A DNA stretch of 64,000 nucleotides. It comes from an uncultured Nitrospiraceae bacterium (GTDB taxonomy: Bacteria > Nitrospirota > Thermodesulfovibrionia > Thermodesulfovibrionales > Dissulfurispiraceae). The position numbers and the translations under genes are program-made. Where the stretch lies: contig CAVSHF010000003.1 in the NCBI GenBank assembly GCA_963727805.1, positions 2,336,001 through 2,400,000 on the forward strand, given 5' to 3'. The notes beneath the pieces were generated by a model that worked only from the letters and a program-made list of their open reading frames with translations, was not told the origin of the DNA and made no database searches. Shown piece after piece: positions 1 to 64,000 of this stretch. The number at the start of each line of letters is the position of its first letter. Position 1 is the stretch's first letter.

Positions 1-173
1 TAAAAATAATTCCCTGTTTCTTAAGTACCGACGATGTAGATTTAAGCAACTCTGCAGAAGCTGACACCGCTTGAGAGTTCAAAGAGTTGTTTTCACAGAT
101 AACCTTTCGAAAAATTATCGGACTATTTTGGGTAGGCTGTGTGAACAGGGTCGACAGTCCCTTGAATGCCGGA

Positions 174-851
174 TTATGAGAATTTTATATAATTTTCCCA
201 GACGAAAAGGACTTCCTTAGTTGCTTTAAGATCTCCTGCGCAATACCGCGCTATATCGATGTGCCGTCCGGACTGAAAAAGATTCTTCACGTCGCTCCCG
301 GTGATGCCGTCCGCCTTGGGGCTCGGGATGCCGAATGTCCTGCACCACATATCGAGTGGAAATTTTCTCTTCGCCGCGCCGTAAAAAGTGAGCTGGTCGA
401 AGAGGTCTATGTGGGTGCCGTTATTACTATAGCGATACGGCATCAGGTCCCGCGTCGGCTTTACCTTGTTAACTGCTGAGCGGACAATAATAAAAGGGCA
501 GTCGAAGGCTCTCCCGTTGAACGTGACTATCTGGTCATATGCCTTGACAGTGTTCCAGAATTTTTCGAGGAGCTCTTTTTCGGTGCAGCATTCGAAGCGA
601 ATGCCATGTTCTTCAAAGGGCAGAAGCTCTCCGCCGGGTGCTTGAAAATAGACAGCCCCTTTATTCGTATCGGGATTAAGCATACCAATGGCGACGATCT
701 CGCCGGTGAGAGGGTACAAGGAGAGGGTCTCTTTGACCCTCTCCTCTTCTTCTTCGTTCTCAGCCCACTTTAAGAGGTATTCCCTGACTGCGGGATCAAG
801 GGAATCGAAATCAGCTCCGACGGTTTCGATGTCGAAGATGACCCGACCCAT
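174..851 (-). CDS. Stand-alone RNase H-like 3'-5' exonuclease (PolB-exonuclease-related, DEDDy)
   Basis: ExoI FDIET, ExoII TFNGRAFD and ExoIII YCAGD motifs; start overlaps the ctpA stop (TAATG). Confidence 0.85.
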   Translation of the reverse strand: MGRVIFDIETVGADFDSLDPAVREYLLKWAENEEEEERVKETLSLYPLTGEIVAIGMLNPDTNKGAVYFQAPGGELLPFEEHGIRFECCTEKELLEKFWNTVKAYDQIVTFNGRAFDCPFIIVRSAVNKVKPTRDLMPYRYSNNGTHIDLFDQLTFYGAAKRKFPLDMWCRTFGIPSPKADGITGSDVKNLFQSGRHIDIARYCAGDLKATKEVLFVWENYIKFS

Positions 852-2149
852 TATGCTGCCTTCTTCGAAATCTTTTCTATGACCTCCCAGGTTTTGAGTG
901 CATCAATGGCCCTCTGAAGCTGCACGTCATCCTTCTCCTCAACCTCCAGGGGGACCTTGTCCTCGTCAGCAGGTGCCTGAATGTTCTTTTCGTTTTGGAG
1001 GTGGCCTTCCAGGTCTTTCTCCCTGATTACCGACATCCCCTTGCCGTCCTTTGCCTCGAGCTTGACGACAATGTCGGGGGTAATGCCGACATTCTGAATA
1101 CTCGTTCCATTCGGCGTATAATATTTTGCTGTAGTAAGGCGCAATCCCGATCCGTCGCTCAATGGGATAAGGGTTTGGACTGAGCCTTTGCCGAAGGTCT
1201 GGACCCCGACGATGATCGCTCTGTTCCAGTCCTTCAACGCCCCGGCAACAATTTCCGAAGCACTCGCGCTTCCCTGGTTCACCAGAACAACCATCGGCAA
1301 GTCGACATAAGAGGGCACTTCACCCTCGGTAAAGTACTCTATCTTGTCTCCGTCTCGCCCCTTAATGTAAACAACCAGTTTTTTGGTAGGCAGAAATTGT
1401 CCGGCTACGTCGACTGCACTGTTAAGCAGACCGCCCGGATCATTCCTAAGATCGAGAATAATGGACCTCATGCCCTTATCCTTCAGACTTTTGAGAGCTT
1501 TGGTAAGATCCTCAGCGGTCATCTCCTGGAACTGCGTGAGTTTGATATACCCGATATCATCCTTCAGCATCCTTGACTTCACACTCTTGATTTTGATGAT
1601 GTCCCGCACGATGGTAATGTCTTTTGGCTCAGTCCACCCTTCCCTGTATATGTTCAGGATAACAGGCTTTCCCTTGGCTCCACGCATCTTAGTGACAGCA
1701 TCCTGGATATTCATACTCTTTGTAGACTCGCCGTCAATCTTCAAAATCTTGTCGCCCGCCTTGAGACCCGCTTTGTAAGCCGGGGTGTCCTCTATTGGCG
1801 CGATGACCGTAAGAATGCTATCCTTGACTCCGATCTGGATCCCTAATCCGCCAAATTCACCCTTGGTCTCAACCTGGAATTCCTTGAAGGCCTCGGGACT
1901 CATATACCCGGAATGGGGATCAAGAGACGACAGCATACCTTTGATTGCTCCGCTTATGAGTTCCTTTGTCTTAACCTCATCCACATAATTCTTCTTGATG
2001 ACGTTGAGGACGTCGACGAAGGTCCTCAAATCTTCATACGTGCTCTGAGCGTTTACAATCTTGGTACTCATCACGCCGATAGCGATCGCAGCCAGAACAA
2101 CGCCAACCACGACAGCGCTAATTATCATCAGTCTTTTCTTCGAATGCAT
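851..2149 (-). CDS. ctpA: Carboxyl-terminal processing protease, S41 family (PDZ + peptidase)
   Basis: N-terminal TM segment, GGLGI PDZ, DLRNDPGG, SASASEIVAG, TFGKGSVQ; start set at ATG 2149 behind GGAGG. Confidence 0.93.
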   Translation of the reverse strand: MHSKKRLMIISAVVVGVVLAAIAIGVMSTKIVNAQSTYEDLRTFVDVLNVIKKNYVDEVKTKELISGAIKGMLSSLDPHSGYMSPEAFKEFQVETKGEFGGLGIQIGVKDSILTVIAPIEDTPAYKAGLKAGDKILKIDGESTKSMNIQDAVTKMRGAKGKPVILNIYREGWTEPKDITIVRDIIKIKSVKSRMLKDDIGYIKLTQFQEMTAEDLTKALKSLKDKGMRSIILDLRNDPGGLLNSAVDVAGQFLPTKKLVVYIKGRDGDKIEYFTEGEVPSYVDLPMVVLVNQGSASASEIVAGALKDWNRAIIVGVQTFGKGSVQTLIPLSDGSGLRLTTAKYYTPNGTSIQNVGITPDIVVKLEAKDGKGMSVIREKDLEGHLQNEKNIQAPADEDKVPLEVEEKDDVQLQRAIDALKTWEVIEKISKKAA

Positions 2150-2154
2150 TTTAT

Positions 2155-3375
2155 TTATCCTCCGGATTTCCTCAGCCATTGCTGGGGGTCAAGCGGTTTG
2201 CCTTTATACCGTATTTCAAAATAGAGGCCACTTGCTCCCAAAGCAGTGGATTCGCCTACCTCTCCTATAGCCTCATTCTCTTTTATTATAGCGTCATTTG
2301 CCAAAAAAATCTTTGCGAGGTTCCCATAAAGGGTATGGTAACCACCGCCGTGACTTATAACAACGAGCTGACCGTACCCTTTGAATTCGGCCGCGTATAC
2401 GACCTTCCCCGCCGAAACAGCGGTTACCGTCGAACCCGTAGCGGTCCTGATATGAATACCGCTTCTGAAAACGGGGAGATTAAAGAGGGGATCAACCTGC
2501 GAGCCATACCTGATGGCGAGCTTTCCCCTCACCGGCCAAGGTAGATGGCCCCTCTGCCTAGTGAAAGCGCTGTCTTCTGGCAATTCCTCAGGCGCGGACT
2601 TTGCCCCCCTGGACCCTCTTTTCCTAGCGGGTTTTTCCATTTTTTCCGATTCCCGGATGATCCTCTGCAGCCTCTCAGAGTCTCCTTTCAATTCCTCGAT
2701 CATGCTCTGATAGGTATCCTTCTCTTTTCTGACGCTCGCCAGCAGCGTTTCTTTTTCCTTTTTCTTGGTCATCGTTGAATCTTCAAGCATCGCCAGATTG
2801 CGCTCTTCAGTCTTTAGGTTATTTAAGAGATCGCCGAGTTTTCGCTTCTTGTCCTTGATCCGCCCAAGCGCCTCACGATAGCTTTGAATGGAATCATTAT
2901 AGCGGTTCGATATTTCGCTGAGTGATCTCGAAATTCTTAATATCGTAGCCGGGTCCTCATCGCTGATCAGCATGAGAATTACCTCTTTTTCACTATTGAT
3001 CCTTTGAAGGGTCCGAAGTCTTGTTCTCAGGCGTTGCTTTTGAGACGCGATGCTCTTGGACTGCACGTTCATTTCTGATTCGAGGGCAGCAATGTTGCCT
3101 TTGAGCGATTTGATCTGGTTCTTCGTCGCGGTTATCTGGTCTTCCAGATCGTTCAGCTGGGAGTCGACCTTTCTTAGATCAGAGATGACCGACTTCTCGG
3201 TTCTCGTTGCCTCGGCAAGCTTTTTTTTCTGCTTCCTGATGTCACTCTGGACCTTCTTATATTCCTCGCGGGGACTCTGTGCAAATGCACACGCCCCCGG
3301 CACTGAAAGCAGCACGCCGAAGGTTACACAGAGAAGAATAAAATGAGAGAAAAATGCACCGTATTTTTTCCGCAT
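2155..3375 (-). CDS. envC: Murein hydrolase activator, EnvC family (coiled coil + degenerate M23)
   Basis: Signal peptide, long coiled coil, LPWPVRG...GYGQLVVISHGGGYHTLYG...LYFEIR; downstream of ftsEX. Confidence 0.88.
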   Translation of the reverse strand: MRKKYGAFFSHFILLCVTFGVLLSVPGACAFAQSPREEYKKVQSDIRKQKKKLAEATRTEKSVISDLRKVDSQLNDLEDQITATKNQIKSLKGNIAALESEMNVQSKSIASQKQRLRTRLRTLQRINSEKEVILMLISDEDPATILRISRSLSEISNRYNDSIQSYREALGRIKDKKRKLGDLLNNLKTEERNLAMLEDSTMTKKKEKETLLASVRKEKDTYQSMIEELKGDSERLQRIIRESEKMEKPARKRGSRGAKSAPEELPEDSAFTRQRGHLPWPVRGKLAIRYGSQVDPLFNLPVFRSGIHIRTATGSTVTAVSAGKVVYAAEFKGYGQLVVISHGGGYHTLYGNLAKIFLANDAIIKENEAIGEVGESTALGASGLYFEIRYKGKPLDPQQWLRKSGG

Positions 3376-3380
3376 CGCTC

Positions 3381-4259
3381 TTACAGTCTGAGTCTGCCGA
3401 CGGAAATGAGTGACCCCGCGATTCCCATCAATATTCCTGCGATGGGCATGAGGACAACGATTTCCACAGGCATGATCAGGGTCCTGAGTAAAGGCATGAA
3501 GGCGCTGAAGCTCGTCGTAAGAATAAAATAGAAGATGGCAGCCCCAAGCGTAGCAAAGAGCCCTCCAAGGAAGCCGATGACCCCTCCTTCGATAAGAAAG
3601 GGCGCACGGATAAAGCCCCCGGTTGCGCCGAGGAGCTTGATGATCTCTATCTCGCTCTTTCTGCGGTAGAAAAGGATCTTGACGGTGCTCGAGATCACGA
3701 AAAGCACTACAAAAATAATTATCCCAAGGATTATCAAGCTGAAGTTCTCGATGGAGGTTTTCAGAAGAGCGACCGTCTCTGCTATCTTCTCTTCGTAATA
3801 GATATCATCAACACCAGGCAACTTTCTGATGTCCGCCGATATGTTTTTTACGGAAGATCCGGTAACGCTCTCTTTTTTTAGTTTCAGTTCGATGGCCGCA
3901 GAGAGGGGATTCTCGTCAAGCCCTTCGATTACATTGCTCACATCCCTCAGGGTGCGTTTCAATTCAGTCAATGCCTGCTCCCTGGAAATATATTTCGCCC
4001 CTGCGACATACTCCTTGTTCCTCAGCTGGCTCATCACCTTCTGAATATCCTGCGGCTCGATACTGTCTTTGAGGTATACCACCATAGTGAATTTTTCGGG
4101 CAGTGTACGGGTAACAATATCCACGTTATAGATTGTAATGAGCGCCATGGCGCTTACTAGAAGACTTGCCGCAACGGTAAAGATCGAAAGCAGGTTGATC
4201 CATTTCTCCTTCATAAGACTCTGCAGCGCGGTCCTCGTCGAATAGGATATATGCTCCAT
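3381..4259 (-). CDS. ftsX: Cell division permease FtsX
   Basis: Four TM segments, ENPL, EIEIIKLLGAT..FIRAPF; coupled to ftsE. Confidence 0.92.
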   Translation of the reverse strand: MEHISYSTRTALQSLMKEKWINLLSIFTVAASLLVSAMALITIYNVDIVTRTLPEKFTMVVYLKDSIEPQDIQKVMSQLRNKEYVAGAKYISREQALTELKRTLRDVSNVIEGLDENPLSAAIELKLKKESVTGSSVKNISADIRKLPGVDDIYYEEKIAETVALLKTSIENFSLIILGIIIFVVLFVISSTVKILFYRRKSEIEIIKLLGATGGFIRAPFLIEGGVIGFLGGLFATLGAAIFYFILTTSFSAFMPLLRTLIMPVEIVVLMPIAGILMGIAGSLISVGRLRL

Positions 4260-4921
4260 CAGCCGATCTCCTCTCCCAAAAGCACGCCGCTATCGAGTCG
4301 GATGACCCTTTTACCGGTATTTTTATAAAGGTCCCTATTGTGAGTGGCAATGAGTATCGTTGTGCCGTGAATGTTTGCCTCGTAAAACAACTTCGCAATA
4401 TGCCTGGCCGTATCGGGATCGAGGTTGCCTGTTGGCTCATCAGCCAAAAGCACGGAGGGCTCCGAAACCATTGCCCGCCCTATAACGACCCGCTGCTGTT
4501 CCCCGCCTGAAAGGGTAACGGGATAGTTGTCAGCCTTGTGTCGCAGGTGAATATTCTTTAGGGTCTCAAGGGCGAGACCTTTGATTTCCTTTTCTTTCCT
4601 TCCCCTCACTCGGAGAGCAAGGGCGATATTGTCATAAACAGTGAGATTATCCAGAAGCTTGAAATCCTGGAAGACGACCCCGATGCTCCGCCTGAGGAGG
4701 GGTATTTCAGAAGGCCTCAAATTACCGATGTGGAAGTCTCCAACCATGACTTCGCCTTCGTCAGGCAATTCAGCCGCGTAGAGGAGCTTGAGAAGTGTCG
4801 ATTTTCCAGCACCAGTAGCTCCGGTGAGAAAGACCATCTCCCCCTTCGAGACCGAGAGGTTTATGTTCTTAAGGACAGGCTGCTGATCATAATATTTCGT
4901 GACGTTCTGAAAAAATATCAT
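4259..4921 (-). CDS. ftsE: Cell division ATP-binding protein FtsE
   Basis: Walker [39 protein letters not shown]. Confidence 0.95.
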
Positions 4922-5895
4922 TTCAAATTATCTTTGATTATATCCACCATGTTGCTACTAGTAAGGCCGTAGAGCTGCATCAGCTCCTTCGGAGAACCGG
5001 AGCAGCCGAAGGTATCCCGGACCCCAAGCTTCACGATCTTGATCGGATGATGTTCGGAAAGAAATTCCGAAACCGCGCTTCCGAGCCCGCCGATGATTGA
5101 ATGCTCTTCAGCGGTGAGGATGAACTTCGACTTTTCCGCCGCCGCGAGCAGCGCCTCGCTATCCAACGGTTTGATGGTCGACATGTTGATGACGCCCGCG
5201 TCGATCCCTTTCTTAGCAAGCATCTCTTGGGCTTCGAGCGAAGGAGCGACCATGATACCCGTGGCTACTATCGTGGCATCTTTGCCGATCGAATAGGTAT
5301 ACGCCTTCCCGATCCTGAACCTATAGCTTTCGGGCATTACCGGAGGCACCTTGGACCTGCCAAGCCTGACGTAGACCGGCCCTTCATATTCTGCAACAGC
5401 GTCGATCGCCTGCTTTGTCTCGAAGCCGTCGGCCGGGACGATCACGGTCATGCCCGGAAGGACACGCATGAGAGCAATATCCTCTAAGGCTTGGTGTGAC
5501 GCGCCGTCTTCGCCTACTGTGATACCACTGTGAGTTGCTACGAGCTTCACGTTGAGATGGGAGTAACACAACGTCTGCCTGATCTGCTCCCATGCCCTAC
5601 CGGTCTCGAAGACCGCGAAGGTCGATGCAAAGGGTATCTTGCCGGTAAGCGAAAGTCCGCCAGCCGTGCCGACCATGTCCTGCTCCGAAATCCCCATGTT
5701 GAAGAACCTATTGGGAAAGGCCTTTGAGAAGCCCTTTGTCTTAGTCGAGCCTGAGAGGTCCGCATCGAGCACGACGATATCTTTATTCCTTTTGCCGAGT
5801 TCCAGAAGTGCGGACCCATACGCGTCCCTAGTGGCGACGGCCTGCCCGGCAAAATCGGTCCTTTGTGTTTTCTGTTCCTGCTCTCTACTTCCCAT
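4918..5895 (-). CDS. Transketolase C-terminal subunit (split transketolase)
   Basis: DADLSGST, GISEQDMVG, GEDGASHQ, AEEHSIIGGLG. Confidence 0.93.
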   Translation of the reverse strand: MGSREQEQKTQRTDFAGQAVATRDAYGSALLELGKRNKDIVVLDADLSGSTKTKGFSKAFPNRFFNMGISEQDMVGTAGGLSLTGKIPFASTFAVFETGRAWEQIRQTLCYSHLNVKLVATHSGITVGEDGASHQALEDIALMRVLPGMTVIVPADGFETKQAIDAVAEYEGPVYVRLGRSKVPPVMPESYRFRIGKAYTYSIGKDATIVATGIMVAPSLEAQEMLAKKGIDAGVINMSTIKPLDSEALLAAAEKSKFILTAEEHSIIGGLGSAVSEFLSEHHPIKIVKLGVRDTFGCSGSPKELMQLYGLTSSNMVDIIKDNLK

Positions 5896-6727
5896 TTCCG
5901 CTCAGTTCCTTTATCGCGATTTCGAGTTCATCCTTTGTCGGAGTAATCCCATGGTACTCCACCTTGCCTTCGAAGAGAGAAACTCCCTTGCCTTTGACTG
6001 TCTTTGCGAGAATCATGCAAGGTTTTCCCTTTACCTTTTCTGCCTCATCGAGGGCATCGACAATGGCCTGCATGTCATGACCGTCCACAGGTATCGTATA
6101 CCAGCCGAAGGCCTTCCACTTATCGTTAACTGGCTCGATATTCATGACATCGCAGCATTTGCCGTCGATTTGCAGCCCGTTCAGGTCAACAAAACCGCAA
6201 AGATTGTCGAGGCCGTAATGGCTCGCCGTCATAGCCGCTTCCCAGACCTGGCCTTCCTGCGTCTCTCCATCGCCAAGTAGGCAATAGACCCGCGACGGGT
6301 TTTTGTCGAGACGGAGCCCAAGGGCGATGCCATTGGCAATGGACAATCCCTGGCCGAGTGAGCCTGTGGATATTTCCACTCCGTCGAGCAGTTTTGAAGA
6401 TGGATGACCCTGGAGCGGACAACCGACTCTTCTGAGTGAGTTCAGAAGGGATTTGTCAAAATAACCCGTAAGCGCAAGCGCGGCATAGAGTACGGGTGCC
6501 GCATGGCCTTTCGAAAGTATGAATCGATCTCTGCCCGACCAATACGAGTCATCGGGCCGGTGCTTCATTTTATAAAAATAGAGTGCTGTAACGATGTCGG
6601 CAGCCGAAAGAGAGCCACCGGTATGGCCGGAACCCGACTTTTCGAGCATCGTGAGGATCTCGATCCTTATCTCTCTCGCCCTCTCTTTGAGATACCCGAT
6701 ATCGCGTGAATTAAGTATCGCTTGCAT
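5885..6727 (-). CDS. Transketolase N-terminal subunit
   Basis: SGHTGGSLS, DRFILSKGH, LQGHP, GSLGQG, TPP motif GDGE...N. Confidence 0.95.
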   Translation of the reverse strand: MQAILNSRDIGYLKERAREIRIEILTMLEKSGSGHTGGSLSAADIVTALYFYKMKHRPDDSYWSGRDRFILSKGHAAPVLYAALALTGYFDKSLLNSLRRVGCPLQGHPSSKLLDGVEISTGSLGQGLSIANGIALGLRLDKNPSRVYCLLGDGETQEGQVWEAAMTASHYGLDNLCGFVDLNGLQIDGKCCDVMNIEPVNDKWKAFGWYTIPVDGHDMQAIVDALDEAEKVKGKPCMILAKTVKGKGVSLFEGKVEYHGITPTKDELEIAIKELSGNGK

Positions 6728-6809
6728 ATTAATCCTTTCTAGTAAATAATCGTTTTATTATATAACAAGCAATTCAAAAAATGCTGTGGTTCGGCGATAG
6801 GATGAAGCG

Positions 6810-6974
6810 ATGGGGCAGCGGTGGATTACTTTAAGTGCGAGGGTTGGGTCTTCAGGGACAGAGCGAGAGCCCGAAACAATTATCCCTCGGGAGAGAATGT
6901 CTATTCATTCAAGATAAAAAATATGGTAATGGAGACTAATTCCTCGCACTTCAAATAACACGATGCCCTCCCAT
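6810..6974. repeat. Imperfect long inverted repeat (~45-bp arms) in the kdsA-tkt intergenic region
   Basis: Perfect core AAGTGCGAGG (6833-6842) / CCTCGCACTT (6942-6951), extending imperfectly on both sides. Confidence 0.6.
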
Positions 6975-7002
6975 TGGCAAGTCAATGAAGATGGATTAGA
7001 AT

Positions 7003-7821
7003 CTATCGCACATCGAGTGCGCTTATCATCTTTATGATGCGCAGGAGCTGTTCTACTTCATCGAGCCTGATCATATTAGGACCGTCACACTTAGCTCTAT
7101 CAGGGTCGGGATGGACCTCCATAAAAAAGCCGTCAACGCCCGCCGCTGCTGCAGCGCGCGCAAGGGGGACGGCGTATTCCCGCTGTCCTCCGGAGCAGCC
7201 TCCCTGGCCGCCAGGGAGCTGAAGGCTGTGGGTCACGTCGAAGATGACTGGATAGCCGAATGAGCGCATTATCGGGAAAGACCTGAAATCGACGACTAGA
7301 TTGTTGTAGCCGAACGTTGTGCCACGCTCGGTGAGCAGCAGCTTCTCATTGCCTGTTGAGATGAACTTCCCGATGATGTTTTGCACGTCCCAAGGTGCAA
7401 GAAATTGTCCCTTCTTTACGTTGACCGGCTTGCCCGTATTTGAAGCCGCGACGAGAAGGTCCGTCTGCCTACAGAGAAAGGCCGGTATCTGGATCACATC
7501 GAGGACTTCGGCGGCGGGCCGTATCTCCTCGATGGAATGGATATCTGAGATAACCGGGATATCGAACCTGCTTTTTACCTCGGCAAGCAATCTCAGGCCC
7601 CTCTCGAGGCCCGGCCCCCTGAAGGACGTCACAGATGTCCTGTTTGCCTTGTCGAATGAGCTCTTGAATATGAATGGAAGCCCGACTGACCCACAGATCT
7701 CCTTGAGCTTCTGGGCTGCCTGAAAGGTGATATCTTCGTTCTCGATGACGCAGGGGCCGGCAATAATCAATGGCGGATTATTGCCGCCGACCACGATATT
7801 TCGTATCTCAATTTCTCTCAC
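7003..7821 (-). CDS. kdsA: KDO 8-phosphate synthase
   Basis: [53 protein letters not shown]. Confidence 0.97.
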
Positions 7822-7841
7822 GAAAACCTCGCTCTATTTCT

Positions 7842-8546
7842 TCAACCAAGCTCCGGCGTCGGTCTGTATCCACCGGCCGGGCGGCGCCTTTTGACGCCAT
7901 GAGTCAGCAAAAGATTTCTGCAACTTCGGCTCCGCATCCGAGCCAAGTTTATCCTTTTCAGCCTCTCCTCCATATCCTTAAAGCTAATCTTATTGTCCGG
8001 ATTTTGGTTCACGACGTCAACACCTCGCAGAAAGCCTCTCTTCACAAGGTATTCAGTGCTGCATCATGGATTTTTCCGCGGACGATAAAAACATCGTTTG
8101 CGAGCGTTGCCAGTATGCCTATGTGGCTGTATGGGTAATCTTTGAAAAAACTCAAAATACCCCGGTTCAATACGCCCATCATTCCTGAGCAGGTACCGAG
8201 AATTGAGATGTTCTGAATAGCCTCAACGCTGATCCGTTGTGACACGCCCTTCGTGTCGACAGAGTCTATATCCGGGACAAAGCGCGTCGGCTGACCGTAT
8301 TCCATTTCCAAACCCTTAATCGACCCCTGAATAATCCCGGTAATTTCCCCGAAGCGTGATAGTACCTATGACGATCCGTAACTTTCGGACTCCTGTTTCT
8401 CCGCTTTGTTCTGGACTAACCGCCGGAAGATTCCCGAGTGATTCCCGATGAAAAAAGTCGAATGAAAAGATTAATACAAGACATGCGAAAAGTAGTGGAA
8501 AGAATACTTTTCCTTGTGGATGCGACCTTTTTCGCTGCTCTATCAT
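7842..8546 (-). pseudogene. Eroded gene for a large envelope protein (YdbH/AsmA-like C-terminus); boundaries approximate
   Basis: GEITGIIQGSIKGLEMEYGQP...YPYSHIGILATLANDVFIVRG continues after a frameshift as KRGFLRGVDVVNQNPDNKISFKDMEERLKRI; a hydrophobic N-terminal segment lies near 8546. Confidence 0.55.
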
Positions 8547-8749
8547 TTCTCTAAACAGTATATCACGCGAAAATATCACCCAGAGCACCCCGGGCCTGCC
8601 CATTATACAATGAAGAACTCTGAAACAACCGTCAATCGGCCTGCTTACACATTTCTTACTGTCTATGCACGGTATTGATCAGCTGCTACAGGCCACCCTC
8701 TCTCCCATCAGGAACCCATTAAAAATCTCATCGAAGAGAGGGCTGTAGC

Positions 8750-9204
8750 CATGAAGGTTCACAGTACTTGAAGATCGAAATGGGCAGTGTAGGCGACGGG
8801 CGCTGCTGCGCGTGAGCCCGTAATAAAGCCGTCTTCGGGTGGCTGGCGAAGCACTCCACATGCAGTCTTCTTGAATTCAGGGATTTCACCGATGAACAAA
8901 ATTCCGTGATGTAAGCGATCTCAACCGGTAGCAAGAATTGTCCGCCTCCTATCAAAGTTACATCTTAGATCGTTCAATGCGGGAAACGATATGGCCTCAT
9001 GGCAAGAAGGGACTGCCACGAACGGGAGACCTGTCACGCTGTGTATCTTCGTCATATCGAGCGCTATTTAAAGGTCATCCGCGGAAGTATCGCGGAGAGA
9101 CACCAAGCAAGCGTGCGGCAGGCCCCGGGCTGCGATATCAACCTCGACTTCGATCGGTGAGCGTCAATGCCGACAACATGCGCACTTAGTGCCCTGGATA
9201 GCAT
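8750..9204 (-). pseudogene. comM: Degraded comM/YifB (Mg-chelatase-like AAA) gene with large internal deletion
   Basis: MLSRALSAHVVGIDAH/IEVEVDIAARGLPH joined to ILPRMTF/ALDMTKIHSVTGL/QSLLAMRPYRFPH*TI*DVTLIGGGQF/HHGILFIGEIPEFKK...VLRQPPEDG; several stops and frameshifts. Confidence 0.85.
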
Positions 9205-10087
9205 TCCTCTTTTCGAACCTCTCTTCTATGTCGCGGATAATCTGGTGCCGCGTCTTCCCCCACTGAGGCGCGATGAGGATCTCATCAGGAGATGTCGCAA
9301 AGAGCCGCTGCAGCACAATGTCGGGCGAAAGCCTCTCGACGAAGTCGACGAGAAAGTCGAGGTACTCCGCATACTCGAATGTATGAAACGGGTTGAGATG
9401 GTACTGCCCGGCAAGTACAGTATTCTTTATGACCTGAAGCTGATGAATCTTGAGGAACTCAAGCGGGAGCATCGAAAGCTCATCAGCCATAGCGAGCGTT
9501 TCATCCCGCGTCTCGGTAGGGAGGCCGACAATAATATGGGCGCCGATGTGGATACCCTTGCCCACGGTCAGTTTCAGTGCATCGAGAAAAGTCCGATAAT
9601 TATGCCCCCTGAGAATGTAGTCGAGGCTTTTATCATAGATCGACTGGAGGCCGTATTCAACGACGATGAAATGGTCTTTTGCTAGAGATTCAATGAGCGC
9701 GATCTTTTCAGTATCGACGCAATCGGGCCTAGTCCCGATGGCAAGCCCGAGTATCGAGGGCTCAGAAAGGGCTTCGCGATATAGTTTCTCAAGTTCATCA
9801 ACGGGTGCGTAAGTATTCGTGAATGGCTGAAAATAGACAAGGAATTTCCCGGCCTTATACCGCATCGAGAGGTAGCTTATTCCCTTTTTGATCTGGTCCC
9901 TAAGCGGGGTCTCGGGCTTGCACCCCGTAGGTCTGAAACTGTCATTGTTGCAATAGATGCACCCTGTAGTACCAACCGTCCCGTCCCTATTGGGGCATGT
10001 GAAGCCAGCGTCAACATTCACTTTGTAGACTCTAGCGCCGAACTTCTTCCTCAGATACGGCCCAAAGGCATTGAATCTGGAGCTCAT
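9164..10087 (-). CDS. Radical SAM protein, YhcC/TIGR01212 family
   Basis: GFTCPNRDGTVGTTGCIYC, YFQPFTNTY, IGTRPDC, GLQS, KIHQL. Confidence 0.92.
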   Translation of the reverse strand: MSSRFNAFGPYLRKKFGARVYKVNVDAGFTCPNRDGTVGTTGCIYCNNDSFRPTGCKPETPLRDQIKKGISYLSMRYKAGKFLVYFQPFTNTYAPVDELEKLYREALSEPSILGLAIGTRPDCVDTEKIALIESLAKDHFIVVEYGLQSIYDKSLDYILRGHNYRTFLDALKLTVGKGIHIGAHIIVGLPTETRDETLAMADELSMLPLEFLKIHQLQVIKNTVLAGQYHLNPFHTFEYAEYLDFLVDFVERLSPDIVLQRLFATSPDEILIAPQWGKTRHQIIRDIEERFEKRNAIQGTKCACCRH

Positions 10088-10170
10088 TTTTAATTATCGA
10101 TTTTTAGAATCCGTAATGTCAAATGGCCTCTGTTCTGATATACTATAAACAAAAAAATCAGGAGGATATC

Positions 10171-11526
10171 ATGGCTATCGTCGATTTAAAAAAGGTTGTC
10201 GAAGTCAAAGACGGCTCCCTTTTCATAAAGGACAAGACGGGTCTCAGGCACATAATGGATGGCCTCATTTACAGCGCCGTGTTTGAGCCCGATGAAGCAA
10301 AGAAACAAGGGCTCTTCATTCTTATCAAGGAGATCGCAAAGGCCGCAGGGGCTGTTCCCGCCTCCATCCAGAGTCTCTACGAAGAGATGGGAAGGAATTA
10401 CCCCGGGTTCACTGTGCCCGCCATCAACATTAGAGGTCTCACCTATGATGTTGCCCGTGTGATATTCAGAAAAGCCCTCGGAATGAAGGTCGGTCCCTTT
10501 ATCTTCGAGATCGCTCGTTCTGAGATTGGCTATACGAAACAGCGTCCCCTTGAATATTCGAGCGTCATCCTTGCCGCCGCCGTGAAGGAAGGCTATGCGG
10601 GCCCCGTCTTCATCCAAGGTGATCATTTCCAGGTTGTCAGAAAGAATTTCATGAGCGATCCTGAGCCTGAGGTAAATTATTTGAAGGGTCTGATAGCTGA
10701 AGCCATTGAGGCGGAATTTTACAACATCGATATCGATACCTCTACACTCGTAAATCTTGATCAGTTGACGCTGAAGGAGCAACAGAGGCCGAACTTTGAG
10801 ATGACATCAAAGTTGTCTGAGTATGTACGGCAGCTTCAGCCTGCGGGAGTCGAGATATCCATCGGCGGTGAGATTGGAGAGATCGGCAGCAAGAACAGCA
10901 ATCCCGACGAAGCACGGGCTTATCTCGACGGCATCAAAGAAATCTATAAGGGCGGCAAAGGGTTAAGCAAACTAAGCGTGCAGACCGGCACGAGTCACGG
11001 CGGTGTCGTTTTGCCCGATGGGACTCTTGCCAAGGTGAAGATCGATTTTGATACCCTCAGGCTCCTCTCCGACCTTGCGAGAAAAGAGTATGGCCTTTCG
11101 GGATGCGTGCAGCACGGAGCCTCGACCCTGCCCGATGAAGCTTTTAACATGTTCCCTGAGACGAGCACGTCGGAAGTACACCTTGCCACAGGTTTCCAGA
11201 ATATAATATATGACAGTACGTGCCTTCCCATCGCATTTCGGGAGGAAGTGTACAACTTCATCAAGACCGAATTCGCCAAAGAGAAGAAGGAGAGTCAGAC
11301 AGAAGAACAGTTTATATACAGCACCCGCAAGAAGGGCTTCGGTCTGATCAAGAAGAAATGGTGGGACCTGCCCGAAGATGTTAAACAGGGAATCATGAAG
11401 GAACTTGAAGACAAGTTCGGGTTCCTGTTCGAAAAGCTACGGGTCCGCAATACAGCGGACATCGTTGCACAAACCGTGAACCCCGTTGTAGTCAGGAAAT
11501 CTTTTGACACAACGCTTCTGAGGTAG
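10171..11526 (+). CDS. Class II fructose-bisphosphate aldolase family (long form)
   Basis: FTVPAIN, QGDH, GEIGEIG, GTSHGG, VQHGASTLP; RBS GGAGG before ATG 10171; next to pfk. Confidence 0.88.
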   Translation: MAIVDLKKVVEVKDGSLFIKDKTGLRHIMDGLIYSAVFEPDEAKKQGLFILIKEIAKAAGAVPASIQSLYEEMGRNYPGFTVPAINIRGLTYDVARVIFRKALGMKVGPFIFEIARSEIGYTKQRPLEYSSVILAAAVKEGYAGPVFIQGDHFQVVRKNFMSDPEPEVNYLKGLIAEAIEAEFYNIDIDTSTLVNLDQLTLKEQQRPNFEMTSKLSEYVRQLQPAGVEISIGGEIGEIGSKNSNPDEARAYLDGIKEIYKGGKGLSKLSVQTGTSHGGVVLPDGTLAKVKIDFDTLRLLSDLARKEYGLSGCVQHGASTLPDEAFNMFPETSTSEVHLATGFQNIIYDSTCLPIAFREEVYNFIKTEFAKEKKESQTEEQFIYSTRKKGFGLIKKKWWDLPEDVKQGIMKELEDKFGFLFEKLRVRNTADIVAQTVNPVVVRKSFDTTLLR

Positions 11527-11530
11527 GCCC

Positions 11531-12778
11531 ATGTCCGGGAAAATAAAGGATCTTGTTGGCATAATTGTTGGTGGCGGTCCGGCACCGGGCATTAACGGCG
11601 TTATCAGCGCTGCGACCATCGAGGCCGTTAATGAGGGCAAGCAGGTCGTAGGCATCATGGGCGGCTTTAAGTCCCTCTTTGAAGGCAATAAAGACTGCGT
11701 CATCCCCCTAGACATCGCCGCAGTATCGAGACTGCACACCGAGGGTGGCTCAATCTTGCGGACCTCCCGCGACTATCCGGACAAGGTCAAGGACAAGTTC
11801 AAAACCCTCATGTCGACTCTGAAACAGATCGGTATCAAGCACCTGATCACGATCGGCGGAGAAGGGACCCTCTTCATGGCGAACTGGATTGAAAAGGAGG
11901 CGAGAGGGACCATGAGCGTTGTCCATGTACCGAAGACTATCGACAACGACGTTCCGCTTCCTGGGGGTCAAACGACTTTCGGATACCAGACCGCTCGACA
12001 CTGGGGGGTTGCGATCGTTGAAAACATCATGGAGGATGCCAAGACAACCGGCAGGTGGTATTTCATAACCACTATGGGTCGTAATGCTGGCTATCTTGCA
12101 CTTGGGATCGGCAAATCCTCTGGCGCGACAGTTACCCTTATCGGTGAGGAGTTCAGGGGCATAGAGCATCCCCTTCAGAAGGCAGCTGACGTTCTTACCG
12201 GGGCAATCATCAAGCGGCTCGCGATGGGCAAAGATCACGGGGTAGCCATACTCGCCGAAGGTATTTGCGCGATCTGCCCCACCGAGGATCTGGCACTGTA
12301 CGAACATTGTGAACTCGATGAGACAGGCAGACTCAGGCTTTCAGACATCCAGCTCGGCAGAGTTTTGAAAAACTTTGTAAAAAAGAACTTGGACGAACTC
12401 GGGATATCGATAACAATTGTCGACAAGAGGATCGGCTACGAGCTGAGAGCGGCTGATCCGATCCCCTATGATGTTGAATATACAAGGGACCTCGGATACG
12501 GCGCCATCCGCTATCTGCTCAAGGGTGGGACCGGCTCGATGATCGTTTTTGACCAGGGGTACTTAAAACCCATCCCGTTCGTTGAATTGTTCGACTTCGC
12601 ATCGGGAAGGGTAAAAGTGAGAACCGTCGATACCACTTCCGAGAGTTTTGAAGTCGCCAGAAAGTACATGATCAGGCTCGAAAAAGAAGATTTCGAAGGA
12701 CTTAACCTCAAAAACCTCGCGAAAGTGACCAACCTCTCGCCGCAGGATTTTGCAAAACGGTTTGCTTACGTTGCTTAA
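11531..12778 (+). CDS. 6-phosphofructokinase (PPi-type clade sequence)
   Basis: GGGPAPGIN, GGSILRTSR, PKTIDND, MGR, AEG, GYELR. Confidence 0.9.
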   Translation: MSGKIKDLVGIIVGGGPAPGINGVISAATIEAVNEGKQVVGIMGGFKSLFEGNKDCVIPLDIAAVSRLHTEGGSILRTSRDYPDKVKDKFKTLMSTLKQIGIKHLITIGGEGTLFMANWIEKEARGTMSVVHVPKTIDNDVPLPGGQTTFGYQTARHWGVAIVENIMEDAKTTGRWYFITTMGRNAGYLALGIGKSSGATVTLIGEEFRGIEHPLQKAADVLTGAIIKRLAMGKDHGVAILAEGICAICPTEDLALYEHCELDETGRLRLSDIQLGRVLKNFVKKNLDELGISITIVDKRIGYELRAADPIPYDVEYTRDLGYGAIRYLLKGGTGSMIVFDQGYLKPIPFVELFDFASGRVKVRTVDTTSESFEVARKYMIRLEKEDFEGLNLKNLAKVTNLSPQDFAKRFAYVA

Positions 12779-12780
12779 CT

Positions 12781-14832
12781 TTACCTCAAAAGTCTTGATG
12801 AGTTCAGAAAGACAAGAACATCAGGTATGATGTGGGCCACTGCCGCAGCGGTCGGCGAAAGGATACCAGTTGAGGCGAGCCCTATGCCTACCAGATTGAA
12901 GACTATCCCTAAGGCTAGATTCTGTCTGATAACGTTGAAGGTATTTCTTCCTATGGCAACAGCCTGGGGCACCTGCCTCCACTCATCACGCATGAGCGCT
13001 ATGTCGGAAGCCTCGATAGCCGCGTCCGAGCCGGCAGCGCCCATCGAGATGCCGACATGGGCAAGGGCGAGCGCCGGCGCGTCATTTATACCGTCTCCCA
13101 CCATTACCACTCGTTTGCCCTCCGAGACAAGACCCCGTATCCTCTCGACCTTGTCCTGCGGGAGTAAGCCGGCCATGACGTTCGTTATCCCCAGACGTGA
13201 AGCCACAATGCGTGCGGTCCTCAGGTTATCGCCTGTCATCATGACCGGCTCGTCGAAGCCGAGCGACTTCAGTCGACCGATAGCTTCAATAGTACCCTCT
13301 CTGATTACGTCTGCCACAGCGACAACGCCTACGACTGTGTCTTTGCCCGCGAGCATTAGGACCGTCTTGCCTTCCTCCTCCCGGGCACGACAGTATGCTT
13401 CCACGTCTGCGGATATTGAGATCTCCCGTTGCGCCATAAGCTCCCGATTGCCGAGTAACATCCTCGTTTTGTTGACTGTAGCGCGGACACCCAATCCCGG
13501 CAGTACACTGCTCTCATCAGGCTCCGGTATCTTCACTGCCTCACCTGCAGCCTCCTTCAATATCGCCCTGGCAACCGGATGCTCGGAATATTTCTCGATG
13601 GAAGAGGCCAGGGCGAGTACCTCTTCCCTGCCCACATCGCCAAATCCCTTTATGTCGGTCACCACAGGCTCTCCCAATGTAAGCGTGCCGGTCTTATCCA
13701 CAACGATAGTATCTACCTTTGCCAGGGCTTCGAGATAGCGGCCGCCCTTAATAATGATGCCTTGTCGTGCAGCCGTCCCCATGCTCGCAACTACCGCGAG
13801 TGGTGTCGCGACAGCAACGCTGCAGGGACATGCGACCACAATTACCGCTATGGCATTTCTGATTTCCCCAGTTATCGCATATGTTGCCGCAGCGATCAGG
13901 ATAATCGCTGGGGTGAAATATGATGCGAACCGGTCGGCGATCTTCTGCACCGGGGCCTTGGATGCCTCGGCTTCTTCCACGAGCCTGATAATCCTCGCAT
14001 ACGTCGTATCTTTCCCCGTGTGAAGCACCTTTATGAAGAGTAACCCCATCTGGTTGATAGTCGCCGCATAGACTGCATCTCCTTCTTTCTTTTCAACGGG
14101 GAAAGATTCTCCGGTTATTGGTGCCTCATTCACCGATCCTCTTCCGGAGACAATCACACCTTCGACAGGTATTTTCTCTCCTGGACGGACGACAACAAGT
14201 TCGCCCTTCTTCACCTCTTCGGCCGGCACCTCGATCTCTTCCTCTCCCCTTCGCACGCGCGCGGTCTTGGGGGTAAGGTTGATCAGTTCCTTGATAGCAC
14301 GTCTTGATTTCTCCATGGTGAAGGAATCGATATATTCGGATATCAGCATGAAGAATGCAATGATAGCCGCAGACCGGAACTCACCTATCGCCGTTGCAGT
14401 GGCGACCCCGAGGGCCATAAAGACCTCGGCGGTGATGTTCTTTTGCAAAAGGTCCTGTGCCGCATGTCTGAACAATGGATAACCGCCGATGATGATTGCA
14501 GCCACTGAAAAGAGATCGAACGCCGCTATGTTTGCGTTGAGACCTGCAAGGCCAAGCACGATGAGGAACAGGACAAAACCCATCCTCCAGAAAGGCGAAA
14601 TGCCCGGACTTTTTTCGGCACCCTCTCGCACGACACCGTATCCCAGTCTTTCGATGACTGTTTCAATCTGCTTCCGGAAAATTATAGAAGCATCGAAGGT
14701 GACATCGACCTTTTCAGCACCGAGATAGACGACAGCGGACTCGACACCCTTTTGCCTCAGGAGTGCCTTCTCTATCTTCTCAGCGCATGACGCGCAGTCG
14801 AGGCCTTTAACTGTGATAGTCACCCGCTGCAT
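12781..14832 (-). CDS. Heavy-metal translocating P1B-type ATPase
   Basis: [33 protein letters not shown]. Confidence 0.95.
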
Positions 14833-14843
14833 TTTTCTGTCCC

Positions 14844-15269
14844 CTAATTTTCCTTAGTATGAGTGCCGGGCAGACATGCATTTTCATTTACATGCCGCAG
14901 GCATTCGCTGATAAGGCTTGTGATGTGGTTGTCGTCAAGGGAATAAAAAACCATCTTGCCGGTCTTCCGGTACTTCACGAGCCGCATATTCCGCAGTATT
15001 CTCAATTGGTGCGATATTGCGGACTTAGTAGTATTCAGCAGTGCGGCGATATCGCACACGCAAAGTTCATCGATGGCAAGCGCCGAGATGATCTTCGTCC
15101 GTGTAACGTCTCCTAGTGCATTGAAGGTCTCCGCAACCTTTTTTAAGGCTGCTGCCGGCTCCATCTTCTTCATCACCGACGAAACCTTTTTGGGGTTTAT
15201 AGCCGAAACCTCGCAGACATATTCACCCTTGTCAAAAGCCTTGCCAGCTACCGTTTTTCCCTTTGCCAT
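14844..15269 (-). CDS. ArsR/SmtB/CadC metal-sensing repressor
   Basis: [26 protein letters not shown]; start placed at ATG 15269 because TTG 15302 lies inside the operator. Confidence 0.92.
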
Positions 15270-15285
15270 ATTCACCCTCGCGACG

Positions 15286-15341
15286 GTTGAATGGTTGCTC
15301 AACTGTTAATTTATGATATAAAAAATCGGGTTGACTGTCAA
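15286..15341 (-). promoter_or_regulatory. Sigma70 promoter plus candidate ArsR/SmtB operator
   Basis: TTGACA (15336-15341) -17 nt- TATCAT (15313-15318); inverted repeat GTTGA-N8-TCAAC at 15286-15303. Confidence 0.75.
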
Positions 15342-15368
15342 GGCGTGCCCTGCAGGAAGGTGAAAAAC

Positions 15369-15398
15369 TTGACGCCCAAAACGTTTTTTTCGTATAGT
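15369..15398 (+). promoter_or_regulatory. Sigma70 promoter of the tRNA gene
   Basis: TTGACG -18 nt- TATAGT. Confidence 0.7.
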
Positions 15399-15415
15399 AC
15401 TAATCTGTTCTGTGA

Positions 15416-15491
<76 letters not shown>

Positions 15492-15500
15492 CGAAATTAG

Positions 15501-15532
15501 AAGGGCCGGGCTATATCGCCCGGTCTTTTTTT
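15501..15532 (+). terminator. Intrinsic terminator after tRNA-Lys
   Basis: GGGCCGGGC-loop-GCCCGGTCT followed by a T tract. Confidence 0.85.
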
Positions 15533-15684
15533 GCAGCCGCATGCACGAACAGACGATCTGGCTGCTTACGCTCTACATGTCAATAACTATTACCCGCCCA
15601 TCGGGCATCCCTCGAAGGACCAGATGAAATAGAGTTGGACAGCTGACTTAAATCGCCTTCAATTATGCTATCATTTAAAGTAGC

Positions 15685-16149
15685 ATGAAGAAGTTTTTTG
15701 TTGTCCTGCTATCTGTGCTGATTGGGGTGCTGTTGGCGGCACAGGGGCTCGCTGCCACAACGGGACAGGTTTTCACTAATACGGATCTCGAAAAGTACAA
15801 GGCCGACGTAGATGGTTCCATAATTCCCCAAAAGGCGCAATCTGTCCCTCAAGTTCCTCAACGGGAGCGCCACATCTCAAAGGGGTCGGACGAAAAGCCT
15901 AAACAATACTGGTGCGCCAGGGGATCTTCCCGCCGTGCCAATGTTGATAAGGCAAGGGCAAGGGTTGAAGACGCTGAACAAAAACGCCCTGACCAGGATC
16001 CGGGGTCTTTTATCAAAAATAACCGCACGTCTGCTGAAAAGAAAGTGCGTTCAGCTAAGAAAGAGCTTTACAGAGCAGAACAGTTGCTGGCAGACCTGGA
16101 GCTGCAGGCCCGTAGGCAAAAAATTCCTCCGGGCTGGCTATGCCAGTAG
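15685..16149 (+). CDS. Secreted hypothetical protein
   Basis: Signal peptide, VFTNTDL motif, coiled coil, C-terminal ARRQKIPPGWL. Confidence 0.75.
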   Translation: MKKFFVVLLSVLIGVLLAAQGLAATTGQVFTNTDLEKYKADVDGSIIPQKAQSVPQVPQRERHISKGSDEKPKQYWCARGSSRRANVDKARARVEDAEQKRPDQDPGSFIKNNRTSAEKKVRSAKKELYRAEQLLADLELQARRQKIPPGWLCQ

Positions 16150-16181
16150 TCCAGCGTAAAAAAAACTAGCGATATCGCATC

Positions 16182-16652
16182 TCAGGATATATCCCGCAGA
16201 CGCGTGTGGAGGACCTGTGCTGTACCCTCCTTCATTCTAACAACGGCATCGACAGATGGTCCTACTTCATCAAGCTTCGGCTGGGCCTGTGCCGTTATGA
16301 GTATCTTGCCCGGAAAGCTTCGCTCTGAGATGAACTTTTTAATGGCCGCGACAAAATCCTCTGTCGCGCCGTCGAAATCATCAATCAGCAAGACCGTTTC
16401 AGCTGAAAGCGTTTTTGGCAGTTCATTCAGCTGGCCGACCACGGTGATGTCATCGTTATGTTGATACAATTCCTCGCCGGAAGATGCCCCCGCTGCATTT
16501 AAGTAGTAAGGTTTCCACAGGCCCTTCATCGCCCTGAGGGAAGAGACCGTCTTTCCGGTGCCCCGCCATCCCAGCAGCAGGATGATGGTGTGTGTCTTGA
16601 GAACGTTCCTCAGTATTTCTTCTTTGACGACAAAGGCTATCTCTCTATCCAT
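16182..16652 (-). CDS. Small P-loop NTPase-like protein
   Basis: Walker A GWRGTGKT and Walker B LLIDD in a 156-aa ORF. Confidence 0.7.
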   Translation of the reverse strand: MDREIAFVVKEEILRNVLKTHTIILLLGWRGTGKTVSSLRAMKGLWKPYYLNAAGASSGEELYQHNDDITVVGQLNELPKTLSAETVLLIDDFDGATEDFVAAIKKFISERSFPGKILITAQAQPKLDEVGPSVDAVVRMKEGTAQVLHTRLRDIS

Positions 16653-16674
16653 GTGGTCTGCGCTCCGGTCTGTT

Positions 16675-18222
16675 TCAGATTGTGTGCTTCTGCTTGATGG
16701 CGAGGACCGTCTGGTCGCGTAGCATGGTGAGATACTTCAACTCTTCGGCGGTTACCTTTTCGAACGCCGCACTGACCCCTTCGATATAGAAAAGGCCGAT
16801 AGGCTTCTTGTTGATGACGATGGGCAAAATAATAATAAAAATATTGTCGGTAATTTTTTTTGAATACCAGGAGGGCAGAAGAGCTTTGATATCCGGCGTT
16901 GTGATGTCCCTAATAACGAGATCAGTCGGCTTTGACATGGCCAGATTGAAGATGTCTTCGGGCTTGTCCAGAAAGAACTCGAACCATTGCCTGAGGACGG
17001 ACAAGTCTCCCCCGAAGCCGAATTTGATCTTCATCGCAAGCGTTTTCGAATCTCTCAAAAAGAAGAGGACCTTTGAGGTCCCCGAAAAGTTCAGGCCACG
17101 ATAGATCGTTTCGAGCGCGATCTTGATGACCTCATTCAGCGGATAATCGTTCAGGATCGCCGTGTTGATCTCGAGTACTGCCTTGGAGAAAACGGTATCA
17201 GGTGTTTTGTCATTTTCGGCATCGAGAATTCCCGCTATGGAACTGAGACCCGCTGTCATCTCGCCCGGTGGTTTTTCGAGGGCCGCTTCTTGTTTCGCGA
17301 CATTGTCCAATTGCGTCAGGTTGCGGTAAATCAAAAGTCCGGAAGTGTTCAAGTTGAACGTGTCGGCATATTCCGCCACCTCGGAAGCAACATCGCTTAT
17401 TAATTGCTTCAGATTTTCGATGCCGCCGAAATGGGTTTTATAGGTGTTCATCAGTTTCCTGAAGTGTTCTTCCTTATCTTTTGCCGGTGACGGAGATGCA
17501 ATGATTCCCGTAATCTCGTTCGAGAAGTTGGAGAGGCTGCACAGCCTCTCCAATTCGCCGGAATCCGCCTTAATCTCCGCAGGACGAATCTTTTTCATAG
17601 TAGTAACAATTTTCTTAGGGAAGTTCCAGGTTTCGGCGATCTCCTTGCCGATGGTTTCATATGAGGCGCCGAGTACGGACATTGCGGCGACTTCCTCGGT
17701 ATGCCCTTTTTCGACGCATAATCGCGCTATTTCGTCTATTTTCTCGGGCATATAGAAGGCCGTCATGATAGTTCCGAAGGTATGAAAAAGGGAACAGATA
17801 AAGGCCTCTTCAATATTTACACCGCTCGTTTCTTCTGCCAACTTCTGGGCAAGGGCTCCACTGCAGACCGCCCGGAGGAGAAGTTCCTGCACCTTGTCAG
17901 TCGACCTTCCGCCTAATTGATTGAAAAGGAGAAGGGTGACCGCGATATTGCGGATATTTTCAAACCCCAACAGCATTATGGCACGCGATATCGTGGTGAC
18001 CTCTCCGAACTGAAGGTACCCCACGCTGTTAACCAGCTTGAGAATTTTCATGGTCAGGGCGTAATCTTTCAGGATAACGTTCGACAGAGCGGAGGAGGAG
18101 CTGTCGTCGGAGGATTTGAGATCATTGAGCAGGGTGATAGTCTGTGACATGAGGGGGAAATCGCTGTGCTGACCGATCTTTGCTATAAGGATTTCTTTTA
18201 ATTCTTTTGCGTCGGATGCCAT
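16675..18222 (-). CDS. HDOD-domain signalling protein with a probable GAF-like C-terminus
   Basis: DFP, ILKDYALTMKILKLVNS, TISRAIMLLG, EEAFICSLFHTFG, WNFP; start at ATG 18222 behind GAAGGGG. Confidence 0.88.
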   Translation of the reverse strand: MASDAKELKEILIAKIGQHSDFPLMSQTITLLNDLKSSDDSSSSALSNVILKDYALTMKILKLVNSVGYLQFGEVTTISRAIMLLGFENIRNIAVTLLLFNQLGGRSTDKVQELLLRAVCSGALAQKLAEETSGVNIEEAFICSLFHTFGTIMTAFYMPEKIDEIARLCVEKGHTEEVAAMSVLGASYETIGKEIAETWNFPKKIVTTMKKIRPAEIKADSGELERLCSLSNFSNEITGIIASPSPAKDKEEHFRKLMNTYKTHFGGIENLKQLISDVASEVAEYADTFNLNTSGLLIYRNLTQLDNVAKQEAALEKPPGEMTAGLSSIAGILDAENDKTPDTVFSKAVLEINTAILNDYPLNEVIKIALETIYRGLNFSGTSKVLFFLRDSKTLAMKIKFGFGGDLSVLRQWFEFFLDKPEDIFNLAMSKPTDLVIRDITTPDIKALLPSWYSKKITDNIFIIILPIVINKKPIGLFYIEGVSAAFEKVTAEELKYLTMLRDQTVLAIKQKHTI

Positions 18223-18404
18223 CACCAAATCCCCTTCTTTGTTGCCGGCGGAGCAACTTTTAGTCCGTCGTATGTCCGATTTCCCTTGATTAAATCCCGC
18301 GCAATCAGTAATTATATAATAATACCATGCACCTTTAAAAAAAACGATTAAAGTTGCCACCATTGCTTCTATAATCGTTGAATATATTGTCTTCAGGAGT
18401 TGCC

Positions 18405-19511
18405 TTGTCACATCAAATATCTCAGTTGCCTCAACTGGTAATAAAGGGAAAGGCTCTAACATCGCCTATTATTCAGGGCGGAATGGGGGTCGGTGTTTCC
18501 CTGCATCCGCTTGCTGCCGCCGTTGCCCGCGAAGGCGGACTCGGGATCATATCGAGCGCCTGCCTCGACCGACTCGTATCGAAAAGGACCGGCAAACGAA
18601 TAGGCACCTATGAAGCCACGTACGAGGAAGTTTCGCTCTCAAAGAGTCTCGGGGGCCTTGCCGGCATCAATATTATGGTGGCCCTTGTGAAAGATTACGC
18701 AAATTCGGTGAAGGGTGCACTCGATGCGGGGGCAGATGCCATTATTTCTGGTGCAGGACTGCCGCTCTCTCTGCCTGCTATCCAAGATCCGAAAGAGACA
18801 GCCCTGATCCCGATAGTATCGTCCGCCAGGGCACTTGATATCATATGCAAAAAATGGGAGAAACTTGGGTACCGGCCCGATGCGGTCGTACTCGAAGGCC
18901 CGCTGGCCGGGGGCCATCTCGGCTTCAGAATAGACCAGATCGACCTCGATGCAAACAAGCTCGAAAATCTCCTGCCACCTGTGAAAGATATGGCCCGGAA
19001 ATATGGAGATATCCCGGTGATTGTAGCAGGCGGTATCTATACTCATGCAGATATCGTGAAATTTATCGCCCTTGGCGCCGACGGTGTGCAGATGGGAACC
19101 CGCTTCCTTGCAACCGAAGAGAGCAGCGCACCGGAAGAATATAAGCAGGCCGTCCTTGATGCAAAGGAGGAAGACATCGTCGTTGCCCACCGCCCGGGTT
19201 CGCCTTGTGGACTTCCATTCAGAGTGATAAAACAGTCGCCCATGTATCTGTCATCCCTTAAAGCGCTCAGATCTCCTAAATGCGACAAGGGATATGTGCT
19301 TCTCAAGGATTCCGAGGGGAAATTTACGCTCTGCCCTGCTAAAGTAGACAACAAAGATTATTTTTGCATCTGTAATGGACTGTTGAGTTCTGCAGGATAT
19401 AACCGCACTGAAGAAGAGCCCCTTTATACCGTCGGAACCAATGCCTCGCGGGTTGAGCAGATCTTGTCCGTGAAAGCTTTAATGAACGAGCTTGCCGGCA
19501 ATACCGATTAA
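18405..19511 (+). CDS. Nitronate monooxygenase / FabK-like flavin oxidoreductase
   Basis: PIIQGGMGVGVS, SGAGLP, EGPLAGGHLG, AGGI, GVQMGTRF; TTG start behind AGGAG. Confidence 0.9.
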   Translation: MSHQISQLPQLVIKGKALTSPIIQGGMGVGVSLHPLAAAVAREGGLGIISSACLDRLVSKRTGKRIGTYEATYEEVSLSKSLGGLAGINIMVALVKDYANSVKGALDAGADAIISGAGLPLSLPAIQDPKETALIPIVSSARALDIICKKWEKLGYRPDAVVLEGPLAGGHLGFRIDQIDLDANKLENLLPPVKDMARKYGDIPVIVAGGIYTHADIVKFIALGADGVQMGTRFLATEESSAPEEYKQAVLDAKEEDIVVAHRPGSPCGLPFRVIKQSPMYLSSLKALRSPKCDKGYVLLKDSEGKFTLCPAKVDNKDYFCICNGLLSSAGYNRTEEEPLYTVGTNASRVEQILSVKALMNELAGNTD

Positions 19512-19531
19512 TTTCGCCTCTTTCGAAGTAT

Positions 19532-19894
19532 ATGCCTATGGATAAACTAAAGGTTTTATTTCATATCAACGAAACCGAGAAATGGAAAGTTGTTCTCGGC
19601 AATATCTCCAACCTCATCAGTGACGTTGGAGAGGAAAATGTGGACATTGTCGTTGTCGCCAACAGTTTTGCTGTCTATGGCTATACCGATCCCGAAAAAC
19701 TCTCGGTCATTGAGCAGCTCTCTGTTGGAGGAGCGAAGTTCATCGCCTGCCGTAACTCGCTCAGAAATATGTGCCAGGAAGGGGTGGCCTGTGTCAAGGA
19801 AGAACTCCTGCCTCCCTTTATCGTTATAGTTCCCGCAGGTATTACGGAAATCATCAAAAGACAGAGAGACGGTTACGCGTACGTGAAGCCATAG
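19532..19894 (+). CDS. DsrE-family protein
   Basis: KVLFHINE, ACRNSL, VPAGITEIIKRQRDGYAYVKP. Confidence 0.85.
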   Translation: MPMDKLKVLFHINETEKWKVVLGNISNLISDVGEENVDIVVVANSFAVYGYTDPEKLSVIEQLSVGGAKFIACRNSLRNMCQEGVACVKEELLPPFIVIVPAGITEIIKRQRDGYAYVKP

Positions 19895-19923
19895 CCGATT
19901 ACCAAAGGCGGAAGAACTCCAGG

Positions 19924-20361
19924 CTACTTTGTACTTTTAAAGTCCTTCGATATCCTGTCAAGAATGCCGTTGATGAATGCCGCCGATTCGGCGGTCGAAA
20001 ATCTCTTTGCGATTTCCAGCGCCTCGTTAATGCTGACAGCATCGGGGATATCGTCCCGAAAAAGGATTTCATAGACCGCGACCCTTATAATGTTCCTGTC
20101 GATGGCCGCCATCCTCAGAAGCTTCCATTTGTCAACAGCCTTCTGGATCAGCGGATTTATATCATCGAGATGCTTTATGACGCCTTTGATGAGGTCCTCC
20201 GCAAATTTCTTTACATCGGGATTGCTCTCGTCAGTACCCTTCCAGAACTCATCAAGACCCCGAAAAAGGTCGTACTTCTTTTGTGCTTCGGGCTCCAGGG
20301 CCACAAGGTCAATGCCATAAAGGAACTGCAGTGCATATTCCCGTGCTTTTCTTCTCTTCAT
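19924..20361 (-). CDS. nusB: Transcription antitermination factor NusB
   Basis: RRKAREYALQFLY, IDRNIIR, INEALEIAKRF, FINGILD. Confidence 0.96.
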   Translation of the reverse strand: MKRRKAREYALQFLYGIDLVALEPEAQKKYDLFRGLDEFWKGTDESNPDVKKFAEDLIKGVIKHLDDINPLIQKAVDKWKLLRMAAIDRNIIRVAVYEILFRDDIPDAVSINEALEIAKRFSTAESAAFINGILDRISKDFKSTK

Positions 20362-20368
20362 ATCTCCC

Positions 20369-20830
20369 TTAGAGTTGTTTTATAACCTGGGCCATTTCAA
20401 TGGCAGTCATGGCGGCATCCCAGCCTTTGTTGCCAGACTTTGAGCCTGCTCTTTCGACGGCCTGCTCTATTGTGTCAGAGGTAATAACTCCGAAAGCGAT
20501 CGGCACGCCCGTCTCGAGCGATGCTGAAGCAATCCCCTTGGAGACCTCAGCAGCAATGTAATCGAAATGGGGAGTGGCTCCGCGAATTACCGTCCCGAGA
20601 CAAATGACAGCATCGTACTTTCCGCCTGCAGCCATCTTCTTTGCAACCAAGGGAATCTCGAAAGAGCCTGGAACCTTCACAACCTCGATATCCTTTTCGA
20701 CGGCACCATGTCTGACTAGCCCGTCAACAGCACCGTCGAGAAGCTTCGAAGTGATAAAGTCATTGAACCTGCTAAGGACGATACCGAACTTTAGGTCCCT
20801 AGCCTGCAGTTTTCCTTCTATAACCTTCAT
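20369..20830 (-). CDS. ribH: 6,7-dimethyl-8-ribityllumazine synthase
   Basis: [41 protein letters not shown]. Confidence 0.97.
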
Positions 20831-20902
20831 AGCCGCCTCCTGATGATTTTTGTATATTGTATCACAACATCCCCATATCACAATTGAATGCTCACGCCGG
20901 GT

Positions 20903-22024
20903 TTAGTAAAACAACTCAAACCTTCTTGTCCTTATGTTTATCAGAATGCCTGCGGCAAGGAAGTTGCTGAGCAAAGACGTCCCTCCGTAGCTGAGAAAAG
21001 GAAGCGGTATCCCGACAACCGGCATCATGCCGAGTGTCATCCCGATATTGACGACGAAATAAACGAAGAACATGGCTGTTATCCCGATGGCCATCAGCCT
21101 TCCTACTTCATCCTTGGCCTTCGCAGCGGTGTCCAGACCTCGAAGGAAAAGGAGTAAATAAATGCCTAGCAGGCTCAGGCATCCGGCAAATCCCCACTCC
21201 TCCGAGAAAACGGCAAAGATAAAATCAGTGTGCTTTTCGGGGAGGAACCTGAGAGGACCTTGTGTGCCGTTCAAATAGCCTTTTCCAATAAGCTCACCAG
21301 ATCCAATAGCAATTTTCGATTGACTGATGTGATACCCGATGCCTGTGGGATCAACCTCCGGATCCATGAAAGCGATCAGGCGATTCTTCTGATAATCCTT
21401 CAGTCCGTCCCAGAATATATGACCCACAAACGGAATGGCAATAAGTCCGAAAAGAAGGGCAAGGACTATAATCTTTTGGCTGATCCCCTTTGAAATCGCG
21501 AGTACCGAAAAAAGCGCCAGCAGAAGGATAGCAGTCCCGAGGTCGGGCTGTTTAATCAGTAAAATGAGCGGAATCAACCCGAAGACGATCACGCCTCTCA
21601 GCGGTATCCTACCTGTGCTGTCTTTGCCGAGATTGGAGAGATAGGACGCGAAGGCGATAATAAATAATATCCTGAAAAACTCTGACGGCTGGAACGATAA
21701 CAAGCCGAGGTTGAGCCATCTTTGGGCGCCCATGCTTGTCTTGCCCAGAACAAGGACAACAAGCAGAAGGAGAATCCCGACACCATAGAGAGGATAGGAA
21801 AGCCGGTACAGCCAGATGTAATCAAACAAGGTAATGACAATGAGGGCGACGATACTCAATGCAAGCCAAATCAACTGCTTCATGTAGAAATCGGCCTGCC
21901 CCCCCATCCCTATCAGGGGTCTTGTGGCGCTGTAAATCGTCATCACTCCGATGAGCGTTAGCACAATAATAATTAGGAGTGTTATCCAGTCGAAATTTTT
22001 TATAAGTCTTCTATCTATCTGCAT
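20903..22024 (-). CDS. rodA: Rod shape-determining SEDS glycosyltransferase RodA
   Basis: GAQRW, QPSEF, QPDLGT, LPEKHTDFIF, LSYGGTS. Confidence 0.95.
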   Translation of the reverse strand: MQIDRRLIKNFDWITLLIIIVLTLIGVMTIYSATRPLIGMGGQADFYMKQLIWLALSIVALIVITLFDYIWLYRLSYPLYGVGILLLLVVLVLGKTSMGAQRWLNLGLLSFQPSEFFRILFIIAFASYLSNLGKDSTGRIPLRGVIVFGLIPLILLIKQPDLGTAILLLALFSVLAISKGISQKIIVLALLFGLIAIPFVGHIFWDGLKDYQKNRLIAFMDPEVDPTGIGYHISQSKIAIGSGELIGKGYLNGTQGPLRFLPEKHTDFIFAVFSEEWGFAGCLSLLGIYLLLFLRGLDTAAKAKDEVGRLMAIGITAMFFVYFVVNIGMTLGMMPVVGIPLPFLSYGGTSLLSNFLAAGILINIRTRRFELFY

Positions 22025-23834
22025 TATCGCTTTCTTCCAAACCCGCTGCTTTTACTTTTGTAGTCCCGCCCTTTGCAGCAGCAATCTTTTCTTTGCCCTG
22101 GCCTTTGTTCAGAAAATAAGCCTCTATCGCCTTCTTGGCCATAGGGGCCGCAGCGGAGCCGCCGTGTCCTCCATGCTCAACAAAGACGGAAAGGGCAATC
22201 TCAGGATTGTCGATGGGAGCAACTGCGACAAACCAGGCATGGTCCATATACTTCTCGCCCGAGAGGCCCTTATTCTTTCCCACCACCTGCGCAGTGCCGG
22301 TCTTTCCCCCGATTTTCACAATCGTCGATTGTGCAACCCGTGCAGTACCTCCCTCCTCGTTCACAACCGCTGAAAGACCCTCTCTAAGGAGTTGCAAGGT
22401 TTCAGGTTTCAAATCGATCTTTGACCGCTGTTGTATATCCTTGGGGTCCTTGATCAAAGTGGGCTTTAGCACTCTTCCTCCGTTTGATATCGCGGCGGTC
22501 ATCAGTGCGAGCTGTATCGGTGTTACCGCAACATATCCCTGTCCGATGGCGGCATTCAGGGTTTCGCCGAGATACCAATCTTGTCCCCTCTTGGCCCGTT
22601 TCCATTCGGTGCTCGGGATCAGCCCCTGCCTTTCTTTCTGCAATCCCAAGCCGGTATCGGTGCCGAGTCCGAGTGCGGTGGCGTATTTATGTATTTTGTC
22701 AATCCCGAGCCTTCTTCCTACCTCATAAAAATAGACATCGCAGGATTCCCTGATAGCCTTGTGCAGAGAGACAAGGCCGTGGCCTCCATGTCTCCAACAC
22801 CCGAAGGTCCATTTGCCGTAGCTGATGCCCCCCGTGCAGTTGACCTTCGACTCGGGAGTGATAACACCCTCTTCAAGGCCAGCTACAGCCATTATGATTT
22901 TGAAAGTTGAGCCAGGTGGATACTGGCTCTGCAACGCCCTGTTCATCATCGGTTTGTGTTTGTCCTCGATCAAAGAGTTCCAGTCTTCAGAGGAGATTCC
23001 ATGGGCAAACTGGTTTGGATCGAATGAGGGCAGGCTCTCAAGTGCGAGAACCTCTCCCGTGTTGACCTTGAAGGCAACAAGCGCTCCTGCCTTTTCACCG
23101 AAAGCGTCTTCGACTGCCTTCTGCATTCCGATATCAATGCTGAGCGTTATGTCCTTGCCCTTTTCCGCAAGCTTCTCGTCTAAAAGCCTATGCTCCCTGC
23201 CGAGGGCGTCAACCTCTATGACTTTTCCCCCGGCTACGCCCCTGAGCTGGCTGTCATAAAGAGCCTCGACCCCCCACTGTCCAACGAGGGTATCAGGCGG
23301 AAGGTTGAGAAATTCAGGAGATTCAGATTGTGCTGGAGTCATCTTTCCTAGATAGCCTATGATATGGGCGCCCACCTTCCCAAAAGGATATGCTCTGCCA
23401 ACGTCTGTCTGGATATAAAGGCCGGGGAAGTCTGACCTCCGCGCCTCGAGGCGCGCAACCTCCTGGAAGCTTAGACCGTGCTTGAGCTCGATTGGAACAA
23501 AAGGGCTGTTGTCCTTTCTCGTCAATTTAGCCTCTATCTCCTGCTTTTCAAGGCCGACGAGGGATGAGAGGGTCTCGGTGTCTACGCCCTTCGCCGGATC
23601 GTACATAATGTAAACACTGTACATCGGGATATTCTTTACGAGAGGGATGCCGTTTCTGTCTAATATAATGCCGCGAGGCGCGGGCGTGCTCATTATCTTC
23701 AGCCTATTACCTTCCGACAGCTTGCGGTATTTGTCCCCTTCGAGCACCTGCAGCTGCATGAGGCGCAGGCACATAAGCACAAAGATGCCGGCAATAATGA
23801 AAACGCCTAATTGTATCTTTTTCCGCGTATCCAT
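22011..23834 (-). CDS. mrdA: Penicillin-binding protein 2
   Basis: PAPRGIILDRNG, SxxK (PGSTFK), SCD, KTGTAQ; start at ATG 23834. Confidence 0.95.
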   Translation of the reverse strand: MDTRKKIQLGVFIIAGIFVLMCLRLMQLQVLEGDKYRKLSEGNRLKIMSTPAPRGIILDRNGIPLVKNIPMYSVYIMYDPAKGVDTETLSSLVGLEKQEIEAKLTRKDNSPFVPIELKHGLSFQEVARLEARRSDFPGLYIQTDVGRAYPFGKVGAHIIGYLGKMTPAQSESPEFLNLPPDTLVGQWGVEALYDSQLRGVAGGKVIEVDALGREHRLLDEKLAEKGKDITLSIDIGMQKAVEDAFGEKAGALVAFKVNTGEVLALESLPSFDPNQFAHGISSEDWNSLIEDKHKPMMNRALQSQYPPGSTFKIIMAVAGLEEGVITPESKVNCTGGISYGKWTFGCWRHGGHGLVSLHKAIRESCDVYFYEVGRRLGIDKIHKYATALGLGTDTGLGLQKERQGLIPSTEWKRAKRGQDWYLGETLNAAIGQGYVAVTPIQLALMTAAISNGGRVLKPTLIKDPKDIQQRSKIDLKPETLQLLREGLSAVVNEEGGTARVAQSTIVKIGGKTGTAQVVGKNKGLSGEKYMDHAWFVAVAPIDNPEIALSVFVEHGGHGGSAAAPMAKKAIEAYFLNKGQGKEKIAAAKGGTTKVKAAGLEESDNADR

Positions 23835-24349
23835 AAGCGTCTCGGTGTGACAATATTTTGCCCTGGTTTGAGAACAAGGCCGATAGGGATATTCATAATA
23901 GCCTGGATGATTATGAGCTCGACTACAGCGGGACCGCCAATCGCCGTATTCGAAAAGAGCTGCCTTGCGGCAATAACAACAAGACCGTCCAATAGTGTAA
24001 AGACAGTAAGGACTACGCCACCGAGAACAGATTCCCACTGGAAAAAAATATCTCTATAGACAATGCTGCTCATGAATCCTACCAGCCCCTTGCTCAACAG
24101 ATTCGGACCTATGATTGAGCCGATCATAGCGTCTTCAATGAGTCCAACCCCCGCGCCAAAAAGAGTACTCCTGATCTCCGGGGTAACGTCATCGGAACCG
24201 GAAGCGGCCGGCTGATAGGAGGCGGTTCTAATACCGAAGACGTAAACAAGCGCTAGCGTAAGATTGAGCGGACAATCAAAAAGCGCAAGTTTTGGCTGTA
24301 GAAGAAGGACGAATGCGGTGAAGAAAACCCAGATAAATGATACCATCAC
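23807..24349 (-). CDS. mreD: Rod shape-determining protein MreD
   Basis: Hydrophobic, G..GLIED motif; lies between mreC and mrdA. Confidence 0.75.
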   Translation of the reverse strand: MMVSFIWVFFTAFVLLLQPKLALFDCPLNLTLALVYVFGIRTASYQPAASGSDDVTPEIRSTLFGAGVGLIEDAMIGSIIGPNLLSKGLVGFMSSIVYRDIFFQWESVLGGVVLTVFTLLDGLVVIAARQLFSNTAIGGPAVVELIIIQAIMNIPIGLVLKPGQNIVTPRRLWIRGKRYN

Positions 24350-25200
24350 TGTCCTCCCTTAGCGGGGGCTGCCGACTGGTCAGCAGCCAGGGGAGGTCTC
24401 TTGAATTCGGCAGATCGTCCAATAACCACTACCTCCTCGATTTTCGACGAGGACTGGAAGGGGACTACTTCTACGTACTGGAAGAACTCGACTCCTTCGG
24501 TCCGTACCTTTGCCACCCTGCCTACCGGTATTCCCTGCGGGAAGATACCGTCGAGTCCGGAGGTGATAACAATCTCCCCTTCCTTGATCGTTTCTTCCGT
24601 CGGTACGTATTTCAGGATGCAATACCGATGTCCGGTACCAGCGAGCACCCCTTCGTGCCGGCCCTCCTGAAGCCTGACCGCAACAGAAAAATTCGGATCG
24701 GTCAAGAGCATGATGTCAGCAAAATTATCTCTCACTGCGGACACCTTCCCTGCCAGTCCCTTTGGGGTAATCGCGGACATATCTTTCATGATCCCTTCGT
24801 TTTTCCCCTTATCGATGACAAGTGTATTCATAAACTTATCGTATCCGCGGGCGATAACGCGGGCTGCTATCCCGCTTCCCCGAATCTGACTCCTGAGATC
24901 GAGTAGCTCGTGAAGTCTCCTGTTTTCGCTAAGGATTTCCCCGTATCTCTGCCGCTCAGCCAGGCTGTTCCGCAGCTCGGCCTTGAGTTTCTTATTCTCA
25001 TCGGCGGTATTCATTACCTCATTTACCGCAGCGGATAGTGAGGACATTAGTCCATTCATAGCATCATATGGATAGGAAAGGGGTTTCAGGATCCCTGGCG
25101 CACCGTCATGCTGACGATAAATAGGCATCAAGACAAGGGCTGCGAGGACGAGGACTACAACGATAAGCAGCCTTTTTCTGGACCGAGACATTAACGACAT
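24346..25200 (-). CDS. mreC: Rod shape-determining protein MreC
   Basis: TM + coiled coil ENRRLHELL, IDKG, TSGLDGIFPQGIPVG. Confidence 0.93.
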   Translation of the reverse strand: MSLMSRSRKRLLIVVVLVLAALVLMPIYRQHDGAPGILKPLSYPYDAMNGLMSSLSAAVNEVMNTADENKKLKAELRNSLAERQRYGEILSENRRLHELLDLRSQIRGSGIAARVIARGYDKFMNTLVIDKGKNEGIMKDMSAITPKGLAGKVSAVRDNFADIMLLTDPNFSVAVRLQEGRHEGVLAGTGHRYCILKYVPTEETIKEGEIVITSGLDGIFPQGIPVGRVAKVRTEGVEFFQYVEVVPFQSSSKIEEVVVIGRSAEFKRPPLAADQSAAPAKGGQ

Positions 25201-26231
25201 TAATTAGTGGCTATGGCGATTTTCTTGAGCAATTCCAACTTATCTAGCATAGCTCCGCATCCCCTTACGACCGCAGTGAGCGGATCGTCAGGAACGATAA
25301 CTGGAACTCCGGTATGCTCCCTGATCAGGATATCGAGCCCTTTGAGCAGTGCCCCTCCGCCGGCAAGCACGATACCGCGGTCAACGATGTCGGCAGCAAG
25401 CTCCGGAGGTGTATTTTCGAGAGTGACCTTGATCGTATCCAGGATCATGACAACGCTATCCTGAAGGGCCTCTCTGACCTCTTCTTCGGTGACATTGATC
25501 GCCTTCGGGATCCCCGAAATGAGGTCTCTTCCCTTCACTTCAATAGTCGGAATCTTCTCAGTAGGGTAAGCCGAGCCGCACTCGATCTTGATCATCTCGG
25601 CAGTCCTGTCCCCGATCATCAGATTGTATTTGCGCTTAATGTAAGCGATAATTGCCTCGTCCATCTTATCGCCACCAACCCGAACTGCCTTGCTGAAGAC
25701 GATCCCGTCCAGGGATATTATGGCAACGTCGGTCGTTCCTCCGCCGATATCAACTATCATGTTACCAAAAGGCTCTCCAACAGGAAGCCCGACGCCTAAT
25801 GCAGCGGCCATCGGTTCTTCTATCAGATAGACCTCCCGCGCCCCGGAGGCGTGGGCAGCATCCTTTACCGCTCGCTGTTCTACTTGGGTGATACCGGAAG
25901 GCACTCCGATGATCACGCGGGGAGAGATAAAGCTTTTCCGGTGATGCACCTTGGTGATGAAATATTTGAGCATCTCTTCCGTCGCGTCGAAATCAGCGAT
26001 AACGCCGTCTTTCATTGGACGGATCGTCATTATGTTAGCGGGGGTTTTTCCGACCATCTCCTTTGCCTCGAGTCCGACAGCGATCGGCTTCTTGTTGTCC
26101 CTGCGAACGACAACGACCGAAGGCTCACTGCAAATTATCCCTCTCCCCCTTACATAAACAAGTGTATTCGCAGTACCTAGATCTATGGCAAGATCATTCG
26201 AAAACATACCCATAATTTTATTGAAAAACAC
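25200..26231 (-). CDS. mreB: Actin-like MreB
   Basis: DLAIDLGTANT, EEPMAAA, DIGGGTT, GGGALL. Confidence 0.98.
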   Translation of the reverse strand: MFFNKIMGMFSNDLAIDLGTANTLVYVRGRGIICSEPSVVVVRRDNKKPIAVGLEAKEMVGKTPANIMTIRPMKDGVIADFDATEEMLKYFITKVHHRKSFISPRVIIGVPSGITQVEQRAVKDAAHASGAREVYLIEEPMAAALGVGLPVGEPFGNMIVDIGGGTTDVAIISLDGIVFSKAVRVGGDKMDEAIIAYIKRKYNLMIGDRTAEMIKIECGSAYPTEKIPTIEVKGRDLISGIPKAINVTEEEVREALQDSVVMILDTIKVTLENTPPELAADIVDRGIVLAGGGALLKGLDILIREHTGVPVIVPDDPLTAVVRGCGAMLDKLELLKKIAIATN

Positions 26232-26297
26232 AGAAACCTCCTCTTAACTACATTCCATCATTCTGAAAAATAAAGGTTATCGATAAGCAGCAAAAAC

Positions 26298-26702
26298 TTA
26301 GCCTTCAACAACCTTCGTGCCGGCAAGATCATCGCCGAGCCTCATGCCCTCACTGTTGCCGAGTGTCAGGAGGAATTCGAAGGTCAGGATGAGCACCGGA
26401 AAGATCCACCCGGCGAGTGGAATGTTGAAAAACAACATCGCCGCAGCGAATGGCGCATTCCGAATCATCGAGTCCCTGAAACTTCCCTGGGCCCCCGCCG
26501 AAGACGAAATGACGCGTAATCGCATTATCTTTTTACCGAGACTCCTGCCGTCAAAAAGACCATCGCCTATCAGCAAATAAGCCAGGCCGGCAAGAAAACC
26601 AACCTGGGGGACCGCCCTGACCGCAGCGGCAATGACGATAAAATCAAGCGCCTTTGCCATTGCTCTCAGCAGCAAACTTGCCTTCAACAGGCCTTCCGAC
26701 AT
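26298..26702 (-). CDS. RDD-family membrane protein
   Basis: ASLLLRAMAKALD, GRSLGKKIMRLRV, RLGDDLAGTKVV. Confidence 0.85.
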   Translation of the reverse strand: MSEGLLKASLLLRAMAKALDFIVIAAAVRAVPQVGFLAGLAYLLIGDGLFDGRSLGKKIMRLRVISSSAGAQGSFRDSMIRNAPFAAAMLFFNIPLAGWIFPVLILTFEFLLTLGNSEGMRLGDDLAGTKVVEG

Positions 26703-27065
26703 CTTTAATAGTAGCAGACTTCCCGTTGCTTTTTCAAGGAACTCCGTCAACTTAAGCCCATGATTTTATGTTGAAAATAGGAGGCAAGCGAAATACGCTC
26801 TGATCTTCCACAATCCGCAACTTCTCACAAATGAGATATACCTATGTACCCTCTATTTATGCTATACTTTCGTGAATTAACCATACTATAAATATATTAA
26901 CTGATAGCTCGGGGGCTTATAGTGATATGTGCAAGCCGATATACGGTTCTGTTCCACCTTGTTTTTTCCCTGTTTATAGCAATCCCTTCACTCTCCTTTA
27001 CAGGTCTCTTGCGGTTTCTATTGTATACTGAGATGCCTGTTCATACTACCGACTGAGCCTCCCCC

Positions 27066-27968
27066 ATGGGTTTTTTTGACAAATTAAAGTCCGGCCTTTC
27101 CAAAACCAGGAAAAGTCTTGTCGAGCGCGTCGAAACAATACTTCTGAACAGGACAATCGATGAATCCGTCATTGAGGAAATCGAAGAGATACTCATTTCC
27201 TCCGACGTCGGCACAGAGGCGACAGGACAGATTATCGGCATCCTCAAAGACAAGGTCCGCTCTGGAATAATAAGGGATGTCGCTAACGTCAAAGTAGCGA
27301 TCAAGGAAGAGATGACGGCAATGCTCGGTACTCCGCAGCCTCTTGTCCTTTCGGCTAAACCCTCGATAATCCTTACCATAGGAGTAAACGGCGTGGGCAA
27401 GACAACCACAATCGGGAAGCTTGCTTCGCGGTTCAGGGCAGAGGGGAAAAAAGTCATGATTGCTGCCGGGGATACCTTCAGGGCCGCCGCAATAGAGCAG
27501 CTCGACATCTGGGCTCAACGAACAGGAGCGGAAATCATAAAGCATCAGAGCGGCTCTGACCCCGCCGCCGTCGCCTTCGACGCAGTGGAAGCGGCGAAGC
27601 ACAGGGGTAGCGACGTCGTCATCATTGACACTGCAGGAAGGCTCCACACGAAGAGCCCACTCATGGACGAACTTAAAAAAATAAACCGCGTCATCAAGAA
27701 AGCTATTCCTGACGCCCCTCATGAGAAACTCCTCGTCATCGATGCGACCACAGGCCAGAACGCCCTTCGCCAGGCGAAGATTTTCGACGAGGCAATTGGC
27801 TTGACCGGTATCGCGCTCACTAAGCTCGACGGCACGGCAAAGGGTGGCATCATCTTTGCAATTCAGAAAGAGTTGAATATCCCAGTAAAGTTGATCGGCA
27901 TCGGCGAGGGAATCGAGGACCTGAGGGACTTCGATCCCCACGATTTCGTTGCCGCACTCTTTGAGTAA
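27066..27968 (+). CDS. ftsY: SRP receptor FtsY
   Basis: GVNGVGKTTT, DTFRAAA, DTAGR, TKLDGTAKGG. Confidence 0.98.
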   Translation: MGFFDKLKSGLSKTRKSLVERVETILLNRTIDESVIEEIEEILISSDVGTEATGQIIGILKDKVRSGIIRDVANVKVAIKEEMTAMLGTPQPLVLSAKPSIILTIGVNGVGKTTTIGKLASRFRAEGKKVMIAAGDTFRAAAIEQLDIWAQRTGAEIIKHQSGSDPAAVAFDAVEAAKHRGSDVVIIDTAGRLHTKSPLMDELKKINRVIKKAIPDAPHEKLLVIDATTGQNALRQAKIFDEAIGLTGIALTKLDGTAKGGIIFAIQKELNIPVKLIGIGEGIEDLRDFDPHDFVAALFE

Positions 27969-28073
27969 TAAAATCTGTAAGCTGAGGCCCTAAAGGGTCA
28001 GAATGTATTACTCGACAATCAGGAGTGCGTATACAGCGAGAGTTCAGACCCTGTTCTTTCCTTATTATCCGAA

Positions 28074-28739
28074 TTATCCGAAATTTCCCCTAGCTACATT
28101 CTTGCGCGTCAGGTCGATAATATCAGTGATACCGTATTCATCGAATTGGTCAAAGAGCACCTTGCTCCCGTCACGGATCTTCATCTTCATTTCATCTTCG
28201 TAGAGCGGCACGATGCTATAGAAGCGGATAGTTTTCTCATCGTTGATCCTTAACTCATGGAACTCCCTGGGCACAAGTATCGAGGGGAAAATTATTACTC
28301 CTGATAGTTGCGTGTTCGCGGCAAAGGGCCTTGGAGGATTGCCGTTCGGAATGGTATGTCCCCAACCCAACCAGGTGTCATATCTGTGCGGGAAACGTGC
28401 CAATATTTTCAGAAGACGGACAGGCCAGTACCAGTCCTCTGTCTTAAGACATTCCTGATCCAATTTCCACTCCCGGGGCAATACGACCATGAGCTCGATA
28501 TAGCGCGGCACTTTCGCATCAGGCGGGACCTTCATCGGAAAATCGCTCATCCCCGAGGTAACAAGGATGTTGAAAGGGTTCTCTGTTGTGGGTCTCACTT
28601 GATGGATGTCGATATGCACTGCATCAGACTGGATCTCCTGAAAGACCGCTGCTACTTTCCCGATATATCTTTCGATGTGCCCTGAGATCTCTTCGATACA
28701 GACGTCGCATCGAGTTGACTTGTTATCGGGGGCGTTCAT
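28074..28739 (-). CDS. Suppressor-of-fused (SUFU) domain protein
   Basis: HIDIH, LVTSGMSD, WPVRLLKILARFP, LGWGHTIPNG, IVPLYEDE. Confidence 0.85.
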   Translation of the reverse strand: MNAPDNKSTRCDVCIEEISGHIERYIGKVAAVFQEIQSDAVHIDIHQVRPTTENPFNILVTSGMSDFPMKVPPDAKVPRYIELMVVLPREWKLDQECLKTEDWYWPVRLLKILARFPHRYDTWLGWGHTIPNGNPPRPFAANTQLSGVIIFPSILVPREFHELRINDEKTIRFYSIVPLYEDEMKMKIRDGSKVLFDQFDEYGITDIIDLTRKNVARGNFG

Positions 28740-28744
28740 ACTGA

Positions 28745-29722
28745 TTACTGAACGGGTTGAGTGAAACTCCCGATCTTTTTGATCTTCTTATATCTTTCTT
28801 CGACCAATTTAGCGCAAGGCTTTCCGTGGAGTATTTCGAGAGTTTTAAGGAGGTATTCAGTTATCTTCTTCGCTACTGTTTCTGGTTCACGGTGGGCACC
28901 GCCCAAGGGCTCGGGAATGATATCATCGATGATCTTGAAGCTTTTTAGATCCGTCGCCGTGAGCTTCAGGGCCTCAGCCGCCCTCGAAAAGTCATCGGCA
29001 TTGAGCTCACCATTCTTGCGCCAAAGGATCGCCGCGCATCCTTCAGGGGAAATGACCGAATAGACAGAGTTTTCGAGCATGACGAGCCTGTCGGAAACGC
29101 TCAACCCGAGGGCACCACCACTGCCGCCCTCTCCGATGACGATGGAGACGATCGGTGTTTTTAGCCGCGCCATTTCCATAAGGTTCGTTGCGATGGCCTC
29201 GGCCTGTCCCCGTTCTTCTGCCCCGATGCCAGGATACGCGCCTGGCGTATCGATTAACGTTACCACAGGCTTTTTGAATCTTTCGGCGAGCTTCATAAGA
29301 CGGAGGGCTTTGCGATAGCCTTCGGGATTGGGCTGGCCAAAGTTCCGGTAGATACGATCCTTAGTACTTCTGCCTTTTTGATGGCCTATAATAACCATGG
29401 ATATCCCGCCAATCTTGCCAATACCCCCTACAATCGCAGGGTCATCACCAAACCTCCTGTCGCCATGGAGCTCGACAAAGTCCTCAACCATCATGTCGAT
29501 GTAATCAAGGGTATGGGGCCTCTCGGGATGTCGCGCTATCAAGGTTCTTTGCCATGGGGTTAGCGATGAGAATATTTCCGCCCGCAGGTCTTTGGTCTTC
29601 TTTTCGAGCTTCTTGATCTCGGGGCTTATGTCGAGTTCCTGGCCGTCGGACAGCCTCTTTAGTTCCTCGATCTTCGACTCGAGCTCTTCGAGTGGTTTCT
29701 CGAAGTCAAGATAATACGCCAT
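28745..29722 (-). CDS. accA: Acetyl-CoA carboxylase carboxyltransferase alpha
   Basis: [36 protein letters not shown]. Confidence 0.98.
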
Positions 29723-29738
29723 TCATTTCTCCTGTCAT

Positions 29739-32700
29739 TTATGTGACCCTGACCCGTTCACCTGTCAGCCTTTCTACTTCCGCGGCAAAATTGCCGCATG
29801 GCTCAAGCTGAGAAACGATAATGATGCGGAAATCCTTCATAGTCAGTTTCAGTTCGAATGTACCATGTTCTTTTCCGTTTGCGGGGAGTGCAAGCAATCC
29901 CCTGATGCTCTTCAGCTTGTCAAGTGTGTCATTCCGATCGCCCTTTAATGATACCTCATACTTAAGCGCAATCTCCATCCCGGAGATGTCCTGGATCTCG
30001 CGTGCGATGAGCTTGGCCCCCTTGTCTGCCTTCGTCAGCTGCCCTCTGATCAGCATGACGCTGCCTTTTTTCAGCATCTCCGCATTTTTCCGATAGAGGT
30101 CCGAAAAAGTAAGGGCTTCAACACTGCCGGTTTCGTCTTCAAGAAGAATGTATGCGGTAATGCTCTTTTCTTTGGCGCGGGTTTTGATGTCGCTAATGAT
30201 GCCGGCTATGGTGATATCGGTCCTTTCCTCAAAATAACTCTTGCCATCGGCGGGCTGTTCTGAAGACTGCTCCTGTAGTTCGGAGATGGCGGATATCGGG
30301 GTCACGTTCATCTTCGAAAGGGTCTTCCGGTATCGTGTCATCGGGTGACCCGACAGGTAAAACCCGAGGGCCTCCTTTTCATAACCGAGAAGCGTGTTCT
30401 CATCCCAGGCCTGGGAGCTCTCCCGGGCAGGCTCCATGTCACCGAACAGGCCCGGTCCCTTGTCGACCGTCTTGCCCTGCAAAGCAAAGGCATCGATTGC
30501 CATTGCCCTTATATGCGCGGAGCTGAGGGAGTGGCAGATCCCGTCTCCCGGCGTTTTAGGCGACCGCCGGAAAAGAGAATCAAAGGCCCCTGCCTTGATT
30601 AGGCTTTCGACCACTTTCTTATTGACCTTCTTGTTGTCGATTCTCGCAAGGAAATTATCGAATGTTTCAAAGATGCCCTTTTCGCGTTCAGCAAGGATAA
30701 TCTCGATTGCAGCACCCCCCACCCCTTTCACTGCTTCGAGCCCGAACCTGACCGAGCTGCCATCTATCTTGAATTCGCGCTCGCTTTCGTTGATATCGGG
30801 TGGCAGCATAGCGATGTTCATGCCCCGGCATTCGTTGATGAGCTTGACGATCCTATCGGTGTCCCCCATGTCGGTGCTGAAGTTGGCCGTCATAAATTCC
30901 ACGGGATAATGGACCTTGAGATAGGCAGTCTGATAGGCAACATAGGCATAGGCAGCTGAGTGGGACTTGTTGAAGCCGTATTGAGCAAAGGGCTCCATCT
31001 TTTCGAAGAGTTCCTTGGCCTGCTTTTCGGCAATACCATTATTCTTCGCACCCGCGATGAAGTCCTCCTTCTGCTTCGCCATTTCTTCGGGTTTTTTCTT
31101 GCCCATAGCGCGTCGCAACAAATCGGCCTGCCCCATCGAGAAGCTGGCGATCTTGTTGGCGATCATCATGACCTGTTCCTGATAGAGGATGATGCCGTAA
31201 GTCTCGTCGAGTATCTCCTTCAATTGCGGAAGTTCGTAAGTGACCTCGGCTTCACCTTTTTTATTCTTGATGAAATCATCGATCCACCCCATAGGACCAG
31301 GTCGGTACAAGGCGACGAGAGCGATAAGGTCTTCGAACCGGTTCGGCAGCATCCTTACAAGGATGTCTCTCATACCAGCACTTTCGAGCTGGAATATGCC
31401 CGTTGTCTCGCCCGAGGTCAGGAACTTATATGTTGCCTCATCGTCAACGGGGATTTCGCAAAGAGCAATATCTCCACCCTGCTGTTTTATGAATTGTACG
31501 GTCTTGTCCATAATCGTGAGAGTCTTTAGTCCCAAAAAGTCGAACTTGAGAAGCCCCATGCTCTCAATTGACTTCATGTCGAACTGTGTAGTGACCACAT
31601 CTTCGGCAGGGTTCTTGTAGAGCGCGGTGAAATATGTGAGCGGCTCGGGAGCGATCACCACTCCCGCCGCGTGAGTCGAGGCGTGGCGTGAAAGCCCTTC
31701 GAGTCTCTTGGCAATGTCGATCATTTCCTTCATCTGAGGATTTGTATCATAAATCTCCCTCAACCTTGGCTCAACCTTAAGGGCGTCATCAAGGCACTTG
31801 ACCTCGGGGCCCACAGGAATGAGTTTGGCTATCTTGTCCACCTCGACATAGGGAATTTCCAGCACACGCCCCACATCCCTCACCGCCGCCTTGGAAGCCA
31901 TCGTCCCGAAGGTTATGATCTGAGCCACGTTGTCCTTGCCGTATTTGTCGGAGACGTAGGTTATAACCTCCTGGCGCCGGTCCTTGCAGAAGTCGACGTC
32001 GATATCGGGCATGCTTATCCGATCAGGATTCAGAAACCGCTCAAATAGGAGATTGTATTTGATCGGATCAAGCTCGGTGATGCTCAAGCAGTAGGCCACC
32101 AGGCTGCCTGCAGCCGATCCTCTGCCTGGTCCGACAGGAATCCCTTTGCTTTTTGCGTACTTGATAAAGTCCCATACAATAAGAAAATAGGATGAAAATC
32201 CCATCTTCTTTATGACCTCAAGCTCCATTGTGAGCCTGTCGATATACCCCTGGTCCGGTGCACCTTTGAACTTCGTGTTGAGTCCTTCAAGCGCCAGCTT
32301 TTCGAGATAGGCAGAGGGCCTTTGCCCGTCAGGGGGCGTATAACGTGGCAGGAGGAACTTGCCGAGTTCGAACTCGACATTACACCTTTCTGCGATGGCG
32401 ATGGTATTTTGTATCGCTTCAGGCACATCGGGGAAGGCCTTCTTCATCTCCTCGGGTGACTTGAAGTAAAGCTCGTCCGTCGAAAAGCGCATCCTCTTTT
32501 CGTCCTTGAAAGTCTTGCCCGTCTGTATGCAAAGGAGGATATCGTGGGCTCTGGCATCATCCTTCCTTAAATAGTGGCAGTCGTTCGTTGCAACTAACGG
32601 GATATGAAGCTCCTGAGAAAGGGCTATCAGCTTCAAGTTCACCACTTCCTGTTGTGGCATCCCGTTGCTCTGAATTTCAAGATAGAAATTCTCGGGCCCG

Positions 32701-33218
32701 AGGATATGCTTGTATCTGAGGGCCACTTCGCGGGCCTTGTCGATATTGCCGCTCTGAACATAGTAAGCAACCTCACCCTTAAGGCATGCAGAAAGCCCAA
32801 TGAGACCACCGCTGAATTGCTCAAGAAGGTCTTTATCGATCCTGGGCTTATAATAGAAGCCTTCAAGGTATGCCTTGGCGACCATTGCGGTGAGGTTTCG
32901 GTACCCGTCAAGATTTCGAGCAAGCAGGATGAGATGAAAGGCAGCCTCTTCGGAGAGATTGTCGATACTCGACTTCACCCGGTCGAAACGGCTCTGCGGA
33001 GCCACATAGACCTCGCAACCGATAATTGGCTTGATTCCCTTCTTCCGCGCCTTTGAATAGAATTCTAAGGCCCCAAAGAGGTTGCCGTGATCGGTGATAG
33101 CCACAGCAGGCATTTGATAGCGCGTTGCCTGCTCTAAAAGCTCTTCGATCTTGATGGCACCGTCAAGGAGGCTGTATTCCGTGTGCAAATGGAGGGGCAC
33201 GAAGTCCGAATGCTGCAT
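29739..33218 (-). CDS. dnaE: DNA polymerase III alpha subunit
   Basis: PHP HLHTEYSLLDG, GRGSAAGS, MPDIDVDF, KFDFLGL, YGFNKSH. Confidence 0.98.
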   Translation of the reverse strand: MQHSDFVPLHLHTEYSLLDGAIKIEELLEQATRYQMPAVAITDHGNLFGALEFYSKARKKGIKPIIGCEVYVAPQSRFDRVKSSIDNLSEEAAFHLILLARNLDGYRNLTAMVAKAYLEGFYYKPRIDKDLLEQFSGGLIGLSACLKGEVAYYVQSGNIDKAREVALRYKHILGPENFYLEIQSNGMPQQEVVNLKLIALSQELHIPLVATNDCHYLRKDDARAHDILLCIQTGKTFKDEKRMRFSTDELYFKSPEEMKKAFPDVPEAIQNTIAIAERCNVEFELGKFLLPRYTPPDGQRPSAYLEKLALEGLNTKFKGAPDQGYIDRLTMELEVIKKMGFSSYFLIVWDFIKYAKSKGIPVGPGRGSAAGSLVAYCLSITELDPIKYNLLFERFLNPDRISMPDIDVDFCKDRRQEVITYVSDKYGKDNVAQIITFGTMASKAAVRDVGRVLEIPYVEVDKIAKLIPVGPEVKCLDDALKVEPRLREIYDTNPQMKEMIDIAKRLEGLSRHASTHAAGVVIAPEPLTYFTALYKNPAEDVVTTQFDMKSIESMGLLKFDFLGLKTLTIMDKTVQFIKQQGGDIALCEIPVDDEATYKFLTSGETTGIFQLESAGMRDILVRMLPNRFEDLIALVALYRPGPMGWIDDFIKNKKGEAEVTYELPQLKEILDETYGIILYQEQVMMIANKIASFSMGQADLLRRAMGKKKPEEMAKQKEDFIAGAKNNGIAEKQAKELFEKMEPFAQYGFNKSHSAAYAYVAYQTAYLKVHYPVEFMTANFSTDMGDTDRIVKLINECRGMNIAMLPPDINESEREFKIDGSSVRFGLEAVKGVGGAAIEIILAEREKGIFETFDNFLARIDNKKVNKKVVESLIKAGAFDSLFRRSPKTPGDGICHSLSSAHIRAMAIDAFALQGKTVDKGPGLFGDMEPARESSQAWDENTLLGYEKEALGFYLSGHPMTRYRKTLSKMNVTPISAISELQEQSSEQPADGKSYFEERTDITIAGIISDIKTRAKEKSITAYILLEDETGSVEALTFSDLYRKNAEMLKKGSVMLIRGQLTKADKGAKLIAREIQDISGMEIALKYEVSLKGDRNDTLDKLKSIRGLLALPANGKEHGTFELKLTMKDFRIIIVSQLEPCGNFAAEVERLTGERVRVT

Positions 33219-33400
33219 AGAAAATATTACCTTCCCGGCACGCTATTAGTCAATGGGAAACGGGGGGAATAACGGCTTTCCGGCGGCTACCCCAAAGGGA
33301 GAAAAAGGGGATACCGCTTACTTTATGGACCTGAGATGCGGACTCTACAACGGAGAGTGCCTTTGGACCGCGACGAAACATCTCTCTTCTCTTTAAATCT

Positions 33401-34771
33401 CTATTTCTTTATCCCCCACCTTTTCCTCTTTTCCCAAAGCGACTTTCTCGTGATACCGAGCTTCTCGGCGAGTTCCTGTTCGCTGTGTTCCGACTGGTGC
33501 CTGAGGATGAATTCCTTAGTGTATTCTTCGATTGAAAGGGCTTTGCCGTCATGTCCGGGTGCAGGGCTGTGGTTCTTTGCCGCTTCCTGGTTCCGTAGTT
33601 CTTCGGCCAGATGAGACGGCTGAATAATTTCCCCGTCGGCCAGCAGAACTGCCCTCTCGATTATATTCTGCAACTCCCTCACGTTGCCGGGCCATTCATA
33701 CTCCATAAGGAGTTTCATGGTACTTTCATCAATCAATGTGAGTGGTTTGCCTATATCTTTTGCATAGCGTGTAAGAAAGGACGACGCAAGGATGGGGATA
33801 TCGCCTTTTCTTTCTCTTAACGGTGGTATCTTGAGGGTGACCACGTTGAGGCGGTAATAGAGGTCCTCTCTGAATCTACCTTCTCTGACCTCTTTAGTAA
33901 TGTCCCGGTTCGTTGCTGCAACAAACCGGATATCAACCTTCCTCGTCTGGATGCCGCCGAGTGGTCTAATCTCGCGGTCGTCCATCACCCGTAGGAGTTT
34001 TGCCTGGAGCGGTTGGCTCAAGTCACCTATTTCGTCGAGAAAAAGCGTACCGCCATCGGCGGCCTCGAACAGCCCTTTTTTTTGTGAAGCCGCTCCGGTA
34101 AAGGCACCGCGCTCATATCCGAAAAATTCCGACTCGAGGAGTGTCTCGGGAATCGCACTGCAATTAATGGGTATGAAGGGGCCGTTGCGCCGAGGGCTTC
34201 CGGAATGTACCGCCCTGGCAAAAAGTTCCTTACCGGTGCCCGTTTCTCCCACAATTAATACATTACTCCTTGAGTCGGCTACCTTCTTGACTTCTGCGAC
34301 AAGGCATGTCATGACATCGCTGTCTCCCAGGATCCGCGTGAAGTCCAACCGCTTTTCAGGCTCGGACAGTACTGCAAGGGGGTCTGCAACATACGTCCTC
34401 TCCGCAAGTGCGGTCTTAACGCTTAGAAGTGCCTCGTCGTACATCAACGGCTTTAGCAGATAATCGGAAGCGCCGCCTTTGATTGCCTTGAGGGCCGTGT
34501 CCAGTGTTGCACGGGCAGTCATTAGCATGCATATCTTGGCGGGGTCTCGTCCCCTGACCGATCTCATGAATTCAATACCGTCCATACCCGGGAGCATTAT
34601 TTCGGCGATAATCAGGTCATAAGAGAGCTCTTCAAGGAGTTTAAGGGCCGCCTCAGCATTGCCGGTGCAATCGGCCTGATAGCCTTCCTTTGTGAAGACC
34701 CTTTTGAGGGCATCACAACCCTTTTCATCGGGTTCGACAATAAGTATACGCAGTGCCATCTTGACCCTCAA
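33401..34771 (-). CDS. Sigma54-dependent activator with an atypical receiver domain
   Basis: GETGTGKE, GAFTGA, LFLDE, WPGNVREL, C-terminal HTH; start may be ATG a few codons in. Confidence 0.92.
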   Translation of the reverse strand: MRVKMALRILIVEPDEKGCDALKRVFTKEGYQADCTGNAEAALKLLEELSYDLIIAEIMLPGMDGIEFMRSVRGRDPAKICMLMTARATLDTALKAIKGGASDYLLKPLMYDEALLSVKTALAERTYVADPLAVLSEPEKRLDFTRILGDSDVMTCLVAEVKKVADSRSNVLIVGETGTGKELFARAVHSGSPRRNGPFIPINCSAIPETLLESEFFGYERGAFTGAASQKKGLFEAADGGTLFLDEIGDLSQPLQAKLLRVMDDREIRPLGGIQTRKVDIRFVAATNRDITKEVREGRFREDLYYRLNVVTLKIPPLRERKGDIPILASSFLTRYAKDIGKPLTLIDESTMKLLMEYEWPGNVRELQNIIERAVLLADGEIIQPSHLAEELRNQEAAKNHSPAPGHDGKALSIEEYTKEFILRHQSEHSEQELAEKLGITRKSLWEKRKRWGIKK

Positions 34772-34854
34772 AGTTCGAAGACGATCCTGACTCTACTCCA
34801 ACGGGCGTTTAAAAGAAACACAAGTTTTCTTACGGACATCCCGGCTCCTGATAA

Positions 34855-37263
34855 TTATTCTTCGACGACCCTGCCCATGCTGACAATCCTATCTTCAGGA
34901 TCCAGATCCATGAGCTTAACTCCCTGGGTATTTCTTCCTAAAACTGAGATGTTCCGGGTAGGCATTCTGATCACTTTGCCGCCGTTTGTAATAAGGACAA
35001 TCTCGTCTTCGTCTGTCACGCGAATAAGGCCTACAGCGTTCCCACCCTTTTCGACAACCCTGATTGAGATGACGCCCCTACCTCCTCTGCCGTGAACAGG
35101 ATACTCTTCAATATTTGTCCTCTTTCCGAGTCCCTTTTCCGTTACCGTCAGAAGGGACGTCCGCTCCTCAATAACATTGGCTGAAACGACGCCGTCCCCT
35201 TTGGTAAGCCTGATTCCTATGACGCCGCGCGCAGTGCGGCCCACTGACCTGACATCTTCTTCATTGAAACGGATGGCAAGACCTTTACTGGTGCCAATAA
35301 CAAGATCGCTCTTGCCGGAGGTTCTGTTCACGGAGATCAACTCGTCTCCCTCATCGAGAGTGACGGCGATGATGCCTTTTGAGCGCGGGTTGTTGTACTC
35401 GTCGAGTCTCGTCTTCTTCACTATCCCGGCCTTTGTAAACATGACGAGGTAGCCGTCCTTGAAGTCCTTGACACTGATGGCCGTCGATATCCTTTCACCG
35501 TCTGCCAAGGGAAGAAGATTTACAAAGGCCTTTCCTTTAGCCGTTCTGCTGGCCTCAGGTATCTGATACGTCTTCAGCCAATACAGCCTTCCGAGATTGC
35601 TGAAAAAAAGCATATAATCATGGGTCGACCCTATAAAAAGCTGCTCGACGTAATCCTCTTCGCGCGTCTCCATTCCGGTGAGCCCCTTGCCGCCACGGCG
35701 CTGACTCCGATAGGTCGAAAGAGCTAATCGCTTGATATAGCCGTAATGCGTAATTGTTATGACCATCTCCTCTTCGGTGATGAGGTCTTCGATGGTAAGA
35801 TCGGCGGTTTCGGGGACGATCTCGGTCCTTCTCTCGTCCGCGTATTTCGTCTTGATCTCGATCAGCTCGTCCTTGATGATCTGCGAAACAAGTGCCTCGC
35901 TCTCCAAGATGGCCTTAAGACGCTTGATCTCATTGAGTATCTCTTCATAGTCTCTGACTATCTTTTCCCTTTCAAGTCCGGTCAGTCTCTGGAGCCTCAT
36001 ATCGAGTATAGCCTGTGCCTGGATAACCGAAAGAGGGTATTTCTCAATGAGGCCGGCTTTCGCTTCATCAGGGGTCTTCGCCTTCCTGATCAGTGCTATG
36101 ATCTCGTCGAGATGGTCAAGGGCGATCTTGAGGCCTTCCAATATATGCGCCCTCTCTTCGGCCTTTCTCAACTCAAAGCGCGTCCTTCTGATGACAACAT
36201 CCCTGCGATGGCGGAGGAAATATGTAAGCATCTCGTTGAGTTTCAGCACACGGGGCTGGCCCCCCACAATGGAGAGCATGATAATACCGAAAGTGGTCTC
36301 CATCTGAGTGTGCTTATAGAGATTGTTCAGGACTACCTGAGGCACTTCGCCTCGCTTCAGTTCGAGGACTACCCTGACGTTTTCGTCGCGGTCAGATTCA
36401 TCACGTATGTCAGATATGCCTTCTAGCCTCTTTTCCCGGACGAGTTCGGCTATCTTTTCGATCAGCCTCGCCTTGTTCAGCTGATATGGTATTTCAGAGA
36501 TGATGATGCTGTCGCCGCTCTTGGCTTCCCTTTCGATCCGGGCCTTTGCCCTCACCTTTATAATTCCCCTCCCGGTGGTATAAGCGTCAATGATGCCCTG
36601 GGTCCCGTGAATGACAGCGCCCGTCGGGAAATCCGGCCCCTTGACTACAGCAAGCAGTTCGTTGATCGTCGTTTCGGGGTTATTGAGGAGCATGACAAGG
36701 CCGTCAATGACTTCTCCGAGATTATGCGGAGGTATATTCGTCGCCATTCCGACAGCTATACCTGAGGCCCCGTTGATGAGCAAGTTAGGTATCCTGGAAG
36801 GAAGGACAGCCGGTTCTTCAGTGGTCTCGTCGAAATTGGGGATGAAATCTACAGTCTCCTTTTCGATATCGGCAAGCAGTTCCTCGGCTATTTTTGCCAG
36901 TCTTGCCTCGGTATACCTATACGCAGCAGCTGGGTCGCCGTCTAAGGAGCCAAAATTCCCCTGTCCGTCAACAAGGGGATATCTCATGTTGAAGTCCTGC
37001 GCAAGCCTGACCATTGCATCATAGACGGCTGAGTCGCCGTGGGGATGATATTTCTTCAGAACCTCTCCAACAACTCCAGCGCTTTTCGAATATTTCTTAT
37101 TCGGGAGGAGACCCTCTTTATACATCGCATAGAGGATCCTCCTTTGGACTGGTTTAAGGCCATCCCGCACTTCGGGTAGAGCTCTCCCGATGATTACGCT
37201 CATCGCGTAATCGAGATAGCTGACTTTCATTTCTTCTTCTATACTTATTGAGACTCTCGACAT
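34855..37263 (-). CDS. gyrA: DNA gyrase subunit A
   Basis: [17 protein letters not shown], GyrA-box QRRGGKG. Confidence 0.98.
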
Positions 37264-37305
37264 TTTATTAAAGACCCCTTCTCTTGAGTTAAAAAATTAC
37301 CTTAT

Positions 37306-37314
37306 ATTTTACCA
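37306..37314 (-). promoter_or_regulatory. Candidate extended -10 promoter for gyrA
   Basis: TG-G-TAAAAT about 43 nt upstream of the gyrA ATG. Confidence 0.5.
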
Positions 37315-37639
37315 CATTACCTGCATATTATTATGATTATATTGACTTTCATTGCTAAACTGGTAAGGACCGATCAACAAAAAATATGCCACATATGCTT
37401 TAGAAACGAGCGTATATTAAGTCAGTAAAGCATAGCGTCAGAGATGTAACTGAAATATTCTCTCTATTGGTCGTGTGGATATCGCAATTGCCCACCGCAC
37501 TGGCGATCAGGAGAAGTGCATATAGTCTGCCATAGTTAGGCGGCAAACCTATAGCGCAGAAGGAAAGGATTGGTACACTCTTCCAGATTCCGCGAGAGCG
37601 TAAGGAAAACAGCACTGCATCACGCCCGACTTGCATGTC

Positions 37640-37854
37640 ACTGCCGCTTATGCGTCCGGAATTGAAGTTTATGCGTCAACCGATAACATATATATGGGAT
37701 GGCGGATAAGCTGCAATTTCCCCTATATGTAAATCAACGACTTGCAATTTATTTTGGCGCATAAGGGGCTAAAAAGGTGGTAGCTTGGCGCATAAGATGC
37801 AATTTTCTGAAATACACGCATATCCGGACAATCTGTGTGCATGCGAACTATAGC
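37640..37854. repeat. Non-coding element E1: five TTGGCGCATAAG-type boxes plus an IHF-consensus site
   Basis: Boxes at 37647 and 37668 (one orientation), 37700, 37754 and 37785 (opposite); AATCAACGACTTG at 37732-37744; ends in CGAACTA 37844-37850. Confidence 0.85.
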
Positions 37855-37919
37855 TTGTCGCTTCTCGATGTCTTTTAGGACAAAAAGAGCCTAACTATGG
37901 ATGACAATGATAACAAATC

Positions 37920-38591
37920 TTACTCAGGTGATCCCGGCTCTTCGGCTTCTGGAACAGCTACGCCCATTAATGGCGCAAAAATAGTATTGGGCATAGAAGA
38001 TGTATTCCTATCAAGGGCTTGCTTTGGCGCAGTGCCGGCAATGGCGGCTGCGGCATCCGAATCGGAATCAGCAGTATCAGGCGTGCTATTGTCAGGCGTG
38101 CTATCCTGTGGTGTTGTAAAACCATAAGGGATATTCTTTTCATATGTCGTGGTAGTAAGTATCTGCTGAGTCTGGCTAAACGCACCCCATGTAAACACCT
38201 CTTCCCCTTTGTGCAGACGTACTGACCAGTTATAACGCGTGTCAGGCATCAGACGCTTTTTAACCTTATGATAATTAACAGTCAGGTTCTGTACACAGTA
38301 GGCAGGTTTTCCCCAACTCGTAGTGCGATATTGTGATATTGACAATCTGGGGCCAACAGGTTCGGGGGTCCAGATGCACATATCGTAGGTTTGGTCTTCC
38401 TCTCTTATATCTTTCCATTGCAATACAGGCTGCAATGAATCAACAACAGGATACTTATCACTATATCCAAGCTCAGGATATAGTGGTCTGGGGCTGTAGC
38501 TGTGATAAATCCTGTGTTCTACGCTGCATCCTGCAGTCATGCTACTTATTATCAGAGCAGCCAAGAAGACTGCCTTATAACCATGTTTCAT
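37920..38591 (-). CDS. Hypothetical lipoprotein with a beta-rich (Fn3-like) domain and low-complexity tail
   Basis: Lipobox MTAG-C; QPVLQW...YNWSVR...GFTTP; tail repeats DSTPDNSTPD. Confidence 0.7.
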   Translation of the reverse strand: MKHGYKAVFLAALIISSMTAGCSVEHRIYHSYSPRPLYPELGYSDKYPVVDSLQPVLQWKDIREEDQTYDMCIWTPEPVGPRLSISQYRTTSWGKPAYCVQNLTVNYHKVKKRLMPDTRYNWSVRLHKGEEVFTWGAFSQTQQILTTTTYEKNIPYGFTTPQDSTPDNSTPDTADSDSDAAAAIAGTAPKQALDRNTSSMPNTIFAPLMGVAVPEAEEPGSPE

Positions 38592-38600
38592 GGTGCCCCC

Positions 38601-38857
38601 CCTAACTAGGATCGGCCAAAAAGCATTGCACTTTATGCGTCAATTTATTGCAACTTATGCTTCACCCGATAAATATCGGTTGAAGCATAAGATGCTTTTT
38701 CCACTCTATAAAAAACAACGACTTACATTCGCAGTTGGCGCATAACGCTGCAATGAATTGGCGCATATGGTGCTAAAAAGCGGGTGAATTGGCGCATAAG
38801 CTGCTTTTTTCTGGAATTAAACTATTAATAAAATTACGGGTTATGCCATCCGAACTA
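38601..38857. repeat. Non-coding element E2, homologous to E1: six boxes plus an IHF-like site
   Basis: Boxes at 38632 and 38654 (one orientation), 38680, 38735, 38758 and 38789 (opposite); AAACAACGACTTA at 38713-38725; ends in CGAACTA 38851-38857. Confidence 0.85.
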
Positions 38858-38907
38858 CTTCAGAATTGCGAGTCCTTAGCAGTTAATCCTGAGCTGCATG
38901 TCCATCA

Positions 38908-39315
38908 TTAACCTATGGCGCTTACAGAAACGAACAGTCGCTCAGGGTGAGATAGGTTATTGAACATTGCTTTCGGAGCATACAGGTAGTATTGGTGACC
39001 TTCAAGTATAGCCACATATCTAATTGAATTTTTTTTCACTTCATTCAAATCATATTCCCAAAAATCGGATCCAGTCCGAGATGGGATAGTGGTTTTCAGA
39101 GAATCTAATTCTGCTTTTGGTAGATCGGTCTCCGTTATCGTTAGCATAATTTTCTGAGGCCAATTGTTATTTACCTTCATATCTGATAAACGTTGCTTGG
39201 GGGCGTAGAAACTAAACTGCCTGCCCGTATACTCCCACAAATACTGGATAGTTTTTTCATGATCTTCGACATAATCAAGTTCAAACTGAATTGGGCCTTT
39301 CCATTCTTTAGTCAT
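38908..39315 (-). CDS. Hypothetical protein with an internal tandem duplication
   Basis: RBS GAGGAG; two related halves, each containing YAPK. Confidence 0.75.
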   Translation of the reverse strand: MTKEWKGPIQFELDYVEDHEKTIQYLWEYTGRQFSFYAPKQRLSDMKVNNNWPQKIMLTITETDLPKAELDSLKTTIPSRTGSDFWEYDLNEVKKNSIRYVAILEGHQYYLYAPKAMFNNLSHPERLFVSVSAIG

Positions 39316-39407
39316 GGATACACTCCTCTGTTATTAGACAATCATCAACTTTACCAACCTAGATGAACTCGCATCCCACTGGTAGAGGGCGGTGTTAGAC
39401 ATATTGT

Positions 39408-40232
39408 TTATATTCTAAACCACGGTTTATGGTCCCACGGTATTAATCTGCCCCGTTCATTAGCCCGAAAACTCGATAGGAGCCGTCGCTTAAATTTTCC
39501 CCACGGCCCTTTATGTTTCCCTTTGAGTTTTTCCAGTAATTTTAATCTTATTCTTACGTCCAATGAATCAATAATGTCTTGGGTTGCGTAGTGTGCACAT
39601 CGCGTTGGATAAAATTCCGCTGCATAGGTATCGTCATAAGCAAGTTGCGATAGTTGGGTAGCAATAGGTTGCACATTCAGCGCAGCCACGAATAGGCTTC
39701 TTTTCTCAGAGTTGCGATCTTGAACTGACCGGAATCGTTGAGATTTTCTATAATCACGCTGCAGCGCCGCCTGCCTTTCGCTTTCCTCTTTTTCAGAAAG
39801 TCCTATTCGAATCGCTTCATTGTGTCGTACCTTCTTGCTTCTATACTCCAAAAGTGAACTCGAACCGTAATTTTGTGTACCAAAAGGCACATAAGGATTA
39901 TTAGTGTGTGCTAATAGCCAGTCTGCCAGAATGTCAGCGATTAACGTATCCCTTTCTTGAACTGCCCGAAAGATCCAAATTACCGCCGAAACCGAGCCAC
40001 TTGCCCAGCCATCACAATTTACTTCCATGAAGGTAAGACCCTTCGCTAATACAACAATATCTTCGACTTGAAGTTTGTCAGTAACTTTGTTCCAGTCGTT
40101 CCAATGCAATCTATTGAGTCGTCCGTGCGGTCTCATAATTCCCACAATATTCTCTATATTGTCTTTGGATGCCGCATCGTTGACAGCTCGGCCAATCGTC
40201 ATAAGATTTTCAATGAATTGTTTTTTAATCAT
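39408..40232 (-). CDS. Hypothetical protein (274 aa)
   Basis: Long ORF with an ATGA overlap with the upstream nuclease-like gene. Confidence 0.75.
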   Translation of the reverse strand: MIKKQFIENLMTIGRAVNDAASKDNIENIVGIMRPHGRLNRLHWNDWNKVTDKLQVEDIVVLAKGLTFMEVNCDGWASGSVSAVIWIFRAVQERDTLIADILADWLLAHTNNPYVPFGTQNYGSSSLLEYRSKKVRHNEAIRIGLSEKEESERQAALQRDYRKSQRFRSVQDRNSEKRSLFVAALNVQPIATQLSQLAYDDTYAAEFYPTRCAHYATQDIIDSLDVRIRLKLLEKLKGKHKGPWGKFKRRLLSSFRANERGRLIPWDHKPWFRI

Positions 40233-40762
40233 TTTTTATCTGATTTATTTGCTATTGCCCTGATTTTATCAGTAATGTTTTCGACATATGGTGAGTCAAG
40301 TAGTTTGGGCTTTGCAACAAATACCCATTTAGGAGGAGAATCCTTAGGTTCTGTATAGTTGGCGATCTTCTGAAAATCGGAATGGGAAATTTTCATAGCA
40401 TATTTAACACCCATATCTTCATCGAAGACTATGTAAATCAAGTAGTCGAATGTCTTAGCAGCAATGATTGAGTGCTTTATATACGTCATTGGTACCCTGG
40501 ACCCTTCGAAAATGCGGCCTTTAACTTCAATTCGATCTCCAGAGGCCAGTGTCAAGTCGCGGCCTTCTTTGGCATTGGCCATCCGCGACCCATTAAAGGC
40601 TGTAGCGGCTAAATACTCTGCATACTCTCCAACGGGACTCCCTTTAGATTTTGAAACACCAAGCTTGCTCAGCGCTTCTTTAAGGTAGCGATCCAGAACC
40701 ATGATTTCATTTGGCTCCTTAATTCCGTCTATCATTCTTTTTATTTCTTCTATTTTGCTCAT
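40229..40762 (-). CDS. PD-(D/E)XK restriction-like nuclease domain protein
   Basis: GEYAEYLA...GRDL...RIEVKGR pattern. Confidence 0.7.
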   Translation of the reverse strand: MSKIEEIKRMIDGIKEPNEIMVLDRYLKEALSKLGVSKSKGSPVGEYAEYLAATAFNGSRMANAKEGRDLTLASGDRIEVKGRIFEGSRVPMTYIKHSIIAAKTFDYLIYIVFDEDMGVKYAMKISHSDFQKIANYTEPKDSPPKWVFVAKPKLLDSPYVENITDKIRAIANKSDKK

Positions 40763-40924
40763 AGTTTCACGACAAAGAATGCTGATAAATCTGTTATTTA
40801 TTTGAGATCATAAACATCCGTTTCATTAATACGTTCATTCCTTCTATCCCATTTTCTTGCAACTATAGCACATTTTTAAAATTACTTGATCAACAAATTC
40901 AGATGTTTTCCACCATAATATGTC

Positions 40925-41686
40925 CTATTTATCTGATTTTATATATTTACATCGAGGGTAATCAGCACAGCCTAAAAAAGATGATCCTACATGGACACCT
41001 CTTTTTGCTGTTCTTTGGACTAATTGTCCTCCACACTTAGGGCAAGTCGTCTTCGACTCATACCTGTCTTTTATTGATTCCATATGTGCCTCATAAGTAA
41101 GTGACTTATCATTTTTGACCGATAACAGCTTTGCAGTATACTCTTCAACTTGCTTCTCCGTAAGAATTTCCTGTTTGAATTCTCTTATATATGGAACGAT
41201 CCCACTGTTTAGCACATTAGGGGGCATTGGGCTTTTAAATGTGCAGTCCCCAATGAAGAATATAACTGGATACAGCAAACTGACGTCAATATTGAGGAAC
41301 TCCACTAGGCATTTAATATGTCGGTAATTCTGTTTGAGTGGGTTTTGAAATCGGCTTTTATGCCCATAAATGCTTTGTGTCCACTGTGAATCTTGGGCAT
41401 CCCCAAATATCCAGCCATTAATGTTCTTAGTCTCAACAACAAAAATCCCGTATTTTGAAACCACTATGTGGTCTATTTGTGTTGTCCCATCGGAAGCATT
41501 AATAATAACGTCATCTATACGATGGTATATATTGCTGTCCAGTGCCAGCCACATGCCAGCTGAAACGACTTTTTCACCGGCCCAGCCTTTTCCTTTTTTT
41601 GATTTTAAAAAATAGATTAGTATGAAAGCCGCGAATAGGAAAAGAAAAAAGGGCCACTGGGTTAAAATACCTTTTATTATTGCCAA
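40925..41686 (-). CDS. Membrane-anchored NERD-domain protein with a C-terminal topoisomerase-type Zn ribbon
   Basis: N-terminal TM, KGWAGE, TTQIDHIVVSKYGIFVVETK, NPLKQNYRH, CPKCGG...FLGCADYPRC. Confidence 0.9.
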   Translation of the reverse strand: MAIIKGILTQWPFFLFLFAAFILIYFLKSKKGKGWAGEKVVSAGMWLALDSNIYHRIDDVIINASDGTTQIDHIVVSKYGIFVVETKNINGWIFGDAQDSQWTQSIYGHKSRFQNPLKQNYRHIKCLVEFLNIDVSLLYPVIFFIGDCTFKSPMPPNVLNSGIVPYIREFKQEILTEKQVEEYTAKLLSVKNDKSLTYEAHMESIKDRYESKTTCPKCGGQLVQRTAKRGVHVGSSFLGCADYPRCKYIKSDK

Positions 41687-41703
41687 ACCTATAATATAAC
41701 TAA

Positions 41704-44121
<2,418 letters not shown>

Positions 44122-44212
44122 CTACATCATCAAATTCAAAAAGTAAAACGCAAATATTCTAAAATTGTTATCTGATTGTTGAATTTTGATATTTACATTT
44201 TACTTTTTTTTA

Positions 44213-45319
44213 TTAAAGCCTCATGGGCATCACAACACATTTATAGTCTTCCCTGTCGTCCTCCATGAGCAGCACAGGGCTGAGCGGCTCATTTATCTTG
44301 AGTGTGATCATCTCCGCTTCCATAACGCTGAGCGCGTCCAGGAGATACCGTGCATTGAAAGCTATTGTCATTGCATCGCCATCGTACTTCACTGTTATCT
44401 CGTCCTTGGCATCTCCGAGATCGGGATTGGAGGTCGAGATGACCATAGCGTCAGTATTGATATCAACCTTCACGGCGCTGCTTCTTTCTTTACTAAAAAT
44501 GGATACGATCTTAAGAGACTTGCTGAAGGCATCTCGGCCGACGCTGAGGGTCTTGTGATTGTCTGACGGGATAACCTGCTCGTAATTCGGATAGGTCCCC
44601 TCGATAAGCCGTGTCAAAAATTGTATGCTTCCTACTGAAAAAAGTATGTGGTTTTTCCCGATCGTAAGCTTCACCGGTTTCTGCTCTTCATCGAGGAACC
44701 GCCTCAGCTCCGAGACGGACTTTCTCGATAGGATAAGCTTCATTTCCTCACTGAGTGGCTCGGAAATCTTTTTCTGGGATAGTGCAAGCCGGTGTCCATC
44801 GGTGCCCACTACATTGAGGATCTGGTCGGTCTTCAAATGGAAAAGGAGCCCATTTAGAACATATCGCGTATCCGATTCTCCCGCGGCGTACAAGGTCTTT
44901 TCGATCGTGTCGAGAAGGGTTACCGTATCAAGTTCGACTTCTTTGGCTTCAGCGGTCGAGATTAAAGGCCAGACAGGGAACTCTTCAGGCGATATGCAGG
45001 CGAGCCTGAAATGGCTCTTTCCGCACTTGATCTTAACCCACTGATTATCGGCCGACTCGATGATAAGCTCTCCATCCATCTCCCTGACAATCTCGAAAAG
45101 TTTCTTGGCAGGAATACACATCTTCCCTTCTTCAAGAACGGTCAATTCGATGGGCCCTTTGAGAGCCGTTTCAAGATCGGTGGCCGTAATCGTAGATCCC
45201 GTGCTTTCCGCGGAGAGGAGAAAATTGTTGAGGACCGGCATGGTATTTCGTTTTTCAACAATATTCTGGATGTCGGAAAGTTTCTTCAGCAGCTCGTTTC
45301 TGTCGACTTTTACCTTCAT
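44213..45319 (-). CDS. dnaN: DNA polymerase III beta clamp
   Basis: ATDLE, GTDGHRLA, C-terminal VVMPMRL. Confidence 0.97.
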   Translation of the reverse strand: MKVKVDRNELLKKLSDIQNIVEKRNTMPVLNNFLLSAESTGSTITATDLETALKGPIELTVLEEGKMCIPAKKLFEIVREMDGELIIESADNQWVKIKCGKSHFRLACISPEEFPVWPLISTAEAKEVELDTVTLLDTIEKTLYAAGESDTRYVLNGLLFHLKTDQILNVVGTDGHRLALSQKKISEPLSEEMKLILSRKSVSELRRFLDEEQKPVKLTIGKNHILFSVGSIQFLTRLIEGTYPNYEQVIPSDNHKTLSVGRDAFSKSLKIVSIFSKERSSAVKVDINTDAMVISTSNPDLGDAKDEITVKYDGDAMTIAFNARYLLDALSVMEAEMITLKINEPLSPVLLMEDDREDYKCVVMPMRL

Positions 45320-45357
45320 GGTTCCTCCAATCTTGAGCCGTATTATTTCCTGTTAAC

Positions 45358-46707
45358 CTAAGATACCTTTATCTTCTTGACGATATTGTCAATACCCTTG
45401 TTCAGGTTCTCATCTGAGGATCTCTTTTCTTCTATTTGCTTGCATGAATAAATCACTGTCGCATGGTCTTTGCCGCCGAAGGCCCTTCCGATATCACTGA
45501 GTGAAAGCGGTGTAAGTTGTTTGGATATATACATCGCAATCTGCCTTGCATTGGCGATCTCTTTCGTCCTCTTTTTGCCCTTGATATCGACAGGCTTGAC
45601 GCCGAAATGGTCGCTTACCGCTTTGACAATCCCTTCAATCGTCAATGGCTTGTCCTCATCGGAAATGAGGTCCTTGAGCACATTTCTGGCGAGGGTAATA
45701 TCAATCGGCATTCCTGTAAGGGAGGAATGGGCGCCAAGCTTGATAAGACACCCTTCAAGCTCTCTGATATTAGACTTGACGCGCGAGGCGATAAAATAGG
45801 CGACATCTTCAGGCACGATAAGCCTTTCAGCTTCGGCTTTTTTATACAGGATTGCAACCTTTGTTTCAACCTCGGGGCATTGGATGTCGGCAATAAGCCC
45901 CATACCGAACCTAGACCTGAGTCTGTCCGTAATATCGGATATATCCATGGGCGCTCTGTCGCTCGATACTACGATCTGGCTCTGGCGCGCATAAAGAGAA
46001 TTGAATGTATGGAAAAATTCCTCCTGGGTTGCGGTTTTGCCGGCGATAAACTGGATATCATCCACTAACAGTATATCAGCAGTTCGGTATTTGTCCTTGA
46101 ATTCTCCCATCTTCTCATGCCTGATCGAAGAAATCACTTCATTCGTGAATTGCTCGGCCGAAACATAATAGATCACCTTCCCTGGGAATTTATCGACAAT
46201 CTCATTGCCGATCGCATTTATCAAATGCGTTTTCCCGAGTCCTACTCCGCCATAGATAAAGAGCGGGTTGTAGACACTCCCCGGTCCTTCGCATATTCTC
46301 TTTGCAGCCGCATGGGCGAACTGATTCGATGGGCCCACGACAAAGGTATCAAAGGTGTATTTTGGGTTCAGGTAAATCCCTCTGCTCGCAAGCCTCGTCC
46401 GTCTGCTCTCATACTTCGAGTCGATCTTCTTTAAAACCACATCTTCCTTGGCGCCTATCCTGAATTTGACAGAGACGGTATGTCCAAGATCTCCTTCCAT
46501 GGCCTCGCTGATAAGATTGGGATAATTGTCCTCAACCCAGTCCTTGAAGAACCTGTTCGGTATTTCTATCGAGACCGTCTTGTCCTTCAGCTGAAGAAGC
46601 TTCATAGGCTTGAACCATAATTCAAAGACACTATCTCCCACCTGCTCGTGTATCTTTGAAAAGGCACTATTCCACAAATCCTCTTTTCCGCTCATTCCCT
46701 CTGCCAT
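45358..46707 (-). CDS. dnaA: Chromosomal replication initiator DnaA
   Basis: NPLFIYGGVGLGKTHL, DDIQF, GGKDHATV; start uncertain (ATG 46707 or 46695). Confidence 0.97.
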   Translation of the reverse strand: MAEGMSGKEDLWNSAFSKIHEQVGDSVFELWFKPMKLLQLKDKTVSIEIPNRFFKDWVEDNYPNLISEAMEGDLGHTVSVKFRIGAKEDVVLKKIDSKYESRRTRLASRGIYLNPKYTFDTFVVGPSNQFAHAAAKRICEGPGSVYNPLFIYGGVGLGKTHLINAIGNEIVDKFPGKVIYYVSAEQFTNEVISSIRHEKMGEFKDKYRTADILLVDDIQFIAGKTATQEEFFHTFNSLYARQSQIVVSSDRAPMDISDITDRLRSRFGMGLIADIQCPEVETKVAILYKKAEAERLIVPEDVAYFIASRVKSNIRELEGCLIKLGAHSSLTGMPIDITLARNVLKDLISDEDKPLTIEGIVKAVSDHFGVKPVDIKGKKRTKEIANARQIAMYISKQLTPLSLSDIGRAFGGKDHATVIYSCKQIEEKRSSDENLNKGIDNIVKKIKVS

Positions 46708-46709
46708 AA

Positions 46710-47025
46710 TGAAATTAAATTTTGTTTTAGATATATTTATCAACAACTAATTAACAATTGTTAAAAACTCAGGACCATTCTTCCCGCTCATTATAGCCTA
46801 TCCGGAAAAAACAGGGCAATATAATGTTAGTTACTCTGTGCATAAAAAAACATTAACGCTTTGTGCACTTTCAAATGAAAACTTACAAAGTTTATGCTGC
46901 CATTCAAGCTATTGAAAATCAATTATAATTTCCTCTTATTAACATATCAGCAGCTCCTATTAGTGCTACTTTAAAGACTTATATATAAAAGAATAATAGA
47001 GAAGAACCAATAAAATTAAATTAAA
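46710..47025. other. Probable chromosomal origin oriC
   Basis: DnaA-box-like TTATCAACA 46737, TGTTAAAAA 46759, TGTGCATAA 46837, TTATTAACA 46936; NAN trio run at 46954-46971; AT-rich tract 46972-47025. Confidence 0.8.
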
Positions 47026-48119
47026 CCAATTTAAGAGACGCTGTTATAAAAACATCTATACGTCCATCAAGAACAGCATCGACATCCCCAACCTCAACAT
47101 TTGTTCTGTGATCTTTCACAAGACGGTAAGGCTGGAGCGTATATGACCTAATCTGACTGCCCCATGATATCTCCTTTTTATCTCCGATAAATCCTTCAAT
47201 TTTCTTCTCTCTCGATTTAAGAGTCAAATCATAAATCCTTGACCTGACAATTTTCATAGCTAGCTCTTTATTTCTTAATTGGGAACGCTCACTCTGACAG
47301 GCGACAATTATACCTGTCGGAATATGAGTAATACGAACGGCAGAAGAAACCTTGTTAACATGTTGCCCACCTGCACCTGATGCCCTAAAAGTGTCAATCT
47401 TAAGGTCTTCATCCCTTATCTCAACGGCTATAGTATCTGCTATTTCCGGATAAATAAGCACTGCAGCAAAAGAGGTATGCCTTCTTTTATTTGCATCAAA
47501 AGGAGATATCCTGACAAGACGGTGAACTCCCGCCTCGGCTTTCAGATAACCATATGCATAAGGGCCTTCGACAGTAAATGTCACCCCTTTAATTCCTGCT
47601 TCATCACCTATCTGAAGATCAGCTATCTCTGTTTTATATCCGTGAGTTTCAGCCCAGCGAAGGTACATTCTCATCAGCATCTGTGCCCAGTCCTGGCTCT
47701 CGACGCCTCCTGCTCCGGGATGAATGGTTACTATGGCGTTATTTTTATCAGCTTCACCGGAAAGAAGCAGTCTCAATTCAACTTCGTCAAGATACGATCT
47801 TAATCCAGCAAGCTCCCGGCTGATTTCTTCTGAAAATATCTCACCCTCATCTTCGTCGAGAAGTTCGATAGATTCTTCAATATAAGAGGCCCTCTTGAGG
47901 GCGGATTCCAATGGAGTCAGATTCTCAAGGATGTCAGCCTTTTTCTTTTGGAGCGTTTTCAATCTGTCAGGAGACGTCCAGACCTCTTCGGACGAAAGGT
48001 CTTTTTCTATCAATGCAAGGTCTTCTCTTCTCTTATCAACATCAAAGATAACCTCGTAGTGAGGAGAGTCTCTCTTTTATTTTCTTCAGGTCTTCCTGAA
48101 GTTCATTCTGTAAAATCAT
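47021..48119 (-). CDS. prfB: Peptide chain release factor 2 with a programmed +1 frameshift (~365 aa)
   Basis: ATG 48119 behind GGAGG; CTT TGA at codons 25-26 (48042-48047) preceded by SD-like CGAGGT; SPF and GGQ motifs in the +1 frame. Confidence 0.96.
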
Positions 48120-48142
48120 AATGTTTACCTCCACAGTTCAAA

Positions 48143-49693
48143 TTATCTTTTGCGGAATTTAATGATCAGAAGCAGGGATAGGACTATACAGAAGAACGAG
48201 AAGAGATCGCCGTACTTGGTGTAGAAAGTCAATGTCCTATCCGTCTTGAAGGTCGCCTTAATCGCTGTCCTGGTGAAGAGTTCCGTTGTTGTCAATATCC
48301 TTCCGCTGCTGTCAATAAAACCTGAAATACCGGTATTGGCGGCCCTGATCACCGGCTTCCTGTTTTCGATGGCCCTGAACACCGCCATGCTGAAGTGTTG
48401 ATAAGCGCCGTTAGTCTTCCCGAACCAAGCATCATTGGTTACCGTTACAATAAAATCGCCGCCTTTTGTATAGAACTTACGTACTAGCCCGGGTAGTGTG
48501 ATCTCATAACAGATGGGGGTGCTAAAACTACCAAAGGGAGTTACCGCTTTGGTATAACTATCCCCGGGGAGATAGTCCCCTATGCCGACAACAAGTTTAT
48601 TAATAAAAAAAAGGACATTCCGCAGGGGAACGTATTCGCCAAATGGAACCAAGTGAATTTTATCATAAAGGTAAGAAACCGTTCCATCTTTGGTAAGAAG
48701 CACAGTGCTGTTCGTGTATGTCTCCTTCGGATCGCTTTTCACCAGTATACTGCCAAACAGCAGGTAGGTATTAAGGCCCTTCTGATAAGAGATGAGTTCT
48801 TCGCTTAGTGTCTTGTCTGTTCCGAAGAAGAAAGGAACTGCGGTTTCAGGCCAGACAACAAGATCAGGGCCGGGAAGGTCGGCAGAGGGATTTACCGCTG
48901 CAAGTGTCAAGGTTCGGTAAACATCGAGCACGTATTTTTGATAAGTAGGGTCCCACTTTTTATCCTGTTCGATATTTCCCTGGATGGCGGCAACCTGTAA
49001 CGGAGCACCAGGCCTCTGCTGATGGAGCCGATAAAAACCGTACCCAAAATTCGCAATGAGTACGACGCCCAGAAGACAATAACCCGCATAGGTATGCAAA
49101 CGGGAATGAAGCGGCCGCTGCATCATCCGCTTTTTCATGATAAAGAAATCGGCGATGGCCCCGTTTACCGCAACAACGAGGAAAGATATGCCGTAAACGC
49201 CTATAATATCAGCGCTCTGAATCAAGCCCAGAAAGCGATATTGGCTGTAGCCGACACTTGACCAGGGGAAACCTGAAAAGGCGTAAGACCTGAGCATTTC
49301 AAGGGCGGTCCAGAGCACTGGTGCGACAAGAAGAGCGGGAAGGTCGGTCTTTTTGATGATCATCGAATACAAAGCGCAGAAAATCGCGGTATAAAGGCTT
49401 AAATATAGGCTCAGTACTAGCACGATCAAAAGGCTTGGCACAAAGGCTATGGAACCGAAATGGTTGATCGAATGGTAAATCCAGTAAACAGTACCAAAGA
49501 AATAGACAATACCAAAAGAGAGACCTGCTTTAAATGCCTCGCCTTTCGGTCTGTCGTATAAAATGACGAGAAGAGGAGCAAGGGCGAACCAGGCGAGAGG
49601 GAATATATCAAAAGAGGGAAACGAGAGAACAAAAAGCCCTCCCCCGAAAAGGGCATATAAGTATGCGTAATTTACACGTCCCGGCAGTATCAT
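48143..49693 (-). CDS. lnt: Apolipoprotein N-acyltransferase
   Basis: GFPW, QGNI, WPETA, KIHLVPFGEY, ICYE, TNDAWFG, RAANTGIS. Confidence 0.96.
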   Translation of the reverse strand: MILPGRVNYAYLYALFGGGLFVLSFPSFDIFPLAWFALAPLLVILYDRPKGEAFKAGLSFGIVYFFGTVYWIYHSINHFGSIAFVPSLLIVLVLSLYLSLYTAIFCALYSMIIKKTDLPALLVAPVLWTALEMLRSYAFSGFPWSSVGYSQYRFLGLIQSADIIGVYGISFLVVAVNGAIADFFIMKKRMMQRPLHSRLHTYAGYCLLGVVLIANFGYGFYRLHQQRPGAPLQVAAIQGNIEQDKKWDPTYQKYVLDVYRTLTLAAVNPSADLPGPDLVVWPETAVPFFFGTDKTLSEELISYQKGLNTYLLFGSILVKSDPKETYTNSTVLLTKDGTVSYLYDKIHLVPFGEYVPLRNVLFFINKLVVGIGDYLPGDSYTKAVTPFGSFSTPICYEITLPGLVRKFYTKGGDFIVTVTNDAWFGKTNGAYQHFSMAVFRAIENRKPVIRAANTGISGFIDSSGRILTTTELFTRTAIKATFKTDRTLTFYTKYGDLFSFFCIVLSLLLIIKFRKR

Positions 49694-49752
49694 CCTTAAT
49701 CTCCCCCAATCGGTAGTTTATGCAAGCCTTTTATGTTATCATAGAAAAAGTT

Positions 49753-50547
49753 ATGTCCGCTATTGTTATTATACCGTCCCGATATCAGTCTACCCGATTC
49801 CCCGGAAAACCCCTCTCCCTCCTCCTGAACAAGCCTATGATTCAGCATGTCTATGAACGCTCCAAGTTGGCCCGGCATATCAAGGAAGTCTTTGTCGCAA
49901 CCGATAGCAAGCTTATCTACGACACCGTCCGGGGATTTGGCGGTAATGCGGTCATGACTTCGGACACACATGCTTCGGGGACCGACAGGATTGCCGAAGC
50001 CGCCGCAGCAATGCGGAAAACGGGGCATGAGGCTGAGATCATCGTCAATGTTCAGGGTGACGAACCGATGATCATGCCCGAAATGATCGACGAAGTGGCA
50101 ACCCTGATGGATGACGAGAGGGTCGGGATAGGAACGCTTGTCAAAAAGATCGAAGACCCGACCGAGATAGATGATCCGAATATCGTCAAGGCTGTCTTTA
50201 ATGCTGAGGGTTTCGCCCTATATTTTTCACGCTCTCCGATTCCATATCACAGAGACCGCTTTTGTGGGGAAGCACAGAAACGCGGAAGCGCAGAAGAAAG
50301 AGACTCCTTGCCCTCTGCGCTGGTCATGTTCAAACACATAGGCATTTATGCTTTCAAATTTGACGTTTTAATTCAGTTTACGAAGCTCCCTCCTTCTCGG
50401 CTCGAAGAGATAGAGAAGCTAGAGCAGTTGAGAGCACTCGAGAACGGGATAACGATAAAGGTCAAAGAAACAATCTATGAAACCATCGGGGTGGATACCC
50501 CGATGGATCTAAAAAAGGTGGAAAAATGCCTAAGTATGTCTTCATAA
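49753..50547 (+). CDS. kdsB: CMP-KDO synthetase
   Basis: [35 protein letters not shown]. Confidence 0.96.
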
Positions 50548-52166
50548 CTGGTGGAGTCGTTTCAGCACTAGGGAAGGGAATTGCGGCGGCGGCAATAGGG
50601 GCATTGCTCGAAGCCAAGGGCCTCAGGGTCACTATCCAGAAACTCGACCCCTATATCAATGTCGATCCCGGTACGCTAAGCCCCTTTGAACATGGCGAGG
50701 TCTTCGTCACCGACGATGGCTGCGAGACTGACCTCGACCTTGGCCATTACGAACGCTTTACGCATTTACGGGCCTCGGTGGTTAATAATTACACAACGGG
50801 TAAGATATACTTCAACGTAATAACCAAGGAGCGCAGAGGTGATTACCTCGGCGACACTGTGCAGGTGGTGCCCCATATTACCGACGAGATTCGGGAAGCT
50901 ATTAAGTCCGCAGCTTCAGAGGATTATGATATCAACATTGTCGAAATTGGTGGCACGGTTGGAGATATAGAAAGCCTTCCTTTCCTCGAGGCTATCAGGC
51001 AATTCCGCTATGATGTCGGAAAAGAGAATGTCCTCTATGTCCATCTGACATTGGTGCCTTTTATAAAAACAGCAGGCGAATTGAAGACAAAGCCGACTCA
51101 GCATAGTGTGAACGAGCTGCGGGAGATCGGTATTCAGCCGGACATACTGCTCTGCAGATCTGAGAGGCCCCTTCCACCTGAAATGAAGAGGAAGATTGCC
51201 ATCCATTGCAACCTCGACCCTGATGCTGTCATTGCGGCGCTGGATATGAGCACGGTTTATGAGGTGCCGAGCTCGTTCAAGTTGGAAGGACTCGATAAAT
51301 TAATCGAGAAGAAATTGTCACTCAATCTTCCGGAGCCTGATGTGGCTATATGGGACCAGGTTGTGGACAGGATAAAAAACCCAAAGTATGAATGCACCAT
51401 TGCCATCGTCGGGAAATATGTGAACCTTAAGGATGCGTATAAAAGCCTCGCAGAGGCTCTTATCCACGGAGGGATTGCCAACAATGCCCGCGTGCATTTG
51501 GAATGGGTTGATTCCGAAGATGTAGAGGTCTATGGCGCCGAACGATATCTATCCGAGGTCGACGGCATTCTAGTCCCTGGTGGTTTCGGGAGCCGAGGAA
51601 TCGAGGGGAAGATCGTAGCGGTCCAGTACGCACGGGAGAAGAAAATTCCCTACTTCGGAATCTGCCTCGGCATGCAGCTTGCGGTGATCGAATTTAGCCG
51701 CCATGTTTGTAATCTTTCGGCAAACAGCACTGAATTCGATCTCACGGTAAAAGACCCGGTCATCTATCTCATGGAACGCTGGTATAATCACCGTTCCGGC
51801 AAGGTCGAAGAGCGGTCTGTCGACTCCCAGATGGGTGGCACCATGAGGCTCGGCGCCTATCCAGCAGTTCTGCAGGAAGGTACCCATGCAATTAAGGCAT
51901 ATGGCGTGAAAGATATATTTGAAAGGCACCGCCACCGGTATGAATTCAATAATAAGTACCGCGAGCTGCTCATGTCCAAAGGGCTGGTGATCAGCGGCCT
52001 TTCTCCCGATGCGGAACTCGTCGAGATCGTGGAGATCAGGGATCATCCTTGGTTCCTTGGATGCCAATTTCATCCCGAGTTCAAGTCTAGGCCTATTGAG
52101 CCTCATCCTTTGTTCAGTGCGTTCATCGGCGCGGCCATAATGGAGAAGCGAGAACTGTTCCGGTAG
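50526..52166 (+). CDS. pyrG: CTP synthase
   Basis: [32 protein letters not shown]. Confidence 0.98.
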
Positions 52167-52283
52167 TTCTATATTTTGTGGATTTGCAGATCGGTTAGAC
52201 CTTCAAACGTTGCCATTTCTTTATAGTATTCTACTGTTTTTATTTATATATTTTTATTAGAATGATAATGGAGGATCAGTCCG

Positions 52284-52853
52284 ATGAAGTCAACATTGAC
52301 GATATTTTTTCTCGGCGATTCCCTTACAGAATTTTTTGATTGGCAACAGCGGTTTGACGAACATGAGGTACTCAATCTTGGACTTGCAGGAGAAACTGTC
52401 CAGGGCCTTTCAGCTCGCATTCGCAGAATTATTGGGAATGCAAGCGCGCCCGATGTCCTCTTCATCATGACGGGCATCAACAATGTTGTTATGGATGATT
52501 ATGAGATTCTCGGACAATATAAAAGAATACTGAAGAGTCTCAAGACCGCATATCCTTCTACCACGATTGTCATTCAGAGCATCTTGCCGGTTACCATGTG
52601 GGGCGACAACTGTAAGATCGAGGAGATTAACCGGTTATTGATGGGGATTGCATGCGAATTAAAGATTTTATTTCTTGATGTTTACAGTCGCTTCGTCGAT
52701 GAAACGGGCAGGCCTCATGAAGAATATCTACAAGAAGATGGGGTCCATTTAAGTGAAAAAGGATATGAAATCTGGTCAGCTAAAGTCGATGAATTCCTTC
52801 ATCACTTGCCAAAAAAAAGTTCAAGCAAACGGTCAAGCTCATCTAGCGAATAG
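52284..52853 (+). CDS. SGNH/GDSL hydrolase
   Basis: FLGDSLT, G, GINN, DGVH blocks. Confidence 0.9.
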   Translation: MKSTLTIFFLGDSLTEFFDWQQRFDEHEVLNLGLAGETVQGLSARIRRIIGNASAPDVLFIMTGINNVVMDDYEILGQYKRILKSLKTAYPSTTIVIQSILPVTMWGDNCKIEEINRLLMGIACELKILFLDVYSRFVDETGRPHEEYLQEDGVHLSEKGYEIWSAKVDEFLHHLPKKSSSKRSSSSSE

Positions 52854-53641
52854 TACTCGATTTCAATTCTTCCCTTTTTTCCTTTGTGCCGGATGCTGAC
52901 CTTTGTGCCCAGTGCCTGAATCAGTCTATCTTCAAGATCCGCTACCTCTGGAAGCTTTCGCTTTTCCTTTTTCACAGATGCCGAGACTTGTGAGGGACCA
53001 GTTCGATTATTGCAGAGGAACTCGGCGGCCCTGACGCTCAATCCCTCACGGACGATCTTTTTAGCGGCCGCAATCTGTTTGTGTTTGTCTTCGATTGAAA
53101 GCAGGGCCTTGGCATGGCCGATTGTAAGACTGCCTTCATTGACAAGGGCCTTTATTTCGTCCGGTAATTTGAGGATTCGAAGGTAGTTCGCTACCGTCGC
53201 ACGATCCTTTCCCACCCGATCCGAAAGGGCTTCCTGCGTTAACTTGAAGTCTTTCATAAGGCTCTGGAAGGCATTGGCGGTCTCGATTGGATTGAGCTCT
53301 TCGCGCTGAATATTTTCTATGAGAGCAATTTCGATCGCGTCTTGTGAAGAGACATCTTTTACGAGGGCGGGTATCTTTCTAAGTCCTGCCAAAGATGAGG
53401 CTCGCCATCTCCGTTCTCCCGCGATGAGCCTAAAGGTACCATCTCCCACCCGAGATACGATAACGGGTTGGAGTACACCTTTTTCCTTTATTGAAGCCGC
53501 AAGCTCCTTGAGAGTGTCATCTTTAAATACCTTTCGCGGCTGATTCTCATTGGGGAAGACCTTTCCTACTTCGATCTCGATGACCTCGCTCCCTCTGTCA
53601 GGAAGCAAAGCGTCAAGGCCTTTACCGAGCGCTGCTTTCAT
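52802..53641 (-). CDS. parB: Chromosome partitioning protein ParB
   Basis: ALGKGLDALL, GERRWRA, ENIQRE, HTH. Confidence 0.95.
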   Translation of the reverse strand: MKAALGKGLDALLPDRGSEVIEIEVGKVFPNENQPRKVFKDDTLKELAASIKEKGVLQPVIVSRVGDGTFRLIAGERRWRASSLAGLRKIPALVKDVSSQDAIEIALIENIQREELNPIETANAFQSLMKDFKLTQEALSDRVGKDRATVANYLRILKLPDEIKALVNEGSLTIGHAKALLSIEDKHKQIAAAKKIVREGLSVRAAEFLCNNRTGPSQVSASVKKEKRKLPEVADLEDRLIQALGTKVSIRHKGKKGRIEIEYYSLDELDRLLELFFGK

Positions 53642-54392
53642 GTAATATCTCCTTTGCAAGGGCAATGTAGCTCTGGGCCCCTTTGGATCGTGCGTCGTAG
53701 AGGATCGCGGGCTTGCCATGACTGGGTGCTTCTCCTAGCGTGACATTACGCGGGATCAGAGTCTCGTACACCTTCTCACCGAAATGTTTTTTAACCTCCT
53801 CGGCGACCTGACGGGACAAGGTAATGCGCGGATCGAACATTGTTAGCAGGATCCCCTCTATGTCGAGGTTCGGATTGAAAGAAGATCTAACGAGCTTGAG
53901 GGTCCTTGTCAATAGGCTGAGCCCTTCAAGGGAATAATATTCGCACTGGACCGGTACGATTATTGAGTCTGCGGCAACGAGCCCGTTCAAGGTTAAAAGA
54001 CCGAGTGAAGGGGGGCAATCTATGAAGATATAGCGGTACCTTTCTTTGATGCCCGACAGTGCATTGAGAAGGGTTTTTTCCCGGTCATTCCTGTTGATGA
54101 GTTCAACTTCGACTGCAAGGAGGTCTATCGTGGAAGGAACGATATGCAGGTGCGGGATCCCCGTCTCGCTTACAGCCTCCTCAAGGGTATACTTTCCCGT
54201 GTATACATCGTACAGACTTTTGTCGATTTCGCTCCTGTTTATTCCAAGTCCGCTGGTGAGGTTTCCTTGCGGGTCTGTGTCCACCACGAGGATATTCTGT
54301 CCTGCAAGGGCCAGAGACGCCGAAAGATTGACGGCTGTCGTCGTCTTTCCGACGCCACCCTTCTGATTCGCAATGACAACGGTTTTTCCCAT
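53622..54392 (-). CDS. parA: Chromosome partitioning ATPase ParA/Soj
   Basis: NQKGGVGKTTT, DTDPQGN, DCPPSLG, QCEYY. Confidence 0.96.
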   Translation of the reverse strand: MGKTVVIANQKGGVGKTTTAVNLSASLALAGQNILVVDTDPQGNLTSGLGINRSEIDKSLYDVYTGKYTLEEAVSETGIPHLHIVPSTIDLLAVEVELINRNDREKTLLNALSGIKERYRYIFIDCPPSLGLLTLNGLVAADSIIVPVQCEYYSLEGLSLLTRTLKLVRSSFNPNLDIEGILLTMFDPRITLSRQVAEEVKKHFGEKVYETLIPRNVTLGEAPSHGKPAILYDARSKGAQSYIALAKEILHESSAR

Positions 54393-54679
54393 AAGAGAAA
54401 ATATTGTATCATTTTCTCAAAACATATTACTAATACTGCTGTAATTTAATACAGGGCAGATTATTGTTATGATTATATTCTGATATATATTTATTGTCTT
54501 CGCTTTTCGGGGATGACTGTTTTGTTACCCGGTCTTTTGGGTGGTGTTTATAATTCAAGCTTAGAAATAGTATAATAAACAACATCTTTGACTTGATAAT
54601 AAAAGAAGCAAAGGCTTCAAAAAATTAAAGATGAATAATATCGGCTAAGGGAAGAAGATAGAGCCGTCAAGGAGGAGAA

Positions 54680-55255
54680 ATGGCAGAGAACGTAGAGATG
54701 CGCTGGCATGGAAGGGGAGGCCAGGGGACTGTTACGGCAGTCAAAGTGTTTGCGGATGCATGCTTAAGTGGAGGGCGTTATGTCCAAGCCTTTCCCGAGT
54801 ATGGTCCGGAAAGAGCGGGAGCACCTCTTCGTGCATTCAACAGGATAAGTGACAAGCCGCTCCGGCTGCATTGTCCCGTGACAAAACCGAACATTGTAGT
54901 AGTCGTAGATGCAACGCTCCTCGATAGTGTTAAAATCACTGATGGCACACCGGATGACGCGGCATTTATTGTCAACAGCTCAAAAGATCCGAAAGCTATT
55001 CGCGACAAGATAAAGGCGAAGCCCACCCAGAAAATCTTCACGATTGACGCGACCAAGATATCGATTGAGACCATTGGACGTCCGATGCCGAATGCTTCCC
55101 TAGTCGGTACCGTTGCCAAGGTTTCCGGCCTACTGAGCCTTGAGGCTGCCCTTAATGATGTCAAGAAGAGTTTTGGCGAGAAGTTTCCCCAGAAGATCAT
55201 TGATGGGAACCTCGAAGCGACGAGACGGGGTTATGAGGAGGTAAAGGAAGGATGA
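54680..55255 (+). CDS. porC: Pyruvate/2-oxoacid:ferredoxin oxidoreductase gamma subunit
   Basis: RWHGRGGQG, FPEYGPERAGAP. Confidence 0.9.
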   Translation: MAENVEMRWHGRGGQGTVTAVKVFADACLSGGRYVQAFPEYGPERAGAPLRAFNRISDKPLRLHCPVTKPNIVVVVDATLLDSVKITDGTPDDAAFIVNSSKDPKAIRDKIKAKPTQKIFTIDATKISIETIGRPMPNASLVGTVAKVSGLLSLEAALNDVKKSFGEKFPQKIIDGNLEATRRGYEEVKEG

Positions 55256-55542
55256 AGACCTGGAAAGAACTTACACCTGGCGGAACCATTACAGAACCAG
55301 GCAGCGCTCGCAAGTTCAAGACTGGTTCATGGCGTGCCTACAAGCCAAGATGGATTGAAGCAAATTGCATCCAGTGTATGCTCTGCTGGATTTACTGTCC
55401 CGATATGGCTATCAAGACCAAGAAAGATGGCAAACGGGCTGAGTTCGACTACGACTATTGCAAAGGGTGCGGTATTTGTGCCCTCGAGTGTCCTGGTAAA
55501 AAAGGCAACAAGGCAATTGTCATGGAAGAGGAGGGCGATTAA
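55252..55542 (+). CDS. porD: PFOR delta subunit (2x[4Fe-4S])
   Basis: TGSWR, CxxCxxCxxxCP twice. Confidence 0.92.
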   Translation: MKTWKELTPGGTITEPGSARKFKTGSWRAYKPRWIEANCIQCMLCWIYCPDMAIKTKKDGKRAEFDYDYCKGCGICALECPGKKGNKAIVMEEEGD

Positions 55543-55544
55543 TA

Positions 55545-56726
55545 ATGCATAGAAAGGTTGCTGCAACAGGAAATGAAGCGGTTGCCAATGCAATGCGGAT
55601 AGCCAACCCTGACGTCTGCGGTGCGTATCCTATCACTCCAGCGACTGAGATTATGCAGCGTTTTACCAGCTATGTAGCAAATGGCAAAGTTAAAACCGAA
55701 ATGATACTCGCTGAGAGCGAGCACAGCGCGATGAGCGCATGTATCGGTGCGGCAGTCGCTGGAGGGCGTGTAGCCACAGCAACTTCTGCGCAGGGGCTTG
55801 CTCTCATGTGGGAGATGCTTTTTATTGCGTCGGGGTTGCGTCTGCCGATCGTGATGGGTGTCGCCAATAGGGCGCTTTCAGCGCCGATCAATATTCACTG
55901 TGACCATTCCGACGGCATGGGAGCGCGTGACTGCGGCTGGATACATCTCTATTCCGAAAGTGCCCAGGAGGCCTTTGACAATATGCTCCAGGCATTCAGG
56001 ATCGCCGAGCACGTGGACGTTCGGCTCCCGATTATGGTCGGCCTTGACGGCTTTATCACTAGCCACTCGATAGAAACCATGGAATGGATAGATGATGAAA
56101 CTGCCGGGAAGTTTGTCGGCGAATATATGCCGATCAGGCCGCTTTTGGACATCAAGAACCCCATGAGCTACGGTCCGCTGATTCTCGCTGATATGTACCA
56201 TGAGTATCGTAAGGCACATGAATATGTCATGAGCGGGGTCCCGAAAGTTGTGCTTGATGTAGCGAATGAATTTGAGCAGATCTCCGGCAGGAAGTACGGT
56301 CTCTTCGAGAGTTACCGCATTGACGATGCCGAGGTCGGCATTGTCGTTATGAGCTCTGCAGCCGGCACCACGAAGGAAGTTGTCGACCAACTCCGAGAAA
56401 AGGGCATCAAGGCTGGGGTCCTGAAGCCTCGTCTCTACAGACCATTCCCCTATGCTGAAGTCGGCGAAGCGCTCAAGCACCTCAAGGCAGTGGCTGTGCT
56501 TGATAGGGCAGATTGCTTTGGCGGTTCATTCGGTCCTCTCTATATGGATATAGCGAGCGCGCTCTATCAGTATGCGAAGAAGCCCGTCCTCGTCAATAAG
56601 ATATTTGGCCTTGGTGGCAGGGACTACATGCCTGACCAGGCGGAATACGTGGTGAATGAGCTGGTTCAGATTGCTCAGGATGGTAAGGTAAAATTTGTTA
56701 AAGAATACATCGGAGTGAGGGAGTAA
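55545..56726 (+). CDS. porA: PFOR alpha subunit
   Basis: AYPITP, ESEHSA, NRALSAP. Confidence 0.92.
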   Translation: MHRKVAATGNEAVANAMRIANPDVCGAYPITPATEIMQRFTSYVANGKVKTEMILAESEHSAMSACIGAAVAGGRVATATSAQGLALMWEMLFIASGLRLPIVMGVANRALSAPINIHCDHSDGMGARDCGWIHLYSESAQEAFDNMLQAFRIAEHVDVRLPIMVGLDGFITSHSIETMEWIDDETAGKFVGEYMPIRPLLDIKNPMSYGPLILADMYHEYRKAHEYVMSGVPKVVLDVANEFEQISGRKYGLFESYRIDDAEVGIVVMSSAAGTTKEVVDQLREKGIKAGVLKPRLYRPFPYAEVGEALKHLKAVAVLDRADCFGGSFGPLYMDIASALYQYAKKPVLVNKIFGLGGRDYMPDQAEYVVNELVQIAQDGKVKFVKEYIGVRE

Positions 56727-56727
56727 T

Positions 56728-57711
56728 ATGCCTAAATCACTAAGCATAAAAGAACTTTCAAAGAAAGAAGAGCTGTTTACGTCCGGACACCGTCTCTGCT
56801 CCGGCTGTGGTGCCCCAATCGTAGTTAAGATGGTCGTTATGGCCATAGATTATCCTTTGGTTGTGGCTAACGCGACTGGCTGTCTCGAGGTATCATCCTG
56901 CATATCTGAGTTTACGGCCTGGAAGATTCCATGGATGCACAGCGCGTTTGAAAACGCCGCGGCAAGCATCTCAGGTGTCGAAACTATGTACCGCTCGCTC
57001 AAGAAACAGGGAAAGATTAGCGATGAAATCAAGTTCATCGCATTCGGCGGTGATGGTGGTACGTACGACATCGGGTTTCAGAGCCTGTCTGGAGCGATGG
57101 ACCGCGGCCATGACATGCTCTATATCTGTTATGACAATGGTGCCTATATGAATACGGGTATTCAGCTTTCGTCCGCAACGCCGTTCGGCGCAAACACTAC
57201 GACTTGCCCTGTTGGTAGCCAAAACGCCGGCAAACTCCGTCAGCGAAAAGACATCACCAAGATCATAGGAGCGCACGGCGTTCCGTATGTTGCTCAGGCA
57301 TCCCCAAGTCACTGGCAGGACCTCATGAAAAAGGTAAGGAAGGCGGTTGAAATCAAAGGCCCCAAGTTCATCAATATCCTTGCTCCGTGCAACCGCGGCT
57401 GGAGGACTCAGACCAATGACGCAATAAGGCTGTCTAGGCTGGCTGTCGATACCTGCTATTGGCCACTCTTCGAGATCGAAAACGGTGTGACCAAAATTAC
57501 CCACACGCCGAAAGATAAGAAGGACATTGTCAGATATCTCAAGCCGCAGGGCCGGTTTAAGCACATGTTTACATCGGAAAATGAGTGGATGCTTACGGCA
57601 GCCCAGGAGTATGTGGATGCCTACTGGGCGAGACTGCAGCAGGAGCAGCTATGTTTCGCCTCGCAGGAGCAAGCTGAGCAGATTAAGGTAGAAAATCTTA
57701 ATTGGCAGTAG
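56728..57711 (+). CDS. porB: PFOR beta subunit
   Basis: GHRLCSGC, TGCLEV, GGDGGTYDIG, YMNTG. Confidence 0.92.
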   Translation: MPKSLSIKELSKKEELFTSGHRLCSGCGAPIVVKMVVMAIDYPLVVANATGCLEVSSCISEFTAWKIPWMHSAFENAAASISGVETMYRSLKKQGKISDEIKFIAFGGDGGTYDIGFQSLSGAMDRGHDMLYICYDNGAYMNTGIQLSSATPFGANTTTCPVGSQNAGKLRQRKDITKIIGAHGVPYVAQASPSHWQDLMKKVRKAVEIKGPKFINILAPCNRGWRTQTNDAIRLSRLAVDTCYWPLFEIENGVTKITHTPKDKKDIVRYLKPQGRFKHMFTSENEWMLTAAQEYVDAYWARLQQEQLCFASQEQAEQIKVENLNWQ

Positions 57712-57783
57712 ACAGCTACCCTTGTGGAGGCTTCGATAGGAAAGACTGCAGACCGGGAAAGGGGATAATAAGGGGTAAGCAAG

Positions 57784-59880
57784 ATGCTTAAATACCTGTT
57801 TAACCCGGAAGCCGTCGCGGTCATTGGAGCATCCTGTGATACAAAAAAAGTAGGTTATGCTGTCGTAAACAATCTTGTAAAGTTCAAATATACCGGCAAG
57901 GTCTTTCCGATCAATCCGACCGCTCCCGAGGTTCTTGGCCTCAGGGCGTATCCATCGCTCTCTGCGGTCGGAGAGAAGATAGACCTTGCCGTCATCTGTA
58001 TCCCCGCCAGGTTTGCCCCCGGTGTTATGAGAGAGTGCGGCGAAGCGAAGGTTAAAGCAACAGTCGTTATCACCGCAGGATTCAAAGAGGCCGGGCATGA
58101 AGGATTGCTCCTCGAGCAAGAGATGGTCCAGATTGCAAAAGATTACGGGATCCGAATACTCGGCCCCAACTGTCTGGGCGTGATAAACACGTCGAATAAC
58201 ATGAACGCCTCTTTCGGCGGGGAGATACTCAAGGGCCGAACGGCCCTTTTTTCACAATCCGGTGCACTCGGGGTAGCGATCATGGACTGGGCGCTGGAAT
58301 GTAACTTCGGTTTTTCAAAAGTCATAAGCCTCGGAAATAAATCGGACCTCAATGAGGCCGATTTTCTAGAATATTTCATCAATGATGCCGAAACTGATGT
58401 AGTGCTCGGGTACATCGAGGATGTTATTGACGGCAAGAGATTTATGGAGATTGCCCGAAAGGCCACACGGGTAAAACCGGTAATTCTCGTCAAGGCTGGC
58501 GGGACTGTATCAGGTGCTCGGGCTGCGTCATCGCATACCGGCGCGCTTGCAGGATCGGAGACTGCTTTCACTGCGGCGTTCAGACAAACGGGAATTATCA
58601 GGGCTCAGGGAATCCAGGACCTCTTCGATATGGCGCTCACATTCTCTGGTGGAAAACTGCCTGCTGGTGACAGGCTACTGATCATCACAAACGCAGGCGG
58701 GCCAGGCATTATCGCGGCGGATGCGGCGGACAAAATCGGTATTACTCTTTCGCCCATGACTAGGGAGTCGATCGATGCGATCGCTCCGCTACTGCCGTCC
58801 AACGCGTGTCTATACAATCCGATCGACATTATTGGCGACGCGACATCGGAAAGATATGCGACAGTATTGAACAGGGCGGTGATCGATCCGAATGTCGACG
58901 GCATTTTAATGCTACTCACTCCGCAGGCAATGACCGATGTCGATAACATAGCTGAAATCATTATCGATAGCGCGTCGAAAACTGACAAGCCTGTTATTTC
59001 TGCGTTCGTCGGCGGGAATACTGTTCGTGCAGCAGTTGCGCAGATGAAACTACATTCGATCCCGGCCTTTTCTTATCCCGAAGTAGCGGTTAATGCTTTT
59101 AAAAAGCTCTTCGAATTCTCTGCAACTAGGGGAAAGGAGCGGGGGGGTGAGCGTTTCGTCATCCCTGAGGACAACAGGGCTGCGGTCCGTGAGATGATCG
59201 ATGAGATGCGCGCGACTGGTCATTCTGAATTTGGCGACGACTCGTCAATGCAGATACTGATGCATTATGGCTTCACCTTCCCCCAGTGTGGGCTGTCCCG
59301 TACAGCCAGGGAAGCTGCAGTTTTAGGAAAGAGGATTGGGTTCCCTGTTGTTATGAAGATATCGTCGCCCGACATCCTTCACAAAACAGATGTGGGTGGG
59401 GTAAAGTTCAATATTGAGTCCGCCGAGGCTGCTTCAGACGCCTTCATCGAAATTACGGCTAATGCTAGAAGGTTTATGCCGGATGCATATATCAACGGCG
59501 TTACCGTGTATCAAATGGTGAAGGAAGGCAAGGAGGTCATCCTGGGTGTTACATACGACCGGACGTTCGGGCATATGATCATGTTCGGGCTGGGAGGCAT
59601 TTACGTAGAGGTCCTGAAAGACGTTTCATTCAGAATTGCCCCTGTTTCCCGGGACGAGGCTTCCAGCATGGTAACTGACATAAGATCAATCGCACTACTG
59701 AGAGGCGTGCGGGGCGAAAGGCCAGCAGATATCGGGGCCATTGTCGATGGTATCATGCGGGTCTCGGCCCTTGTCACGGACTTCCCCGAAATAAGAGAAC
59801 TCGACATTAACCCGCTCAAGGTAATGTACAAAGGCGCCTTAGCCCTGGATTCGCGCATTATTTTTGAACCCGCGGCTTAA
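57784..59880 (+). CDS. ADP-forming acetate--CoA ligase, fused alpha-beta
   Basis: AVIGAS, GPNCLG, SQSG, SSHTGALAG, ATP-grasp DILHKTDVGGV. Confidence 0.9.
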   Translation: MLKYLFNPEAVAVIGASCDTKKVGYAVVNNLVKFKYTGKVFPINPTAPEVLGLRAYPSLSAVGEKIDLAVICIPARFAPGVMRECGEAKVKATVVITAGFKEAGHEGLLLEQEMVQIAKDYGIRILGPNCLGVINTSNNMNASFGGEILKGRTALFSQSGALGVAIMDWALECNFGFSKVISLGNKSDLNEADFLEYFINDAETDVVLGYIEDVIDGKRFMEIARKATRVKPVILVKAGGTVSGARAASSHTGALAGSETAFTAAFRQTGIIRAQGIQDLFDMALTFSGGKLPAGDRLLIITNAGGPGIIAADAADKIGITLSPMTRESIDAIAPLLPSNACLYNPIDIIGDATSERYATVLNRAVIDPNVDGILMLLTPQAMTDVDNIAEIIIDSASKTDKPVISAFVGGNTVRAAVAQMKLHSIPAFSYPEVAVNAFKKLFEFSATRGKERGGERFVIPEDNRAAVREMIDEMRATGHSEFGDDSSMQILMHYGFTFPQCGLSRTAREAAVLGKRIGFPVVMKISSPDILHKTDVGGVKFNIESAEAASDAFIEITANARRFMPDAYINGVTVYQMVKEGKEVILGVTYDRTFGHMIMFGLGGIYVEVLKDVSFRIAPVSRDEASSMVTDIRSIALLRGVRGERPADIGAIVDGIMRVSALVTDFPEIRELDINPLKVMYKGALALDSRIIFEPAA

Positions 59881-59918
59881 GGTCAACGCGAATAAAGCAT
59901 ACGCGAGGAGAGAAAGAG

Positions 59919-60980
59919 ATGATCCCAATACTGATAACATCGAACAGGACGAAAGCCGGAAAGGTTTTTTTAACCATCGGACTTGGACAGAAGCTTCTGC
60001 AGCAGGGCTACAAAATCGGTTATATCAAGCCTCTCGGCACCGTCCCAGTTAAACACGGACACGATGTCTTCGACGAAGATGCGATATTCATCAAAGACGC
60101 CCTCGCCCTCGGTGACCCTCTCAGCATAATATCACCTTTTGTCCTGAGTTACGAAACACAGAACCTTCTGCTTGAAGGGGGAATGAAAGATGCCGCGAGG
60201 CCGGTGCTGGATGCGTTCGATGCGCTGAAAGACAGGGATTTTGTTCTCATTCATGGCGCGGGAGATGTCTTCGAGGGGACTTCTCTCAATCTCGATGCGG
60301 GCACCATGGCAAAAGAAATGAATGCCCGCGTCGTCATCGTGGAACCATGGAGGGGCGATCTTTCGATAGATACAATTTTAGGGGCCCAGAAGTTTTTTGG
60401 CGAGCACTTCTGCGGCGGCATTTTCAACAAAATCCCAGAGAACCAGTTACCTCACGTTAAGGAGATCGTTAAGCCTTTTATCGAAAAGAAGGGAATTCCT
60501 GTCTACGGCATCTTCAAGAAGGACAAGATACTGGAGGCGGTAACGGTCAAACACCTTGTGGAAGTTCTGAACGGTCACGTCCTCGACTGCGAAGACAAGC
60601 TCGGAGAATTTGTCGAGAACTTCTCCATAGGCGCTATGGATGTGGATTCGGCCCTAAGCTATTTCAGAAGGACCCCGAACAAAGCGGTTATCACAGGTGC
60701 TCACAGAACCGATATTCAGCTCGTCGCTCTGGAAACATCTACCAAGTGCATTATCCTCACCGGCGGGCTTCAAACAAGTGATGTAGTTATCGGCAAGGCA
60801 CAAGCCAAGGGAATACCGATCATATCCGTCGAGACGGATACGTTTACCACTGTTGACAGAATAGAGAGAATAATGGGACAAACGATGATACGTGAAAAAG
60901 GAAAGGTCGACCGCGCGAAAGAGGTTGTCAGCTTAGAGTTGGATATCAATAAATTCCTGAAATGCATGTCTATTTTCTGA
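59919..60980 (+). CDS. Pta N-terminal-like (AAA_26 + DRTGG) protein lacking the PTA catalytic domain
   Basis: AGK, GYIKP, AHRTDIQ...ILTGG. Confidence 0.85.
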   Translation: MIPILITSNRTKAGKVFLTIGLGQKLLQQGYKIGYIKPLGTVPVKHGHDVFDEDAIFIKDALALGDPLSIISPFVLSYETQNLLLEGGMKDAARPVLDAFDALKDRDFVLIHGAGDVFEGTSLNLDAGTMAKEMNARVVIVEPWRGDLSIDTILGAQKFFGEHFCGGIFNKIPENQLPHVKEIVKPFIEKKGIPVYGIFKKDKILEAVTVKHLVEVLNGHVLDCEDKLGEFVENFSIGAMDVDSALSYFRRTPNKAVITGAHRTDIQLVALETSTKCIILTGGLQTSDVVIGKAQAKGIPIISVETDTFTTVDRIERIMGQTMIREKGKVDRAKEVVSLELDINKFLKCMSIF

Positions 60981-61150
60981 AGAGGGAAAAGAACATAAAG
61001 AGCATTATCAAGTCAAAATCTAAGACTTCCGAGGAAATCCAGCTCAACCCCTATCTCAAAGAGCATGGTATCCCGGTGAGGGCGGCCGATCTGGGAGATT
61101 GGATAATACAACTTGCCGAGCAGGCACCACCCGTATGGTCACGTAGCGCT
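60980..61150 (+). pseudogene. Fragment of a LutB/LldF-like lactate utilisation gene
   Basis: IKSIIKSKSKTSEEIQLNPYLKEHGI...DLGDWIIQLA with no N- or C-terminal remainder. Confidence 0.75.
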
Positions 61151-61282
61151 CCTATGGATGCAGTTGGCTGCGTTATGCAAATCAGGTAGGCCTTGACAAG
61201 CAAAACTTGGATATCAGGGCAATGCAAACTGCAGAAATTCTTGCGAAGCAATTCAAATAAAATATATGTGGGGAGGGCTAAT

Positions 61283-62302
61283 ATGGATTTGAAGACGCTC
61301 AGGACGACCGCTCGAGAACGAATGAAGGGATACTGTCGAGTGTGCCCCGTATGCAATGGCGTTGCATGCGCAGGAGAAGTCCCGGGAATGGGGGGCGTGG
61401 GGACTGGGAGCGCCTTTGGGGGAAATCTGGAGGCCTTGGCGAAACGCCGCTTGAACATGAAGACTATCCATGATGTTAAGACCGCAGATACTTCGTTTCC
61501 CCTGTGGGGAGAGACGCTCGCCATGCCGGTGCTGGGTGCTCCGTTGACGGGGGTTTCATACAACATGGGCGGACAGATGTCGGAATCGGAATTTTCTGAA
61601 ATGCTCATTAGTGGGGCCCTCCTCGCGGGGACTATCGGAATGATCGGCGACGGTGCAGATCCCGAGATGTACAACGGCGGGATAGCTGCGATTGCCAACC
61701 ACATGGGTAAGGGTATCCCGATCATAAAACCGAGGCAACAGAATGAGGTCATAAAGCGTATCCGTCAGGCCGAAGAAGCGGGGGCCATTGCAGTTGGTAT
61801 CGACATCGACGGGGCTGGGCTCGTGACGATGGCGATGAAAGGGCAGCCTGTTGGACCAAAGACATTAAGAGAGCTTTCTGAAATTATCAAGGCTACACGG
61901 TTACCCTTTATCCTTAAAGGGATCATGACTCCGGTCGAAGCTGATCTAGCGGTCGAAGCAGGTGCGGCGGCGATCGTCGTCTCCAACCACGGAGGTAGGG
62001 TGCTAGATTACACCCCGGGCGTTGCCGATGTCCTCTCCAAGATAGCTGATCATGTCAGGGGCAAAGTGGTAATCTTTGCTGATGGGGGAGTCAGGGCGGG
62101 CACCGATGTACTCAAACTACTTTCATTGGGCGCAGATGGGGTTTTAGTGGGAAGACCGCTTACGACCGGGGCCTTCGGCGGAGGGGGAGATGGCGTCGCG
62201 TTCTTGCTAAGAAAAATGATGAACGAGCTGGTTCAGGCTATGCTTCTAACCGGAACCGCGGATATAAAGAATGTGAACCGGGACATTATCTATCAATACT
62301 AA
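61283..62302 (+). CDS. FMN-dependent alpha-hydroxy acid oxidoreductase
   Basis: CRVCPVCNGVAC, ILKG, VVSNHGGR, ADGGVR, VGRP. Confidence 0.9.
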   Translation: MDLKTLRTTARERMKGYCRVCPVCNGVACAGEVPGMGGVGTGSAFGGNLEALAKRRLNMKTIHDVKTADTSFPLWGETLAMPVLGAPLTGVSYNMGGQMSESEFSEMLISGALLAGTIGMIGDGADPEMYNGGIAAIANHMGKGIPIIKPRQQNEVIKRIRQAEEAGAIAVGIDIDGAGLVTMAMKGQPVGPKTLRELSEIIKATRLPFILKGIMTPVEADLAVEAGAAAIVVSNHGGRVLDYTPGVADVLSKIADHVRGKVVIFADGGVRAGTDVLKLLSLGADGVLVGRPLTTGAFGGGGDGVAFLLRKMMNELVQAMLLTGTADIKNVNRDIIYQY

Positions 62303-62459
62303 GAAGGAGCCATGATAACATGTGTTTATAAAAGATGATATGCTTCAGGTCATGTTCTGTGGATTATGTCGTCACGCGATCTCATATGTTGAAAAAATAA
62401 AATGGAAGATATTGTCCCTTTAAAAACCGAGAAAATCAGTGGTGTAATTTTAAATGCAG

Positions 62460-62736
62460 TCGATGGCTGATACGTGGACAGAGATTTATGAAAGTCCCAG
62501 GAGAAAGATATTTGAACCATTCTTTACAATAAAATAAATGGGTAAATGGACTCGGGCTGGCGATGGTATAGGGATAATCAGACAGCACAACGGATTTGTC
62601 ATGTCTATAGCGAGCCCGATAAAGGCATGACATTCATGATATATACATCCCGTCAATGTAGCGAGAAGAGGATGAATCGGAACGGGGAAGCCGGTTTCAG
62701 TGAAAGGGAGAACGGAGACGATCCTGCTGGCAGAAC
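62460..62736 (+). pseudogene. Remnant of a hybrid sensor histidine kinase (HATPase_c end + receiver start)
   Basis: ADT..EI...RKIFEPFFTIK*MGK, GLAMV*GIIRQHNGF, VYSEPDKGMTFMIY, TETILLAE across stops and frameshifts. Confidence 0.75.
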
Positions 62737-62780
62737 ACTAAACAGAAGTGTCCCGTTGAAGCTACCGGGATTGCGTAGCA

Positions 62781-63332
62781 TCACTTGATCCTCTTCGAGA
62801 TCGCCTTGAACTCTTCGGTCCCCGCGACTTTCAGCAATTGAAAAAGCACCGTTTCGGTGCAGGAGATGACTGCCCCCGCGTTGCGCATGTACTCAACTCC
62901 CGTATTCCAGTTCTCTTTTGTTCTTGAGCAGACAGCATCTTTTACAATATGAACGTTGAAACCCTCGTTCAGGAGATGGACGCATGTCTGGAGCACGCAT
63001 ACGTGTGTTTCCATGCCGGTCATGATGATGGTTTTTCGCTTCAATGCACGGAGTTTGTTGACGAATCCCTGTTCGCCGCAGCAACTAAAACTGACTTTCT
63101 CAATGGGCTGATAATCGGGCACGGCTTTTTTGATAGCCTCGATGGTTCGGCCAAGACCTTTGGGATACTGTTCAGTAACGAGAACAGGCATTGCGATCAT
63201 CTTTGCCAGCTCGATGAGGTGAAGGCAGTTTCCGATCACAGAATCTTTTACTCGCATGGCATTCACCAGCCGTTCCTGGATATCGATGATGATCAGAATA
63301 GATTCGTCGGTCGAGGGAAAGAACTTGTCCAT
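62781..63332 (-). CDS. Isochorismatase-family hydrolase
   Basis: IDIQERL, TEQYPKGLG, KVSFSC, GMETHVCV; RBS GGAGG. Confidence 0.92.
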   Translation of the reverse strand: MDKFFPSTDESILIIIDIQERLVNAMRVKDSVIGNCLHLIELAKMIAMPVLVTEQYPKGLGRTIEAIKKAVPDYQPIEKVSFSCCGEQGFVNKLRALKRKTIIMTGMETHVCVLQTCVHLLNEGFNVHIVKDAVCSRTKENWNTGVEYMRNAGAVISCTETVLFQLLKVAGTEEFKAISKRIK

Positions 63333-63421
63333 GCAACCTCCAATAATCCGAAGTAATAGATCATTTAAACACATCTCAAGGATGTTTTCAATACGGACTT
63401 TTCCTAAGTGTCAATTTAGAT

Positions 63422-63601
63422 ATAATCAAGGGTGGTGCCCACAGAGAGTATGCCATTGAAAGCGCCAAAACCCATTTATTGCGGCTCATCAGGCTCAAGG
63501 AGCAGATTGAGAAGGGGACAATCGATACGATCAATGGCTGTCAGCAATCGAGGGTCAGAACAACATTTCCCCTCAATATCGTCTACAGGCTTTTTCCCTG
63601 A
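63422..63601 (+). pseudogene. C-terminal remnant of a GH57 alpha-glucan branching enzyme
   Basis: IIKGGAHREYAIESAKTHLLRLIRLKEQIEKGTID/QWLSAIEGQNNI/NIVYRLF resembles the GH57 branching-enzyme C-terminus as recalled, not searched. Confidence 0.6.
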
Positions 63602-63650
63602 CTAGGCATGGTCATGCATGGCGTATTTCGGATTATATTTGGCAGATAAT

Positions 63651-63812
63651 AAAAAAGTGGTGCTTGCTTCCTTTCTCTACTCAGCGGTTTGCAACATCTT
63701 GAGACATTCGACATGAGACTCTTTGTGTCTGACATCTTACGTCCTGCGACTTTACAACCATTCGCTGAGTTCTGAAAGGAGCAAGACCACCACTTGGTGA
63801 GCGCATCCTCTT
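63651..63812 (-). ncRNA. Candidate structured small RNA (long rod hairpin ending in a U tract)
   Basis: Paired segments AAGTGGTG/CACCACTT, CTTGC/GCAAG, TCCTTTC/GAAAGGA, ACTCAGCG/CGCTGAGT; promoter directly upstream. Confidence 0.6.
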
Positions 63813-63818
63813 AATTCA

Positions 63819-63847
63819 TTTATACACCCATTTCGGGTCATTGTCAA
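63819..63847 (-). promoter_or_regulatory. Near-consensus sigma70 promoter
   Basis: TTGACA -17 nt- TATAAA. Confidence 0.8.
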
Positions 63848-64000
63848 GTTAATTTTTATGCAAACTTTTTAAAGGGAAAAGAACTCAGATTTAATCGACA
63901 AAATACCACAATTTATCGCATATACCCGCTCACCAGTATATGCCTGTCGCTTATTTCTTTCACATCGAGGAATTCGATATTTTCTTCTCTGAGCTGAGAT

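Follow-up and report, generated by a model that had tools for sequence, protein, structure and literature searches.

The window, i.e. the whole 64,000-nucleotide stretch of DNA that was analysed, contains an insert of 4.4 kb between gyrB and gyrA that is AT-richer and carries E1 and E2, two non-coding elements singled out by the initial annotation. All five genes of the insert lie on the minus strand in the open reading frame (ORF) listing, one being similar to methyl-directed restriction enzymes, one encoding a NERD nuclease and three having no family. The features are listed below in order of position, with 'end' and 'terminus' standing for the putative transposon ends argued for in the following paragraphs.

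34855-37263, minus strand: gyrA, the distal border of the island (NCBIfam TIGR01063 above cut-off).
37537-37553, minus strand: possible further decayed terminus, uncertain (pattern match only, a TAT-type 8-mer without a box array).
37640-37685, minus strand: E1 right end, with terminus 37685 and two boxes, cores at 13 and 34 (box matrix, end models).
37686-37692, minus strand: 7-bp gap between the E1 ends, its first five bases equal to the five before terminus 41693.
37693-37803, plus strand: E1 left end, with terminus 37693, box 1, an IHF site at 37732-37744 and two more boxes.
37920-38591, minus strand: predicted lipoprotein of 223 aa (ORF; signal peptide and lipobox-like cysteine judged by eye).
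38625-38671, minus strand: E2 right end, with terminus 38671 and two boxes, cores at 13 and 35 (box matrix, end models).
38672-38673, no strand: 2-bp gap between the E2 ends.
38674-38807, plus strand: E2 left end, with terminus 38674, box 1, an IHF site at 38713-38725 and three more boxes.
38908-39315, minus strand: cargo ORF of 135 aa (no family found in family scans).
39408-40232, minus strand: cargo ORF of 274 aa (no family found in family scans).
40229-40762, minus strand: cargo ORF of 177 aa, resembling type II methyl-directed restriction enzymes (PADLOC mREase_II, E 3.5e-21).
40925-41686, minus strand: cargo ORF with a NERD nuclease domain and a zinc ribbon (PF08378, E 7e-30; PF01396, E 4.8e-12).
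41677-41693, minus strand: likely decayed right-end terminus, 10 bp past the gyrB stop (8-mer and box core with one mismatch; no further boxes).
41694-41698, minus strand: 5-bp flank, a candidate target-site duplication (identical to 37692-37688, 5/5).
41704-44112, minus strand: gyrB, its 3' end being the presumed attachment site (NCBIfam TIGR01059 above cut-off, both parE models below).

Read from gyrB, the order is the gyrB stop, 10 bp, the decayed terminus 41693, four genes, left end 38674, the 2-bp gap, right end 38671, the lipoprotein gene, left end 37693, the 7-bp gap and right end 37685, for which no partner left end was found. The predicted lipoprotein, with no family above cut-off in the family scans, is the sole cargo of a 979-bp mini-element at 37693-38671. 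Contigs from four runs matched parts of the island, with none spanning it and no clean empty-site joint. Short repeats similar to the integron core border some cargo genes (window positions 37522-37541, 37889-37908, 38600-38610 and 39420-39431), with no attC-like pair.

The initial annotation had described E1 and E2 as homologous arrays of phased boxes around an IHF site, and all of these boxes were found in their places with the spacings described. A 21-bp box matrix scored boxes at 37640 and 37661 (minus) and 37697, 37752 and 37783 (plus) in E1, and at 38625 and 38647 (minus) and 38678, 38733, 38756 and 38787 (plus) in E2, and alignment bore out the homology (71% over 104 bp and 82% over 60 bp). 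The GCATA core is near-invariant across 78 boxes. The proposed involvement of IHF is supported at the level of the motif by IHF-type sites at 37732 (a perfect match) and 38713 (one mismatch), which occupy the same place in other left ends; the source genome (G000) encodes eight IHF/HU-family matches. Across this genome 30 sites scored at least 15, compared with 10-19 in three shuffles, and E1 and E2 hold 10 of the 30 and are the only places where such sites cluster. The profile search that had been suggested as a check produced no third copy in the source genome (3.89 Mb), while 10 of 101 related genomes were matched. Two of these ten matches (G064 and G077) were dropped as coding DNA without box arrays, G077 later coming back via its TnsB. 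The terminal CGAACTA that had been counted as part of both elements is present at 37844 and 38851 but missing from all 17 other left ends checked, and therefore lies outside the element.

Relatives have the IHF-bearing half and the adjacent-box half as separate pieces, or as a facing pair with a short or long interior between them, and at the start of every end is an 8-bp terminus of the T(G/A)T-N-GG type, 12 bases ahead of the box core. E1 and E2, each previously read as one unit, are therefore pairs of a right and a left end, with termini 37685|37693 and 38671|38674 in the middle. Very probably, these are the left and right ends of Tn7-like transposons standing back to back, likely stacked by repeated insertion ~10 bp past the gyrB stop. 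What was observed directly is the architecture of the ends, their position bordering tnsABC-tniQ elements and their over-representation just behind gyrB. From 20 left and 13 right ends of the source lineage and Proteobacteria, some with boxes missing, the layout was drawn as box cores at 13, 68/69, 91/92 and 122/123 with IHF at 39-40 in left ends, and cores at 13, 34/35 and 56/57 in right ends, box and IHF positions agreeing within a base between Proteobacteria and the source lineage. The E2 left end has the full form (cores at 13, 68, 91 and 122; IHF at 40), whereas that of E1 (cores at 13, 68 and 99; IHF at 40) is one 23-bp unit short of the four-box form. Asymmetric ends with several putative TnsB sites in the same orientation behind an 8-bp terminus, as found here, are the arrangement of Tn7-like elements.

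Scanning all species genomes yielded 27 loci, mostly in Proteobacteria, comprising 12 with multi-box ends, five uncounted duplicates of known loci, three single terminal boxes (L048, L057 and L069) and seven taken as chance single-box matches. Because the box matrix had been trained partly on E1 and E2 boxes, a model from Proteobacteria only served as an independent test. Built from eight proteobacterial left ends, it matched only E2 (E 3.6e-9) and E1 (E 1.8e-6) in the source genome, and the weaker proteobacterial right-end model (E about 0.008) ranked the same two sites first. In a plasmid-borne type I-F3 CAST, the full right-end model matched the end immediately before tnsA (E 4e-6). Three weak Bacillus coding matches from a plasmid DNA search with E1 were rejected, and none of five loci from a viral scan had the end architecture. 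The proteobacterial arrays L044, L056 and L051 likewise contain ends joined back to back, with gaps of 7, 2 and 0 bp among them.

Such ends bound tnsABC-tniQ operons in two complete cases. In the relative G013, the order is a right end 12 bp past the gyrB stop, defence-type cargo, TnsA, TnsB, TnsC, TniQ, a left end and a second small element, this full element having a related but distinct box variant; in L068, all four proteins are encoded between the ends. The arrangement was partly seen in L053, which holds TnsA, TnsB and the start of the following ORF and has its left end in L056, and in G077, where a left end lies below tniQ and no right end was found before the contig end. No cas genes were noticed in the ORF listings of G013, G050, G077 and L068. 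A 592-aa transposase-like protein without a Pfam match is encoded near a left end in G010, beside NotI-like restriction, Dam-type methylase and DUF4238 genes (L024:6940-8718).

Among 51 family genomes examined, 49 had a readable gyrB stop, and the terminus pattern occurred 7-18 bp after it, in one orientation, in 11 of these, compared with 17 of 2,264 ORF stops in the source genome, the pattern having been composed after many of these ends were known and kin among the genomes not being independent. The 21-bp box matrix, made earlier and trained without these ends, independently placed boxes 14-23 bp past gyrB in five genomes (G003, G031, G032, G055 and G313). A full element follows gyrB in one relative, and an empty state is seen in G006 and G009, where gyrA begins 37-38 bp after gyrB. 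Insertion in a fixed orientation and at a near-fixed distance from a conserved gene was thus found at gyrB, as it was at an nrdJ-type gene, and the 3' end of gyrB is taken to be the attachment site. Occupied and empty genomes did not differ clearly in the last 72 nt of gyrB. Target selection is likely to be the role of a 636-aa TniQ carrying HTH_17 domains, which is intact in G050 and broken by a single stop in G013; this protein would presumably recognise gyrB. Its homologues number 37 at E 1e-20 or better, most at 30-35% identity; a search across the phylum found it in two of 401 genomes, both already known, and a metagenome scan gave one 22% relative with no ends.

Several further arrangements were seen around these sites. 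Cargo-free mini-elements of ~240-345 bp, consisting only of a right and a left end, lie directly after gyrB in G003 (L023:12007-12248), G004 (L029:7737-8080) and G313 (L133:about 5360-5637), and in G055 the gyrB 3' end is duplicated ~0.9 kb downstream, with a transposon end following the second copy (L138, C60:54000-57600). Several left ends in G003, G007, G010 and G050 lie away from gyrB, suggesting a second targeting route or rearrangement. Family left ends in such positions (L021, L022, L024, L025, L026 and L028) are often beside defence-type genes, and one complete 2.95-kb unit in G007 is likewise away from gyrB. In Proteobacteria, a sister Tn7-like family with the same ends is found beside class II ribonucleotide reductase genes (nrdJ and a TSCPD-domain gene) in L050, L052, L053, L065, L068 and possibly L066, this neighbourhood having been covered by family scans on L053 and L050. 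Counted by hand, its right ends lie 26-32 bp past the nrdJ-type stop in L050, L053, L066 and L068.

Flanks of 5 bp were compared for 11 end pairs. They agreed at 5/5 positions in the outer composite of the source genome, for which chance agreement is about 0.1-0.2% from the island composition, and in L066; at 4/5 in L053/L056 and the outer unit of the source genome (the five bases after 38674); and at 3/5 or less in seven pairs (the inner pair of the source genome, G003, G004, G007, G013 twice and L068). The Tn7-like reading therefore needs later insertion, deletion or chimeric ends in these seven. The gaps within E1 and E2 are 7 and 2 bp rather than 5. The former fits an insertion 2 bp nearer to gyrB than an older one, and the latter could have arisen in two ways, by an insertion that entered the older terminus by 3 bp or by the loss of 3 bp from the tip of the hairpin. 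Insertion into the older terminus predicts an extra TGT, and several right ends do have an extra TGT before them.

The initial annotation had instead read the boxes as attachment arms for a trans-acting tyrosine recombinase, or as an integron-like gene-capture platform. Arm-like boxes flanking an IHF site, single genes between sites, gaps that are not 5 bp and the many tyrosine-recombinase matches in the source genome would all suit a recombinase, and a few island heptamers that resemble the integron core would suit an integron. However, the same ends bound tns operons and match the CAST end, and the 5-bp flanks are intact or nearly so in four pairs. The eight-copy recombinase of the source genome belongs to a separate 2.56-kb element without a box cluster, no IntI scored above cut-off in that genome, and no attC-like pair was found within 40-160 nt on either strand of the island. 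The linkage to tns genes largely refutes both versions, which are very unlikely. The sites instead match the ends of Tn7-like elements, which are acted on by a DDE transposase (TnsB), and the annotation was right in seeing cis sites of a mobile-DNA system, served by an enzyme absent from the window (the units have no transposase genes), at which unrelated genes are captured in a fixed place. The system is not an uncharacterised one, since the mechanism is known and the ends match a known kind of element at family level, an outcome the annotation itself had named as counting against its proposal. A candidate new gene-capture system is thereby removed, and a known mechanism explains E1 and E2. 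A likeness of the box to a dif half-site was dropped as there were no paired arms around a 6-bp core. The 2.56-kb element of the source genome (C3:847.7-850.3 kb and seven other places) consists of near-identical copies, each with genes for a tyrosine recombinase and for a 398-aa protein that by eye is IS91-type-transposase-like, and was recently active.

It is extremely unlikely that the arrays are sigma-54 promoters or activator operators with an IHF bend. GG-N10-GC is the invariant sigma-54 promoter motif and IHF beside such promoters is classical; this spacing is found in some boxes, among them the final one of each left end, and one end precedes a sigma-54 activator gene in a relative. 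Nevertheless, the motif is kept in only 17 of 78 boxes, the fitting boxes in the source genome are antisense to every island gene, and the neighbouring genes in relatives are unrelated. An iteron origin or a non-coding RNA, as might be suggested by the phased repeats and IHF site lying 8 kb from dnaA and by the potential hairpin at the centre of E2, has a negligible chance of being correct, given relatives with empty gyrB-gyrA junctions, no Rep-like gene among the island ORFs and a single Rfam match (E 0.47) far below the gathering score; the hairpin exists because two termini abut, the abutting E2 ends making an inverted repeat with 22-bp arms.

For the Tn7-like elements, a mechanism can be proposed by analogy with known systems. 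Each box would bind TnsB, and IHF may bend the left end between boxes 1 and 2, aiding the pairing of ends. The long TniQ with HTH_17 would recognise the gyrB 3' end and, via TnsC, place the right end next to gyrB, insertion creating a 5-bp duplication. Newer elements would push older ones toward gyrA, and remnants that lack a transposase, such as the 979-bp lipoprotein unit, would arise by internal deletion. In the source genome, the gyrB-proximal right end is a remnant only and no cognate transposase is left. The genome's only Tn7-like operon, and sole TniQ-bearing element (C5, about 893-898 kb), is free of these boxes and encodes a TnsB that shares 24% identity with the G013 protein. The window units are therefore probably stranded as long as the cell does not acquire a cognate element. 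This unrelated tnsABC-tniQ element (C5:about 887-898.5 kb) shares cargo, a LexA-like S24 peptidase gene and its neighbours, with the G003 and G013 elements. A more speculative and rather doubtful extension is that TniQ-HTH_17 homes elements to the 3' end of gyrB, which is essential and adjoins dnaA-dnaN. In this view TAT left ends are used and target immunity is weak, so that even very small non-autonomous units (242 bp to about 1 kb) continue to be moved in trans, stacking single genes like a transposase-driven cassette array. Any selector able to read the 3' end of gyrB could be developed into a broad safe-harbour integration tool, and would offer a test of the movement of target selectors between paralogues (parE and gyrB).

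All four intact termini in the source genome begin with TAT and not the usual TGT. In the source lineage, TAT opens 13 of 14 left ends, including two attached to tns operons (G013 and G077), while right ends are mixed (TAT in four intact ends, TGT in nine); the proteobacterial ends shown are all TGT. According to the portions of the published accounts available, TGT...ACA termini are usual in Tn7-like elements and not universal, McCAST is active with TAC, TGT is lacking from about 20% of a cyanobacterial set (PMC9881144), and terminal positions 1-3 matter in VchCAST (PMC10201428). TAT termini may be functional, or they may mark ends that can no longer move.

The closest known parallel in end structure is the type I-F3 CAST family (Tn6677/VchCAST), for which the accessible text describes an 8-bp terminus, asymmetric TnsB sites with those of the right end adjacent, and stimulation of transposition by an IHF site that separates left sites 1 and 2 (Walker 2023, PMC10201428; a 2026 preprint, 10.64898/2026.07.09.737429). 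These features are shared here, and the G013 TnsB is 37% identical to the transposase of the matched CAST. The present family differs in having four left-end boxes compared with three, TAT left termini and no cas genes seen in the ORF listings, and its left-end model had no match to that CAST within the 31-kb stretch covered. With McCAST and other non-TGT Tn7-like elements it shares termini that, in the sections consulted, are compatible with activity (PMC9881144), but the change here is to TAT and favours left ends. Likewise, the available part of a report on Tn7 islands at glmS and on Tn6022 multi-insertion islands, with glmS and comM as sites (PMC11014353), describes elements that insert repeatedly at a single site, with degraded copies and with duplications used for pairing ends; the present islands differ in site and host, and their remnants go down to 242-344 bp (G003 and G004).

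In targeting, the nearest parallels are the parE-directed Tn7-like elements (Tn7017 and the Acinetobacter parE family), which, in the portions of the literature covered, also insert just past a type II topoisomerase B-subunit gene under the direction of a long TniQ, but the target here is gyrB and TniQ is 636 aa with HTH_17, compared with about 486 aa in Acinetobacter. The attachment genes named for Tn7-like elements in those portions are glmS, ffs, parE, guaC, rsmJ, tRNAs, comM, nrdB and nrdD. Among the papers listed by the literature searches, none names gyrB or nrdJ as a Tn7-like site, and the main text and three supplements of Faure 2023 had no term for a gyrB or nrdJ-type site. The elements therefore appear to follow a known mechanism and are likely to be new by their target site, gyrB, and their TAT left terminus, together with a sister family beside nrdJ.
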